A DNA stretch of 63,718 nucleotides, counting the filler, from Dugesia japonica (Eukaryota), in the NCBI GenBank assembly GCA_001938525.1. It is 6 parts of 6 records of this genome, joined end to end, with 100 filler letters (N's around TTAATTAATTAA, not from the genome) between each part and the next. Parts side by side here need not be neighbours in the genome. Positions count along the whole stretch, not along the records: positions 21,157 to 34,202 come from MQRL01622987.1; 5 more parts are not named here. One strand, written 5' to 3'. The notes beneath the pieces were generated by a model. That model did no database searches and was not told the DNA's origin. It was given only the letters and a program-made list of their open reading frames with translations. The position numbers and the translations under genes are program-made. Shown one piece after another: positions 1-63,718 of this stretch. The first letter of the stretch is position 1. The number at the start of each line of letters is the position of its first letter.

Positions 1-7
1 ATATATA

Positions 8-422
8 CGAGGTGTCTATTAAATAACGAGACTGTTTCCACTTTGTAAATAAAACCATGAGCAGTGATCTGGAACCTCACAGCGCACTTTCTGTAAAGCA
101 GTTTTTGACAGACAATACATTTAAACATTCACTGTATTCACCTACTTACCACCATGCAACTTTTATATTTTCCCAAAAGGTAAATCGTTGCTTAACGGGA
201 CATATTTTGAGTCAGTTAATGCTGTTAAGAAGAAAACGGTGAATGTGTTGAAATAGTTGACAGAAAATGATTCTCTCACAGTCTTTAACCAATGTAAAAC
301 AAGAATACAGAATGTATTAGTGTAGATGACGAGTACATTGAAGGGGACAAGCATTGAAAGTGTAATACATATAAATAAAGATTAGTTATTTAATCAGTCT
401 CGTTATTTAATATAAATACCTG
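8..422 (+). mobile_element. Internally deleted mariner element (~415 bp, MITE-like) in a Cav1 intron
   Basis: TA at 6-7, then TIR cgaggtgtctattaaataacgagactg (8-34). Inverted copy cagtctcgttatttaata at 395-412. The interior encodes a decayed transposase C-terminus (PHSALSVKQFL...HSLYSP, resembling HPPYSPDL). Confidence 0.8.
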
Positions 423-447
423 TTAAATAGACATATGTTTAACTCAC

Positions 448-1611
448 CCAATCAAAACTATGAAAAAATCCAAAATATTCCAAGCATTTCTTAAATATGA
501 ATTGGGATGCAAAATAAATCCATAGGATATTATTTTTAATAACGATTCGAATGTGAAAATAATGACAAATACNNNNNNNNNNNNNNNNNNNNNNNNNNNN
601 NNNNNNNNNNNNNNNNNNNNNNNNNNNNNNNNNNNNNNNNNNNNNNNNNNNNNNNNNNNNNNNNNNNNGGATATGGTCTGTTCATTCCCAATACAACACA
701 ATTGGCAAAAATAGTGAAGAGGATCAATATTTCAAATGGTCTATAATATTTGAGCGTTAAATATTCATTTAATTCTACTATTTTATCAGAATTATTTGTT
801 ATAAATGAATTCCATTAATACAAATATCTATTTCTTAATATTTCCATGTAATTTGTTTTTTTAGAATAAAGTCTACAGCTGATTTTCGAGCCTCAATTGT
901 AAACTTATCATGTAACATTTAAATTTTTNCTGGCTTTCTTAATAATTTCATCATTATTTCAACCATCGTGTCAGTAAACAAATGATAAAATTGATAAATC
1001 TTTAATTTACTTTCATATTGGCAAATTTTTTTTATTAAAAAAATTCTTAAAAAATTTGTCACGATTTTAGAATTTTGACCGTGTACATATAATTTAATTC
1101 GGTGTTCAAAACAGTCAGTAAAATATAAATCTTTATAAGTAAAAAAATGAGTTTCTCAATAACCCAAATCTCTCATTGAACATTAATTTTATATACAATT
1201 ACTAATGATTAGATAATCAAAATTATACGTGAGATCAAACTAGGCAAAATCTTTGTTTTCGAATTGAAAAATATAAATAATAATATATCTTTGTGGACAT
1301 ATAAAAATGAAAAAAACTAGTAAAGTTATTAAGTAGTAAATTGAAATGGAAAAGTTATTGTTTTACAACTAGATCGTTTCAAAAATTTAAAATTAACCAA
1401 GTTCAGAAGAACTAATAATATTGGATTANNNNNNNNNNNNNNNNNNNNNNNNNNNNNNNNNNNNNNNNNNNNNNNNNNNNNNNNNNNNNNNNNNNNNNNN
1501 NNNNNNNNNNNNNNNNNNNNNNNNNNNNNNNNNNNNNNNNNNNNNNNNNNNNNNNNNNNNNNNNNNNNNNNNNNNNNNNNNNNNNNNNNNNNNNNNNNNN
1601 NNNNNNNNNNN

Positions 1612-1682
<71 letters not shown>

Positions 1683-4600
1683 GTTTTTTATTAGTATTAG
1701 TGTTGGTATCAATATTTCTTTTTATGTGCTTAGGTAAAATAATTTTAGAAATTAAGCACGTTTTGGCAGTTGATTTATTTAGTTTATTACGTAACTAATA
1801 TTGAAATAATTGTAAACAATAATTTCGTGTGTATGAAGATCTACTTAATGTTTACTTTTAGGAAGAATTAATTGCAAATTCTATTTGTAAATTCTGCTCA
1901 ATTTACTATTGTTCATTTTTCTTTCATCAAAAATATTAAAAGTCAAGATATGCGTATTAGATTACCGTTTAAAATTTGAGAATTGAAACAACAAAATCAA
2001 CAAAACTAATAAAAGAAATATAATTCTAGCGAAACAATGTTTCTATTTTCTGTAAATTCCATTCAACACATTACCCAATAAGAATTTAGTTTCAAAATAA
2101 TATATTGAAAGTGAATCTTTCTGGAAAGAAATATTTTAATTTTCAATAGAGAAATCGTTTTTAGAAAAAATCAGAATAATTTTCCAAATTCCAACGATAA
2201 AATATAACATGGAAAAAGTTTAAATATAATATAATATTTATATTATTTAGTAATGTTTCGTTATTATTTTCTTGCTTGGTCGATGTTTTTTATCTTTTTC
2301 AAATTAAGTATTGAATGGAAAGGAAGTTGAAAATTGTAAATTTTAATCTCATCCAAAATAGTATTCACTGTTAATTTTAAATTTTTTTGATAAATAAAAT
2401 TATTTAAAAATATGTTTTCTATTTGCTATGACATTTCATTCATTTTCATTTAATTTTATATACTTTTTTGTATTATTTTTTTTACATAAAAATAAAAAGA
2501 ACAAATTATAATCAATCAAGATGCTACCACCGAATTATGGTGTCTTCGATATTCTCCTGATTCCAGTTATTAATTATTTCAGCAAAATAAATACATCGGA
2601 TTGTTCTCTTCATATAGATAGAATATAGTTTTTATAACAGATTTACATAATCTATATTNNNNNNNNNNNNNNNNNNNNNNNNNNNNNNNNNNNNNNNNNN
2701 NNNNNNNNAAGGTTTATTTAAACGGCACAACACAGTTTAACAGGTCCTTGGCAACATTATACTGACACTGCGGTTGTTGCATGTAGTATAGCTCGCGATC
2801 GGTGACCTACAAGCTTGATTCTATTAACTGTTTTTTCTATTTCTTTTCTTTTTGCTTCAATGTACTTTTCATCTTTTTTTCATATGCAATAAAGTTCTTT
2901 CAGATTCTGTACGAATCTTTAACTGCAGAAAAACCACATTTGAAGAATATCCTGTACACGCCAGTGCTTTTGAAACTCAATGATTAGAGAGTTATTCTGT
3001 TTTCTTTGAACTAGGATCCTGCCATTTCAGCAATGAATATGTGAAAAGAGTATTGCCATGTTAGCCCAAGAACCTATTCTGTTTCTACTAGAATGTTGTT
3101 TTATTTCACTGGATTTTGGTATCAGTATCATATCATATTTGGTAATAGTATCATATTTTTTTTCAATTCAGAGTAACTTGAACTTGGAGATTCTGGATTG
3201 CACAAGAATTATATTGATTTCAATAAATAAATTCATAAACATAGATAATTTCCATGATTGTTTATGTAATAGGATTAAGATTTATAAAGTAAAAATTTGA
3301 GATTAACCACTTTTTTGATGTTTAATTGTTCAGATATGAGCTTTATAACCCTTAGGATATTTTAAAAATCTTGTCATTACTTACTTATACATTCGGTGAT
3401 TTAGATTTTGATTTATTTTTACATTTATTAGATTTATTTAAAACTATAAGAAACCAAGACTAATGTAATAACAAATAAATTCATAAATTGAGAGAAAAAT
3501 CACACACAAAAGTAAACCAAATTAAAGGAATTACATTTCTAAAAAATAAAAACCAATTGATGCAATTATGATATCAATTCAAATTATTACTTTTAATATC
3601 AACAAAATGCAGCTAGGAATTATTTTCTTGAAAAAGACAAATCCTATAAGAAATAAAGATATTTTATTAATTTTACTTGTTTATTTATGAAGTGATTTAA
3701 TTTAATTTCAAACGGATTAATAAAACTAAATAATTCGTTGTCAATGATATTTTAATAGTTATTGCCAGCTCTCGAAATTCAGGAATTTTCAATAATGTGT
3801 AATTTATTTAAACAGAAAGTTTCGCTAATTTCTTCTGGCTGCTTAGTGGTTAATAAAACTAACAATAAGACTGAAGAAATTTCATTTAACAAAAATACGT
3901 AAGTTAAATCAGCGATTTCCAAACTGGAAGGCACGGACTTCTGCGAAAGGAAGCGTCAGATTTTTAATAAAAAAATAATTTTCATAACACTTTTAAATAA
4001 AAAAAATATGCACATCTAAATAAATTCCATCAAATAACATTAAATGCTATTTTACAATGCAATTTTTACAATGCAATTTCCAGCATTTAATAAAACATAT
4101 TTTTTTACAAAATAAAGAAGGAGGCGACAAGATTACATTCATTTTTAATGGAACGCACANNNNNNNNNNNNNNNNNNNNNNNNNNNNNNNNNNNNNNNNN
4201 NNNNNNNNNNNNNNNNNNNNNNNNNNNNNNNNNNNNNNNNNNNNNNNNNNNNNNNNNNNNNNNNNNNNNNNNNNNNNNNNNNNNNNNNNNNNNNNNNNTT
4301 AAAATGTTTTAATTTTTTCAATTTCATTCAGATCTTTTCTTTGATTAATTAATTTGTTGATTAATAAAAAGAATGGTAATTATTAGATTTTTAATTTTCC
4401 TTTCATCTTATAATTATATTGAAGAAATATATTGATAATAGATAACTGAAACTGATAAATTTACGGATGAATTCATTCTAAATAATTATTTAACAAAGCC
4501 TATTGGATATATAGAATAGTTTCCATATGGTTAGAATAAATTAGTTTCAATGAAAATATAAATTCTATTACATTCTTTAAAATAAAAAAGAATTTTCAAT

Positions 4601-7600
4601 GATGTTCTAAAACTGCCTATTAATGTGTTTGGAAAATATAATAAATTGTAAGTTGATAGCAAAAACGTTTTTTACAGTATTTAAAGGTTACCATTAAATG
4701 TTAAAATAATAAAAACTAATTAAGAGCAGTGTTTTTCAACATATGACCCCCAAGAAAATTTTAGTGGTCCGCGCAATATATATATATANNNNNNNNNNNN
4801 NNNATATTCATACAAATAATTCAAAAACATCAGTTTTCAAACTAATTTCTGTGTTATTGATACTAAATTTATAAAAAAAATCTATTGTGAACGAATAGAA
4901 TTTGTCAAAGAAAATGAAACTTCGGTTGAATAAGTTTTACAAAACACTTTTATATTGTCAATTTATAATTTTCATAAATTAACCCTATTTACGCCAAAGG
5001 CGTGATATGAATTTAGTATTGCGGTACTGAGTGGATGTATTAATGGTTGTGGTTAAATTGGCTTGCATAAAAGTAAAAAAATAGCTTAAGTTTATAATTG
5101 AGTGGCAAATTATCATAATAGAATAAAATTGTTCAATTATTATAGGATGTGTTGATTTTTTTAAAATTTAATTTGGAGCTAATAAAATTGAATAAACAAG
5201 CAAACATAAATTTAAAAATTTTAGAAAATATATCTTATAAATTATACTAAACTGGTCATTGACAATTAAAATTTATTATTTTATTATTAAAAATATGGAC
5301 GTTTGAAAATCCGTTTAGGGGACAAGACTAAATTACCAAATAGTGATGACACTACATTTGTGGTTTCATATTATGTTCATTGTGAAGAAGATGAAGCTGA
5401 AGATGAAGCTCAAAAATTTGGAATATTCATTTCAACTAAACGTTTGTTACAAACCTGCGCAATGTCCAAAGTAATTCATACTGATGTCACGTACAAACTT
5501 ATTTGGGATGGTATGCCCGTTATATTGATTGGCACAACTGATATGAGTCTTTATTGCCATCCATTTGGTATAGCAGTATTTTCATATAAGAAGAAAAGAG
5601 ATTTTGTGTTCATTTTTCAATCAATTATTGTTAGCGCAAAAATGATTAATGTTAATATAGAAATAAAGTTTGTTTGATAAAGTGTTTGATGCTTGTAATG
5701 CAATCAGAAATGCTCACACTTATGTTTTCGGCACTGAAAAAGGTTTAATCATGTGTTGGGCAGATATGAGGTGTGATGTTACAAAGAAAATAGAATCATT
5801 TGTCGAATAAACATCTGCTGAAATTATCAGTGATATTAATCATTTCTACATTACCCCATCACCTGATATATTCGAACAAGCATTACAGCTATTTATAAAT
5901 AAATGAATATTAAAAGAAGATGTATTCTTGAAATATATTAACCTTTAATGGTTTCCATCACATAAAAATTGGTATGAAAGTGCAGGATATCGAATACCTT
6001 CCCCAAACAATGCTTTAGAGGCATTTAATTTATTAATTTAAAAAGCCACTTTTAGAGAGAGATTATCTCTTTCTCGATTTTTGAATTTAATAGGCAAGAC
6101 GACTCATAGGTGGGCAAGAGAATATAAAAATGATATTAAAATTTTTAATAAAGCGATATCTGTAGACTTAGAGCTTTGGACTAAAGGATATCATTGGGCA
6201 AAAGAAAAAATAAATATCTCACATTACGATGGTTCAGATGAATATATATTCCCATCAAATGAAAATTCAATTATATAAAAAATGATATTAAAATTTTAAA
6301 AGAAAATCACATAATAAAAGTAAACAAAATTGCATTAAAAATACTCATAGTAATCTTTTATCATAAAAATGAATATTTGGTCCACAATATCAAAAAAAAC
6401 TATTTCAAACTCAACAAATCCATTAGGTTTCAAATGAAATTCTTCATTGCACAAATCTATAACTCAGTGACTAAAAGATGGAAAAGATAATTAAAAGAGT
6501 GTAAAAGTTACTAAAATGTGGGGAAAGTTACGAATATTAGGGCAAAAGTTATTAATATTAAGTGAAAAGTTACTAAAATAAAGGGGAAATTACTAAAATT
6601 TAAAAAAAGTTTATAAAACAAATATGTTACTGATATTAGGGGAAAATTTACTAAAATCGGGAAAAGGTTACTGAAAGAGAGAGAAAGTTACTGAAATTAG
6701 GGAATTTAATATTTTAACGATGAAACAGTTAAAATATTTCCATTTGCAGCTTGAAATTATTTTCTTTTAACAGAAATTTCCCATGCAACTTTATGCATAT
6801 TTTAATAAAATTTCCCTTATTTCAGTAAATTATTTCCAATTTTCGTAAATTTTTTTTTATTTTCGTGAATTTTTTAGTGTCGAATATTTTTCTATGATTT
6901 TCCTTAATTTCTGTTTATTTTCAAATATATGATATCATAGAAAGTGCATATTGTAAATAAAGTGTGCTGTTTAATTGAAATAATAGAGTCACATAATAAA
7001 AGTAAACAAAAATCTATTAATAATAAGCGATTTTGATATCTAATATCTAAAAAAAAAATCTTTAAATCTCAACAAATCAATTAGATTTCAAATGAAATTC
7101 TTCATTGCACAAATCAATAACAAAAGTTCTTTAATCATTTATAGGGATTTTAAGTGCCAGAAAATGAATTTAACGATGAAACAGTTAAAATATTTCCATT
7201 TGCAGCTTGAAATTATTTTCTTTTAACAGAAATTTCCCAAGCACACACAAACGAGGAGACACGTTGGCACACTTTATCACGACACACGGTTCTAAAATAC
7301 ACAGACAGTTCTAAAAGACTGCTAAGAGATATTTTCACTGTGCTACAAGACATGTTAATAATATTCTTTTAAGAAAAGTTTACGTGCTACACATGTGATT
7401 TGGTCGTAACAACCGACTTCATAGATTTATAAACATTTTTCTATCATAATTAATGTAGACAAATAAAAAATAATTGCAAATATGTAAAATAAAAAATATT
7501 ACGACACAATATTGAGTCAGCAGAATTCACCCACAAAATTTATAATTTTATTCATTNNNNNNNNNAAAAAAAAATTATAGAATAAATAATCAATAATATG

Positions 7601-8045
7601 TTTACAAAATCAATATAATTTTTAAATAGTTGATAAATATTCGATTGGAAATATTAAATGAAATATTACTGTTATTTTACAAAATAATAAATTAATTAAT
7701 AATTACTATAGAATAATTTAATTAAAAATTTTAAAGTATTTCATGATTAAAATGTTTATTTTAATTTTTAAGTAAATAAAATAAAATTTACTTTGAATCT
7801 ACAATACGGGCAATAAAAACTCTTAAAACATTTTTCTTCTTGAGACAAAATAAAGATCTATCTGGTTTAAATGATGTACATAATTGTCGTCTCTTAGCAC
7901 CTTCTCGATCTTTTAACGCTGCTAAAGCTAAATCAGCGATAAACGGTCGATTTCCTGTTCCGAATGAAGATGCACCACCGCCTGATGCAGATTTCCAGGG
8001 ATTTTGAGCTGATGTAGTATATAAAGTAGATCCTGTGCTTGTCAT
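448..8045 (-). CDS. Cav1 (CACNA1C/D-like): L-type voltage-gated calcium channel alpha1 subunit (Cav1), 5' part. Exons 8045-7792, 740-~669, ~572-448; the gene continues off the left edge
   Basis: Exon 1 ends GAT TCA AA|gtaa and exon 2 starts ag|A CCA TTT GAA, giving RSLFCL...[28 protein letters not shown] (domain I S1, Cav1-type KPFE/TIFANC). Then [32 protein letters not shown]|gtgag (IS2-IS3). The N-gap at 573-668 hides one junction. First intron is ~7 kb. Confidence 0.9.
1612..1683. repeat. (TTA)n microsatellite
   Basis: Direct run of tta units next to an N-gap; it produces the spurious poly-N/Y/I ORFs. Confidence 0.95.
5295..6280 (+). mobile_element. Degenerate Mutator-like (MULE) transposase
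   Basis: Motifs [30 protein letters not shown]...[23 protein letters not shown] and WYE...PNNALEAFN match the MULE DDE core. Several stops and frameshifts. Confidence 0.8.
6500..6920. repeat. ~20-bp degenerate tandem units (aaagttactaaaat...) with inverted copies at ~6810-6920; foldback-like
   Basis: About ten units at 6503-6702, reverse-oriented units downstream, and a similar block at ~20655-20760. Confidence 0.6.
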
Positions 8046-9074
8046 TTTTAAGATTAATTAATTTTCATAATCTAAAGAATTATCAGAGTAAGTTTTCTAT
8101 AAAAATATTTTCAGAATATATGATTAATTTGACAAAAATTAAGCTCGATTTATTTATTCGATTATTAAATTAAAGGATTTTAAATATGATTTATGTGATA
8201 AAGTAAAACAATTATCCCATAATTTAATTTTTAATAAATATTTTTTTTCTAAATAAATATTTCATACCATTAAAAATAGAAAATAATGTAATAAAATATG
8301 CGATAATTTACTTAAATAGTCAAAAAATTAATAAAGAAAATGAAAATTTACTATAATTAGAAAAAACAAAAACCATCATATTTTTGTGAAAAAAATTGAT
8401 ATTTTTAAATTTGCATTTAAGTAGTGTTGCAATGCATTGCTATACGAAGCGGGATGCTAAAATGATTGAAAATTTTTGGGAAAGGAAAATTTGCCAAACT
8501 TTAGCATAAGAATCCATAGGAAAACTCATCAAAGTTTTACAGTATTTTGCTTCCCTGAGAAGATAATGATTTTAGGAGATAAAGTAACTTCGGATTAATA
8601 AAAAGGAACGGAGCACTAAAAATAAGGAATTATTTTGAATTTTTGAAATTAATTAAATTAAGAACTATATATACTTAATTTGATTTTCTTTTATATTTAA
8701 TAAAATTGCTTGGGTAAACTTTTGTAAAGAAGATACAGTACTTCTAAGTATCCCTTCAAACTACCTTATGATCTACAAAAACAATTATTGTAATTCTGAC
8801 TCTAAGATTTAGAACTAATTAAACATTTTTTAGCTATATAGTATCGAATTAAGATTNNNNNNNNNNNTGATTTTAAGGTTTTGTAATAAAAAACCAATAT
8901 CATGACATAAAATTCATCAACTTCAAAATTTTTTTGACTAAATAGATTTGAGGTCTATAACTTCAACACAAAAAAATGAAATTGTTCTAAATTTTATGAC
9001 TTATGTAGTATTAAATTTTGATTATTAAAATATATTAGTTTCACAAAGTTATGAAGCATTAAGTCGGTTATAAT

Positions 9075-9147
9075 AATATACTCTGATGAGCAGACAATAG
9101 TGGTAAAACCTCCACTAACTAATTACAATGTGAAGTCTAAGAATATA
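9075..9147 (+). ncRNA. Decayed type I hammerhead-ribozyme-like motif (possible Penelope-like element pLTR remnant)
   Basis: CTGATGA at 9083-9089, partial stem II (gcagac-aata-gtggt), AAAAC in place of GAAAC, stem III (acctccac/gtgaagt), GTC at 9135-9137, and an imperfect stem I (atatact/agaatat). Confidence 0.45.
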
Positions 9148-11534
9148 ATAGTAGATTTTAGAAACGCATCATGCCATGATTATAGAATTTATATTCATTA
9201 TATTGATAGACTCCTAAGTGGTGCAAATAATTTTTTAAAAGTTATTCGGTTAATTATTCAAAGACTTAAATAATTAAGATCTGATAAAAAAAAATTTTTG
9301 TTCAAGATTCACAATGATGATATATGTTTCGATAAAATTTTAATGTTTTTCTGTATTTTAATAATAANTTCATTTCAATAATAGAATTTAGTTCGATTTT
9401 GATTCATTGAGAAGTTAAGTGAGAAAATGACTCACTAATTATAAGTGATTGATTGATTGACTGTATTGATTAAAATATAAGTATATAAATATAAATATAA
9501 GTTTAACAAACAACTTTCCTATTTATAAAATTTGACCATCAAATGTCGAAATCCAAATTCAGGTAAAAAAAAGTACAGATTAATTTTGGTAGTTGATAGT
9601 TTAGAGATTTTATGGCAATAATTGTAACGAATATAATAAGTTCTAAATTGGATATAGTTACACTCAATGTCATGGTAATAACTAAATTTGAAAAAATTAA
9701 ATCATTATAAAAATTAACAACGAATATAGGAAATAACGGGGACCATAATGTTAATCCGACTTTTTGATTATAGAACATTGATCAAATTTCTAAATAGTTA
9801 GAAAAATTTGAGTAAATTATCAATATAAGATAGTTTTATAAAACAGATTAAAATTTTTTGTGTTTTAAGGCGAAATTTATAAAAAGTTTATATTTATAAA
9901 GTCAAATTTGTATTTAAAGTTTTTATCAGAATAATAAAACATAAAATTAAATAAATAATATATGTATTTCTAGTGTATTTTAAAATTTGGAAATAAAGCT
10001 TTAAAATTGAAAAATTTAACAACTGCTGATATTTAATAATTTTCGTTTTTAAATATGAATTTTTAAATATTTTTGAAAAAAGCAAATTTATAGTTTTTGT
10101 TTGTGAATAAAATTTGAGTTGTGTAAATTAAAATGAATGTTTCTAATATTTTACTCTACTCTTATCCATGAAACCTGACGTTAACTTTTCATTCGATAAT
10201 AAAACAGAAATTAGAAAAACAAGCTATATATTACAGTTGAACATATTTAAATTACACAGCTAGCTCTTTTAAAGTATCATTGAAGGGTAATAGTATTTGT
10301 TGCAAGACTATTTCTACTTTCGTTGCCAATCTTTCTGATAACTTAGAATACTTCTCCGCTTCGATCTGGGTATCTCGCATTCTCAGGATTTATTGTCGTT
10401 GTTGTCCAACTAGTTCCGTGGATCGTAGTAACAGCTTGACCTATTCCTTCTCCCGTTCTTGTTGCCATACGTTTATCTCGCCACTTTCTTTTGATAAACT
10501 TGCTCCTGTTTATTGACGCGAACTTGCAGGGCCTCTATCTGTTTTAGATGTTCCACGTACTGTTATTTTTGTCTCGTATTTTCTGCTCGTAGTCTTTGTA
10601 TCTCCTTCTGTTTCTATCTCATCTGATCCTGGGTAACCCACCAGGAATTCACGTCAGTATCTTCGTCTCCCAGCGAGTCCCATAGCACAGGCATATTATT
10701 ACACTTAGGTGTGCTGAAGCTCCATCCATCAATCGTCAATGGTTGTTTTGCCCCTGCTACCGTGATGTTCTGTGTCATCTAGATAAAATCGTATTTTATA
10801 CATATAACCTTTAATATATATTTATANACATAAACATATAAATTGATTCATAATAATAACCATGGTATACTTAAAGCTGATCATCAAGTTAACTTAACCT
10901 ATTAAATTACTCAATTTCGGCAGAGGAAAGATCATTTGTTATGGACAGAAGGAGTTGGATCTTGTTCATATGTCTTTGGTTTCTCATAATTGAGTATCAA
11001 TCAGTTATCATGTAATCCGTTGCAATCTTGGTTCATTAAATACTATCACTTGAAAACCCATCTTCTTCTTCATAACGAATGATCTTTCTGGATCGTCACA
11101 ATAAATCTCTAAATAAATGGATGTCAATTTTATTATATGAAATATTAAAATATGTATAGAAACATATATGAAATATAATTAAATAATAGACATTGATTTA
11201 ATATTTTCATCAAAAATACAAGAATATTATCGTTTATAAACATTTGCTTCTATAACCAACAACGGAAAAAGAATTCAAACATCCATAAAGTAATTCAATC
11301 ACCACCTCTCCTACAACTACACAATTTCTATTCTCAATTGAGTCATAGTAGATAGATAGTGGCGCACGTAGCCAGCACACATTCAGCAAACCCCCCCCCC
11401 AACGTAATCGGATTATTACATAAGTATGGCTATCATTTTCTAATGTTAATAGGCGGCGGGACACATTTGTGTGCATTACATAATGTAATTAATTTCGTCG
11501 CGACAATATTACGTAAGAGTGGCTACATTTTTCC

Positions 11535-11634
11535 NNNNNNNNNNNNNNNNNNNNNNNNNNNNNNNNNNNNNNNNNNNNTTAATTAATTAANNNNNNNNNN
11601 NNNNNNNNNNNNNNNNNNNNNNNNNNNNNNNNNN
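11535..11634. other. Artificial assembly linker (44N-TTAATTAATTAA-44N)
   Basis: Exactly 100 bp with a six-frame-stop core; identical in five places. Confidence 0.95.
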
Positions 11635-11692
<58 letters not shown>

Positions 11693-11703
11693 TATTATTA
11701 TTG
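11635..11703. repeat. (TTA)n microsatellite
   Basis: Direct run at a contig start. Confidence 0.95.
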
Positions 11704-13374
11704 TTAATTGAGTTTGGAAAACTCGTCGTATCCTCAATATCAAAATTCGAATTCATTACAACCCTTTAATAAAATCAAAACTATAACCAACATTATCTGC
11801 TAATCAAACAAATTAAAATCATGTGTTTTAATTGGTGATATTTTTTCTTAAATTTAAAAATTGAAACTTGTATTTATTAAAATTAATTTTAACATTTTAT
11901 TTATTTCATTAATTTTCATTTAANNNNNNNNNNNNNNNNNNNNNNNNNNNNNNNNNNNNNNNNNNNNNNNNNNNNNNNNNNNNNNNNNNNNNNNNNNNNN
12001 NNNNNNNNNNNNNNNNNNNNNNNNNNNNNNNNNNNNNNNNNNNNNNNNNNNNNNNNNNNNNNNNNNNNNNNNNNNATCTCTCTTTTAACAAAAGATTTTA
12101 AAAATAAGATCACCAATCACACAAAAATTTCAACTTGCTTTTCAAAACTTCTCGCAATTATTATTACTATTATTATTTTATGTTTTTTATATGCCTTTTA
12201 AAATAAACTTATTTTATCATTTACTTATAATTTAAGATCATAACAGTGATCTTAACAGTAGTAAGTCGGAAGTTGCACACTGAATCACCCGCAACTAATT
12301 TATGGCTGAATTAATATTAATATTAATTAATATTTAATATTAACATTAATATTATATTATTTATTATATAAAGATGGACTGATTTCATTAACACCTACTA
12401 TTTCCATTAAATAATTTTAAAAAATACTTAAATTTCACTCAGCCATACATGTAAATTTCTTAAGTAAACAATAATTTCTTACAATTTTAACAAAATTTCA
12501 TAAAATCACTTTTTTCATTATCACACAACAAATGTATTGTACTGATTACATAACAATTAACATTTGATTATATACACAATTATTCACAAAACATTTAATA
12601 AGTATATTAAAACATACAACATTGATTTAATTATTCATTTTATAAGATTTCATTAAACATAATCTTTCAAATAATTTTAATTATAAAATATAATTAAAAT
12701 ATAAACTTTACTGAAAATAGTTTTAAAATTTGTTCTCAAAACATTAAAGAAATTTCCAACTTAAATTTTTTTGAATTTTCTATTTTTAATTGTTAAGTAG
12801 AAATGAAGTATTTTTCTTTTTGAATATTTTAACGACTAAAAAAATTCAAATTACTATAATATTTACAAAAAACTTAAAAAATACATTTATAGAAAAATAT
12901 TTTAAATATTCTCTTGAAATATTCAAAATATTCGTCCACCCATTTTTTAGGTTTAGGAAAATTTAATTTATTTAAAAAAAATAAATTAATATTTAAATTT
13001 AAACAAATTCCTTAAAATTTAGCACTATCAAAACTTGTGTGACTAAAAAATCCCGACATATATTTTTGAAATATAGTAGTGTGATTTGAAATAGAAAATA
13101 AAAATTCATTAAAATAGAAAATATGAATTATTTAAGCTCAATTCTTCCTGCTCTGATGTTAGGTTAAATCGATATTTTTTCTTGGTAAATAATCCGTTAT
13201 GCATAAACTTATTTATTATCCGGTTACTTTGAAAGAAAAAATGTTCATTGAATTGAATTAAAGCCAAATAATGTTGTTGAATAAGTCTAATGTAGCGGAA
13301 TTTAGTTAACGTTATTTGTAGTCCATAGAAAAAGGAAGTAAAAATATTTATTTATTAAATTCTATAAAATAANC

Positions 13375-13898
13375 ATGAANTTACATTCTAAAACAGTTTA
13401 TTCGATTTAATAAGGTGAAACTATTACCTCAGGCAAATATTGTTCTGAAATTGAAATAATGTATAAAAAATTATGCATTAAACAATCATCATTGGTCAAC
13501 AGGAAAGGAATCATCTTGTTCCATGACAATGCCCGCCCATATGTTGCAAAGAAGACGTTGCAAAAGCTGATCGACTTAAATATTGAAACTTTGTTACATC
13601 CTCCATATTCGCCAGACTTATCACCTATCGATTATCCTTTTTTAAGCATTTAAATCATTTCTTGAATAAAAATAGTTTTAGTGTTCCGGAGGATGTCGAA
13701 ATTGCCATGTCTGAGATTTCATCTATTACAGAAATTCCGATTTTTATGCTTATAGCATTTTGAATATATTCTCTAGTTGACAAAAATGTGTAGATTCTAA
13801 TGGTGACTATTTCATTAGATAGCAAATGATTTTATTAAACTTTTATCGATTTTATTGTCTATTACGTAATCGGGCATTTCATATGTTACAACCTAATA
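13375..13898 (+). mobile_element. Mariner transposase 3' remnant with right TIR
   Basis: LVNRKGIILFHDNARPYVAK...LHPPYSPDLSPIDY, followed by the TIR-like end cgggcatttcatatgttacaacctaa-TA (13871-13898). Confidence 0.85.
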
Positions 13899-15929
13899 CT
13901 AATCATATTGATTAATCTTTCAACGATTAATGGTATTCTTGATTTTGAGAAATATTTAAAATGTTTTAAAACAAAAGTGTACAACTGGCAGCCCTCGAAC
14001 TACTTATGTTCGCAGATAGTTAAAAACAAAAGACATATAACAACCCTGAACAGTTGTGAACAAAGATATGTTACAATTTAATATAAGACTAAGCTATTAA
14101 AATATAAATACGTATTTATAATATTTAGAAGCAAACTAGTTGTGATTATTAGACTAGTGACTCCAGTTTAGTTAGTTTAGTCACGCGTTCCTGCACTTTG
14201 GCATGAAGTCTCTAAATAAACACAGTGAGGTCCTTGGTCAGTATATGTTGTGTAATCCTGTCTTAAAAGAATACATAAATTCTCTTTTAAAAAGCTCTTC
14301 TCACAATATAATGACAACCATTTGGTTGTCGCAAAGCTTCAAAAAAGAATAATATTATCGAAAACGAAAATGCTAACATCAATCTAAATCAAGGATGGCG
14401 AACGTTTTTTACCAATGGGTCAAATTTGATTATTTTTTTTCATAAATCCATTTGGCAGGTCACATAAGTTAAGAATAAAAAGATTAATAAATAAATGCTT
14501 GAAAATTCATTAACTTATTATATACAAACAAATTACATTGAACACATTATAAACAAAGAATATATCGTTTAATGAAAAAACTGTTGTTTAGTTGACAAAA
14601 AATTTTCTATATGAGAGTCATATGAAGTTGTCTTCAATCTTACACATAGAGCAGTTATTTCTTTACTAAATCTAGGTNCTAGATGATATTTATAAAAACA
14701 GAAAAGTTGAAAATTTTTACTATAATTTGAAATATTAAAGTAAGAAAACTATACGAAAATAATGTAATGTTTTATAATTCCGTATTGCAAACCACGATAT
14801 AAAACTCGTTTTTCTTTTTCACATAATAAAATGGATTCGAATAGAAGTTCAAGTTGATTACTGTAGTAAAATTAATTGAAAGATTAAGTGACTGGTTAAT
14901 TAAAATATTGAAAATTAAATGTTTAATTTTATAAATTAAATCCGTTTTTTTTTCTTTAAAATTTTCTGTCTGAAAGTAGCATTGAAATAAATTGATTTTC
15001 CAAAAACGAAAAAAAATCATTAAAACGCGTGCATTTGTCATTGTAAATTAAAAAAAAACAAAATAAATTAATAAAAAATCAATTATTTTTCAACATTAAT
15101 GAAAAGTTTTTGGAAATTATTTGTAGAATAAATTTTCATTGTTTTATTAAAACTTAAAAATATTATTAAATATAATTCCAATTAAAAAAATGTTTAAATT
15201 TATCAGATTATTTAAAGTTTTACAATATTTTAGAGGAGTAGTTCTCAAACTGGCGTCCGAGTGCTTTAGGGAACTGCAAAGTAGTTTCTGGAGTACCGTG
15301 ATAATATTAATTTCTCGAGGTATTTCGCCAACGACTTTGCAGTCCTTTTATAAACCGGCTATCCCAAGAAATCTCGCTCCTTCACCGGATGGCGCTTATG
15401 TTTTTGTATAAGATATTTTATTATCATTTTCATGCTTAATTCTTTACTTTTCGTTGGACCTCGAAGATCATTGCTCTGGTAATTTGTTAAACCTTGTTAA
15501 TTGACCTTTTCTCAATATCACTCGTAAGGTTTGTGATATAAATAAAATAACTTTCTCGCAAATTACAATTAAAATTAAAATATCTTCGAATCACATTTAA
15601 AGCAATTAATGCCTCTTTGTGTAGTACTTACTTGATTATTTGTATGAGTTCTTCATTTTCATTTTCTACTTCATTTTAACTTGTATCGCAGTAGATAGAT
15701 ACTAGCACACTAAACCACTTCCCCCACGCCGGAAAAGTGGTTTGATTTTTTGGTTTAGAATTATCAAATTTGATTGATCGAAAATTTGGGTAGAAAGATT
15801 TTTTGATTTCGAATTTATTGGTCGAATTTTGGCTCGGGAAAGTTGAATTTCGACTTATTAGTTCGACATTTTTTTGATTAACTTTTATCATACGGTTGCA
15901 AATTTGTTATCTTTTGAGAATATAAACAA

Positions 15930-16772
15930 TACTTTAGTGAATCCTTACTATTTACACATGGCAACAAGAAAATGATGATTACTCCTGCTCAAGAAATTCA
16001 GTTTGCTGCCAACACTACATGCAATTTGTGTAGAAAAGCAATAAAACAACCAGTTCGGGACCACAACCTCTTTACGGGAGAATACATAGGTGTAGCACGT
16101 AATACCTGTAATTTAAATAGAAAAATATATAAACAGTTACCGGTGGTTTTTCATAATCTCAGAGGATATAATCTATATTGTATTCTCAAGTATAGATTTA
16201 TTAGGCTTTTAAATTGCGAAATTAAATGTATACCTACAACCAGTGAGAAATTTCTATCTTTATGGTTAATCAAAAGAAATCAGCAACCATCAGATTTATT
16301 GATTCATATCAATTTATCAACTCATTGTTAGATACAGATATAAAATCGATTAAGAAAACAACATTGACAATAAATGAATTTAAGGATAATAGAATAATAA
16401 CATGAAAGTAGTTTTTCCAAATAATTTCGCTAAAATTTTGGAAATACTCATCAATACAACAAGCATGCCACCAAGATGGTATAAAGTTAGCAAGGAGTCA
16501 TGTCTGAAACTGGGGAAATGTGGGAAATCACCAAATATAAGAACTTGTTGGATTATATTATGATCTATCTCAAGTTGGATGTGTTTCTGCTAACTGATTT
16601 CTTTCAGCAACTCCGTGAAACATTGCTGACACATAATAGATTGAGACCACTGAACTTCTTCGGGATCCCTTGGATGAGTTGGGTATTGGCCTTGATGACA
16701 CTTGATGAGTCTATACAATTATTATCGGATAATGACATTTATATGTTTTGTGGTTCATTAAGCAATATATAG
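15930..16772 (+). pseudogene. Polinton/Maverick (adintovirus-type) protein-primed DNA polymerase B fragment, disrupted
   Basis: CNLC...VRDHNLFTGEYIGVARNTCNL (endonuclease VII-like), LPVVFHNLRGY (Exo II), IPTTSEKFLS, FIDSYQF and YIMIYLKLDVFLLTDFF (Exo III). Frameshifted; the polymerase palm is absent. Confidence 0.8.
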
Positions 16773-18039
16773 GCAGTTTTTTTATTCTGATTTTTATGAT
16801 TAAAAAATAAAAATAATTAAAATTATTTTTATAAAGATAATCAATTATTTTAATTCGAGAACTAAGCATTTTTTGCTATAAGTTCTTTAGACATTGTATA
16901 GACAGGTTTTAATTTTAAGTTAAATGACACTAATTTTCAGTTCATACAGTCAATATAGACTGAGAAATTTCTAAAGCAAATTCAAAGTGGCTCAGTGTGC
17001 CTCTACTTTTTTTGAAAGAACTAAGCATATTTATATAACAAACTATATATAGCAAATAAAGAACTTCTAATTCTAAGAATATTGATAGAAAATTCACTTT
17101 CATGCGATAGTTTTTCATCGAGAAAAAAATTGTTGAAATTTTTAATAAAAAACTTTGACCTCGATTTTCATAGAGAAGGAAGCATTTTCAGAGGCTTTGT
17201 ATGGCTATATTCCAGACCTACTTTTGCATTTTTTATCCAATGATATTGGTTTCAAGTCGGAATCTTCTAAAGCAACAGGGAGATACTGGTCCAGTGAGCT
17301 ACTATCTTTTCGGAAAGAACCAATCATGTTTTGAAAATTTTTAGTTATATTCATAGAGTTTTTAATTTTGAGTTGATTAGTATAAAAGTATTTTGAAAGT
17401 TATTATTGTTTTAATTATAATTTATAATTAGTTATATAATTATATATTATTTCTTAAACGAAACATTTTTACTCAGAAAACTTTATAAAACACGTTCAGA
17501 ATCTTATTCTGAATTAAATGGCTCTATTTAAGAAGCGATACAATAAATTTTGGTGGATAAATCCATAAAACAAGTCAAACGGTTCTAATGCGCTATTACC
17601 TATTCCCAGAGCATAATTTTTCAGCAAACCTTACACAAAAAATGTTGAACTTTCAATTTTAAGACGATAAATACCAAATTCAAGACCATTCAATAAAAAT
17701 TGACCGAAAAATCAAATTTCGACCTTGCCGACCTGAATTAAAAAACTTTTTACGTAGTCGTAACGACCAATCAAAAGGCTACATTTCTAGAGCAGTCAAA
17801 ACACCAAAATTTGAAAATCAGTCGGCGAGAGAGATTATTCCAGTGATCCACTATCCATCTACTTATTGTGAGTAAATTAATAAATAATGTTCGAAATCGA
17901 CAGCTTAGCACTGGTTTACAAACATGTATCCATTTCAACAAACTCTTTGCATGTTATCTCAAAATTGTTAATTTCTTTTAATTGATTAAACTTATTATCA
18001 ATTTCACTAAACAAAGAGAGTTTATTTGTTTCGAACTCT

Positions 18040-19000
18040 TTTTCTTTTGCATAACCCACATGACAAAACAAATTCATAATTGTTTGTTTTTATAAACTGT
18101 CCCGCAAAATTCCCAGTAAATTGAAAGTGAAATCGATATTTAATTCATAGCAAAATAAAATACGCTGCAGAAGACTTTTTTATAAAGATATTTCAAAGAA
18201 TTTATGACTCATGCGTTTAAAAGTTGACGTTCTAATGTTGTATGGGGAGGCTAAAAACAGTTTAATATGTTTCTGAGTTTCAATGTTTGAATGGCACCTA
18301 TGAAGAATATGAGCAATTTTACGTCTTTTCTTTAACAAGCGATAACTCCAAAGATATTAAAACTATAGTAAAAATTGAAGATGCTATCCAGATTTTGTGT
18401 ATTTTTACTATTATCAAGAGTAATTTGTTCATATTTTTGAAACGTTTGGGGATTTCTGTGTTTTCAAATTACTAAATATTATTTTCCCCTATTACAGATA
18501 CAATTACAAGGAGAGCTATTCTTTTGATTTTTTNTCTATCCAGATTTCTTTTNTCTTACTGAACAGTGTGATATTTGGAGTCAAGTGCCAAAATATACCA
18601 AATTCTTTACAATTAAAGACGTTTGAGGGAGCATGTTCTGCTACAATTTTAGAAATAACTTTATTTATCCAATTTGTAATTATTTCTTCGACTACACATG
18701 ACCTGTTGCCAGTTTTTTATGACTGGTAATAGAATATTAAACTTTCTGTCGATTAATCTAAGTTATATCGATTTCTCTGTAATCTTTAACTTCATTTAGC
18801 TATTTAGACACTCTGTTATCTCTTCTTTTTATAAGTCCTTATTAATAGCAATATATGGTCTTGAATTTTGACAACTGCTAAACCAGAATAATAGTGTTCT
18901 CGAAGTTAACTCACATTGGTTTATAAATCGCTTTATTTTATAAGTTCAAGACCAAAGTTTCAATTATTTTCTATTATAACATTTCTGTAAATAAATTGGT
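18040..19000 (-). mobile_element. Degenerate pogo/Tigger (DDE_1) transposase
   Basis: Minus-strand translations W INKVISKIVAEHAPSNVFNCKEFGIFWHLTPNITL (cf. NxDETGLFWxxxPxxTL) and PPHTTLERQLLNA*VINSLKYLYKK (cf. PPNTTSxLQPLDxGVIxxxKxxY). Confidence 0.75.
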
Positions 19001-20122
19001 AGATAGATAGAAAAGGACCTTCCTCATTTTTTTGTTTTAGATAGTGTGTGCCAACAATTTCTTTTTGTTAGACAGTGTATTCCAATTATATCATCATTTT
19101 TTTTATTTGTTTGAATGTGCATCGATAGTGTCATTATTTTTTAAAATGAATTGAAATTAATGATTTGGTTTCAATTAAGTAAAGTTAATGATTTTTGCTA
19201 AAATTAACAAAAAATAAATTTTATAAATTTTTTTCCAAGAAATTCCGTAAAAAAACTGTTTCTTTAAATTAAGTAAATTTTCCTCAGGCAATATTACCAT
19301 AAACATTAATATTAACAACACTAATAATATACAAAAATAGTGAAAAAATCAATTATTAATAACCATATTTATTGAATTTTTAAATAATATTTATACAATC
19401 TATACATTCAAAATTCGATTTGATTAAAATATTCGTGTCATTACTACATGATTTGATTGGTTTCTTCGTGCTATTACTAACTAATAAAATTATCTAATTT
19501 CAAATAACAAATAAATTCATTACCTTACATTGATTTGATTGAATCACAATCTTATTTATTACAATTCAAAATTTAAATACTACAGAGTTCAAGTTGTTAT
19601 TATAAAGTAGGTAATCTGTAATATAATTTGATGTATCCAACAGATTATTTTGAACCATTAATCCCAGTAGTTTAAAATTAATTGTTTCCACAGATAATCT
19701 TTATAATATTTTAAAAACTTAAGCATCATTCAAATCGTAATAAAAANCTATCTATACATCATCAATAAGACTAATAGAAAATACTTCCTTCAAGAGATAA
19801 AATACAGTTACATTTATAAATGATATATTATATGTATAAATAATTTGAGTTCTTTGAAGATTTAAGTAACATTCGATTCACCATTAAAAATTACTTATGA
19901 ATTATCTAAAGGGATATTATCGAAAAAGTGCTTGATACCCACGGAAAATTTCTTTGAGATACAAAATTTCTAAACTTCAAAATAAATATAAAAATATTTC
20001 TAAATCCTACCAACTTAAAATGGTTTCAAACATCTAACTAACAATAAAATCGGAAGCCCAATGAATTCATAACATCCAATAAAACATTATCTTGATTTTT
20101 TTCAGTTCCCTTCAAATATAAT

Positions 20123-20123
<1 letters not shown>

Positions 20124-20164
<41 letters not shown>
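20124..20164. repeat. (TA)n(TG)n compound microsatellite
   Basis: Direct sequence. Confidence 0.95.
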
Positions 20165-21056
20165 ATATTTACAGAGACAGAAAATTTGTTCCTAAAATTT
20201 AAATTTTAACTAAAAAATTCGCCACAAAATTTTTCTGTTGAGAAATTTTGAACTTCTATCTGATTGTCATCCGCATATACAAAAAATAAAAATACTAATG
20301 AAATTTAAACAGAAATTCATTAGAAATTACAATTTTACAAACTGAAATTAATTTTTTTAAAAATTTATTTCAACACAGGAAATCACTCTAAACGTTGTTT
20401 TCATTAAGTTAAATTATTTGGATTAATATTTTTTTGTAATTTCGATTTTTACTCTGAAAATATAAATCAAATAAATATTATAAATATTATATAAAGCAAT
20501 TTCAAAACATTGTTTTTTTGATTTTCAAACCGCTAGATTGTAAAGAAAAATGAAATACAAATTAAAGCTTTTTAATTAAAATATTTTGATTAAAAATTGG
20601 AAATTAATTTTTTTAATTTAATATTTGCGCTACTTTTTGATAATTAGTGAATTGTTCTTTAATTTAGTAATTTCCACCTTAAATTATTAAGATTTGTTTT
20701 ATTTTAGTTAATCTTTCATTATTTTAGTAAATCTTCACTTTTTTTTAGTAAAATTTCCCAGAGATTACAATCAAATATTCCATTCAATTTTTGTTGCTCT
20801 ACTTTCGGATGAAACTAAATAAATTTTAATTAAAATATTTAAAGCTTTTGAAAATAATTGTGAAGAATTTAAGATTTCTTTAAATTAGATTACTTAACAT
20901 CAGATAATATGAAGATCTTTGATTGTTTATTGAAAGCTTTGTATTCCACAGCTGATCATATTGATTACTGGAATGGCGGCTGCAGCTCTCCCACCAAAAT
21001 GAAAACATTTTAAAATTATTATAGATTTAAATTACTATACAATTATTTTACAAAAA

Positions 21057-21156
21057 NNNNNNNNNNNNNNNNNNNNNNNNNNNNNNNNNNNNNNNNNNNN
21101 TTAATTAATTAANNNNNNNNNNNNNNNNNNNNNNNNNNNNNNNNNNNNNNNNNNNN
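21057..21156. other. Artificial assembly linker
   Basis: 44N-TTAATTAATTAA-44N. Confidence 0.95.
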
Positions 21157-21235
21157 TTTAAATAATTTATTTAATTTAATTTAATTAAATTTAATTATAT
21201 TAAAAAGATTTCTCCCAATTGAAATGAAAAGCTTT

Positions 21236-21432
21236 AAATTTCCAACCAAAATCTTACTTTTAAATTTCCCTCCAAAAAGATTTTTTTGAATTTCCCGCCA
21301 AAAAGATTTTTTTTAAAATTTCCCTACAAAAAGATTTTTTTTAAAATTTCCCTCCAAAACGATTTTTTTTTGAATTTCCTGACAAAAAAGAATTTAATTT
21401 CTCGCCAAAAATTTTTTGAATTTCTTGCCAAA
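21236..21432. repeat. ~24-26 bp minisatellite (aatttcccNccaaaaagattttttt)
   Basis: About eight degenerate tandem units. Confidence 0.8.
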
Positions 21433-21929
21433 AAATAACGATTAAAAAAAAATTTCATCCTAAAAAAAAATGATCCGATCAAAAAAATGATCAGATCAAA
21501 AATCAATAATTATCGATTTAAAAAACGCAGTTCAACGTAATGTGTTTTCGAGACCCCGGGGGGGGGTCCCGCTCGATAACTGCTTTAAAAAAAGTGTTGC
21601 AGTGCGCTAGTATCCCCCTACTCATGATATTCCAGAAGAAGACAATTGTCGACAATTTGAATATCTATAAAACAACAATTTAATTTCATCTAAGCTATTA
21701 CTTTATTTTAATAAAATCTCAAATGCGATTAATGGTTAAGTCAACAATTATTTACGCAGTAATTTTAATTATATATAGTTTTAGTTTAATAATTGAGAAA
21801 ATAATAAATATTACTTTTTATTGTAAAACTTTGTTTAAATATATTCAGTTTTGAAGTTTTTGAATTTTATTAAATAAATATTATGGAAGAATCTTGTGTC
21901 CTAACTATCTAAAATAATATGTATTGACC

Positions 21930-22370
21930 TGTTAGTCAGTGAGTTGAATATCTAATAGTCGTCCATTTCGTTCGTTCGTTTTTTCTTTCTATCTCTTCTT
22001 GCATACTTTCTCGATAACTATATCAATATTTTTCCACTTTTCGGCTACCAGAGGTTATTTCATCAACTCATTTCTTGGCAAATGGCTCCAAAACTGCTCT
22101 GTTAGTAGAGCCTTCTTGTTTGGATAAAACTTACTAGAATTAACTTTATCTGTTTCTATATACGATCTTCTTTCATCTTTGAGTCCATTTCTCTGACACT
22201 TTTCTCACTTTATCTTTTCTTTTATTGGACAATCATTCCCTGTATGACTTATTTTATGTCGTGACCAGCAGTCTGATCATTCTCTTCTTCTACTATGTTT
22301 TTTTGGTTTGTATTGTACCCATTTCCCTGTTTCCTGGTGGGCCCATGCTCCTCATCTTCACCTCAATGCT
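21930..22370 (-). mobile_element. LTR-retrotransposon gag remnant
   Basis: Minus-strand CWSRHKISHTGNDCP is a decayed CCHC zinc knuckle in purine-rich coding-like sequence. Confidence 0.5.
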
Positions 22371-23052
22371 AGTATATTTTGTTAAATTTAGATTTAAATA
22401 AATTCTCTTTCAATATATTGAACACAAACAGAATTTTTCTACAACCTCAATGACCAACAATTTGGAATACAACATCAGTTCTCAATTTTATTTTACATAA
22501 TCTAGTACATTGTATAGATAATTATATTGATAATGTTTCTACCTATTTCCAAATAAAACGTTTTTATTTACTTTACAAGTTATTATAAAAATTAGTACTA
22601 TTTATGCCAACATTTAATAGATTTAAAATTTTACATAACATAAATTAAATAAAACATTTAATAAGTTTTCGTAATTTCCTACAACACGAAACTTATCTCC
22701 GCGCTCTACGACACTACTATATTCGATTTCAATAGAATGATTGTATTTATTTGAAGCTGCATAAAATTTATTCAACAAATATAGCAGAAATTCATTTAAT
22801 TTAAATTATTTAATTAGAATTTTATTTTACTATTTTATAAATAATTAAGAATAATTTAAAAAGCATTAGTTTCAGTAATTTAAATACCGAAAATATTAAC
22901 TAAAAATAATTCTTACAATTTTAAATTTGCTTGTTATTAATGATTGAAAAATAATTTTAGAATGATTAATTAGTAAATTCAATTTAAATTTTAATAATTT
23001 TTTTATAGTTATAGTTTAATTGATCATAAATTATTTATTAATAATTAAGACC

Positions 23053-26000
23053 ATGTTTCTAAAAAAACTATTATTTTATTTTTTGTGGTTTTATTGTAAA
23101 GCTTCATGTAATAATTTTTTTAAAATGATATTAATTTTATGTTAAACCATCTAGATATAATTCCAGACAAAGACTATTTGTATTATTATAGTTCAGGTGA
23201 TAATGTTATTCAGTCATCTTTTGGTGATCGAATTGAAGTTAATATTTCTGATAATAATTTTAATGTAAAAGATGCATTATTTTTAAAAATCAAACCAAAT
23301 GCAGATTTGCATGGGAAAATATTACTTTGTAAACTGTATGATGGTAATACATTAGAAGAGACTAAAGAATATTTATTAATTGGTAAGAAAATTTTTGTTT
23401 AATTTATTCATTTAGGATTATTAATAATAATCTTTAAACAATTAGTTATTGTAAATCATTTTGTTCATTAAATAATTTTAGTAATTTATATCCATTAGTT
23501 TCCTTAATTTGATAAGATAATTTTAGTTAAACAGCGTGCTTATATTGCGTTATTTAAAGTGATAAATTACTAATCTACTTGCTTGTGATATTAATTTAAA
23601 TAAGGTTAAAGAACATTAATACATTATTGTGAATTATTAACATTTAATCCTTTACAAAAGAAATTATCAAAAAACTTTTGTTGGCATTTTTAATAAATTA
23701 TCTACTGATTTTCCTCATTAAAAAGAGTAACTGTAAAGATATTATTAATTAGTTTAATTAGTGTATGTGTGCGTATTATTTTGTGTCTATCCTAAATCAT
23801 GATTGGTTGCAATACGAATGCAATGCAAGTTAAACAAAGCATTTACGTGATTTTTATTTGTTGTATTAAATTGGTCAGATTGCGTCACATGAAATTTGCA
23901 TATTTATCACTTTGTGAAAGAAATGTGTCATGCTAAAAGAATGATATTATCAGCGGAAGAAGAATATTTAGACAATCTCGGAAGTTAAGCAGCTTTAAGC
24001 CTCTTTAGTACTTAAAACGTGATAATAGTCGACTGAGCCTGGTTAGTGTTTGGTTAGAGATAACCTTACATATTTCCATAGCAAAAAGGAGTCCACCACC
24101 TCGTATTTGACTGTTCGATTGTTCCAGTGTTTTCGGTTATATCCTTTCAAATTCTCTGAGAATTATTATCTGCCTGTGAATAGTTTTCATCATTAGATTG
24201 TCAAGTGGATACTCTAAATCAGCTAACAGATTCTAAATTCAAAACACCATCACGTATTGACCAAAATAAAAGTCCTTGTAGTCGGTTTCTGGAAATCCGC
24301 GCTTTTTGAAAACTAAAAACCGCGGTTTCGGTTTTTAATAACTTTTGTTGACAGTGTTTGATATTTGAATGGAGAAGGAACTAGAAAATTTGGAATATGT
24401 ATATGTAGTTTTGATTCAATTACAAATAGAATTATTGCTAGAAACATGTTAATAGCTTTTTATAATCGTGTTTAGCCCCCATTTGCTCCAAAACTCTGCT
24501 TTAGTGTCCGGAATTTAGTATCGAGGTTTAGAGTAAATGCATTGGATTGGCTAGTTGACATAATTGGCTAGGAAACAATTTGGTAAGAAAATAATTGCGG
24601 TTTTTAACATATAAAAGTAAAAGTAAAAATCTCGGAAAAAATAAAAACATTTTATTCAAAATATGAACCATTACAATCAATACATTTCTCCCAACGAGAA
24701 ATAAGTTTATTTATGCCAATAGAAAAGAAATCCACTTTCCCGGATTCAACGAACTCGAGGAAGGCATTTTAACATCGTTGTCGTTATGGAAGACTTTCTC
24801 TTGAAGAAAAGTGGAGAGATGATAAAAAAATGATAGTCAAATGGTGACAGGTCCGGGGAGAGAGTTTTGCGACGTGTGGACGGGCATTGTCGTGAAGAAT
24901 AATGGGATATTTTCTGTTAACTAATGCAGGTCACATAAATTTCAATTAGTAGTGCAATTCATTACTCTGCCTTCATAGTTTCACCTTGATTAAAAAAGTT
25001 GTAATTAACCAAACCGTCACCATTGTCTTCTTTTGACGCCATTTTGGCTTTGAAAAATGATATAGTGCTTTGCCTGTATCCAATTTTTGCGATGCTTGCT
25101 TTCTATTGTCGTATAGAGTCCATTTTTCGTTGCAAGTCACAATGCAATCAAGAAATGGATTGGTTTTATTTCTAAACAGATTCGCCAAGCAGATCTCGTA
25201 CCGGCGGTTTTCTGAAAATCGTTCAATTCATGCAAAACCCATTTATCGAGCTTCCGTACTTTTCCAAGAGGATGGAGGTGGTATAAAGCTGTTACCAAAC
25301 CTACGCTTAAATTCCCGAGTTGTTGCGCGTGGACTTGTTTTGATCATTACCTTCAAATCATCTTTTCTACACCCTGATGGACGTCCTCAACCTTCTCAAT
25401 AATTAAAAACCACCTTCAAGGCTGTCATCTTTACTCCTGAATATTTTAAGCCAAAATTGCACTGTTCTTTCTTTTTCAGTTTCATTGATGAATGAGTTTT
25501 TGACTTTCTGAGTCGTCTCTGCTGCTTGAGATCCCAGTTTAAATTCATATATGAATATTGCTCGTTTTTGATATTTATCCAACATCTTTTCCAAAAATAA
25601 TATTTCACAATAAAATAATTATAAAGATAAAATATTACTTGTATAATGTAGAATTGAATATTCGCTTCAAAATGAGATACAGATTAATATATTAAAACAA
25701 ATATTTCTTTTAAAGTGATATTATATAAAACCGCAATTACTTTCTTACCAACGTAATAGAATAAAATTCTTCAATTATTATAGAAAATGTTGTGAAGTTG
25801 CAATTTAATATGGCGTTAAAAAATTTGAAGTTAAACAATATTTCTCAAACATTTGACCATTGTGATTCTTTATGTTTTGATTTTTGGTAGAAATCCGAAT
25901 TTTCGACAACATTATTCTTCAGGGTTTTACAACTTGCCTTATTTAAATTATTCGAGAAATCAAAATGATTTTGGAACTTATTTTATTTTATTGGATTTTA

Positions 26001-29000
26001 ATTGGATAATTATTATAAATTACATTGATTTTTGGTTTATCTTTTTTAATTATTGTTTCCTCATGTTTCCTCCAGTGAAGTGTACAAATGTAGTCCGTTC
26101 CAATGTAAGCGAACCAAGGAGATTTATATGATCGCGAGTCAAATGGTCTTATGAAACCCCATGCCGAAATTAATGTAAAATTTTATTTCGGTAAACTGCA
26201 ATGTGACCTCGTTGAAACAAAGTGTGCAACATCGACCCGTTTTAAGATGTTTGCATCTGGATGCAGTTTCAGCCATTATGTATTGACACGAAAGATGGTG
26301 AACTATGCTTGTGCAGTTTGAAGTAAGAGGAAACTCTGATGGAGAACCGCCTCTGTTCTGACGTGCAAATTGATCGTCGGACATGAGTATAAAGGTGAAA
26401 GATTAATCGAACCATCTAGTAGCTGGTTCCCTTTGAAGGTTTCCTCAGGATAGCTGAAATTTGTTAGTTTAGTTTTACCTGGTAAGTATTGAGGACGAAA
26501 TGTTCTCAAATTATTCTCAAACTTTAAATGGGTTTGATGTGAGTCTTTCTTTATTGAAGATGTGCAAAGAATACAAATGTCTTGTTCATTATTTCTGGTA
26601 AGCAGAACTGGTGATGTGAGATTAACCAAACATATGGTATAGGTCCCACGCTACAGTTACTATTTCAATGTAGTCTTTCCAATGTTATCTGATGTTGTTT
26701 TGGTGAATTTCTATGCTGAAAAATTCATTTCCTTTCTTTAATTTTAGTTCTGCATGTTTCTATTGTATATGTTTCTTTGCATATGGTAAATGTTATTTTG
26801 TGAGTAATATTTGGTATATTGCAAATATTTATATAATTACAAATACATTTGCCACCACAAAAAAAGTTGTCTTGATTTCTGTAATTGGATCCCCGAAAGT
26901 GTTTGCGTTTCAAATATTATTTTTGGATTTTGCTTGAGTTTATATAGTTTATTATATTTTGCATGATTTGGCTACATTTCTCATTAATAAATAAATTTAA
27001 TTTACTTTACAATTGCAATTATTGCGAGAATAATTATTGGACGTAACAATTGATCGTTTTTCAGAAGTCATTTAAAATAAAAGTTTCGATCAAAATTTGT
27101 TTTTTTTTATTTTTGATAATAATTCTTTATTTCGACTTTATATTTATTTCGCCAGGAATTGACTTTTGAATTAAATCAATTCCTGGCGAAGGCAAAGTCT
27201 AAATTTAGAATTATTATCAAAAACCAAAAAAAAACAAATTTTGATCGAAATTTTTATTTTAAATTTAATTACTGTCTTTATTTTTTGTTTGATTTTATTA
27301 AATTTTATTTTCGAAGATAATTTATATTTTGATATAAATATATTTTTGATATCATTTTGATATCAACTTGACAGAAACAAATCTTATTACTTCACTTCAG
27401 TTCTAATTTTTCATCTTTAATTACACCAATTATCTGCTTCCTGATTGTAGTATTACTACCCCAGTGTTCTACATGTCCACTGTTAAATGGTTTCGTATAT
27501 TTATTTTGGATTAAAGTTTCCAGAAAATGAAATCTGAAAGACAATTGAATTCTTTAAATCTGAATTTAATGCTATTATTAATACTTACTATACACTTAAT
27601 TTTCTATAAAATATACAACAATATTTTGGGAATTATTCATAAATTTATAAGTAAGATTTTGTACTGAGAAGTAATCTAATGTTAATTTCCGCTGGAGGGA
27701 ATCCTGATATCTGCCAGTGAAAAATCTATTATTATTATCTATCGGGAAAATAAACTTACAATATGGAAAATAAATATACAACAGAGAAAATAAAATTAAA
27801 ATAAATAATAATTTAAATAGTTGATGATTGCTTAAATTCAAATGTTAAATTTTAATATTACCTGGAGAGCAACCAGATTCTAATGTTAATATTACTTTGG
27901 GAAAATTCAAATATTGATATTCATTGAGGAGTATTATAATATTTCTCTATGAGAGAACAAAATGCACTCATCAGTCATTTAACTGCGTACTCTTTTTGTT
28001 CGCAATTTTTTGTGAAAGAATATTTTTTATTTTTCATTTAACTTACTGTTTGCATATTTTATAGATTTTTAATTATGATATGCTTGGTCAGAATTAAATT
28101 TGCTTCGAATAATATATAGCATGGAAAAAATTACAATAATCGCAGCAAAATTCTCATTATAATAAATATTTTCATGGTTTTTAAGGAAAAAAAATATTTT
28201 CGTCAATTTAAACAAGAAATTAATTTAACAAAAAAATCCATAAAATCATTAAACTTCATCTTATTTAAACAAAAATTCACGAATTTCACTTATTTTAAAA
28301 GATAATTAAATTCTCCATAAATGATGTTGTTGACATCGACACAAAACACACATCAATGCATAAAATATAAACAATCAGATCTTCGACAGTCAATCATCAA
28401 GTAATTCTCAGTGTGTCCATATCTAAAGTAATCAACAAACAATTTAGTTATTGCAATTGACTTGAATAGATATTTTGATCATAATTTTGATCTGAACATT
28501 TTGATCTAAAAATCGATAATTCGATATGAACATCTTATAATTTTGATCCGAACATTTTATAATTTTAATTTGAATGCTTTTGTACATATTTATCTGAATT
28601 ACTTTATTTTTATATTTTTAAATGGTAAATGATTTAGAAATGAAAAAATAAGTGTAGTTTGTATTTCATTTGAAAAAACAAAATTTCTAAAAACTACTCA
28701 AGTGATTAAATCATTTCAAGAAATAAAACAAATAAATTTTTTTAAAGTAAAAAAATAAATATAAATCGAAATTCCTAGAAAAATAATTAAACATAGAAAA
28801 TCTCTTTGGAAAAATTTAATTGCAAAATAAATAAATAATAAATGTATCTTGTTTTACTAATTTATTTGGTATACATGAAATCAGTATAAATACTGATAAT
28901 TTTTTAGTTGTATTCAGACGTCATAATTATTGAACACTCCAATCGCTCAGAGTGGCAGTAGATCATTTAATTTAAAATTGTGCTTATAAGGTCTTAGTGT

Positions 29001-32000
29001 ACATTTTTTATATTCTATGATACACCAAAAATAAACTGTTATTTAAAGGTTATTATTGATTTATTTATATAGGAAAACAAATACACGATATTACCATATT
29101 TATACGTTTTTGATTAAATATATCAGATTTATAACACGGTATCGACATATAACAAAAGCAAAGATCATACAAAGATCAAAATCTATCATTTTATTTAATT
29201 CGATAGTTTTAAATTACGAACCATGCAATAACTTTGTTTAGTAGAAATACCCAAAAATGTAATTATTACCTAACATTAGATTAATGATGACATCAACACA
29301 TCGACTACCTAATAAACTATATATAAAATTAAACTCGTTTCTATATATTTCCAAAACCATATACGTAATCTGCTAACCTTAATTTGATTACCTTGCAAGG
29401 GAGATTTAAAATTGTGTTTAACTTTCACTTAAAAGATTCCACGAATTTTAATTCCAACTCAATAGTTATATCAAAACTGCNNNNNNNNNNNNNNNNNNNN
29501 NNNNNNNNNNNNNNNNNNNNNNNNNNNNNNNNNNNNNNNNNNNNNNNNNNNNNNGTAATATGATAATTGTTTTTAAATAAATAAATATATCATGCATATT
29601 TAACTTTGATATTGTACTAATAAATTAAAAATATACAAAAGTTTAAAATATTTTAAATTGTCAATATTTGTCTAATCTATGTTTTATGTAACAAATATTT
29701 ATACCAATCCTATATTTTCCANNNNNNNNNNNNNNNNNNNNNNNNNNNNNNNNNNNNNNNNNNNNNNNNNNNNNNNNNNNNNNNNNNNNNNNNNNNNNNN
29801 NNNNNNNNNNNNNNNNNNNNNNNNNNNNNTTATTTATCAAATATTCTTTTTGAAATTTAAGTTTTTTTATTTAGTTTTTATAATAATTAAAGGTAAAATA
29901 ATGAGATATGATATAAAACTGAAATTCGTTTCTCTCAAGTTGTAAAAAAATAAATTTTTAAACAAAGGCTATCAAAATTAAATGAAATAAAAATCTCTCT
30001 TATAATCTAAAAACTAAAATCAAACAAAAAATGAATAAAGTAATTAACTAATCTTTTATTAATGAAATATTTACTCAAATCATGTAAATTATATAAGATA
30101 TAAATCTACATTCAATTATTCATCTTAAAACTTACTCAAATAGAGCAATCTCAGTGAAATTATTTAAATTAAAAATTGTATTTATAAATAAATAAAATTT
30201 AAAAATTTACTCGATGAACTACTTTTTATTTTTAATTTTTATTTATTGTCAGGAAATGTAAAATTGAAATATTCTCCAATTCATGATAAATATTACGTTA
30301 AGAATTTCAAATATGAATTGGATGTATTTTATTTGGATACAAATACAAATTTGAAATATAAGTCAAAATGTAAATTGAAAGCGGTACAAAAGGATTATGA
30401 TTTTGATAATAAATTTATACTTCCCGAAAATTTAAAAGCTGGAACGTATACGATTACGTGTTATTATGAGCTTTCAACATATTCTGAAAAATTTGAGATT
30501 AATATATTTGGTAATTTATAAAACTTACATATATAAATTTTTTTTCATATTTAATAATATTTCTATTTAAAAGCAAAATAACATTGGTTTAGGTTCATTA
30601 GAATAAGATAAACAAAATTAATTTGATTAGCATGAATTTATATTATTTTATATTATATTATAAAAGCAGATTTGAATTTTTAGTATTTTAAGGCGGAATA
30701 TATTGAAATCAGAATTTTTAAATATTTAAATTTGTATCATAAAAAAAATTATAAAATAAATAAATTATCATTATCATTATTTATAAAAATAAATAAATTT
30801 GTACTAAAATTTTTATNNNNNNNNNNNNNNNNNNNNNNNNNNNNNNNNNNNNNNNNNNNNNNNNNNNNNNNNNNNNNNNNNNNNNNNNNNNNNNNNNNNN
30901 NNNNNNNNNNNNNNNNNNNNNNNNNNNNNNNNNNNNNNNNNNNNNNNNNNNNNNNNNNNNNNNNNNNNNNNNNNNNNNNNNNNNNNNNNNNNNNNNNNNN
31001 NNNNNNNNNNNNNNNNNNNNNNNNNNNNNNNTTACAAAATGCTGATATTTGATATTTTCCGTTATGAATATGAATTTTTAAATTTGTTTGGAAAAATCAA
31101 TTTTATATGTATATTTTTGTTTTGTGAATAAATCTTTTATGAAAATCAGTTTTGAAATTAATGTTCCGATGAGTACTTCAAACTCATCTAACAATACTAT
31201 TGTATTGTTACTACTTTTATGTATTCACTGAATCAGGACTGGTAATTATTATAGCTTGAGGCCACATTGTGTATTTCGAGACAAATAAAGGCCAACATTA
31301 AACATATTCACTTTAAAATTCGAAAAATTTATACATTGTATCACTATAACAGGCCTGGCCAACACGCGGTCCGTCATGTTAAATTGTGCTGCCCGCCGTA
31401 AATTTTTTATGAAACTATAATTTATTTGTAAAAAACTTTTAGTACATGAAAATTTATGTGTTTCTTTGATATAATGCGCAAATTTTAATAGATGATTTTA
31501 ATTCGATGACTTATTGCGAGCTGATTCTGAGTGCGAATAGTGAGAAAGCATCATGTTTTTTTCTTAATTCATTTCAACTATGTTCTGCAGCACGATTGTA
31601 TTAATTTTGATTTATCACATTTTTTGGCATGTTGTTATGCTGACTGAGGTATCTTATTTTCTTTCAAGAAAAGTATAAAAAATTCTTCATGTTAATATAT
31701 GTTTTCTAATGTAAATAAATTAAAAAATATCTATTGATATAATTTTTTCTTTTAAAAATAATAAAATAAATTTTGATTTTGAATATTTATTACTTTTTTT
31801 AAAAAAAACATTTTTATTTAAAGTGTGGCCAGTTATAATGTTACAAAATGAAAAATGGCCACTAAAGCTATTTAAAAAGATGTAAAAGTTTTATTTAAAA
31901 ACTTAACTCTACTAAATTTATATAATTTATAATACCATACGAAGTTTATTTGATAATAAGGTTAATTTAAGTGACATGCGGCCGCTATTTTCAAATCCAT

Positions 32001-34049
32001 GCACTTAGTGATAAATTAATGAATTGTGGTTTTATTTTTTTAAATAAATTATGTGTCTTAAAAAGGAAAAAAAGAAGTAAAGTGTATTATTTTATTTAGA
32101 TTATTATCATGAGTCTAACATGTGATTGATTTACAGGATATTTTTTGCTTTATACCAACCACATTCGTGATTGTTTCACAACACAATTTTAAATTTACAC
32201 AAATCAAACTCATTATTATTACTAAAATGGTTTTTAAATTCAATTTTAAAATAATTAGTGTAAGTTTCATTTTCTATATTTTTTAATGATCAGTAAACGC
32301 ATTCAAATTCTTCTTACCAAAACGATTTTATTAAAATCAAATATTAGTATTGTTAGATAAGTTTGAAGTAATCATCGGATAATTAATGTCAAAACTCGTT
32401 TCAATAAAAGATTTATTCACAAAACAAAACTATATCCATCACTATTTTTTTATTCAAAAAAGATACCCAGTTTACCCTGAAATCTATTATACTCATTTAC
32501 CACCTGTAGATCCGTATCTATTTACAGACTCCGATCTCATTTCTTTCTCAAACGACTCTACAAATAATATTTGAAAACCTTCTCTCTTTCTATCTAAGAC
32601 ATCCCAACTTGCATTATCTCGATATTTTGTCGATCTTCCTTTTGATATACAGCTCCAACTGTTCCTATTAATCACTTTAGCAAAAGTCAACATTGTATCA
32701 ACTCTCTTTATTCCGTACATTTTCCAAAAACCACAGTGTTTCCTTTATACACTTTGCAAACATTAATTTTTCCTCATCCTTTTTATTTCTAACACATTGT
32801 ACTAAGAGCTTTACCGGAAGCTTTTTATTTTTTTGTCAATAAATTTTCCATAGATTCTTATACATTCCTAATATAAACATCGATATATTGACCTTGTCTT
32901 CTGTAATCCATAATTTTTCTATATCTTTCACTATATTATTCCTTACTGAACTGCCTAAACAAACCTGGAGACCCTCAGTATTACCCACTGTTTCCACATA
33001 TTTTTTCAAGAAATCTTTGTCGATCATACAAGTCATCAACCTTTCTTGTTCTTTCTGGTTGGTATAGTTCTAATGACTTTCACATCTCGGTTTCATACAA
33101 ATACGTCAAAGAATCTATATTGACCAATGCCGNNNNNNNNNNNNNNNNNNNNNNNNNNNNNNNNNNNNNNNNNNNNNNNNNNNNNNNNNNNNNNNNNNNN
33201 NNNNNNNNNNNNNNGAAACATCTGCAGTATTCATCCGAATAATTAAGATCAAATATTAAAAAATAAAATATGATACTACAAATTACTAAATTAAAATTAT
33301 TAAAACTTACGAAAGTATAATAATACAAATATATAAAATGTAATAATACCGATTTACAAAAAACTACCAAAAATTACAATATTAAAACAACATACAATAA
33401 ATAATGCATTTATTAAAATTACATTTAAATAACATTCATTTAAGTTCAAGTTAACATAAAACTTTTTTTCATTTTAATATATCCTTACAAACGTCAAGAT
33501 AAATTATTATTTATTTTTAGAAAGTAATTATTGCCTAAAATGCATTCAATATATTTTTTTAAAGTTCTAGGTGTACACAATGTCATAATATACAGTAATT
33601 ATTTCATTTATGTTTAACTCTAAATCTATTGACTTAAATTTNNNNNNNNNNNNNNNNNNNNNNNNNNNNNNNNNNNNNNATTTTTTCAACTTATTTTATT
33701 ATTAAATTACATCAATAACTTATTCTTTTTGATCATCCCAACTATTTATCTATTATTATAACTATTATAATTTGAGTAAATGTGTAATTAATTTTAGATA
33801 TTTATTTGAAATTTGATATTACTCCTAATACAAATGAAATCAAATATCTTACACAACCGGAAATTTCATGTACTATTAATTCTCCAGTTAATTTGCCCTA
33901 TAGTCTTAAAGCTAACTCATCCTTTGTTAAATATCTATCATTATATTCACTAACATTCGATCAGCTATTTCCTATATATAATACAACTCAATGTGTCACG
34001 TGTTCAATTGATTCACAAATTTACTCGGAAAAATGTTATTTATTGACAG
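23053..34049 (+). CDS. Unannotated secreted/cell-surface protein with tandem Ig-like modules. Exons 23053-23107 (signal peptide), 23155-23382, 30253-30510, 33798-34049; 3' end cut by the contig edge
   Basis: All junctions are GT-AG and phase 1, and the joined frame is open. N-terminus MFLKKLLFYFLWFYCKAS. The three modules (228, 258, 252 nt) share an early Pro and a C-terminal C-x(6-8)-EK/ET-x-Y/F-x-L/I-x-G pattern, with N-glycosylation sequons NIS, NSS and NTT. Confidence 0.65.
23972..24066 (+). pseudogene. 5S rRNA-derived fragments (two partial, decayed copies of the internal region)
   Basis: aatctcggaagttaagcag...ttagtactt and gagcctggttagtgtttggttagagataacc resemble the 5S box A to box C segment GATC-CGAAGTTAAGCA...GCCTGGTTAGTACTTGGATGGGAGACC. 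Confidence 0.6.
24580..25758 (-). mobile_element. Near full-length degenerate mariner (Hsmar1/cecropia-like TIRs)
   Basis: TIRs ttggtaagaaaataattgcggtttt (24580) and aaaaccgcaattactttcttaccaacgtaa-TA (to 25758). Transposase pieces RAIFIYEFKLG, FLDCIVTCNEKWTLYDNRK, KKTMVTVW, HDNARPH, SPDLSPFDYH. Confidence 0.9.
26085..26650 (+). pseudogene. Degenerate 28S (LSU) rRNA fragment
   Basis: Conserved LSU strings gatggtgaactatgc, ctgacgtgcaaattgatcgtc, gaaagattaatcgaaccatctagtagctggttcc, tttcctcaggatagctg, ttctcaaactttaaatggg and ggtaagcagaactgg, with many substitutions and no flanking rDNA. Confidence 0.9.
27003..27264. mobile_element. Palindromic long-TIR element; ~95-bp arm hairpin at 27070-27264
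   Basis: ttcgccaggaattga (27148-27162) pairs with tcaattcctggcgaa (27176-27190), and the pairing extends to 27070/27264. Single-arm copies at ~43430-43560 and ~54805-54897. Confidence 0.75.
31350..31870. mobile_element. Probable non-autonomous hAT (Charlie-like) element
   Basis: Left end caggcctggccaacacgcggtccg...gcccgcc and tggcc subterminal motifs near 31825-31860. No right TIR was identified. Confidence 0.4.
32400..33132 (-). mobile_element. Heavily decayed LTR-retrotransposon pol (RNaseH end/integrase) fragment
   Basis: Coding-like purine bias on the minus strand; NIDSLT resembles NADxLSR. Multiple stops. Confidence 0.4.
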
Positions 34050-34202
34050 GTAATTTTTAATAAAAATGGAATGAATGACGGATTGTTAATATTTTATAAA
34101 ATGAAACAAATTCAATTAACTTCCAGTTTTTATTTTATAAATGTTATTTTTACAAATATAAAAATATTTATTTTTCGCTACAAATATCATTAATCTTACA
34201 AT

Positions 34203-34302
34203 NNNNNNNNNNNNNNNNNNNNNNNNNNNNNNNNNNNNNNNNNNNNTTAATTAATTAANNNNNNNNNNNNNNNNNNNNNNNNNNNNNNNNNNNNNNNNNN
34301 NN
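34203..34302. other. Artificial assembly linker
   Basis: 44N-TTAATTAATTAA-44N. Confidence 0.95.
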
Positions 34303-34494
34303 TTTGTTTTTCTCTGTTTTTAGGATAAATAATTTAATACCAAATTAGAAAATTTATAATTAATTCAGACTAAACTAGTTGATATAGTAAAGACAATTAA
34401 ACGACTCTCCAAAGTTAAAATCGATAAAGTAAGGGCTAATAAGAAAATAGTTAATGTGAATCATACATGACGGAGAAATCAAAGCGAGTATCTT

Positions 34495-34640
34495 AAAATA
34501 CGAACCCGAACCAAAGGAATGCGAGTCTGCATTCGAATTCCGAGTCAACGGCTCCATTCCAAATATCTGGAATTTTGGGGACACCAGATTAAATGCTTCA
34601 CGGGGTTTTACTAGGCCGACCGCCCTAGACTTAATCTTAA
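34495..34640. repeat. Dispersed structured repeat, copy A (others at ~41665-41780 and ~44260-44395)
   Basis: Shares gaacccgaaccaaag and ggacac-agattaaat-cttcac with copy B, and tcaacggctcca-tcc and ttaaat-cttc-gggg with copy C. Confidence 0.65.
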
Positions 34641-36290
34641 AAAATTAACCCACCTAGATTAAACCCCAACAAGAATTTTGGGGACTCATCCGGGATATTT
34701 TAAAAAGATTTTTCATCAAACGTTATAGGAAAATAGCATTAAAATACCAGCGCCAATAAAATCAAATCCAGCCAATCGGTTTTATGATAATAACATAAAC
34801 CAAAGCCATCATGAATCAAGTTTATTATACCTAATATTTTAAAACAGCTAGATAAAAAAAATTCTACGTTAAAAAAATTAAATAATGATATGAACAATAA
34901 GGTATAAAATAAATAAGATAAAAGAAAGCATGTTATGGAATTTAGCGGATAGACCGTTAAAGTAAAATAATTAGCCAAATGTGTAATATTTAACGGATTA
35001 GCAAATAAGTTCTGTACAGTATAGATGGTTGAACACATCATTGTAAATCGATCATAACACAAATGACTCTATTGTTAAATTTATCCTTACACTATTTCGG
35101 AATTATTATATGATTATATTATAACGATAACAAACTTCATATAATTAGTAAATATTTAATTTTCATTGTTTACTCAATTGATCCTATTTCCAAATAAAAA
35201 TGTAAAATAGCCAAAATCAATATCCAGATTCTAAATCGTGGATAATGAAAACAAATTATAAAATCTGAATTAGATGATCGCAAGTTTTGATTATCTCAAT
35301 AATTCTTTTTATTTTCTTATTATCTTTACAAGCTGAAGTTATATTTCTGTGGCACAGTATATTTTGATAATATAATATAATAAATCATAATAATAAATCA
35401 TAATGTTAAATCATAAAATATAAAGTCCATTTAGGTTTCGTTCAAAGTTTTTAAACAGAAATGCTAAATGTAGTACGTTAAATCATAATGCCAGTTATAA
35501 AAATTTCAGGAGAAAGTTTGTTGTGTGTAATATTGTTCGATTAATCAAATTTCAAATGTAGCATTTATTCAATCGCTTATTTAAAGAAAAAAATAATGAT
35601 TATCTAATTAAAAAAAATTCACACAATATTTTTTCTTCGATTCTAAAAATATTTGTTTTATCAAACTTTTGACTTCAAAATCTGCATCTAGTAGCATTAC
35701 CTAGTATTAGTAGCACTCTACTAATATCTGTATCTTGATCCCTGGTTATGAATAATAATAATATCAACAATTATACAAAACTAACTGTTAACTCACCAAT
35801 GATATACTTGAAACACCTATCTCATACTGGATACTCTGCCCATATGTTGCAATCTACAAAATAGCAATTTAAAAAATCAAAAGAAAAAATAAAATTTTTT
35901 GAGACTTACCCTGTGTTTCAAGCAAATTCATATTGAAAACCAAAAAATGTTTAGGTAGTAAAATTTTTTTACCAATTACCAAGATTGTTACGTGTTAAAT
36001 AATATGGTGGAATGTAACTATAATTAGTAGAGTGAAACAAAAGGCAAACTGGAAATATCGAGTAAAATAAGAAAGTAAAAATAAGAAATAAGAATATAAA
36101 TTGAGAAATTAAGGAAACTAATGTAGGAAATTAAGAAATTAAAATAAAAAATAAAAAACAATTTATAAAAAAAAAGTCATTTCTCCGAATTATTGAAGAA
36201 TGTATTGGAATTCGAAAAAAGGAAAATAAACGTTTTGAAAACATTGAATTAAGAGTTTTAAGATCAGTCAAAGAAATATTTGAATCATAA

Positions 36291-39200
36291 TTGATTGTGG
36301 AGGAAATTGTTCAACAAATAATAAAGAAAATAGTTGGTTTCAAGGAGCTAAAAAAATCATTTGCTCTTAAACCAGAAATTAAGCGAGATGAAATGAGAAA
36401 GTTGGCTGAAAATATTAAGAAGAATGATAAAAGGTTTTGTGGGTCACAGATAAATAAGTTGACTTACTCAGAAGTAGCAACTGCAAGTTACAGTCCGAGA
36501 ATTAAGAAAATTGATTTAAAAGGTTCTAACTATCACAAACCTAGGAATAATAATATTGAAAAAGCAATTCCAATTGTTGAAGAATTTAATAATTCCAAAA
36601 ACAACAGAATATGTCAATTTAGAAACATGCCAACATTTTCATGAGGTTTATTGCAAGGAAATTGTACAATAAATCAAAATTACTCCCTTTACCAAAAGAA
36701 GAGCAATTAAAAAAGGCTCATGCTTTTGCTGTGGTCTGATGGGTCACATACGTAATAACTGCCCTCTTAAATCATGNTGCCTAATTTGTGGTAAAACGAG
36801 TCACAGTTTTAGAAACTGTCGTTTACTCGGAAATCAGATATATCACAACAATAAATGTGTTAAGTGCATTTCAGAAGAAGATGACAATGTGGATGAAAAA
36901 AATAAAGATTTAGAGATGATCAATCCTGATGTAAATTATTTAAACAAAAGAGACTCCATTGTTAAAATTTATCAGTGGTATCAATACAATAAAAAATGAA
37001 AATTGGAATTGTGATATGTATAAGAAGAATGATGAAAGAATTTGGAGTAGGGTCAAAGTTAGAAGTAAAATGGTCGAAATGTTGTGGGATACAGGTGCTT
37101 TAATATTAGTGATGCATTCAGAGTTATGGATAGAGTGTGGATCTTTTCCATTGGATAAATGCAATATTAAATTGAGTGTTGCATTTTCAAAAGAAGCAGT
37201 AAATTTTTCAGATATTGGAAAGGTTGAAGAGAATTGCTTATAATGTGATTGTTGATGGAATAAATCCATAATTTATTGGTGGAATTGATATGTTTAATGC
37301 CTTTAATATTTAATTAAAAATGCTTAATATATTAAACTCAGATAACATTAACAGCAAATCCACTGATAATGATCGTTTTAAGGCAACATTAGCAGCTTTT
37401 AAACCAAAAGATAATGATTTAAAAGAAATACTTCTAAAGTTTTCAAATATATTTATACCAGATACTTTTGATCTTGGAAAAACACATGTTGTAAAACATT
37501 CCATTTCAAGAGTTGGTGATCCTATTCTATAACAACCTCAACGTGAACCAATACATCTTGAACAGAAGATTGATGAATTGATTGAGCAACTTATAGAAAG
37601 CGATATTGCCAAAGAATGCAGAGGTGATTGGAATTTCGCGAGGTTAATTGTTGCTAAAAAGAATAGCTTGACTTTAGAATGTTGAATGATTCTACAAAGA
37701 AGTTTCCATTCCCAATGCCAGATCTATAAACTTTACTTGATCACCTTTGTGGTTGTACAATATTTTCAAATTTGGATGTGGGAAGCGTTTATTATCAAGT
37801 AGAATTAAATGAAGAAGACGAAAAGAAGAAGATGAAAACGGCAATTTCAACAATATAGGGACAATATTGCTAAAATCGTATGCCATTTGGGTTATCAACT
37901 GCTCCAGCTTCATTTCAGAAATTGATGCATACAATTTTGGATGGGATTTTATTTAACAATGTAGTTGTATATATTGACGACATTTTAATATTTGCAAAAT
38001 GTCAATCAGATCATGATAAAATATTTGAAATTTTATTTCAAAGAATTCAGAATTTTGGTCTCAAAATCAATCCAAATAAATGTAAACTATCAAAGTAAAT
38101 TGATATTTTTGAGCCATACAGTTAGCGAAGACGGATTAAGGCCTAATTGAGAGAAAATCTTAGAAATTGCAAAAGCAGAAATACCAAAATGCACTAAGCA
38201 GTTACGTTTCTTTTTAGGCATGGGAAACTATTACGGCAAATTTTTTAAAAAAATTTCGTTACTTGCAAAACTATTATATGCTGCAACAGAGGACCGTAAA
38301 CGCGAAATCCAAAACAAGCAAGTTTTATTTACTGCACCAATATTAGGTTTTCCAGATTCAAGCAACCAATTCATATTGGATACTGATGCTAGATTTAGTA
38401 GAATCGGTGCAGTATTGAGCCATATTCTACACTGTCATGAAAAGGTAATTTCATACGGCTCAAAACTATTAAATGCTCATGATAAAGGTTATTGCGTGAA
38501 TCGTAAAGAATTGCTGGTGTTATATGAATTCATCAGGCATTTTTGTCATTATTTATATGGGAACAATTTTGTAGCACCAACCGATCATAAGACATTGAAA
38601 TTTATTAAGCGTTCACATAAACCATTTTAAGCCACAATTTTAAACCTGGAAAACCGAATTGTAAGAATATGATTTTGAGCTTAGATATAAGAAGGATGAG
38701 CAACACGCAAACGCATGTTTCGTATTCTTTCAAGTTATTGTTCTCAATATTAAACTGAACATTTAAATGCTAAAGTCAAGATGTTTAAAGTAAATTATTT
38801 GAGTGTTTTAGATGATTTTGTAGTCAATGCGGATAGCTATATTAACAGATTTAAGAGCAACGAATTGTTTATTAAAGTGAAAAAATACCTAACTGAGAGG
38901 ACAAAGAGATTCTTAAAGATCTAAACGAATCAATTTACAAAAAACAATTGAATAATTTATTTGTAGAAGACGATTTGATAAGCATTGAACTTGATGGGGT
39001 TCGTAAGATTGCAGTACCCTCAAATGAAAAATACGATTTGGTTAATAAAGTACACAAAGATGTTTGTCATGTTTGAATTAAAAAGGCTATAAAATATGTA
39101 TCAGATTATTTCTTCTGGCCAAGTATGATAAGAGAGATTCAAAATATAATACGACAATGTCAATTTTGCATGCGCAGAAAAATAATTAGTGAAAATGTTC

Positions 39201-39990
39201 AAGAGAAATTTATTCTGTACGAAATTATTAATCCTTTAGAACACATCGTTACGGATATAGCATATATGAATATTGGTCGATCAAATAAAATATATATGAT
39301 GGTTATCATCGATCAACTTAGTAAAATGATTACTGCATTAAACAATCAAAATGAAACTGTTTTAAACAGCACTCTACTAAACCACTGGATTTAAAATTTT
39401 GGAAAACCACAGAAAATCGTATCAGACCGTGGTAAAGTATTTGAAGGGAAATTTTTACAAAATTTAGCTAGTAAGCTTAATATTTCATGGATCCTTACGT
39501 CTCCATATGAATATCAATCTAATGGATTAACTAAACGAGCAATCAGAACAGTTCGAGACCTGATAGTGACTTCAATGAAAGCGGGAGAGGAGGAAAATCT
39601 TGGGATGAGATTTTTCCTAAAGTAGAGTTTGCATTAAACTGTAGTGTATCAAAGTCAATGGGATTCTCACCAATTGAAATCATTTATAGGAGAAAGATAA
39701 ATATTTACACAAATAAAGAACACAACTTTGGAGAGGATGAAATTATAAATAATATTAAACAAGCATCGTAGACAATGATAAATCAAGGAAAAAACCGTGT
39801 TAGTAGTGAGTTCGAAGTAGGTGAACACGTGTTAGTAAGAAAAGACACCCAGAAATTAAAGAAGAATGATTTACTTGTACAAAATTAATGAATTTCTAAC
39901 ACCTCTCTAAAGTCGGTTAGAAACTCCACAAGGTTTTAGATTTAGAGGAATCGAATGGTTAAAGAGATGATTCTAGAAAGTGGGGGAGAC
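36291..39990 (+). mobile_element. Degenerate Ty3/gypsy LTR retrotransposon (gag-PR-RT-RH-IN)
   Basis: Two CCHC knuckles (CFCCGLMGHIRNNC, CLICGKTSHSFRNC), protease LWDTGA, RT MPFGLSTAPASFQ...YIDD, RNase H LDTDA...RKELL...TDHK, integrase CQFC/SDRG/SNG. Polypurine tract agaaagtgggggaga at ~39975-39989. Many stops. Confidence 0.92.
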
Positions 39991-41664
39991 ATTGAATATT
40001 TATCAAAACTGAATATTTGTTCAAATATTGTTTTTTAAGATAAAGTTATATTTTAAACTTATTAAAAAAATCTGTTATGGAAATTAGAACTTTTGATTTG
40101 ACTACAAGAAAACGAAAACTTGACATTAAGGTAAAAGTAGTAGGTAAGAAATTTATGGTCAAGAAAACGTCGTATATTTCGAAAATTCAAGCTAGAAAAT
40201 CAAAGCTCAACTAAGAAAGAAGCTAATGGGTTTTAAAGATAATAAATTAGGTTCCATCAGTTTTGGAATTCCAAAACATTTACCAATAAAAAGAAATCAT
40301 GTAATATGATTTGAATAATTTAGACAATGAGAACGATAGAAAAATGGAACGAATCTAATTAACCAGTAAAAAGAATGGGGACGTACCAGAAAAATAGTAT
40401 AAATACAGTTATCATTTTCAGGAAAAATCAATAAAATAAATTAACTTTTGAAATGACTATAACAAGAAAAGAGTGGTTTATTGGAAAAATTGTTCCAACG
40501 GTTACTGAATCAGATAACTATCTGCTCAATAAAGTGAAATGGGTGAGATATGGAGGGCCTTAGAAATTTTAAAAAATTACGAAGTATACAATGGTGTGTG
40601 TAATTGATAGTCAAATATCGTGTAGGTGTGTCAATTAATCAGACAGAAATCTAGACTACGCTAGTGTGCAATTAGAGATAGATTGATTAATTAATTCTGG
40701 TTGCAAAGTGATTTCAATCGCACTCTGTGTTTGCTCCAGATTAATATGCTGCTTACGTTGGTTTGATTAGTTTTCTTAAATTATAATTTGTACTTTAATC
40801 GATAAATTTTGGTGACGATTAATAATATATTTTTCACGAAATGAATTCTCTTAACTTAATAATACTGATTCTGACTATTAATAATAATTATATTTTTTTG
40901 AATTAAATGTCAAAATAATGTTCATATACTAATAATATTAAATAATAGTTAAAATAATTGATTAAAAATTTTAGTATTGATAGTAATGGTAGCAGTATTG
41001 ATTAATATTGAAAATGATCAGTGATAGTAAAGTCTATGAAGGGGTAACGATGATAATTATAAAATAATAAAAGTAAAGCCTTTTTTTNAATTATTAATCA
41101 GTAGCCATCCGTAATAACTTTCGATTTCACTACAGGCAACTTTAACGATAGTAATAATAATAATAGTAATGACTTTAATAATGATCGTGATAATAAAATT
41201 AATAATGTCGGCTATCAAAATAATAACCGATGGTGATAACAAATGAGTGGTTAATGAAGGGAATTAATTGTGATAAGGTTTAATAATAAGTATAGTGATC
41301 TTGAATAATGGCGATGACGACATGTAATTAATGGAAATAGGTGTAAGAATAATTATGATAATAATGCTAACTAGATGTCGCATTAATNCTAATCCAAAAT
41401 AACAAGAATGATAATTAGAATAATAATAAAATTCGTAGTGCATTACAAACTAAAAGCTCGATTTTCAGCCAACTTGCAACACTAAAAATTTTCGATAAAT
41501 CTAGGAAATAGTCTATCGATTGCCCATCTTTCCTTCTTTTTGAAGCTTAATACCAACAATAATAATAGTTGCAATAGTATACTAGTATATACATTATACA
41601 ATGACAGTCACTCTGATCATTAGGCTCACGAAGTTGTCTGTTGAACAAGAGCTAATATTATTGA

Positions 41665-41780
41665 AGTGTGAACCCGAACCAAAGATTCGAGCATGCACTC
41701 GAACTACGGATTAAGAGTCACCGTGTCTAATCAGAAAATCTAGAGCAAGGACACTAGATTAAATTCTTCACCCTAAATAT
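41665..41780. repeat. Dispersed structured repeat, copy B
   Basis: See copy A. Hairpins ttcgag/ctcgaa, acgg/ccgt and aatctag/ctagatt. Confidence 0.6.
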
Positions 41781-42323
41781 AGTTTAAAATTGAGCTGCTT
41801 AGATGAATCTCAACATAAGTAATAATCATAATAATAATACAATATACACCTTTCGTTATATGTAAATTATTGTTAAAGCAAAAGTTTTTCAATATTTCCA
41901 ATTAAGTAATCCGATTCTGGACTTTAAAAAATACTTTCTTTGTAGACAAATTTTCGTTATAAATGCATTCGCTACAAAGAAGTTCTACTGTAAATTCTGT
42001 CTAGAGTGATTGTTACATTAAACATCCTTTATCCTAATCAAAGAGTATTTGATTATCTTTTAAATAATTAATTATTTAAATATTTACTTGATAAAAATTG
42101 TCTACTAAAAATATTTTATAAAGTTAAATCATTTTTAAAAACTTACATTTTTGTAAATTATTGTGCATTGATATTTTATTGGTATAATAATTTTCTAAAC
42201 GATTAAAATAAATTCACACATCATCTCTATTCTATTATTTTCAAATAAAACTAAAATTAAAGTGACACACCATATTTGTTTATCTGAATCAAATTGAAAT
42301 ACTTTAGTGAATATTTTTTGATA

Positions 42324-42789
42324 ATGGTTTTCGACGTTTTTTCTGCTCTAATTATTGGTGGTCTACTGCTTTTAAGTTTAATTTTTTATTTGAGAAGCCT
42401 TAATAAAGATTCCGAAACAATTACAGAAAATCAAGTTAATCAAGGTTATTTGTCAATATTTATAGCTTTTAATTTCATTGATTATTAAAAAATATTAATT
42501 ATTAATATATTCAGTAGATGAAGCCAAGGAAATAAAAAGTAAAAAATCAACGAAGGATTGGAAGAAGACAACAAAAGAATCAAAATTCCAATTTACTCAT
42601 AAATGGTTAATAACTGTACTTAAAGGTCAAACAGGGAATATATTAGATTTTGATATCAGTTCGAATGGTAGACATATTTTATCTGTTGGATCTGGTTAGA
42701 TTTTATTATAAATGCTTATTATGTAAATAATTTTCAGATCGTTCTTTGTTTTTATGGAAGATTAAAGAAATATGGCAAAAGGAAAGAAA
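42324..42789 (+). CDS. TBL2: Transducin beta-like 2 (N-terminal TM + WD40), first three exons 42324-42444, 42515/42518-42694, 42738-42789; remainder not found
   Basis: N-terminal hydrophobic anchor, Lys-rich linker, then FTHKWLITVLKGQTGNILDFDISSNGRHILSVGSD|RSLFLWKIKE, which matches TBL2 (LKSHSGNIxxMDFSSNGKYLAxCADDRTIRIW). Phase-consistent GT-AG introns. Confidence 0.8.
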
Positions 42790-43563
42790 GTAATTTATTC
42801 TTAAATTTTTAAGATATATATTTAGTCATCTAAAATTTCGAAATATATTAATATTTAAAACTAATATCAGATAATAACAGATGGTGTTATTGCTGCCTAA
42901 TAATATCACAATTAAATTAATTATAATTGAGAATAACGTAATTTTGATTGGTTCAAATAGGTAACATGTTCAAATGTCATTTTCTAATTTTTTCTTAGAT
43001 ATTGGCAGTTAGAAACATGCATGATTATAAAGGAGATTTTTTAGAGAATTTTCATTTATCAAAATATTGAATTTGTATAGAAAATATTTCCAAATGCTAT
43101 TTTGTAATGTCTAATTTTATTTCAGATTTTTTAACGTATTATTTAGAGGGAAATCCTGCTGACACTTTGAGCACCGTGTGCAACAAGTGTGCCTCACATA
43201 TACGTATAAAAATATCATTACCGCATTTAACGTGTTACTAATTGATATTGTTATAAAAAAATTAATTTCTGGGTGCTTCAACTTTCCAATGAAAATTACT
43301 ATTCCTTTGTAACCTGGAAAATTTTAGATTTGTGTTAGTCTCACAATTTTTGGAACAAAGTGATGATTTTACCGTATTTTCGGGTATGATTTCAGGATTC
43401 CTCGCATTAATTAACTATTTTGTCAAATAAAAAAGTCAATTCCTGATGAATACAAAGTCGTAAATCAGAATTATTATCAAAAACAAAAATAATTTGATAG
43501 AAGCTTTTTTTTAATGAAATCTCAAAAATGATCCAACAAATATTCTCGCAATAATTGTAAAAA

Positions 43564-43663
43564 NNNNNNNNNNNNNNNNNNNNNNNNNNNNNNNNNNNNN
43601 NNNNNNNTTAATTAATTAANNNNNNNNNNNNNNNNNNNNNNNNNNNNNNNNNNNNNNNNNNNN
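43564..43663. other. Artificial assembly linker
   Basis: 44N-TTAATTAATTAA-44N. Confidence 0.95.
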
Positions 43664-44259
43664 AAATAGTAATATTTGATGATATGTCAATCAAAGCTTT
43701 TCTGACACAGTTTTCCAATTGTATAAATCTTTGAATATGAATAAATGGTAGTAGATATACATCTCTGTCGTAAAAATATAAATTTCAAGTTATAATTTGT
43801 TTCTTTTTTCTGGGATACTGAACCAATTTTTATTGATAAATTATTGATAATTTGTATATTGCTTTATCCTATAACGATCTTTTCAATTTAGTGCCCAGAA
43901 TTGGATGACCAAATAGCCTATGTCAGTGTCATAAATTACTACAAAAAGTTATTATAGAAAGGTGTTACTCAAAGAAATACGAGCGGACTTTGCTCAGATA
44001 TTAATAAAAAAGCTTGAAGTCGTAAGCAAGAAACAACTTGAGATTGCTAACCGCACAAATAATCAGCTGTGCAACAAAGTAAATTTCTTAAAGCAATGCA
44101 TCGCCAACCTGAGCACACTTCTGGAATTCAAAACTTGGACTAACTGGAACAGCGATGATGATGAGGCCGCGTTCGACTTTACGAACGACACGCTTGATAT
44201 TCTTTAAATAAATATTCTTTGAAAATGTGTTATCTCTGTCTTAGTAATCATGAAGTTAG

Positions 44260-44395
44260 AGGAACTGTGGACTTAAATTAAAGCGGTGCGAGCTCGTACT
44301 TCAAATATACGTTGGGATTCAACGGCTCCACTCCGAAAGCCTGACTAGGGATGTTAGGTTAAATCCTTCGTGGGGTCCACTGAGGGCTGACTTTT
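44260..44395. repeat. Dispersed structured repeat, copy C
   Basis: Hairpins gtgcga/tcgtac, cgttg/caacg and agcctgac/gttaggtt, followed by aaatccttc. Confidence 0.55.
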
Positions 44396-45860
44396 CCCAC
44401 AGCCATTTTTTTTCACTCAGAAGAACCGCAATAGTATGTCAAATTATAAATATTTACAAAGATATATTGAAATTATACGTTAAATCACATATATTTACAA
44501 AAATTATATACTAAGTGATTTAATAATAATTTTTTTTAATATATAATATACCTTCATAAAATACATTTTAATCAGTGGCGTAGCCAGGAATATATGAAGG
44601 GGGTTTTTAATTTTTGTTTTTGATAACTAACATAAAACCACAAAGACGTTAAAGGTGTGAGTGCACGCGATTAACGGGTCTGCAAAATTGTATAATTATA
44701 CTGATATTATGACACTCTACCTATTCATCATCATCGCCGTTTTGTGACCATCTTTCAAATGTCCAAGCAAGCTTGGGTTGGTTGGCTGCTCCCCAACATA
44801 AAACAGATAGTCAATTAAACCTTTAGCTACAACTTTTTAAACAACCATATACTTGGCTTGAGAAGCTGGTCTGTAATAATCGATTTACATAAACATTTAA
44901 TTTCATTATCATAATAATTGTCCACAAATGAAATGATTCAATTAATTAAGACAATTGTCAAATAAAAGAACTTCACATAAAGGTAATTATCAAATGTCTG
45001 AATTAGATCGAATAGTATGTCTGAACAAATCACATAAAATGTCAAATTAAATTGTTATTTGTCTTCTACCGGATTTCTTTAACTGGATTCATTTTCTGGT
45101 ATTCGTTTAATGGATCTTGAGGTCTTGGATGGAATATTTATAATTTGGGTGTTGTTTAATGTTATGTTGTTGTGTGTTTGTTTGCATGTATATGTTATAT
45201 TATGTGTTGTTTCCAAAACAAATAATAATGTCCCTTTATTAAAATAAATAAATTTTAATATGATAAAATTTTCTTTTTATAGCATCATCGAATATTGTTT
45301 TCATTAAAGTGACATTAGGTGTTTCAATAAGGCAAATAAAACAAAGAATAACGCAATAAGAAAAAATATGTATCTATTAAATTTTTATCAAATATTTGTA
45401 ACTTTTTGTAGAATAAATTTACTTTAAGATGAGTTTTTAAAATCATAATGATTCTTTTTTGAAAATTAAGTTAAATCATATTTTTTTAAACTAAAATAAC
45501 ACTTAAACACGTATCTAAAAATATATTGGATTTTAAAATTTATAAAAATTGAAGTATATTGAATAATTATCAAATTAATGAAATACTCAGTAAATATTCT
45601 ACTATCTATTAAGAAAGGTAAATTGTCACAACATTAATGATAAGCTTTACATTAATTAAAGCATAATAATTCATATTAGTTAGCAATGTCCATAAAACTA
45701 GTTTATTTGTTTAAAATATAAATTATTTATACATAATATTTATAAATGGCTACCGTATTTAATTTAATTTTATTTGGATTCAATATAAATTGAATATAAT
45801 AATATTTAGAGATTATTATTTACTTCTTATTTTTTTAAACTTATAGAAGTGTAACATTTG

Positions 45861-48800
45861 ATGATATATCGTGAAATGTCAATTAGTGTTAATGGTAGTG
45901 GCATTGTATCGGATGATGCTCAAAAGCGAAAACAAATTCAACAACAGTTAATTCTAATTTTTCATGCATGTCGCTGTCAAAAACATTATGAAATACATGG
46001 AGTGAATCCATGTCCTAGTCCACACTGTGCCATGATGAGAGATGTTTTATCTCATATGTCTATATGTACTAAAGAGAAACAATGTCCTTTCTCACATTGT
46101 TCCACGTCGAAACGTATATTGTCGCATTGGAAAAGATGTGGGAAAATAACATGTCTAATATGTGCTCCAATAAAGTCTAGACAACAATCTAATAAAAGTA
46201 AAATAGCTTATGATAATGTGGATCAAGATGGAAAAGATAATTTGACTATAAATACAGAAAATACAATAACACAAGATAAAAAGCCTGTGGAAAAATCTTT
46301 CGATTATAAAGTGGATATAAGTGATAATAAACTGAAAGATTGGAAAACTGTAGATAAAAATATTCGTAGCAGATTAATAAACAGAATGTAAGACTTATTT
46401 AATTTATTCAATTTCTGATTAATTTATAGAGTTGAAACAATTTTACCTGTCAAGGATTGTGGTAAGGCATATAAAGATGAAAGAATGATCAATATAATTG
46501 ATCATGCCAAGAAAATTGAAAATGATAGTTATTTAAAGTCGAGTACTATTGATGAATATTATAGATTACTTGCTGAAAATTGTTTTATAATTCACAAAAA
46601 GTTATGTATTAGTCAAAAGAGTTCTGAAAATTGTGTTAGTTGTCCTGAAATTATAACCAAATCCCCCAATATTTCTATTGACAATTCGATAAATAATAAC
46701 AATGATCCTGATTTATTTCTAGCATCAAATAAAACCTGCTCTGATACAGATCATTTAAATCATTTCGAAAAAATTCTTCAAAATGAGTACGAGCGACAGC
46801 GAAAACTTTTACTAAATTATGATACCACTAAAGAAGAAATAAAAATTGAGCAAAAAGTTAAAGAACCTAAGCAAGAGTCACAACTTATTACTACAGAAAC
46901 GACTAATAAACAAGAAACATTAGTAAAAATTTGGGCTAAAGATGAATTAATAATAGAATTCAAAGTTTTTTTTGATTTTGTAAAAAATAATAAAAATGCT
47001 CAACTTTTTTTAAGTCAAGTAGATACAAAAAATTATAACAATTTAGAATCTGTGAAAGCTTCATCTAAATGTATATCACTTTCAACAATATCCCAAAAAT
47101 TAGAAGATGGTGATTATGAAGATCCGTGGGGTGTTGTCGATGATTTGAATATTTTGATTAAAAATGTTTGTATTTATACTAAAAAAAAGGGAAAGTCAAA
47201 AAAAGATTTTGTACAGGTAATTAATGTTTTAAATAATGATGATGTAATTTTATTCCAGAGCATGAATGATATACAAGTTCAAATTGATGAGATAATGGTA
47301 AAATTAGGTTTCTGTTGTGGTCGCGCTGAGGTTTATCAGCCGTTAACCTTGCTCTGTTGTACTGCAAATGTTTGTACAATTAATAAAGATTCGGTTTATT
47401 ATGCATATCAAAATGAAAATGAGTAATAATTTACAATTAAAAAAAATATTTACATAAGTTTAGTGATAAAGTTCCAGGGATGTTAGTGGATTCATATCTT
47501 TGTTGTGAAAAATGTTATTCTGACAATTCTACAAAAGTTTCCTTTATCGCGGAATCTAATGAAATGGTGTAAGTATGAATAAATTTGTATTAAAAGTTTT
47601 TATCAAATTATGTAGAACTATTAGAAAGGATCTTTTAGTTAAAAAAAGAAATAATGTCGAAATTCACGAAGAATTTGTTTTTTGCCATGATTGCAAGCGA
47701 AAGTGGCATAAAGTTTGCGCATGTCACATTGATGAAATATGGTCATCATTTTACTGTAAAAGTTGTGTAAAAAATGGGCAAAAGCGAGAAAATAAATATA
47801 CTGCTAAACGTTTATTGCCATCCGTATTAAGTAACTTTTTAGAAAAAAGGGTCAATGATTATTTAAAAAAAAATGAGATAACTACAGATAATGTTATTAT
47901 TCGGGTTCTTTCGAGTGTTAAAAAGGTCACTGAAGTAAAGACTGGAATGAAATCTTACTTTGGCGATTCTGAAACTTCGTTTCCATATCGTTCAAAAGCC
48001 ATATTTGCATTTCAAGAGTACCAAGGACGTGAAGTATGTTTTTTTGGCCTACATGTTCAAGAATATGGATCTGATTGCCCTGAACCTAATAGAAGAAGAG
48101 TGTATGTAGCGTATCTTGATTCTGTCAAATACTTTGAACCTTCAAAACACAGAACTAAAGTTTATTATGAGATTCTTGTTGGATATTTAGATTATGTTAA
48201 AAAATTAGGGTATGTCATGGCTCATATATGGGCATGTCCTCCTAGTGAAGGTGACGATTATATTTTTCATATTCATCCACCTGATCAAAGAATTCCGAAA
48301 CCGAAAAGATTACAAGAATGGTATACAAAAATGTTGGATAAGGGTATTCAAGAATTAGTCATAGATGATTATAAAGATGTTTATAAAGATGCCCATTTAT
48401 CAGAAATAAAATCAGTTAACGAGATACCGTATTTTGAAGGTGACTTTTGGCCAAATGCATTTGAAGATATTCTCAAAGAATTTGAAGAGAATAATCGTAA
48501 AGCGAAGGAAATTGTACAGGACGATGATGATAATGATTCACTAGTTACATATGAGATAAGTAAAGATAGTATTGGAAATAAGAAACCAAAAAAACGAAAG
48601 CAGAAAAAAACAACAAACATAGCGACATCTAAACGGAAAAAAATTCACGATCCTGCAGATACGGTTAATGAACTTTTTAAAAAAGTGTTAGAAATTATGG
48701 AGAAGCATAAAGATAATTTTTTTATCATAAGATTGCATCCACAAAAAAATGTTTGTAATCTTAAAGAAATTAACGACCCTGATCCAACACTGGAATCCGA

Positions 48801-50490
48801 ATTAATGGATGGAAGAGAAAATTTTTTACAAATGGCGCGCGCTAAACATTTAGAATTTTCCAACTTGCGTCGCTCATTATATTCTACTTTAGTAATGTGC
48901 TATGAATTACACAATGAGGTAAAACAAAGTTTTTGTTACACTTGTAACGCGTGTAATGCGCAAATTGAAACTAGATATCACTGCAAATTATGTGAGGAAT
49001 ATGATCTTTGTCAAAAATGTTATGCTACAGAGAAACATATCCATACTTTAGAGAAAATTGGTTCAGGCGTTGAAGATGAAAGTGATAATCTAAATTTTAA
49101 AACTGATGAAAATTGTGAAGAAACAAATCGAAGACGAATAGATAGATTAGTCAAGTATTTTGAACATGCTGCAACTTGTAGAGATGCTTGTTGTAGAATG
49201 AATGCATGCAGCTTTTTTAAGAAAGCATTGTCACACAGTAAAAATTGCAAGGAACGAAATGCGCAATCATGTAGTAATTGTAAAGGAATATTTAAATTAT
49301 CTGCTTATCATGCTAAATTTTGTACTGATGTAAAATGTTCCATTATATTTTGTCAGCAAATTAAGCAAAAACTAAAAAAGCAAGAAAATAAACAAAGGTA
49401 TATTCAAAAACAAATACTTAGAAGACGCACTGCTTTGATGCGTTGTAACAGTAATGTTTCAAATAATCCATCGTCTTCATCTGGCCAAGATTTAAGTAAC
49501 ACAGTAACTACTAATTCAGTTGCACAGCCACAGTATCAGTTTGTCCAAAATAATGGGCCGCTATCTAATAATTCCAATAATACAAATTTAGATTTCACTC
49601 CTGTTAAGATTAATACTCCTACTGGTAATCCATCATTTAATGTTAAATCAAATTACATACAACAATCGAATCCAAATATAATTCCTATAAATTCTCACAT
49701 AAATGACATTTCGAATTTCCAATATGGGGTTTACACTAATGGAAATTATCCATCAGTCAATAAAGGATTTCCTTCCCATAAAGACATGCAAATAGTAGAA
49801 AATGCTTATGCAACTTTTCAAAATCAACCAGATGGTCATTTAAAGGTATTTAATTATTGTTTGCTTTTTTTCTTTATTTTGTATTAGTTCAATGAATGGC
49901 TGAAAAACAACCCCAATTATACACATATATATCGTCATTTTATTAGTTCAAAGCAATCATCTAAACCTGCTATATATTCTTCGAATGTACCTCAAAATTC
50001 TTTAATACATCAAAGATTGACTCCAGCACAGTCTAATCAGTCACAATTGTCATATTATGTCAATAATCCGTCTATTCCTCAACAAATAAATCCAAATTAT
50101 ATTCAAGATATGAATAATCATATTTTAGCCAATAACAAAGCTATATCAGGAATAATTCCTAATCAAATGTCTCTTCCAATAAATCGTATATCAAATCACA
50201 TTACTAATTATTCTCCATCATCGGGACATACGTTTATGATGAATAATTTAAATTATATTCCAAATTTTCAAAATCATCAGTCGTCTTCAAATAATTTACG
50301 CCCATCAGCCAATTATTCTCAAATCTCTAACGGAACCAATATGAACTATCCTGGTTCTCAACAAGTTTTTTCCAAAATGATGGTACCTCAAAAAGGATTG
50401 CCTCAACAGACTCAAGTTAATTTTCAATCTTCGAATCCCAATGATTCTCAAATTTACCGCTCAAACCATCAAAATAATTACTTTAATTAA
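45861..50490 (+). CDS. CREBBP: CBP/p300 histone acetyltransferase. Exons 45861-46387, 46430-47216, 47259-47422, 47464-47568, 47616-49845, 49888-50490
   Basis: Domains in order: TAZ1 (QQQLILIFHACRC...HW), KIX (DEYYRLLAE), bromodomain (LSTISQKLEDGDYEDPW), RING/PHD, HAT (YVAYLDS, HIWACPPSEGDDYIF, PKPKRLQEWY, PYFEGDFWP), ZZ, TAZ2 and a Q/N-rich tail. Five GT-AG introns of 42, 42, 41, 47 and 42 bp join the frames. The start could be ATG 45861 or 45876. Confidence 0.96.
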
Positions 50491-51027
50491 GAAAATTCTT
50501 TCATTCCTTTACTTTTTAATTTTAAAGTTTTCAACTTCGTAAAATTTAAATTAAATGTTCGTGATTTATGCAGAATGAATTGTAAGAGAATGTATTGTAA
50601 GTGCTTTAAATAATTTTTTAAAGTTGATTTGTGATTAATTATTTACTGTGAGATTTGTGTATAAAATGTACAGTTATTTTCATATCAAGAGCTTCCTTAA
50701 TAATTTTTACTTTGTGTGAAGTCCCAAATTAATTTTGAAATATCCATTTCTAGTCCTTAAATTCATTTTTACTGAATAAATAATTGGACTATTGTATTGC
50801 ATGATTAAATTTTTGTTATGTAACGTACTGTTTCTTCGAATTGATTAAAAATTGGATTTTATTGTGGAAATTTTAAGTATAATATTTGTATATTAAATTA
50901 TGTAAAATTATTTTTTAATGTTTATCAGAAATTTTATTATTTTTGATATGTAATAAATCCATAAATTATTGAATTTGTTTAAATAATTTAAATGTGCAAT
51001 ATTTGAAATTATAAATAAGAAAATAAA

Positions 51028-53705
51028 ATGGGTGATTTAAAATGTCAAACGTTGAAAAGCAAATCATTGGAATTACTAAAAGTATTTTATTTTCAAAACG
51101 AATATAAATATAAATTTGGACCTGATGGATTTAATGAAGTACTAGTTTGGAAAGATAAATACAATATAGTTTTTCCCAAGACATCGAAGGTTTTTAAGAA
51201 AATTATGAAATATAAAAGTTTTAAATTGAAAAAACATACAAAAATAAATTTTAAAAAGAATCAAAATATGAAAACTTTTAAAAAAATTCAAGATGAACAA
51301 AATGTAAATGACGCATTACAAGAAGCAACTGTTTTGGATAGAATATCTGCATTGAAAAAGAAAGGAATTTGGTCGCGTGATGCATTGCCAAAAGTTTTAG
51401 AACCAAACAGAAACAAAACTTATTGGGACTACGTAATTAATGAAATTGAGTGGTTATCGATTGATAGATTAAATAGGTTGAATTGGAAAATTTCTGCTGC
51501 CAAAATAGTATTTTATTAACAAACATTTAAATCTTTACAGGTATATCTTAGATAGCTAATAGTGCAAAGACATACGTTTTTATAAAAGACGAAATTAAAA
51601 CTCTCGAATTTATTCAATTTCAAGAAGAAGCCAGGTTGCATTGTTCTAAAGTTGCTAAAATGATAAGAGAATGGTTTAAAGAAAAGGTATATTTTCTTTT
51701 ATCAAAAAGTTTAACGATTTAATAGGAAAATTATTATAAATTTTGTTCTAATGTTGCAATTAAATCCTCTGAAAAGTCTCCGATGGATTTATGCCAGCTT
51801 TGGCTGTCAAAAAGTTTAATTAATTGCGATGATCTAGATGAGGAGTTTGAATTTCAGACTAAATCAGATAGCGATAGTTTATGCTCTTTCAATTCCTCTA
51901 AATCTTATAGTTCTGTTATGTTCTCCGAAGAAGAAAATTTATGCATAAAAGATACGTCTTTTAATTTTAGTGATAGTAATTCACCACCAGAAAATTTCAC
52001 TGAAGAAATAAATTGGCTAGAGAACGATATGAACATGAATGAAATTGAAGTATTTATTTGAGTTTTGATGATTTATGCATTTGTAATTATCGATTGATAT
52101 TAATTAGTTTATTTTACTTTTACTACTTTTATTAGTTAATTTAAACCAATGTTAATTTGAAGAACAGTTATTTCTTCAACTTAAATTAATTTTAATGACA
52201 CTGTTATGTTTCATAATTTATAATTTTAAAATCAACAACGAAGAAAATTATTCTTTAAATCAATATTTATTTATGTAAGGAATATTATCTATGCCAAAAA
52301 TGTTATACTCGAGAAAATATTCATATTTTAGAAGGTGAAAGTGTTAATTAAATTAGCCGTTCATAATTATGAATATATTTTTAGAAAGATAGATAATTCT
52401 TAATTCAATAAAAATCATAATTTTCATATTATTAGTTAATCCATTTTTCAAAGCATCTGTTAACTGACAGTAACACCAAAGTTTTGTATTGAATAATTGT
52501 AATTTTCAATGTTTTAAATCTGAAATACTCGTACTTTCTCTCATTCGTTTCTGTTTATTGATAAAATTAATAAGAATTAACCTTTTTTTAGAGTTAATTA
52601 TTTTTTTTGATATAGTTTAATTGATGTTGTGTTGTCAAGCCATACAATTAAGAAAATAAAGTTTTTTTTTAAAATTAATTTAATTTAATTTGGTATTATA
52701 GATGAAATCGTCGTTTGAAAATGAAATTAATGAATTGAAAATGCTTTCACAGATGCCATTAGAAAAAATTATTGATGAAAATTACTTTAATTCAGAAAAT
52801 TATGACGACAAGTCTGCTGTATATTCAGATATTGATGTTGAATCTGTTTTAACAGATATATCTCAAGAACCTAATGACATTTTATTGATGACTGGAAATA
52901 AAAATTGCTTTATAAAATTACAAGGTGAAAAAATTCAAGACGTAATAAATGTTTCATATGCTGAAATGCTATCAACATCATCTGATATCTTGGAAGAAAT
53001 TCTGAAAAATGAATCTGTAAATAGAAACATTAAGATAATGTATGAATTAATCAAAATTAAATGTTCATTTTCAATAGTCAGTTCCTTGCAAGTCGGTGAT
53101 GACCGATTAATGCTCTCAGGTTTTATTTGAAATGCATTGATATGGTTAATTATAAATTATTTTAGTTCTTTTTAGTTTTTTGTCGAGTAAATGTAATTCT
53201 GAATATCCTGAATTAATTGTAACAACAATTTCACAAATTTATGAGTGGCAAGGGTTATTATCCAAACTATTTCCTTTGAATAAAATAATTATTTTTGATT
53301 CTTATCTTTCATTAAACGGTGCTAATGAAGTTCTTTTAAATTTAGAAAATTCTAAATCTCTAATTTGTATTATAAGTTATGAATCACTTTCTATTCCTTT
53401 CTATTTAACATCTGTAAAATGGAATAATGTTATTTACGACCAGGTATTTATTTAATTTTTGAATATTTCTTAAATTTTTATTGCAGATAGATAAGTTATG
53501 CGAGAATTCAACTTGCATTCCAGATAATGTTTTTTTAAATGATGCTAACATATTAGGATCTAGAATTGGACTTGTTTCACAAGACACTAATTTCCTTAGT
53601 CAAATTAGTTCTGCTAATATCTTTCTTCGATTATTGTATTCTCCATTTGAAGTTGAGGAACTTATGAATGCAATGACTTTTAAGAAATATGAAAAAGTGC
53701 TTGCG
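51028..53705 (+). CDS. SRCAP/EP400-like: Domino/SRCAP/EP400-like protein (HSA + degenerate SNF2-N). Exons 51028-51507, 51552-51686, 51726-52049, 52702-53119, 53166-53443, 53487-53705; truncated by the contig end
   Basis: HSA domain EATVLDRISALKKKGIWSRDALPKVLEPNRNKTYWDYVINEIEWL...WKISAAK. Acidic EINELKMLSQMPLEKII repeat. SNF2-N-like PELIVT...W...ICIISY...W..VIYDQ. Introns are phase-consistent. Confidence 0.75.
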
Positions 53706-53781
53706 GTAACAATTTTGTTATTTTGCTTTGGATATTTTTGAAAACATAAATAATTGGTTAATTAATTAATACTTAATACAT

Positions 53782-53881
53782 NNNNNNNNNNNNNNNNNNN
53801 NNNNNNNNNNNNNNNNNNNNNNNNNTTAATTAATTAANNNNNNNNNNNNNNNNNNNNNNNNNNNNNNNNNNNNNNNNNNNN
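53782..53881. other. Artificial assembly linker
   Basis: 44N-TTAATTAATTAA-44N. Confidence 0.95.
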
Positions 53882-56019
53882 GTAATAATTATTGAATTTG
53901 AAAACCAAATCGTTATTTTTACTATTATAGTTTTAACAATTATTTCCACAATTTCCCAATCTTTTCAAAATTTGCCAAATTTGAAATATTTTCAATGAAA
54001 TTTCTATTATTATTATTGAAATAATTTTTATTTTTAATATTCAAATTTTTATAATTATTTATATTAACCTTTATAACTAGAGCGTTACATACAAATTCAC
54101 ATACATACAGATGTAGTAATAAGAAAAATGAAACGTTAAATAAAATCGGAAATTTAAAGCAAATAAATTGTAAATATGTAAAAAATTATATTTCAGCCTG
54201 CAGATTTTATTTTGAAAAAACACGGAAATAATCATTTTATTGATGCTTCAATGAAATAAAAAAACTGTCTAAGTCGTAGTTCTATTGAATGAAATTTTAT
54301 GCATTCATTGAAATCTTATCAATTATTCTCAAGAATATCATTAGTTAAATTATAACAAAAATTATAAATTTTGTTTCATTTTTAATTTTCTTTCAAAGCA
54401 ATTTCAATAAAATATTTTACAAAAAATGAATTGATAGATCTTGTAATTATTTCTCGATTAGAATTTATTGATTTTTATTATTTTTGTGTTTTTACAGATT
54501 AAAATCGTTGAGTAAAAATTTCACGTATACTATAATTATTTAATTATGTATGTAAAATACATCAATACGCTGTTAGTTATTTATACTATTATGTAATAAA
54601 CTTCCAAGTAGATGTTTTTAAACGAATTTATTAGCTTTAATTTATATAAAATGAAATCTATTCAATTGAGGTTACATTATTCAATAATGTTCTGTTTCTT
54701 CTGTTATACTGGCATTAGTAATGGATGATCCGAAATGCTCTTATGAGTTTAAAAGTTTTCATCAAATTAATGTAATCAAAAATATAATTTTAATTATTTT
54801 GTATTACAATTGCAATTATTGCGTAAATAATTGTTGGACGTAACTATTGATCGTTTTTCAAAATTCATTTAAATAAAAACTTCGATCAAAATTTTGTAAT
54901 TAAAATTTAGTAAAATAGCGAAAAAAAATTATAATTTTTAAAGCAGTAATTAAAAAAATGAAAATTAGTTAGCAAAGATAAAAACTAGAAACCATAATTT
55001 TTGTTGATAAACAATATAAGAATAAATTTGTTTTCAAATTTCACTTTGTTCATTTTATGAAATAATTTATCTATCCTCTTTGTTTAACAATTTTAGCATC
55101 ATTATTCTTGCATATGACATAGATTGCTAATTTGAAAAGACTTTTTTGTGATCCACGTTAATAACATTTCCTTGTTTTAAGTCATTATGTTTCAATTTCG
55201 TCTAATGGTATATATTTATCTAAGTTTAATGAGGTCGATAAGAAACTTGCTTGGAATTGTATATATAAGGAGTTGTAGTTTTATATTATTCTATCATTTA
55301 AAAGTAATATTTAATTTCTAAAAAATATTTTTGGCTAAATTGAAATTTTTTTTTATAAACAAAGTGGATTAAATAAATTTAAAAATTAAAATATTAACAT
55401 TTTATCTTGTATATATTTGAAAAATAAAAATTTTCTTGGTTTTTTAATTTTTCTAAAAATCCTCTTTTTATGGGATGGAGTAAAGTAATTATTTAAGGAT
55501 AAAATTTATATGAAATAGTAATATTTATAATGTTTATAAGAAAATATTTTAAAAAAAGACGTTTATTTTTAAAAATTTTTAATTTTTTNAAAATATTTTT
55601 AGAGTTTACAAAAATTTGAAATTAAAAATAAATTTTAATTTCTATTGTCTAAAATGATCCTTAAATTTTGTTAAATAAAATGCCTAAATAAATTCAATAA
55701 TTTTTTGAATAAGAAAAGAACTAATAATTTTTATTATAGTTATTTGTTGACTACTTCAATAATCGAAAACTTGAAATAATTATAATAAATTTTTTTTTGA
55801 TCTAAGCCTTAGTTTTCTTATTTTTTCTAAAAAATATTCAATTTAGTAATATTTAGTTTCAGGTAAAATAATAGTCTAATTCCTTTATTTGTTTTGGTGA
55901 TTCGTTTTTCTAATTTCCTAAATTAAATAATTATTGAATATTTTACAAATGTGTCACCGGAACAAGAAATTTGAGTTGTACTTTTATTTATAAATTCTTC
56001 AGTGAAACTAGAAAATTAA

Positions 56020-57305
56020 ATATTATGTCCCAAAAGTTCTGTTATAGTTGTGAAAAAATACAAAAAGTATATTTCATTGAACTTAAAACAATAACATCTA
56101 TTAAAAGTACAGTCCATCATTATTCACCACTTTCTGCCATCGATCTGCAAGTTTCCAAATCTGTTCAAAGTACCAATATGGATTTGTCGAATGAGAAAAC
56201 TGTTGGTGCGCTTCTTCAATTTCATCAAATAATTGAAATCGACAACTATTCAAGGAGCGCTGCATAGATCTTAGAGGACTGTAATCAGATGGTACAACAA
56301 ATGGGTTGTATGGTGGATGTGATAAAACTTCTCACATTTTTCTTAGTTTTCTTTGCAGTGTATGGCTTTGTTCGGGTCAAACAGGGTGTGTTTCCGACGG
56401 ACTAAAGTCGAATACTTCGTCACCAATTTATTGCAAACACGGTCAAGTTGATTACAGCAGAGNTCAGTATCGAAAACATGACTATCCAGAATTAGTTCTA
56501 AGTGAAAAACGCCTCCAAAGTTCCACTGGACACAAATTATAACCTTCTTGCCAAATCGATTTTTACGTGGAACAAATGGCGTTGTCTAGCCTTGTGAAAC
56601 TCAGGACTTGTTTTTACTGTGATAGACCAGAAAGACTCACTTTTTGTCTGAAGTCACAATCCGTTTCCNNNNNNNNNNNNNNNNNNNNNNNNNNNNNNGT
56701 TGAGCATAATTTTCTAAACTTTTGACTGTTTGTGCTTTCGTGAAGTCGTCTGGATCTTGATGCTGCTTCTTGTGAGAATAACCAAGTCTCTGAAGATGCC
56801 CATGAAGCGTTGATTTTCTAGCCATAAATTTGAATTTAAAATCGCGAGTTCTTGATAATAGTTCGGCTTCTAGACAATCTTGTAATTCTCCAGGGTATAA
56901 CTTTGACAGCCGACCGAAACAAGCTTGATCTGTAAGACTCATATTGCATGATCCAGATCGCTTGTACCACCTTGAAACAGTGATGTGACTTAAAGTTCCT
57001 TTGCCTTGTGTATCACATATCTCCTTTGAAACATATCTTGTTGAAAATCGGCGCCTCCAGCAATATCCGATCAAACCTTGATGCACACTTTTAACATTTG
57101 CCATCCTTAATTTACTTATTAATATTTTTTAATATAATAATTATATTAAACTTGTAATCTTTGCAACGATTGGTTTTCTATTAATTAACGATTAAGGTGT
57201 ATGCAAATAAAGCATTTAAACATGATTACATTTTAAACAAAATATAATATTTCATATAAATTGAATTTTTAGTAGTTGTAACAGAACTGTTGGGACCATC
57301 CAATT
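56020..57305 (-). mobile_element. Degenerate full-length mariner element
   Basis: Inverted ends gtcccaaaagttctgtta (~56027) and taacagaactgttgggac (~57279). ORF 57104-56637 has an HTH (TVSRWYKR...GR) and RIVTSDK. Confidence 0.85.
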
Positions 57306-57482
57306 TTATTTCTGAAATAAATATATATGCGTTTGTTTTAGATCAAATATATCAAAACTTTTTATAAATAATGATCACATTAACTGAATCACTCCATTGG
57401 TCGTATTATAAAAAATGAAATAATGAGAATACAGAATTTTAATGATAAACATTATTGAACATAATGTGACATATGCGCTAGA

Positions 57483-58666
57483 TATTAGGTCATTCGGAAA
57501 GTAATGGCGGATTTCGTAATGAAACTTTGAACTGTCATAACCAAATCCATTACAAAAGTTTTATTAAAAATAAACGTCATAGCAGTCTATGCATTTTTGC
57601 CAATATAAAAAAATATTGATTCCNATTTAAAAAAAAATCTGGATTTCTGTTTTCAATGACATCTTTGAATGCTGTTTCGATATCCTATTGATTTTTTATC
57701 ACTTTATTATTCAAGAAATGATCAACATGTTCAAAGATATGGAAATCTGTACGAGCCAAGTCCGCTGAGTATGGTGGGTAAGAAATAGTTTCATATCATT
57801 ACATATGTATTTCTTGTACGATTGTGCGTTGTCGCGATGGAGTATTATACCCTTTCGATTGACTAAAGCCAGCTGTTTTTGCACCAATTTAAAATTACGA
57901 TGTTGCCGTGAATTTTTTCCAGGCGTGATGTAAGAAAAGTGAATAACTAATACAGTTCACCACTATACAATAAGCATAGACTCTTTCGGAAGGAGCTTCA
58001 TTTTTCGGAACTGCTTAGGGGACTCATCAACTGATAACCATTTTGCAGAACATTTGCCTTTTTCATAAATAATCCACTTTTCATCACAATCAATGATGCG
58101 ATCCAAGAGGGGATTGGTGGAATATCTTCTTTGGAGAAATGTTGATACCTCTTTTCATGTGAATTTTCGTAAGATCATGCTGCATTCATTTATCCAGTTT
58201 CTTGACTTTGTCTATTAGGTTCAGATATTCGAAGGCAGTTGATTGTGAAACATGTATCTTTACCGCTATCTCTGACACTTTGCTTTAGGTCTTCTGGGAC
58301 TATTAGTTTTAAAACATCGTCATTAACACCACAATGTTGACCTATTCTTTCATTATCTTTAAGAGACTCATTTTCACTTCTGAACTTCAGGAACAATCTG
58401 TACACGTCACGCTCAGTTGCAATACCATTTCCCTAGGCTTTATTTACATTTTCCATTGTTTCTGTTGCATTGTGACCGAGTTTAAAGTCGTGAAGTATAA
58501 TAGCACGTAAATCAATTCTGTCTATAGTAACTAGTTCGTCCACTGATGGAAAACATGATTGTTAATTATATTAACATAAAAAATATATTGGGAATAGATA
58601 TTTATGGATATTCTTGAAATTCTGGACTATTGAAAAATTCGCCACTACTTTCGTGTTTACTTAATA
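57483..58666 (-). mobile_element. Degenerate full-length mariner element (a different family)
   Basis: TA-flanked TIRs ttaggtcattcggaaagtaatggcggattt and aaattcgccactactttcgtgtttacttaa. Transposase pieces HDFKLGHNA, DEKW and YPPYSADLARTDFH. Confidence 0.85.
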
Positions 58667-61223
58667 CAGCCACTTGAAAAATATATGTGAAATGTGTTTT
58701 CAAAATTATTTAAGCCTGGTAGAATTTCATTATGCAAATCTTTAAAATTTGGCCTGTCAGTTTAGGTTACTTAGAAATCGGATTACACTATTTAATATTT
58801 ATTTTATTGCATGATAATTTTAAAATATTTCGGAAAAAATGTTAAGTGCACAATTTATTTTTAAATTTAATAGATTTATTTGAGTCTACCAATCGTTATC
58901 TTCTTTACCTCTAACTACTAAATACAGCTTAGTTTTGTTTTAGTTTGAAATTCTAACCAGATATTTTCTAAACATTGTTTGAAATAGAATACCGTCAATA
59001 TTGTCCAGTAAACCTAAATATCGTATTACCAAAAATAAGAAATACGAAATGTATCACATTATTTACTGTGAAAGAGTTTTAAATTATGAGATATTTTATT
59101 TTTGTATTTATTTCATAAGTCATAATATTTATAAGAGTTTCAAGAAATAATTTTAATAAGTAATAGATATTTTTACAAAATTATCAAGTAACTAGAGGTT
59201 TTTATTTAAAAATGAAAAAAGATATATATTCAACTAAAATTTTATAATTTAATCTAATTTAATTTAAAATTTTTTTATATTTTGACCTAATTTTGGATTG
59301 CAGTGACTTTCGTGATCAATTTTAACTTTTAAATGATTTATTATGATTCTGATCATATCTATATTTTGAAAAAATAAAATTAATTTGATAGTAATTTTTT
59401 TAGTTTAGTTTTTGTTTATTTTTATTATTACTTTCTAATTTTGAAGAAAATTATTTTTTTCTAAACTAAATTCTATTCACATTAGTTTTAAAATATTTCT
59501 AAAAACGTTCCTGAATTTAATTTAATGAAAAGCAAATATAAAAATTTTGCAGTCAATAAAAGTTTTTAAATATCGATTAATTAATTGAAGGAACTAAAGT
59601 TAAAATTTATGACTTAAAACGTTAACATAAAAAGAATACATTTATTAAGTAACATCGAAACAAATCTCTAGAATAAGAATTTTATAAGAAATTATTATAC
59701 CTTTTAAAATTATTTTCTTGTTTTAATGGAACTGATTAAAAATCAAACATTCATTATTAATTAAACTTATCGGGGTTTTCCGATTATAAGCCTATATTCA
59801 AGAAAATAGTTTCTTACGGGTGAATTTTTTTTCGAAATATAAGCTATTCCAAAAGTAGGCTTATACTGAAAATTTAAAAAAATTTTAAAATGTTTTAAAT
59901 ATAAAAAAATAATACATAACAAAATAATAACATAATGAATACCATGAATATAATTATCCAAATAAATGTTTAATTGAATCTTCTTCGATTGACGGAAATC
60001 AATCTAGCCTCTCTCCAAAATCACATCATTGGCATTATCATCATAGTTTGCTCCCGAGAGAACCGATTAAAGCCTTGAATTTAAACATGCTGTTTGAACT
60101 TCACGGCCTCCAGAGGATAATCAAGAGTACTCAAAACTTATCATTATGCACTCTGATTCTATCTGATCAAGTAAATTTTTAAATCCATCTGCCTTTTCTT
60201 TCAATCGTCTATAACTCATCATTGTTTTCTGAACGTATCGTTCTTCTTTGATACACTCAAAATGCTTATCTTCAAACTCAGCGAAGAATGTTTTTCTTGC
60301 AATCACTCCAGGTCTTTGAGAACCAACTTGTTTGATAGAGTTTTAAAAATATGTTTGGTTATCTCGCTAATTTCTCAACCATTTTCTGTTGACCCCGAGA
60401 TGTCTGGCTGCCTCTGTAATGTTTCCGCTTATTCAATGCAATAAGTTTCTCTTTGATTGTGTACAAATTTTGTTTTCTGATGTTTTTTGATCTGAATATT
60501 GATCTGATAATTTGTTTTACATTTTAAAATTTAATGAAAATTAAAATTTAAAAAAATAATAGATTCATAATTTTTATTGGATAATTTTTGTCAATCTTGA
60601 TATATTCAATTATTATAATTAAAAAGGAATGTATGTAAAACAATTAATTATCAAATTAGTTGTTTAAATATTGCTAAAAAGATATATTTTTTTGAATATA
60701 AATTTTGAAATGTTCAAAAAAATTTTCGAGTATTATTTTGGGAAGAGCTTTTTTATTTAGAAGACCCCGGTACAAATATTTTATTATTTAAATAATTTTT
60801 AAATTTAATAGTTTTCTTTTTTTCCAACGAGCTTAATTATTTAATGTATAAAATTAGTTTTATGAAATTAATACTACTGAATTGCAATAGTAATTTAAAT
60901 TTTATTATTATTGTGANNNNNNNNNACCTCCGGATTTCCTAAATTTGAATCTAACATAATAACTAAAATTATTTATCAAAGATTTATTACTTCAATTAAA
61001 TTTATAACCTTTCTAAAAAATGTTACCGAATAAAATTTACAATTTAATAAAATTTACAATTTAATAAAACTTAACACAGTTACAAGTAATTACAACAATT
61101 AAAAAATTACAATAAATTCTTACTATTGATCTGCAACTCTTAATTACCCTAAAAATGACTATTTAAAATTAAAACTGTTTTAAATATTTTTTGGAATATT
61201 TAAACAACAAAAATTTTCACTTG

Positions 61224-63718
61224 TCATATATTGCTCACATTCCCCTCCTTTAAGAAAATTTTTAACTTTTCCACATTCCTTTCTATCTTTTTTCCCTGCT
61301 CATCTTGTAACACGTATCTCCTCTCGTGTCGCCTTTCTATCACTTGGTATAGTCCAATAAAATTTTCTTTATTTTTATTGACCCCTTCACTTCTAACTAA
61401 TACCCCCTGCCCAACCTGAAAGTGTCTTCGAGTCGTGTTCTTCATTTCCTCATCTTTATTGTTGTTTTCGTCTGTTTTCCCACCTACTTCTCGACTCATG
61501 CATCTTCCCATCATTAGTTCCGCTGGACTCCTCTGAGTTGTTTTCTGCTTCGTTGCATTTATCGCGAATTCCACCTCAGGTAATATCTCGGCCCAGTCTG
61601 TCGTTTTGCATTTATCCATTCTCGTACCGTTCTGAATTGCCGCTCTATTTGGCCATTCGTTTTGTGATGATACGGACTTGAAGTCTGCAATTCCATCCCC
61701 AAATCTGATGTAAAATCTTTCATAAGCTTGGATTATAAAATCCTGCCGCAATCTGCTCTTATCATCCTCGGGGAACCCCACTTCAATACCCACTGGTTCA
61801 TAATCGCTCGTTGTACCGTTACTTCGTCTTGCCGAGACAGTGCTACTTAAACTATGTATTTGGTATATTGATCTATCATACATAATATATTTTTTTTCCT
61901 TCCTGATGTTTCTCTCCACGGTTCACATATATCTATCCACAGTGTTTCTGCTGGACGACCTGCTTCTATTTTCACTACCACTTCCTTTGTCACGCCCGTC
62001 CAATTTTTTGTTCTCTGACAATGTTCGCAACTTTGAATCACTTCTTTGATCTTGTCTCCCCATTTAACCTTTGGCCATTGTCTTTTAATGTAATCTGTTG
62101 ACTTTTCTACCCCAGTGTGACACAACAGTTTGTGTATCCTTGACTTTTCCTTATTACACCATTCTGAATTTTTATCTATCTCTTCCTAAATTTTCACCGG
62201 AGCTACGGTTTGTAACATTCTTGTCTTAATCTTCCCTTTTGCTGCGCATTTATGATACATCTGACACTGAGTACAATTATCACACTCAGGTCGTGATAAA
62301 ATATCTGCATTACTGTGCAATTCCCCTTTTCTATAAAGCAACTCTATGTCCAAGCTGCTCAAATAGTTCACCCACGTCTGAAATTGTGGCGTTACTGGTT
62401 TTTTTGTTCCTAACATGAACGTGATGGCTTTATGGTCCGTTCTGAGTCTAAATCGCTTCACATAAAGATAATGCTTGAACAAATTACAAAAAAAATATAC
62501 TGCCAGCAACTCCTTCCTTGTGGTACAATAACCTTTCTCGTGACTGGTCATTGCATGTGATCCATATGCAATAACTCTCTCCNNNNNNNNNNNGTCAGTC
62601 TGGGATAAAACAGCCCCAATTGTATCAAAACTAGCATCTGTATCCAGTGTAAATTTATTGTTCAAGTCAGGGAATGCTAGTATTGGTGCCGACATTAACG
62701 CAACTTTCAATCTTTGAAATATTCCTTTCAATTCTTCATTCCAAATCAATTTCGTATTACCCGCACCGCTGCATAATTGTTCCAACCTTCTAGATTTAGC
62801 CGCATAACCTATAATAAATTTACGATAATAGTTACAAATCCTGAGAAAACTGCGCATTTTCTTCACACAATTTGGTCTACCAAATTCCTTAATAGCTTTG
62901 ATTTTTACCGGATCCGTTCGTATACCTTTCGCGCTCACAATATGTCCCAGAAATTTAATTTCTTGTTTTAGAAATTCANNNNNNNNNNNNNNNNNNNNNN
63001 NNNNNNNNNNNNNNNNNNNNNNNNNNNNNNNNNNNNNNNNNNNNNNNNNNNNNNNNNNNNNNNNNNNNNNNNNNNNNNNNNNNNNNNNNNNNNNNNNNNN
63101 NNNNNNNNNNNNNNNNNNNNNNNNNNNNNNNNNNNNNNNNNNNNNNNNAGGCGCTGCTGCTATTCCAAATGGCATCCTAGTAAAACAGTATTGTCCGTGT
63201 TTTGTCGAAAAAGCTGTTTTCTCTAGAGAATCCTTTTCTATTTCTACCTGGTAATATGCATTACCCAAATCGATCGAGCTAAAATATCCATTCCCGTGTA
63301 ATGTGTCCAACATCTCATCTATATTTGGCATAGGAAAAGCTTGTCTTTCAGTTATCGCATTTAATCTTCTAAAATTCAAACACAGCCTAATATCCTTTTT
63401 TTCTTTCTTCCAGATACATACTAAGGGCGCATTCCAAGCTGAATTACACTTCCGAATAATTTCATTCTCCACCAGGTTCCGAATCGTCTCTTCAACATAA
63501 TTTTCTAGGTGTAATGGAATTCTATATGGTTTCACTTTGATTGGCTCTCCATTTGTCACAATTCTATGTTTAGCCAAATGAGTACAACCCACATCCAATT
63601 TCGACGCCATAAAAACATTTACTCTCCTCTTACAAATCGCTTGCAATTTACTTCCATCTACAATACCTGTCGTTTTTTTTACTCTTTCCCATCTATCTAC
63701 TTCTGCCGCTTCTATACC
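61224..63718 (-). mobile_element. Ty3/gypsy pol (RT-RH-IN), relatively young, frameshifted in the integrase. PPT at 61240-61251; 3' LTR starts TGTGAG at 61239
   Basis: The 486-aa ORF has PYRIP, RLCLNFRRLN, RMPFG, FLGH, LDTDAS, RKELLA, TDHKA and NADILSR. Integrase H-C2 (CEHCQ) follows. The polypurine tract AAGGAGGGGAA lies directly before TG. Confidence 0.95.

What the first reader, a model, noticed from the sequence alone, without database searches (positions are those of the whole stretch)
23053..34049. Hidden modular surface-protein gene: signal peptide plus one Ig-like domain per symmetric phase 1-1 exon
Seen: three 'orphan' ORFs (23139, 30246, 33806) each trim to a GT-AG exon of 228, 258 or 252 nt, all phase 1-1. 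They splice in frame behind a 55-nt signal-peptide exon and all lie within one contig. The modules are very divergent but share architecture: DLHGKILLC, GTYTITC and ISC-x43-C (plus a second Cys pair), ending YLLIG, INIFG and YLLTG. Established: one domain per phase 1-1 exon is the classic Ig-superfamily layout and allows any exon to be skipped or shuffled without a frameshift. Inference: a lineage-specific, fast-evolving Ig-like receptor or antigen gene with combinatorial splicing potential (immune, allorecognition or host-interface role). Its 3-7 kb TE-filled introns contrast with the ~42-bp introns of the housekeeping genes here.
Basis: partly seen in the sequence, partly recalled or inferred. 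Interest (0 to 1): 0.75.

Follow-up and report, generated by a model that had tools for sequence, protein, structure and literature searches.

The report
Unconfirmed orphan secreted modular protein gene
The signal-peptide exon and three same-phase exons of about 80 codons each exist as described and are unlikely to be chance, so this is probably the front part of an unannotated secreted modular protein gene. No RNA read shows the exons joined, they lie on three different assembly contigs, and only one module has fold evidence, a moderate-confidence generic Ig-like beta-sandwich.

Summary
The coordinates, GT-AG sites, lengths (55, 228, 258, 252 nt), phase 1 throughout and the quoted motifs are all correct. 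The pattern is more than chance. Three or more such exons on one strand occurred in 0.25% of composition-matched simulations. A signal-peptide-like phase-1 ATG exon behind a short intron occurred in 0.34%. Codon-position bias fits the claimed frame.

The claim "one contig" is wrong. The piece is six contigs, and exons 1-2, 3 and 4 lie on three of them. All five gaps fall in the proposed introns.

RNA was inconclusive. Three RNA-seq runs gave almost no depth and no junction reads, with about one fragment on exon 3.

No homologue was found by Pfam, three word searches, one exhaustive HMMER search (exon 4), a metagenome scan or PDB sequences.

Verdict: a plausible lineage-restricted secreted modular gene. 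Membership of the Ig superfamily, combinatorial splicing and an immune role are not shown.

The parts
23053..23107 (+). Proposed exon 1: an ATG plus a 18-codon signal-peptide-like sequence (MFLKKLLFYFLWFYCKAS), ending in phase 1. An alternative phase-1 donor (GTAAAG) lies at 23096.
   Evidence: Sequence reading. A crude test for a signal-peptide exon gives P = 0.0034 in simulations and also lists the alternative donor.
23108..23154 (+). Proposed intron 1, 47 nt, GTAAT...CTAG.
   Evidence: Not tested with reads, because it lies outside the stretch that was laid.
23155..23382 (+). Proposed exon 2, module 1 (76 codons, phase 1-1, donor G|GTAAG). It has one Cys.
   Evidence: There are weak, sub-threshold leads to V-set Ig: PDB TCR V-alpha E 0.04, and language-model scores of 0.82-0.87 for several V-set/ig clusters. 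Pfam finds nothing. Not folded.
23383..30252 (+). Proposed intron 2, about 6.9 kb as scaffolded. It contains assembly gaps 29481-29554 and 29722-29829.
24580..25751 (-). Decayed mariner-type transposon inside intron 2, with 25-nt terminal inverted repeats (96% complementary) and a broken transposase reading frame.
   Evidence: Inverted repeat I16. Pfam Transposase_1, E 3.7e-05. Ends read.
26113..26650 (+). Decayed fragment of eukaryotic 28S (LSU) rRNA inside intron 2. It accounts for several of the listed ORFs there.
   Evidence: Rfam RF02543, 161.5 + 83.7 bits, model positions 665-1170, with many broken pairs.
30253..30510 (+). Proposed exon 3, module 2 (86 codons, phase 1-1, donor G|GTAAT). 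It has two Cys residues 29 apart and no Met.
30511..33797 (+). Proposed intron 3, about 3.3 kb as scaffolded. It contains gaps 30817-31031, 33133-33214 and 33642-33679.
31110..32434 (.). Non-coding element with 90-nt terminal inverted repeats (89% complementary). It is very high-copy.
   Evidence: Inverted repeat I1. Depth in run X9 is about 1300-2400 on the bins holding the two arms (200-420 on inner bins, one inner bin at 0), against about 3-4 on the exons.
33798..34049 (+). Proposed exon 4, module 3 (84 codons, phase 1-1, donor G|GTAAT). It has four Cys residues and no Met.
   Evidence: AF2 pLDDT is 42, so there is no usable model. No homologue among 1.84 billion representatives. A 198-nt X9 contig covers 33800-33997 with 5 differences.
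34050..34202 (+). Start of a further intron (GTAATT...). It is cut by the end of the piece, so the gene's 3' part, including any transmembrane or GPI exon, is not in hand.

Best explanation
This is probably the 5' portion of a real, unannotated, lineage-restricted gene for a secreted or surface protein in a very AT-rich eukaryote, probably an animal. A 55-nt exon encodes a signal peptide. After a 47-nt intron come at least three exons of about 80 codons, each a self-contained, Cys-bearing, beta-rich module flanked by phase-1 introns. The long introns have filled with transposon and rRNA debris. After signal-peptide cleavage the product would be a string of small beta-sandwich modules outside the cell, the usual build of adhesion or binding proteins. 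Shown here: the exon anatomy, its statistical improbability, coding-type codon bias, and a moderately confident Ig-like sandwich model for one module. Inferred: that the exons are spliced together, that all modules fold alike, and that the protein is extracellular. The gene continues beyond the piece.
For: - Exact GT-AG phase-1 exon model.
- These are the only three such exons with G|GTAA donors on the + strand outside transposons.
- P = 0.0025 for three or more by chance.
- P = 0.0034 for the signal-peptide exon plus short intron.
- GC1 exceeds GC3, and G is enriched at codon position 1 in the claimed frame.
- Exons 3 and 4 have no Met and no signal exon of their own within 250 nt, so they make sense only as internal exons.
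- Stop codons follow each donor within 8-17 nt and precede each acceptor within 10-61 nt.
- Exon 3 folds alone as an all-beta domain with pLDDT 74-82 over residues 20-85. Every top structural match is an Ig-like sandwich.
- Weak Pfam hits of exon 3 are all beta-sandwich families.
- Cys counts are even in exon 3 (two) and exon 4 (four).
Against: - No junction-spanning read was seen, and RNA depth was essentially nil in three RNA-seq runs. These were sub-sampled at 6-25%, and exons 1-2 were not in the laid stretch.
- The exons lie on three different contigs joined only by scaffolding.
- No homologue of any module was found anywhere.
- The modules are not significantly similar to each other.
- Exon 4 does not give a confident fold.
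- In run X9, a different strain or a paralogue, exon 4 differs at 2.5% of positions against 1.9% in an intronic contig. That gives no sign of purifying selection, though the numbers are small.
- Each exon is also followed closely by an in-frame stop if it is left unspliced.
Confidence: 0.45

Rival explanations
1. Only exons 1-2 form a live gene: a small secreted protein of about 100 residues, either ending at the in-frame stop just after 23382 (…LLIGKKIFV*) or spliced to unknown exons. Exons 3 and 4 would then be relics of duplicated modules (pseudo-exons), or would belong to other family copies that scaffolding of short contigs has brought together.
For: - Exons 3 and 4 sit on contigs of 987 and 523 nt, flanked by gaps and high-copy repeats.
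- There are no junction reads.
- Exon 4 gives no fold and no homologue, and is no more conserved than intron sequence in X9.
- The signal exon and 47-nt intron are the best-supported part of the model statistically.
Against: - All three modules have the same strand, the same phase, nearly the same length and the same G|GTAA donor. Decay would be expected to close a 250-nt frame quickly in DNA with 20% G+C.
- Exon 3 still folds well.
Confidence: 0.25
2. One reading: a true immunoglobulin-superfamily receptor or antigen gene, with one Ig domain per exon, that is fast-evolving and makes many isoforms by exon skipping for immune, allorecognition or host-interface use.
For: - The phase 1-1 layout of one module per exon.
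- Exon 2 has weak TCR V-alpha and V-set leads.
Against: - No Pfam Ig model matches.
- No Trp occurs in any module, and there is no canonical B-F Cys pair.
- At 76-86 residues the modules are short for V-set or I-set domains.
- Structural matches at the same Z include PKD, FN3, T9SS C-terminal and MG domains, so the fold is generic.
- There are no data at all on isoforms, polymorphism beyond one contig, paralogues or function.
Confidence: 0.12
3. Chance: three open frames in AT-rich non-coding DNA that happen to be flanked by AG and GT in the same phase. No gene is present.
For: - Other stop-free runs of 225-345 nt occur in the piece in transposon and rRNA-derived DNA.
- There is no RNA support and no homologues.
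- Hydrophobic F/L/I/Y-rich peptides that mimic signal peptides are common in translated AT-rich DNA.
Against: - The simulation probabilities are 0.0025 and 0.0034 for two separate features.
- Codon-position bias fits the frame.
- The amino-acid make-up is protein-like and hydrophilic, with alternating residues.
- The exon 3 model is confident without any alignment.
Confidence: 0.13

Closest known systems
Immunoglobulin-superfamily cell-surface proteins (V/I/C2-set domains, for example CD4 domain 2)
   Different: - No Ig Pfam match.
- No Cys-Trp-Cys pin.
- The modules are 76-86 residues long.
- FN3, PKD, MG and T9SS C-terminal domains score equally.
Hydractinia Alr allorecognition genes (PMC9546547)
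   Same: The Ig-like domains are mostly invisible to HMMER and lack the canonical Cys/Trp core. Each domain is encoded by a single exon behind a signal peptide. Some gene models there also lacked expression or splicing evidence.
   Different: Alr domains were shown to be V-set or I-set by HHpred and by high-confidence models of about 100-residue domains. They have a transmembrane segment and tail, many paralogues and genetic proof of function. None of these is available here.
Sponge aggregation factor genes (PMC5400394)
   Same: An extreme phase-1 intron bias (154 of 155 introns) with symmetrical exons in a lineage-specific, fast-diverging extracellular gene family. That paper proposes the layout aids exon shuffling and frame-safe alternative splicing.
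   Different: Those modules are recognisable Calx-beta, VWA, VWD and Wreath domains and are often split over three exons. No such domains are detected here.
Class 1-1 mobile modules of metazoan extracellular proteins (Patthy's exon-shuffling rule, as cited in PMC5400394)
   Same: Symmetrical phase-1 module exons lie behind a signal-peptide exon that also ends in phase 1.
   Different: The modules here match no known mobile module family, and duplication or shuffling cannot be shown because the modules are not demonstrably homologous.

Membership tests
Immunoglobulin superfamily (V-set, I-set, C2-set, ig) | Significant match to an Ig-family sequence profile | tested here: not met
   - Pfam scan of all three modules at E up to 10 gave no Ig family.
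- PDB sequence search: exon 2 versus TCR V-alpha gave E 0.04-0.13, domain i-Evalue about 0.4, which is not significant.
- Language-model neighbours of exon 2 include V-set/ig clusters only at 0.82-0.87, below the tool's 0.9 lead threshold.
Immunoglobulin superfamily (V-set, I-set, C2-set, ig) | Greek-key beta-sandwich fold of two sheets | tested here: inconclusive
- Exon 4: pLDDT 42, so no usable model.
Immunoglobulin superfamily (V-set, I-set, C2-set, ig) | Core 'pin': B-strand Cys, C-strand Trp and F-strand Cys, with Y-x-C in strand F | tested here: not met
   Reading of the translations:
- No Trp occurs in any module.
- Exon 2 has one Cys.
- Exon 3 has two Cys residues 29 apart, with 'GTYTITC'.
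- Exon 4 has C24...C68 (43 residues between) plus C65/C79.
Absence of the pin does not exclude the fold, as the Alr domains show (PMC9546547).
Immunoglobulin superfamily (V-set, I-set, C2-set, ig) | One domain per exon flanked by phase-1 introns | tested here: met
   Exons of 228, 258 and 252 nt, all phase 1-1 with AG/GT boundaries. Splicing itself is not shown.
Secreted or surface modular protein built of class 1-1 exons | N-terminal signal peptide | tested here: inconclusive
   MFLKKLLFYFLWFYCKAS has a basic N-terminal region, a nine-residue hydrophobic core and a small-residue site (C-K-A, then S). It passes a crude rule-based test that 0.34% of random upstream sequences pass. No SignalP-type predictor was available.
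Secreted or surface modular protein built of class 1-1 exons | Exons joined in one mRNA | tested here: inconclusive
   Read laying on 28203-34202 with one contig run and three RNA-seq runs gave no joint at 30510/33798 and near-zero depth, with about one fragment on exon 3 in X11. Junctions 23107/23155 and 23382/30253 lay outside the stretch that could be laid.
Secreted or surface modular protein built of class 1-1 exons | Modules related by duplication | tested here: not met
   BLASTP E values were 0.024, 0.048 and no alignment. Shuffle z-scores were 1.5-2.0 for two pairs and negative for exon 2 versus exon 4.

The most novel reading that the evidence does not exclude
The modules are sequence-cryptic Ig-superfamily domains of a lineage-specific receptor family, comparable to the Hydractinia Alr genes. 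Their symmetrical exons would be used for frame-safe exon skipping to diversify a recognition molecule in an AT-rich invertebrate.
Probability: 0.1. Interest if true: 0.6.

Novelty: new member of a known kind. Interest (0 to 1): 0.3.

Why it matters
If it is real, this gene is one that annotation pipelines miss. It has short, orphan, AT-rich exons separated by kilobases of repeat-filled, gap-ridden intron. It would add a lineage-specific secreted beta-sandwich protein to this organism's surface or secretome repertoire. The layout itself, a signal exon plus phase 1-1 module exons, is textbook for animal extracellular proteins. The value is therefore mainly for annotation, and as a possible entry point to a hidden gene family. 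It is not a new principle.

Tried and rejected
- Pfam on the three modules gave nothing above cut-off.
- Word-index protein searches on each exon gave no candidates. These see only proteins of about 45-150 residues.
- The exhaustive HMMER search with exon 4 gave 0 hits at E up to 0.001, and not even a self-hit. This genome's ORFs are therefore evidently not in that library, and the blank says little about paralogues.
- The metagenome locus scan with exon 3 gave no relatives.
- PDB sequence searches gave only chance-level rows. The exon 3 hit to MRT4 (E 1.6e-4) is read as a compositional match of Lys/Asp-rich stretches.
- A tblastn of the modules against the piece found no extra copies or pseudo-exons.
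- No additional phase 1-1 exons of at least 99 nt with GTAA donors were found.
- Exons 3 and 4 have no signal exon of their own within 250 nt.
- Reads: the one read-laying run showed no junctions. Run X9, labelled as a guessed RNA run, covers intron as well as exon at equal depth. It is therefore probably DNA and cannot count as expression evidence.
- A read-supported link of 30750 to 31032 with 38 other letters (table 5c) probably comes from another repeat copy. It was not used to judge or fill the gap.
- The organism could not be named, because run labels are coded. 'Probably an animal' rests only on the mariner remnant, whose TIR resembles the Hsmar1/cecropia type from memory.
All work was exon by exon, by reference. 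No gap letters were filled or looked up.
Full report
**The piece and its gaps**

The usable piece is window 21157-34202. It is very AT-rich, with 8-38% G+C in 500-nt windows. It consists of six contigs separated by five runs of N: 21157-29480, 29555-29721, 29830-30816, 31032-33132, 33215-33641 and 33680-34202.

The proposed exons 1-2, 3 and 4 therefore lie on three different contigs, two of them under 1 kb. No exon contains an N, and every gap falls in a proposed intron. Reading frame across gaps is therefore not at issue, but order, orientation and linkage depend on scaffolding. No overlap between gap flanks was found.

**The observation**

Reading the sequence and an independent script reproduce the model exactly.
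- The ATG is at 23053.
- Exon 1 is 55 nt and encodes MFLKKLLFYFLWFYCKAS plus one base.
- The first donor GT is at 23108, followed by a 47-nt intron ending ...CTAG.
- Exon 2 is 23155-23382 (ends G|GTAAG).
- Exon 3 is 30253-30510 (CAG|G ... G|GTAAT).
- Exon 4 is 33798-34049 (TAG|A ... G|GTAAT).
- All junctions are phase 1, and all quoted motifs are present.
- A second phase-1 donor (GTAAAG at 23096) could also end exon 1.

**Is it more than chance?**

- In 400 third-order Markov simulations of the piece, three or more phase 1-1 AG..GT open exons of at least 228 nt on one strand occurred in 0.25%. The mean was 0.36 per strand.
- On the + strand, the only phase 1-1 exons of at least 99 nt with GTAA donors outside transposon DNA are these three and their internal sub-variants.
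- A signal-peptide-like ATG exon in phase 1, followed by a 35-80 nt GT..AG intron directly upstream of an acceptor, occurred in 0.34% of 5000 simulated upstream regions. It is absent upstream of exons 3 and 4.
- In the claimed frame, G+C falls from codon position 1 to position 3: 0.37/0.22/0.12, 0.28/0.20/0.20 and 0.29/0.35/0.16 for the three exons. G is enriched at position 1 and T at position 3. This is the usual coding signature in AT-rich genomes.
- Exons 3 and 4 contain no Met codon, so they can only be internal exons if they code at all.

I conclude that the pattern is real and unlikely to be accidental.

**Expression**

DNA runs of the coded 'organism A' hold the stretch, and several RNA-seq runs of that species exist.
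- No joint at 30510/33798 was reported.
- RNA depth was essentially nil. The exception is about 280 bases, roughly one read pair, over exon 3 in X11, with the first mate on the minus strand.
- Most laid RNA reads were partial matches to AT-rich or repeat DNA.
- X9 has a 198-nt contig on 33800-33997 with 5 differences. It also covers intron at similar depth (320-nt contig at 28356-28675 with 6 differences), so it is probably DNA and is no evidence of expression.
- Exon 4 is not better conserved than intron in that comparison (2.5% against 1.9%). Of the three listed differences, two fall in one codon and change Glu to Asn, and one is synonymous.

**Relatives**

- Pfam finds nothing above cut-off. 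Exon 3 has weak hits to Y_Y_Y (E 0.007), Wzt_C and DUF4625, all beta-sandwich families.
- Word-index searches with each exon found no candidates.
- An exhaustive HMMER search with exon 4 against 1.84 billion representatives found nothing, not even itself. That library evidently lacks this genome's ORFs and cannot count paralogues.
- A metagenome scan and PDB sequence searches gave nothing significant.
- Exon 2 residues 7-39 align weakly with the C'-C''-D-E region of TCR V-alpha chains (E 0.04-0.13).
- The language-model neighbours of exon 2 include several V-set/ig clusters at 0.82-0.87. Both of these results are below the level the tools call more than a lead.
- The three modules are not significantly similar to each other. 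Aligned from the donor, they share only a loose pattern: Cys, 7-8 residues, [E/S]E[K/T], then [Y/E][L/I]x[L/I]xG.

**Fold**

- Exon 3, folded alone without an alignment, gave mean pLDDT 68 and pTM 0.60. Residues 20-85 scored 74-82, with eight beta-strands and no helix.
- Foldseek against the PDB gave only E of about 0.1. All leading rows are Ig-like sandwiches: T9SS C-terminal domain, CD4 D2, complement MG domains and filamin.
- The ESM Atlas gave TM 0.55-0.61 to Por_Secre_tail, Big_1 and MG4 proteins.
- Exon 4 gave pLDDT 42, so no conclusion is possible.

**Introns**

Intron 2 is about 6.9 kb as scaffolded. It holds a decayed mariner with 25-nt TIRs at 24580 and 25751 and a Transposase_1 fragment. 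It also holds a decayed 28S rRNA fragment at 26113-26650. That fragment explains several ORFs there.

Intron 3 is about 3.3 kb. It holds an element with 90-nt TIRs at 31110-32434, whose depth in X9 is hundreds of times that of unique sequence. 'TE-filled introns' is thus confirmed.

**Interpretation**

The most economical reading is the 5' part of an unannotated, lineage-restricted gene for a secreted or surface protein made of small beta-sandwich modules. It has one module per phase-1 exon and continues beyond the end of the piece (confidence about 0.45).

The main rival (0.25) is that only exons 1-2 are live. Exons 3 and 4 would then be relic modules or parts of other copies brought together by scaffolding. 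Pure chance stands at about 0.13.

**Comparison with known systems**

The layout is the classic class 1-1 module arrangement of animal extracellular proteins. It recalls sponge aggregation factors, with 154 of 155 introns in phase 1 (PMC5400394). [quoted passage not shown]

Membership of the Ig superfamily fails on profile match and on the Cys-Trp-Cys pin, and is inconclusive on fold. The finding works like a modular extracellular protein but cannot be filed as an IgSF member.

**Score**

Interest is modest (0.3). This is a plausible missed orphan gene of an ordinary architectural kind, and its expression is unproven.

Noticed in passing
window 26113-26650 (+): A decayed fragment of eukaryotic 28S (LSU) rRNA (Rfam RF02543, model positions about 665-1170, many broken pairs) is embedded in the proposed intron 2, a few hundred bases downstream of the mariner remnant. 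It looks like an rDNA-derived pseudogene piece far from an rDNA array.
   Followed up: partly
window 24580-25751 (-): A decayed mariner element of 1172 bp with 25-nt TIRs (TTGGTAAGAAAATAATTGCGGTTTT). From memory the TIR resembles the Hsmar1/cecropia subfamily. The transposase frame is broken, with a Pfam Transposase_1 hit on one ORF only.
   Followed up: partly
window 31110-32434: A 1.3-kb non-coding element with 90-nt terminal inverted repeats (89% complementary). Its arms reach depths of about 1300-2400 in run X9 (200-420 on inner bins), against about 3-4 on the exons, so it is a very abundant repeat family in this genome.
   Followed up: no
window 21232-21434: A tandem array of about seven copies of a 26-28-nt unit (consensus near TTTTGAATTTCCCNCCAAAAAGATTTTT), upstream of the gene.
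   Followed up: no
window 32493-33130 (-): A stretch of higher G+C (about 0.30) with strong negative GC skew (-0.4). It has two minus-strand ORFs (75 and 67 aa) without Pfam hits and zero depth in X9. It could be an unclassified transposon remnant or a nested minus-strand exon.
   Followed up: no
window 21540-21640: A short G+C-rich island with a G9 run (…CCCCGGGGGGGGGTCCCGCTCG…) in otherwise AT-rich DNA. Its origin is unknown, and it matched no Rfam family and no tRNA.
   Followed up: partly
window 33800-33997: A 198-nt contig in run X9 matches exon 4 with 5 differences. Among those listed, G33860A and A33862C fall in one codon (Glu to Asn) and G33895A is synonymous. This is either strain polymorphism or a paralogous copy.
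   Followed up: partly
window 30214-30252: Just upstream of exon 3, an out-of-frame ATG opens a short hydrophobic peptide (MNYFLFLIFIYCQEM*). It is not in phase with exon 3 and is probably a compositional accident. It shows how easily AT-rich DNA mimics signal peptides.
   Followed up: yes
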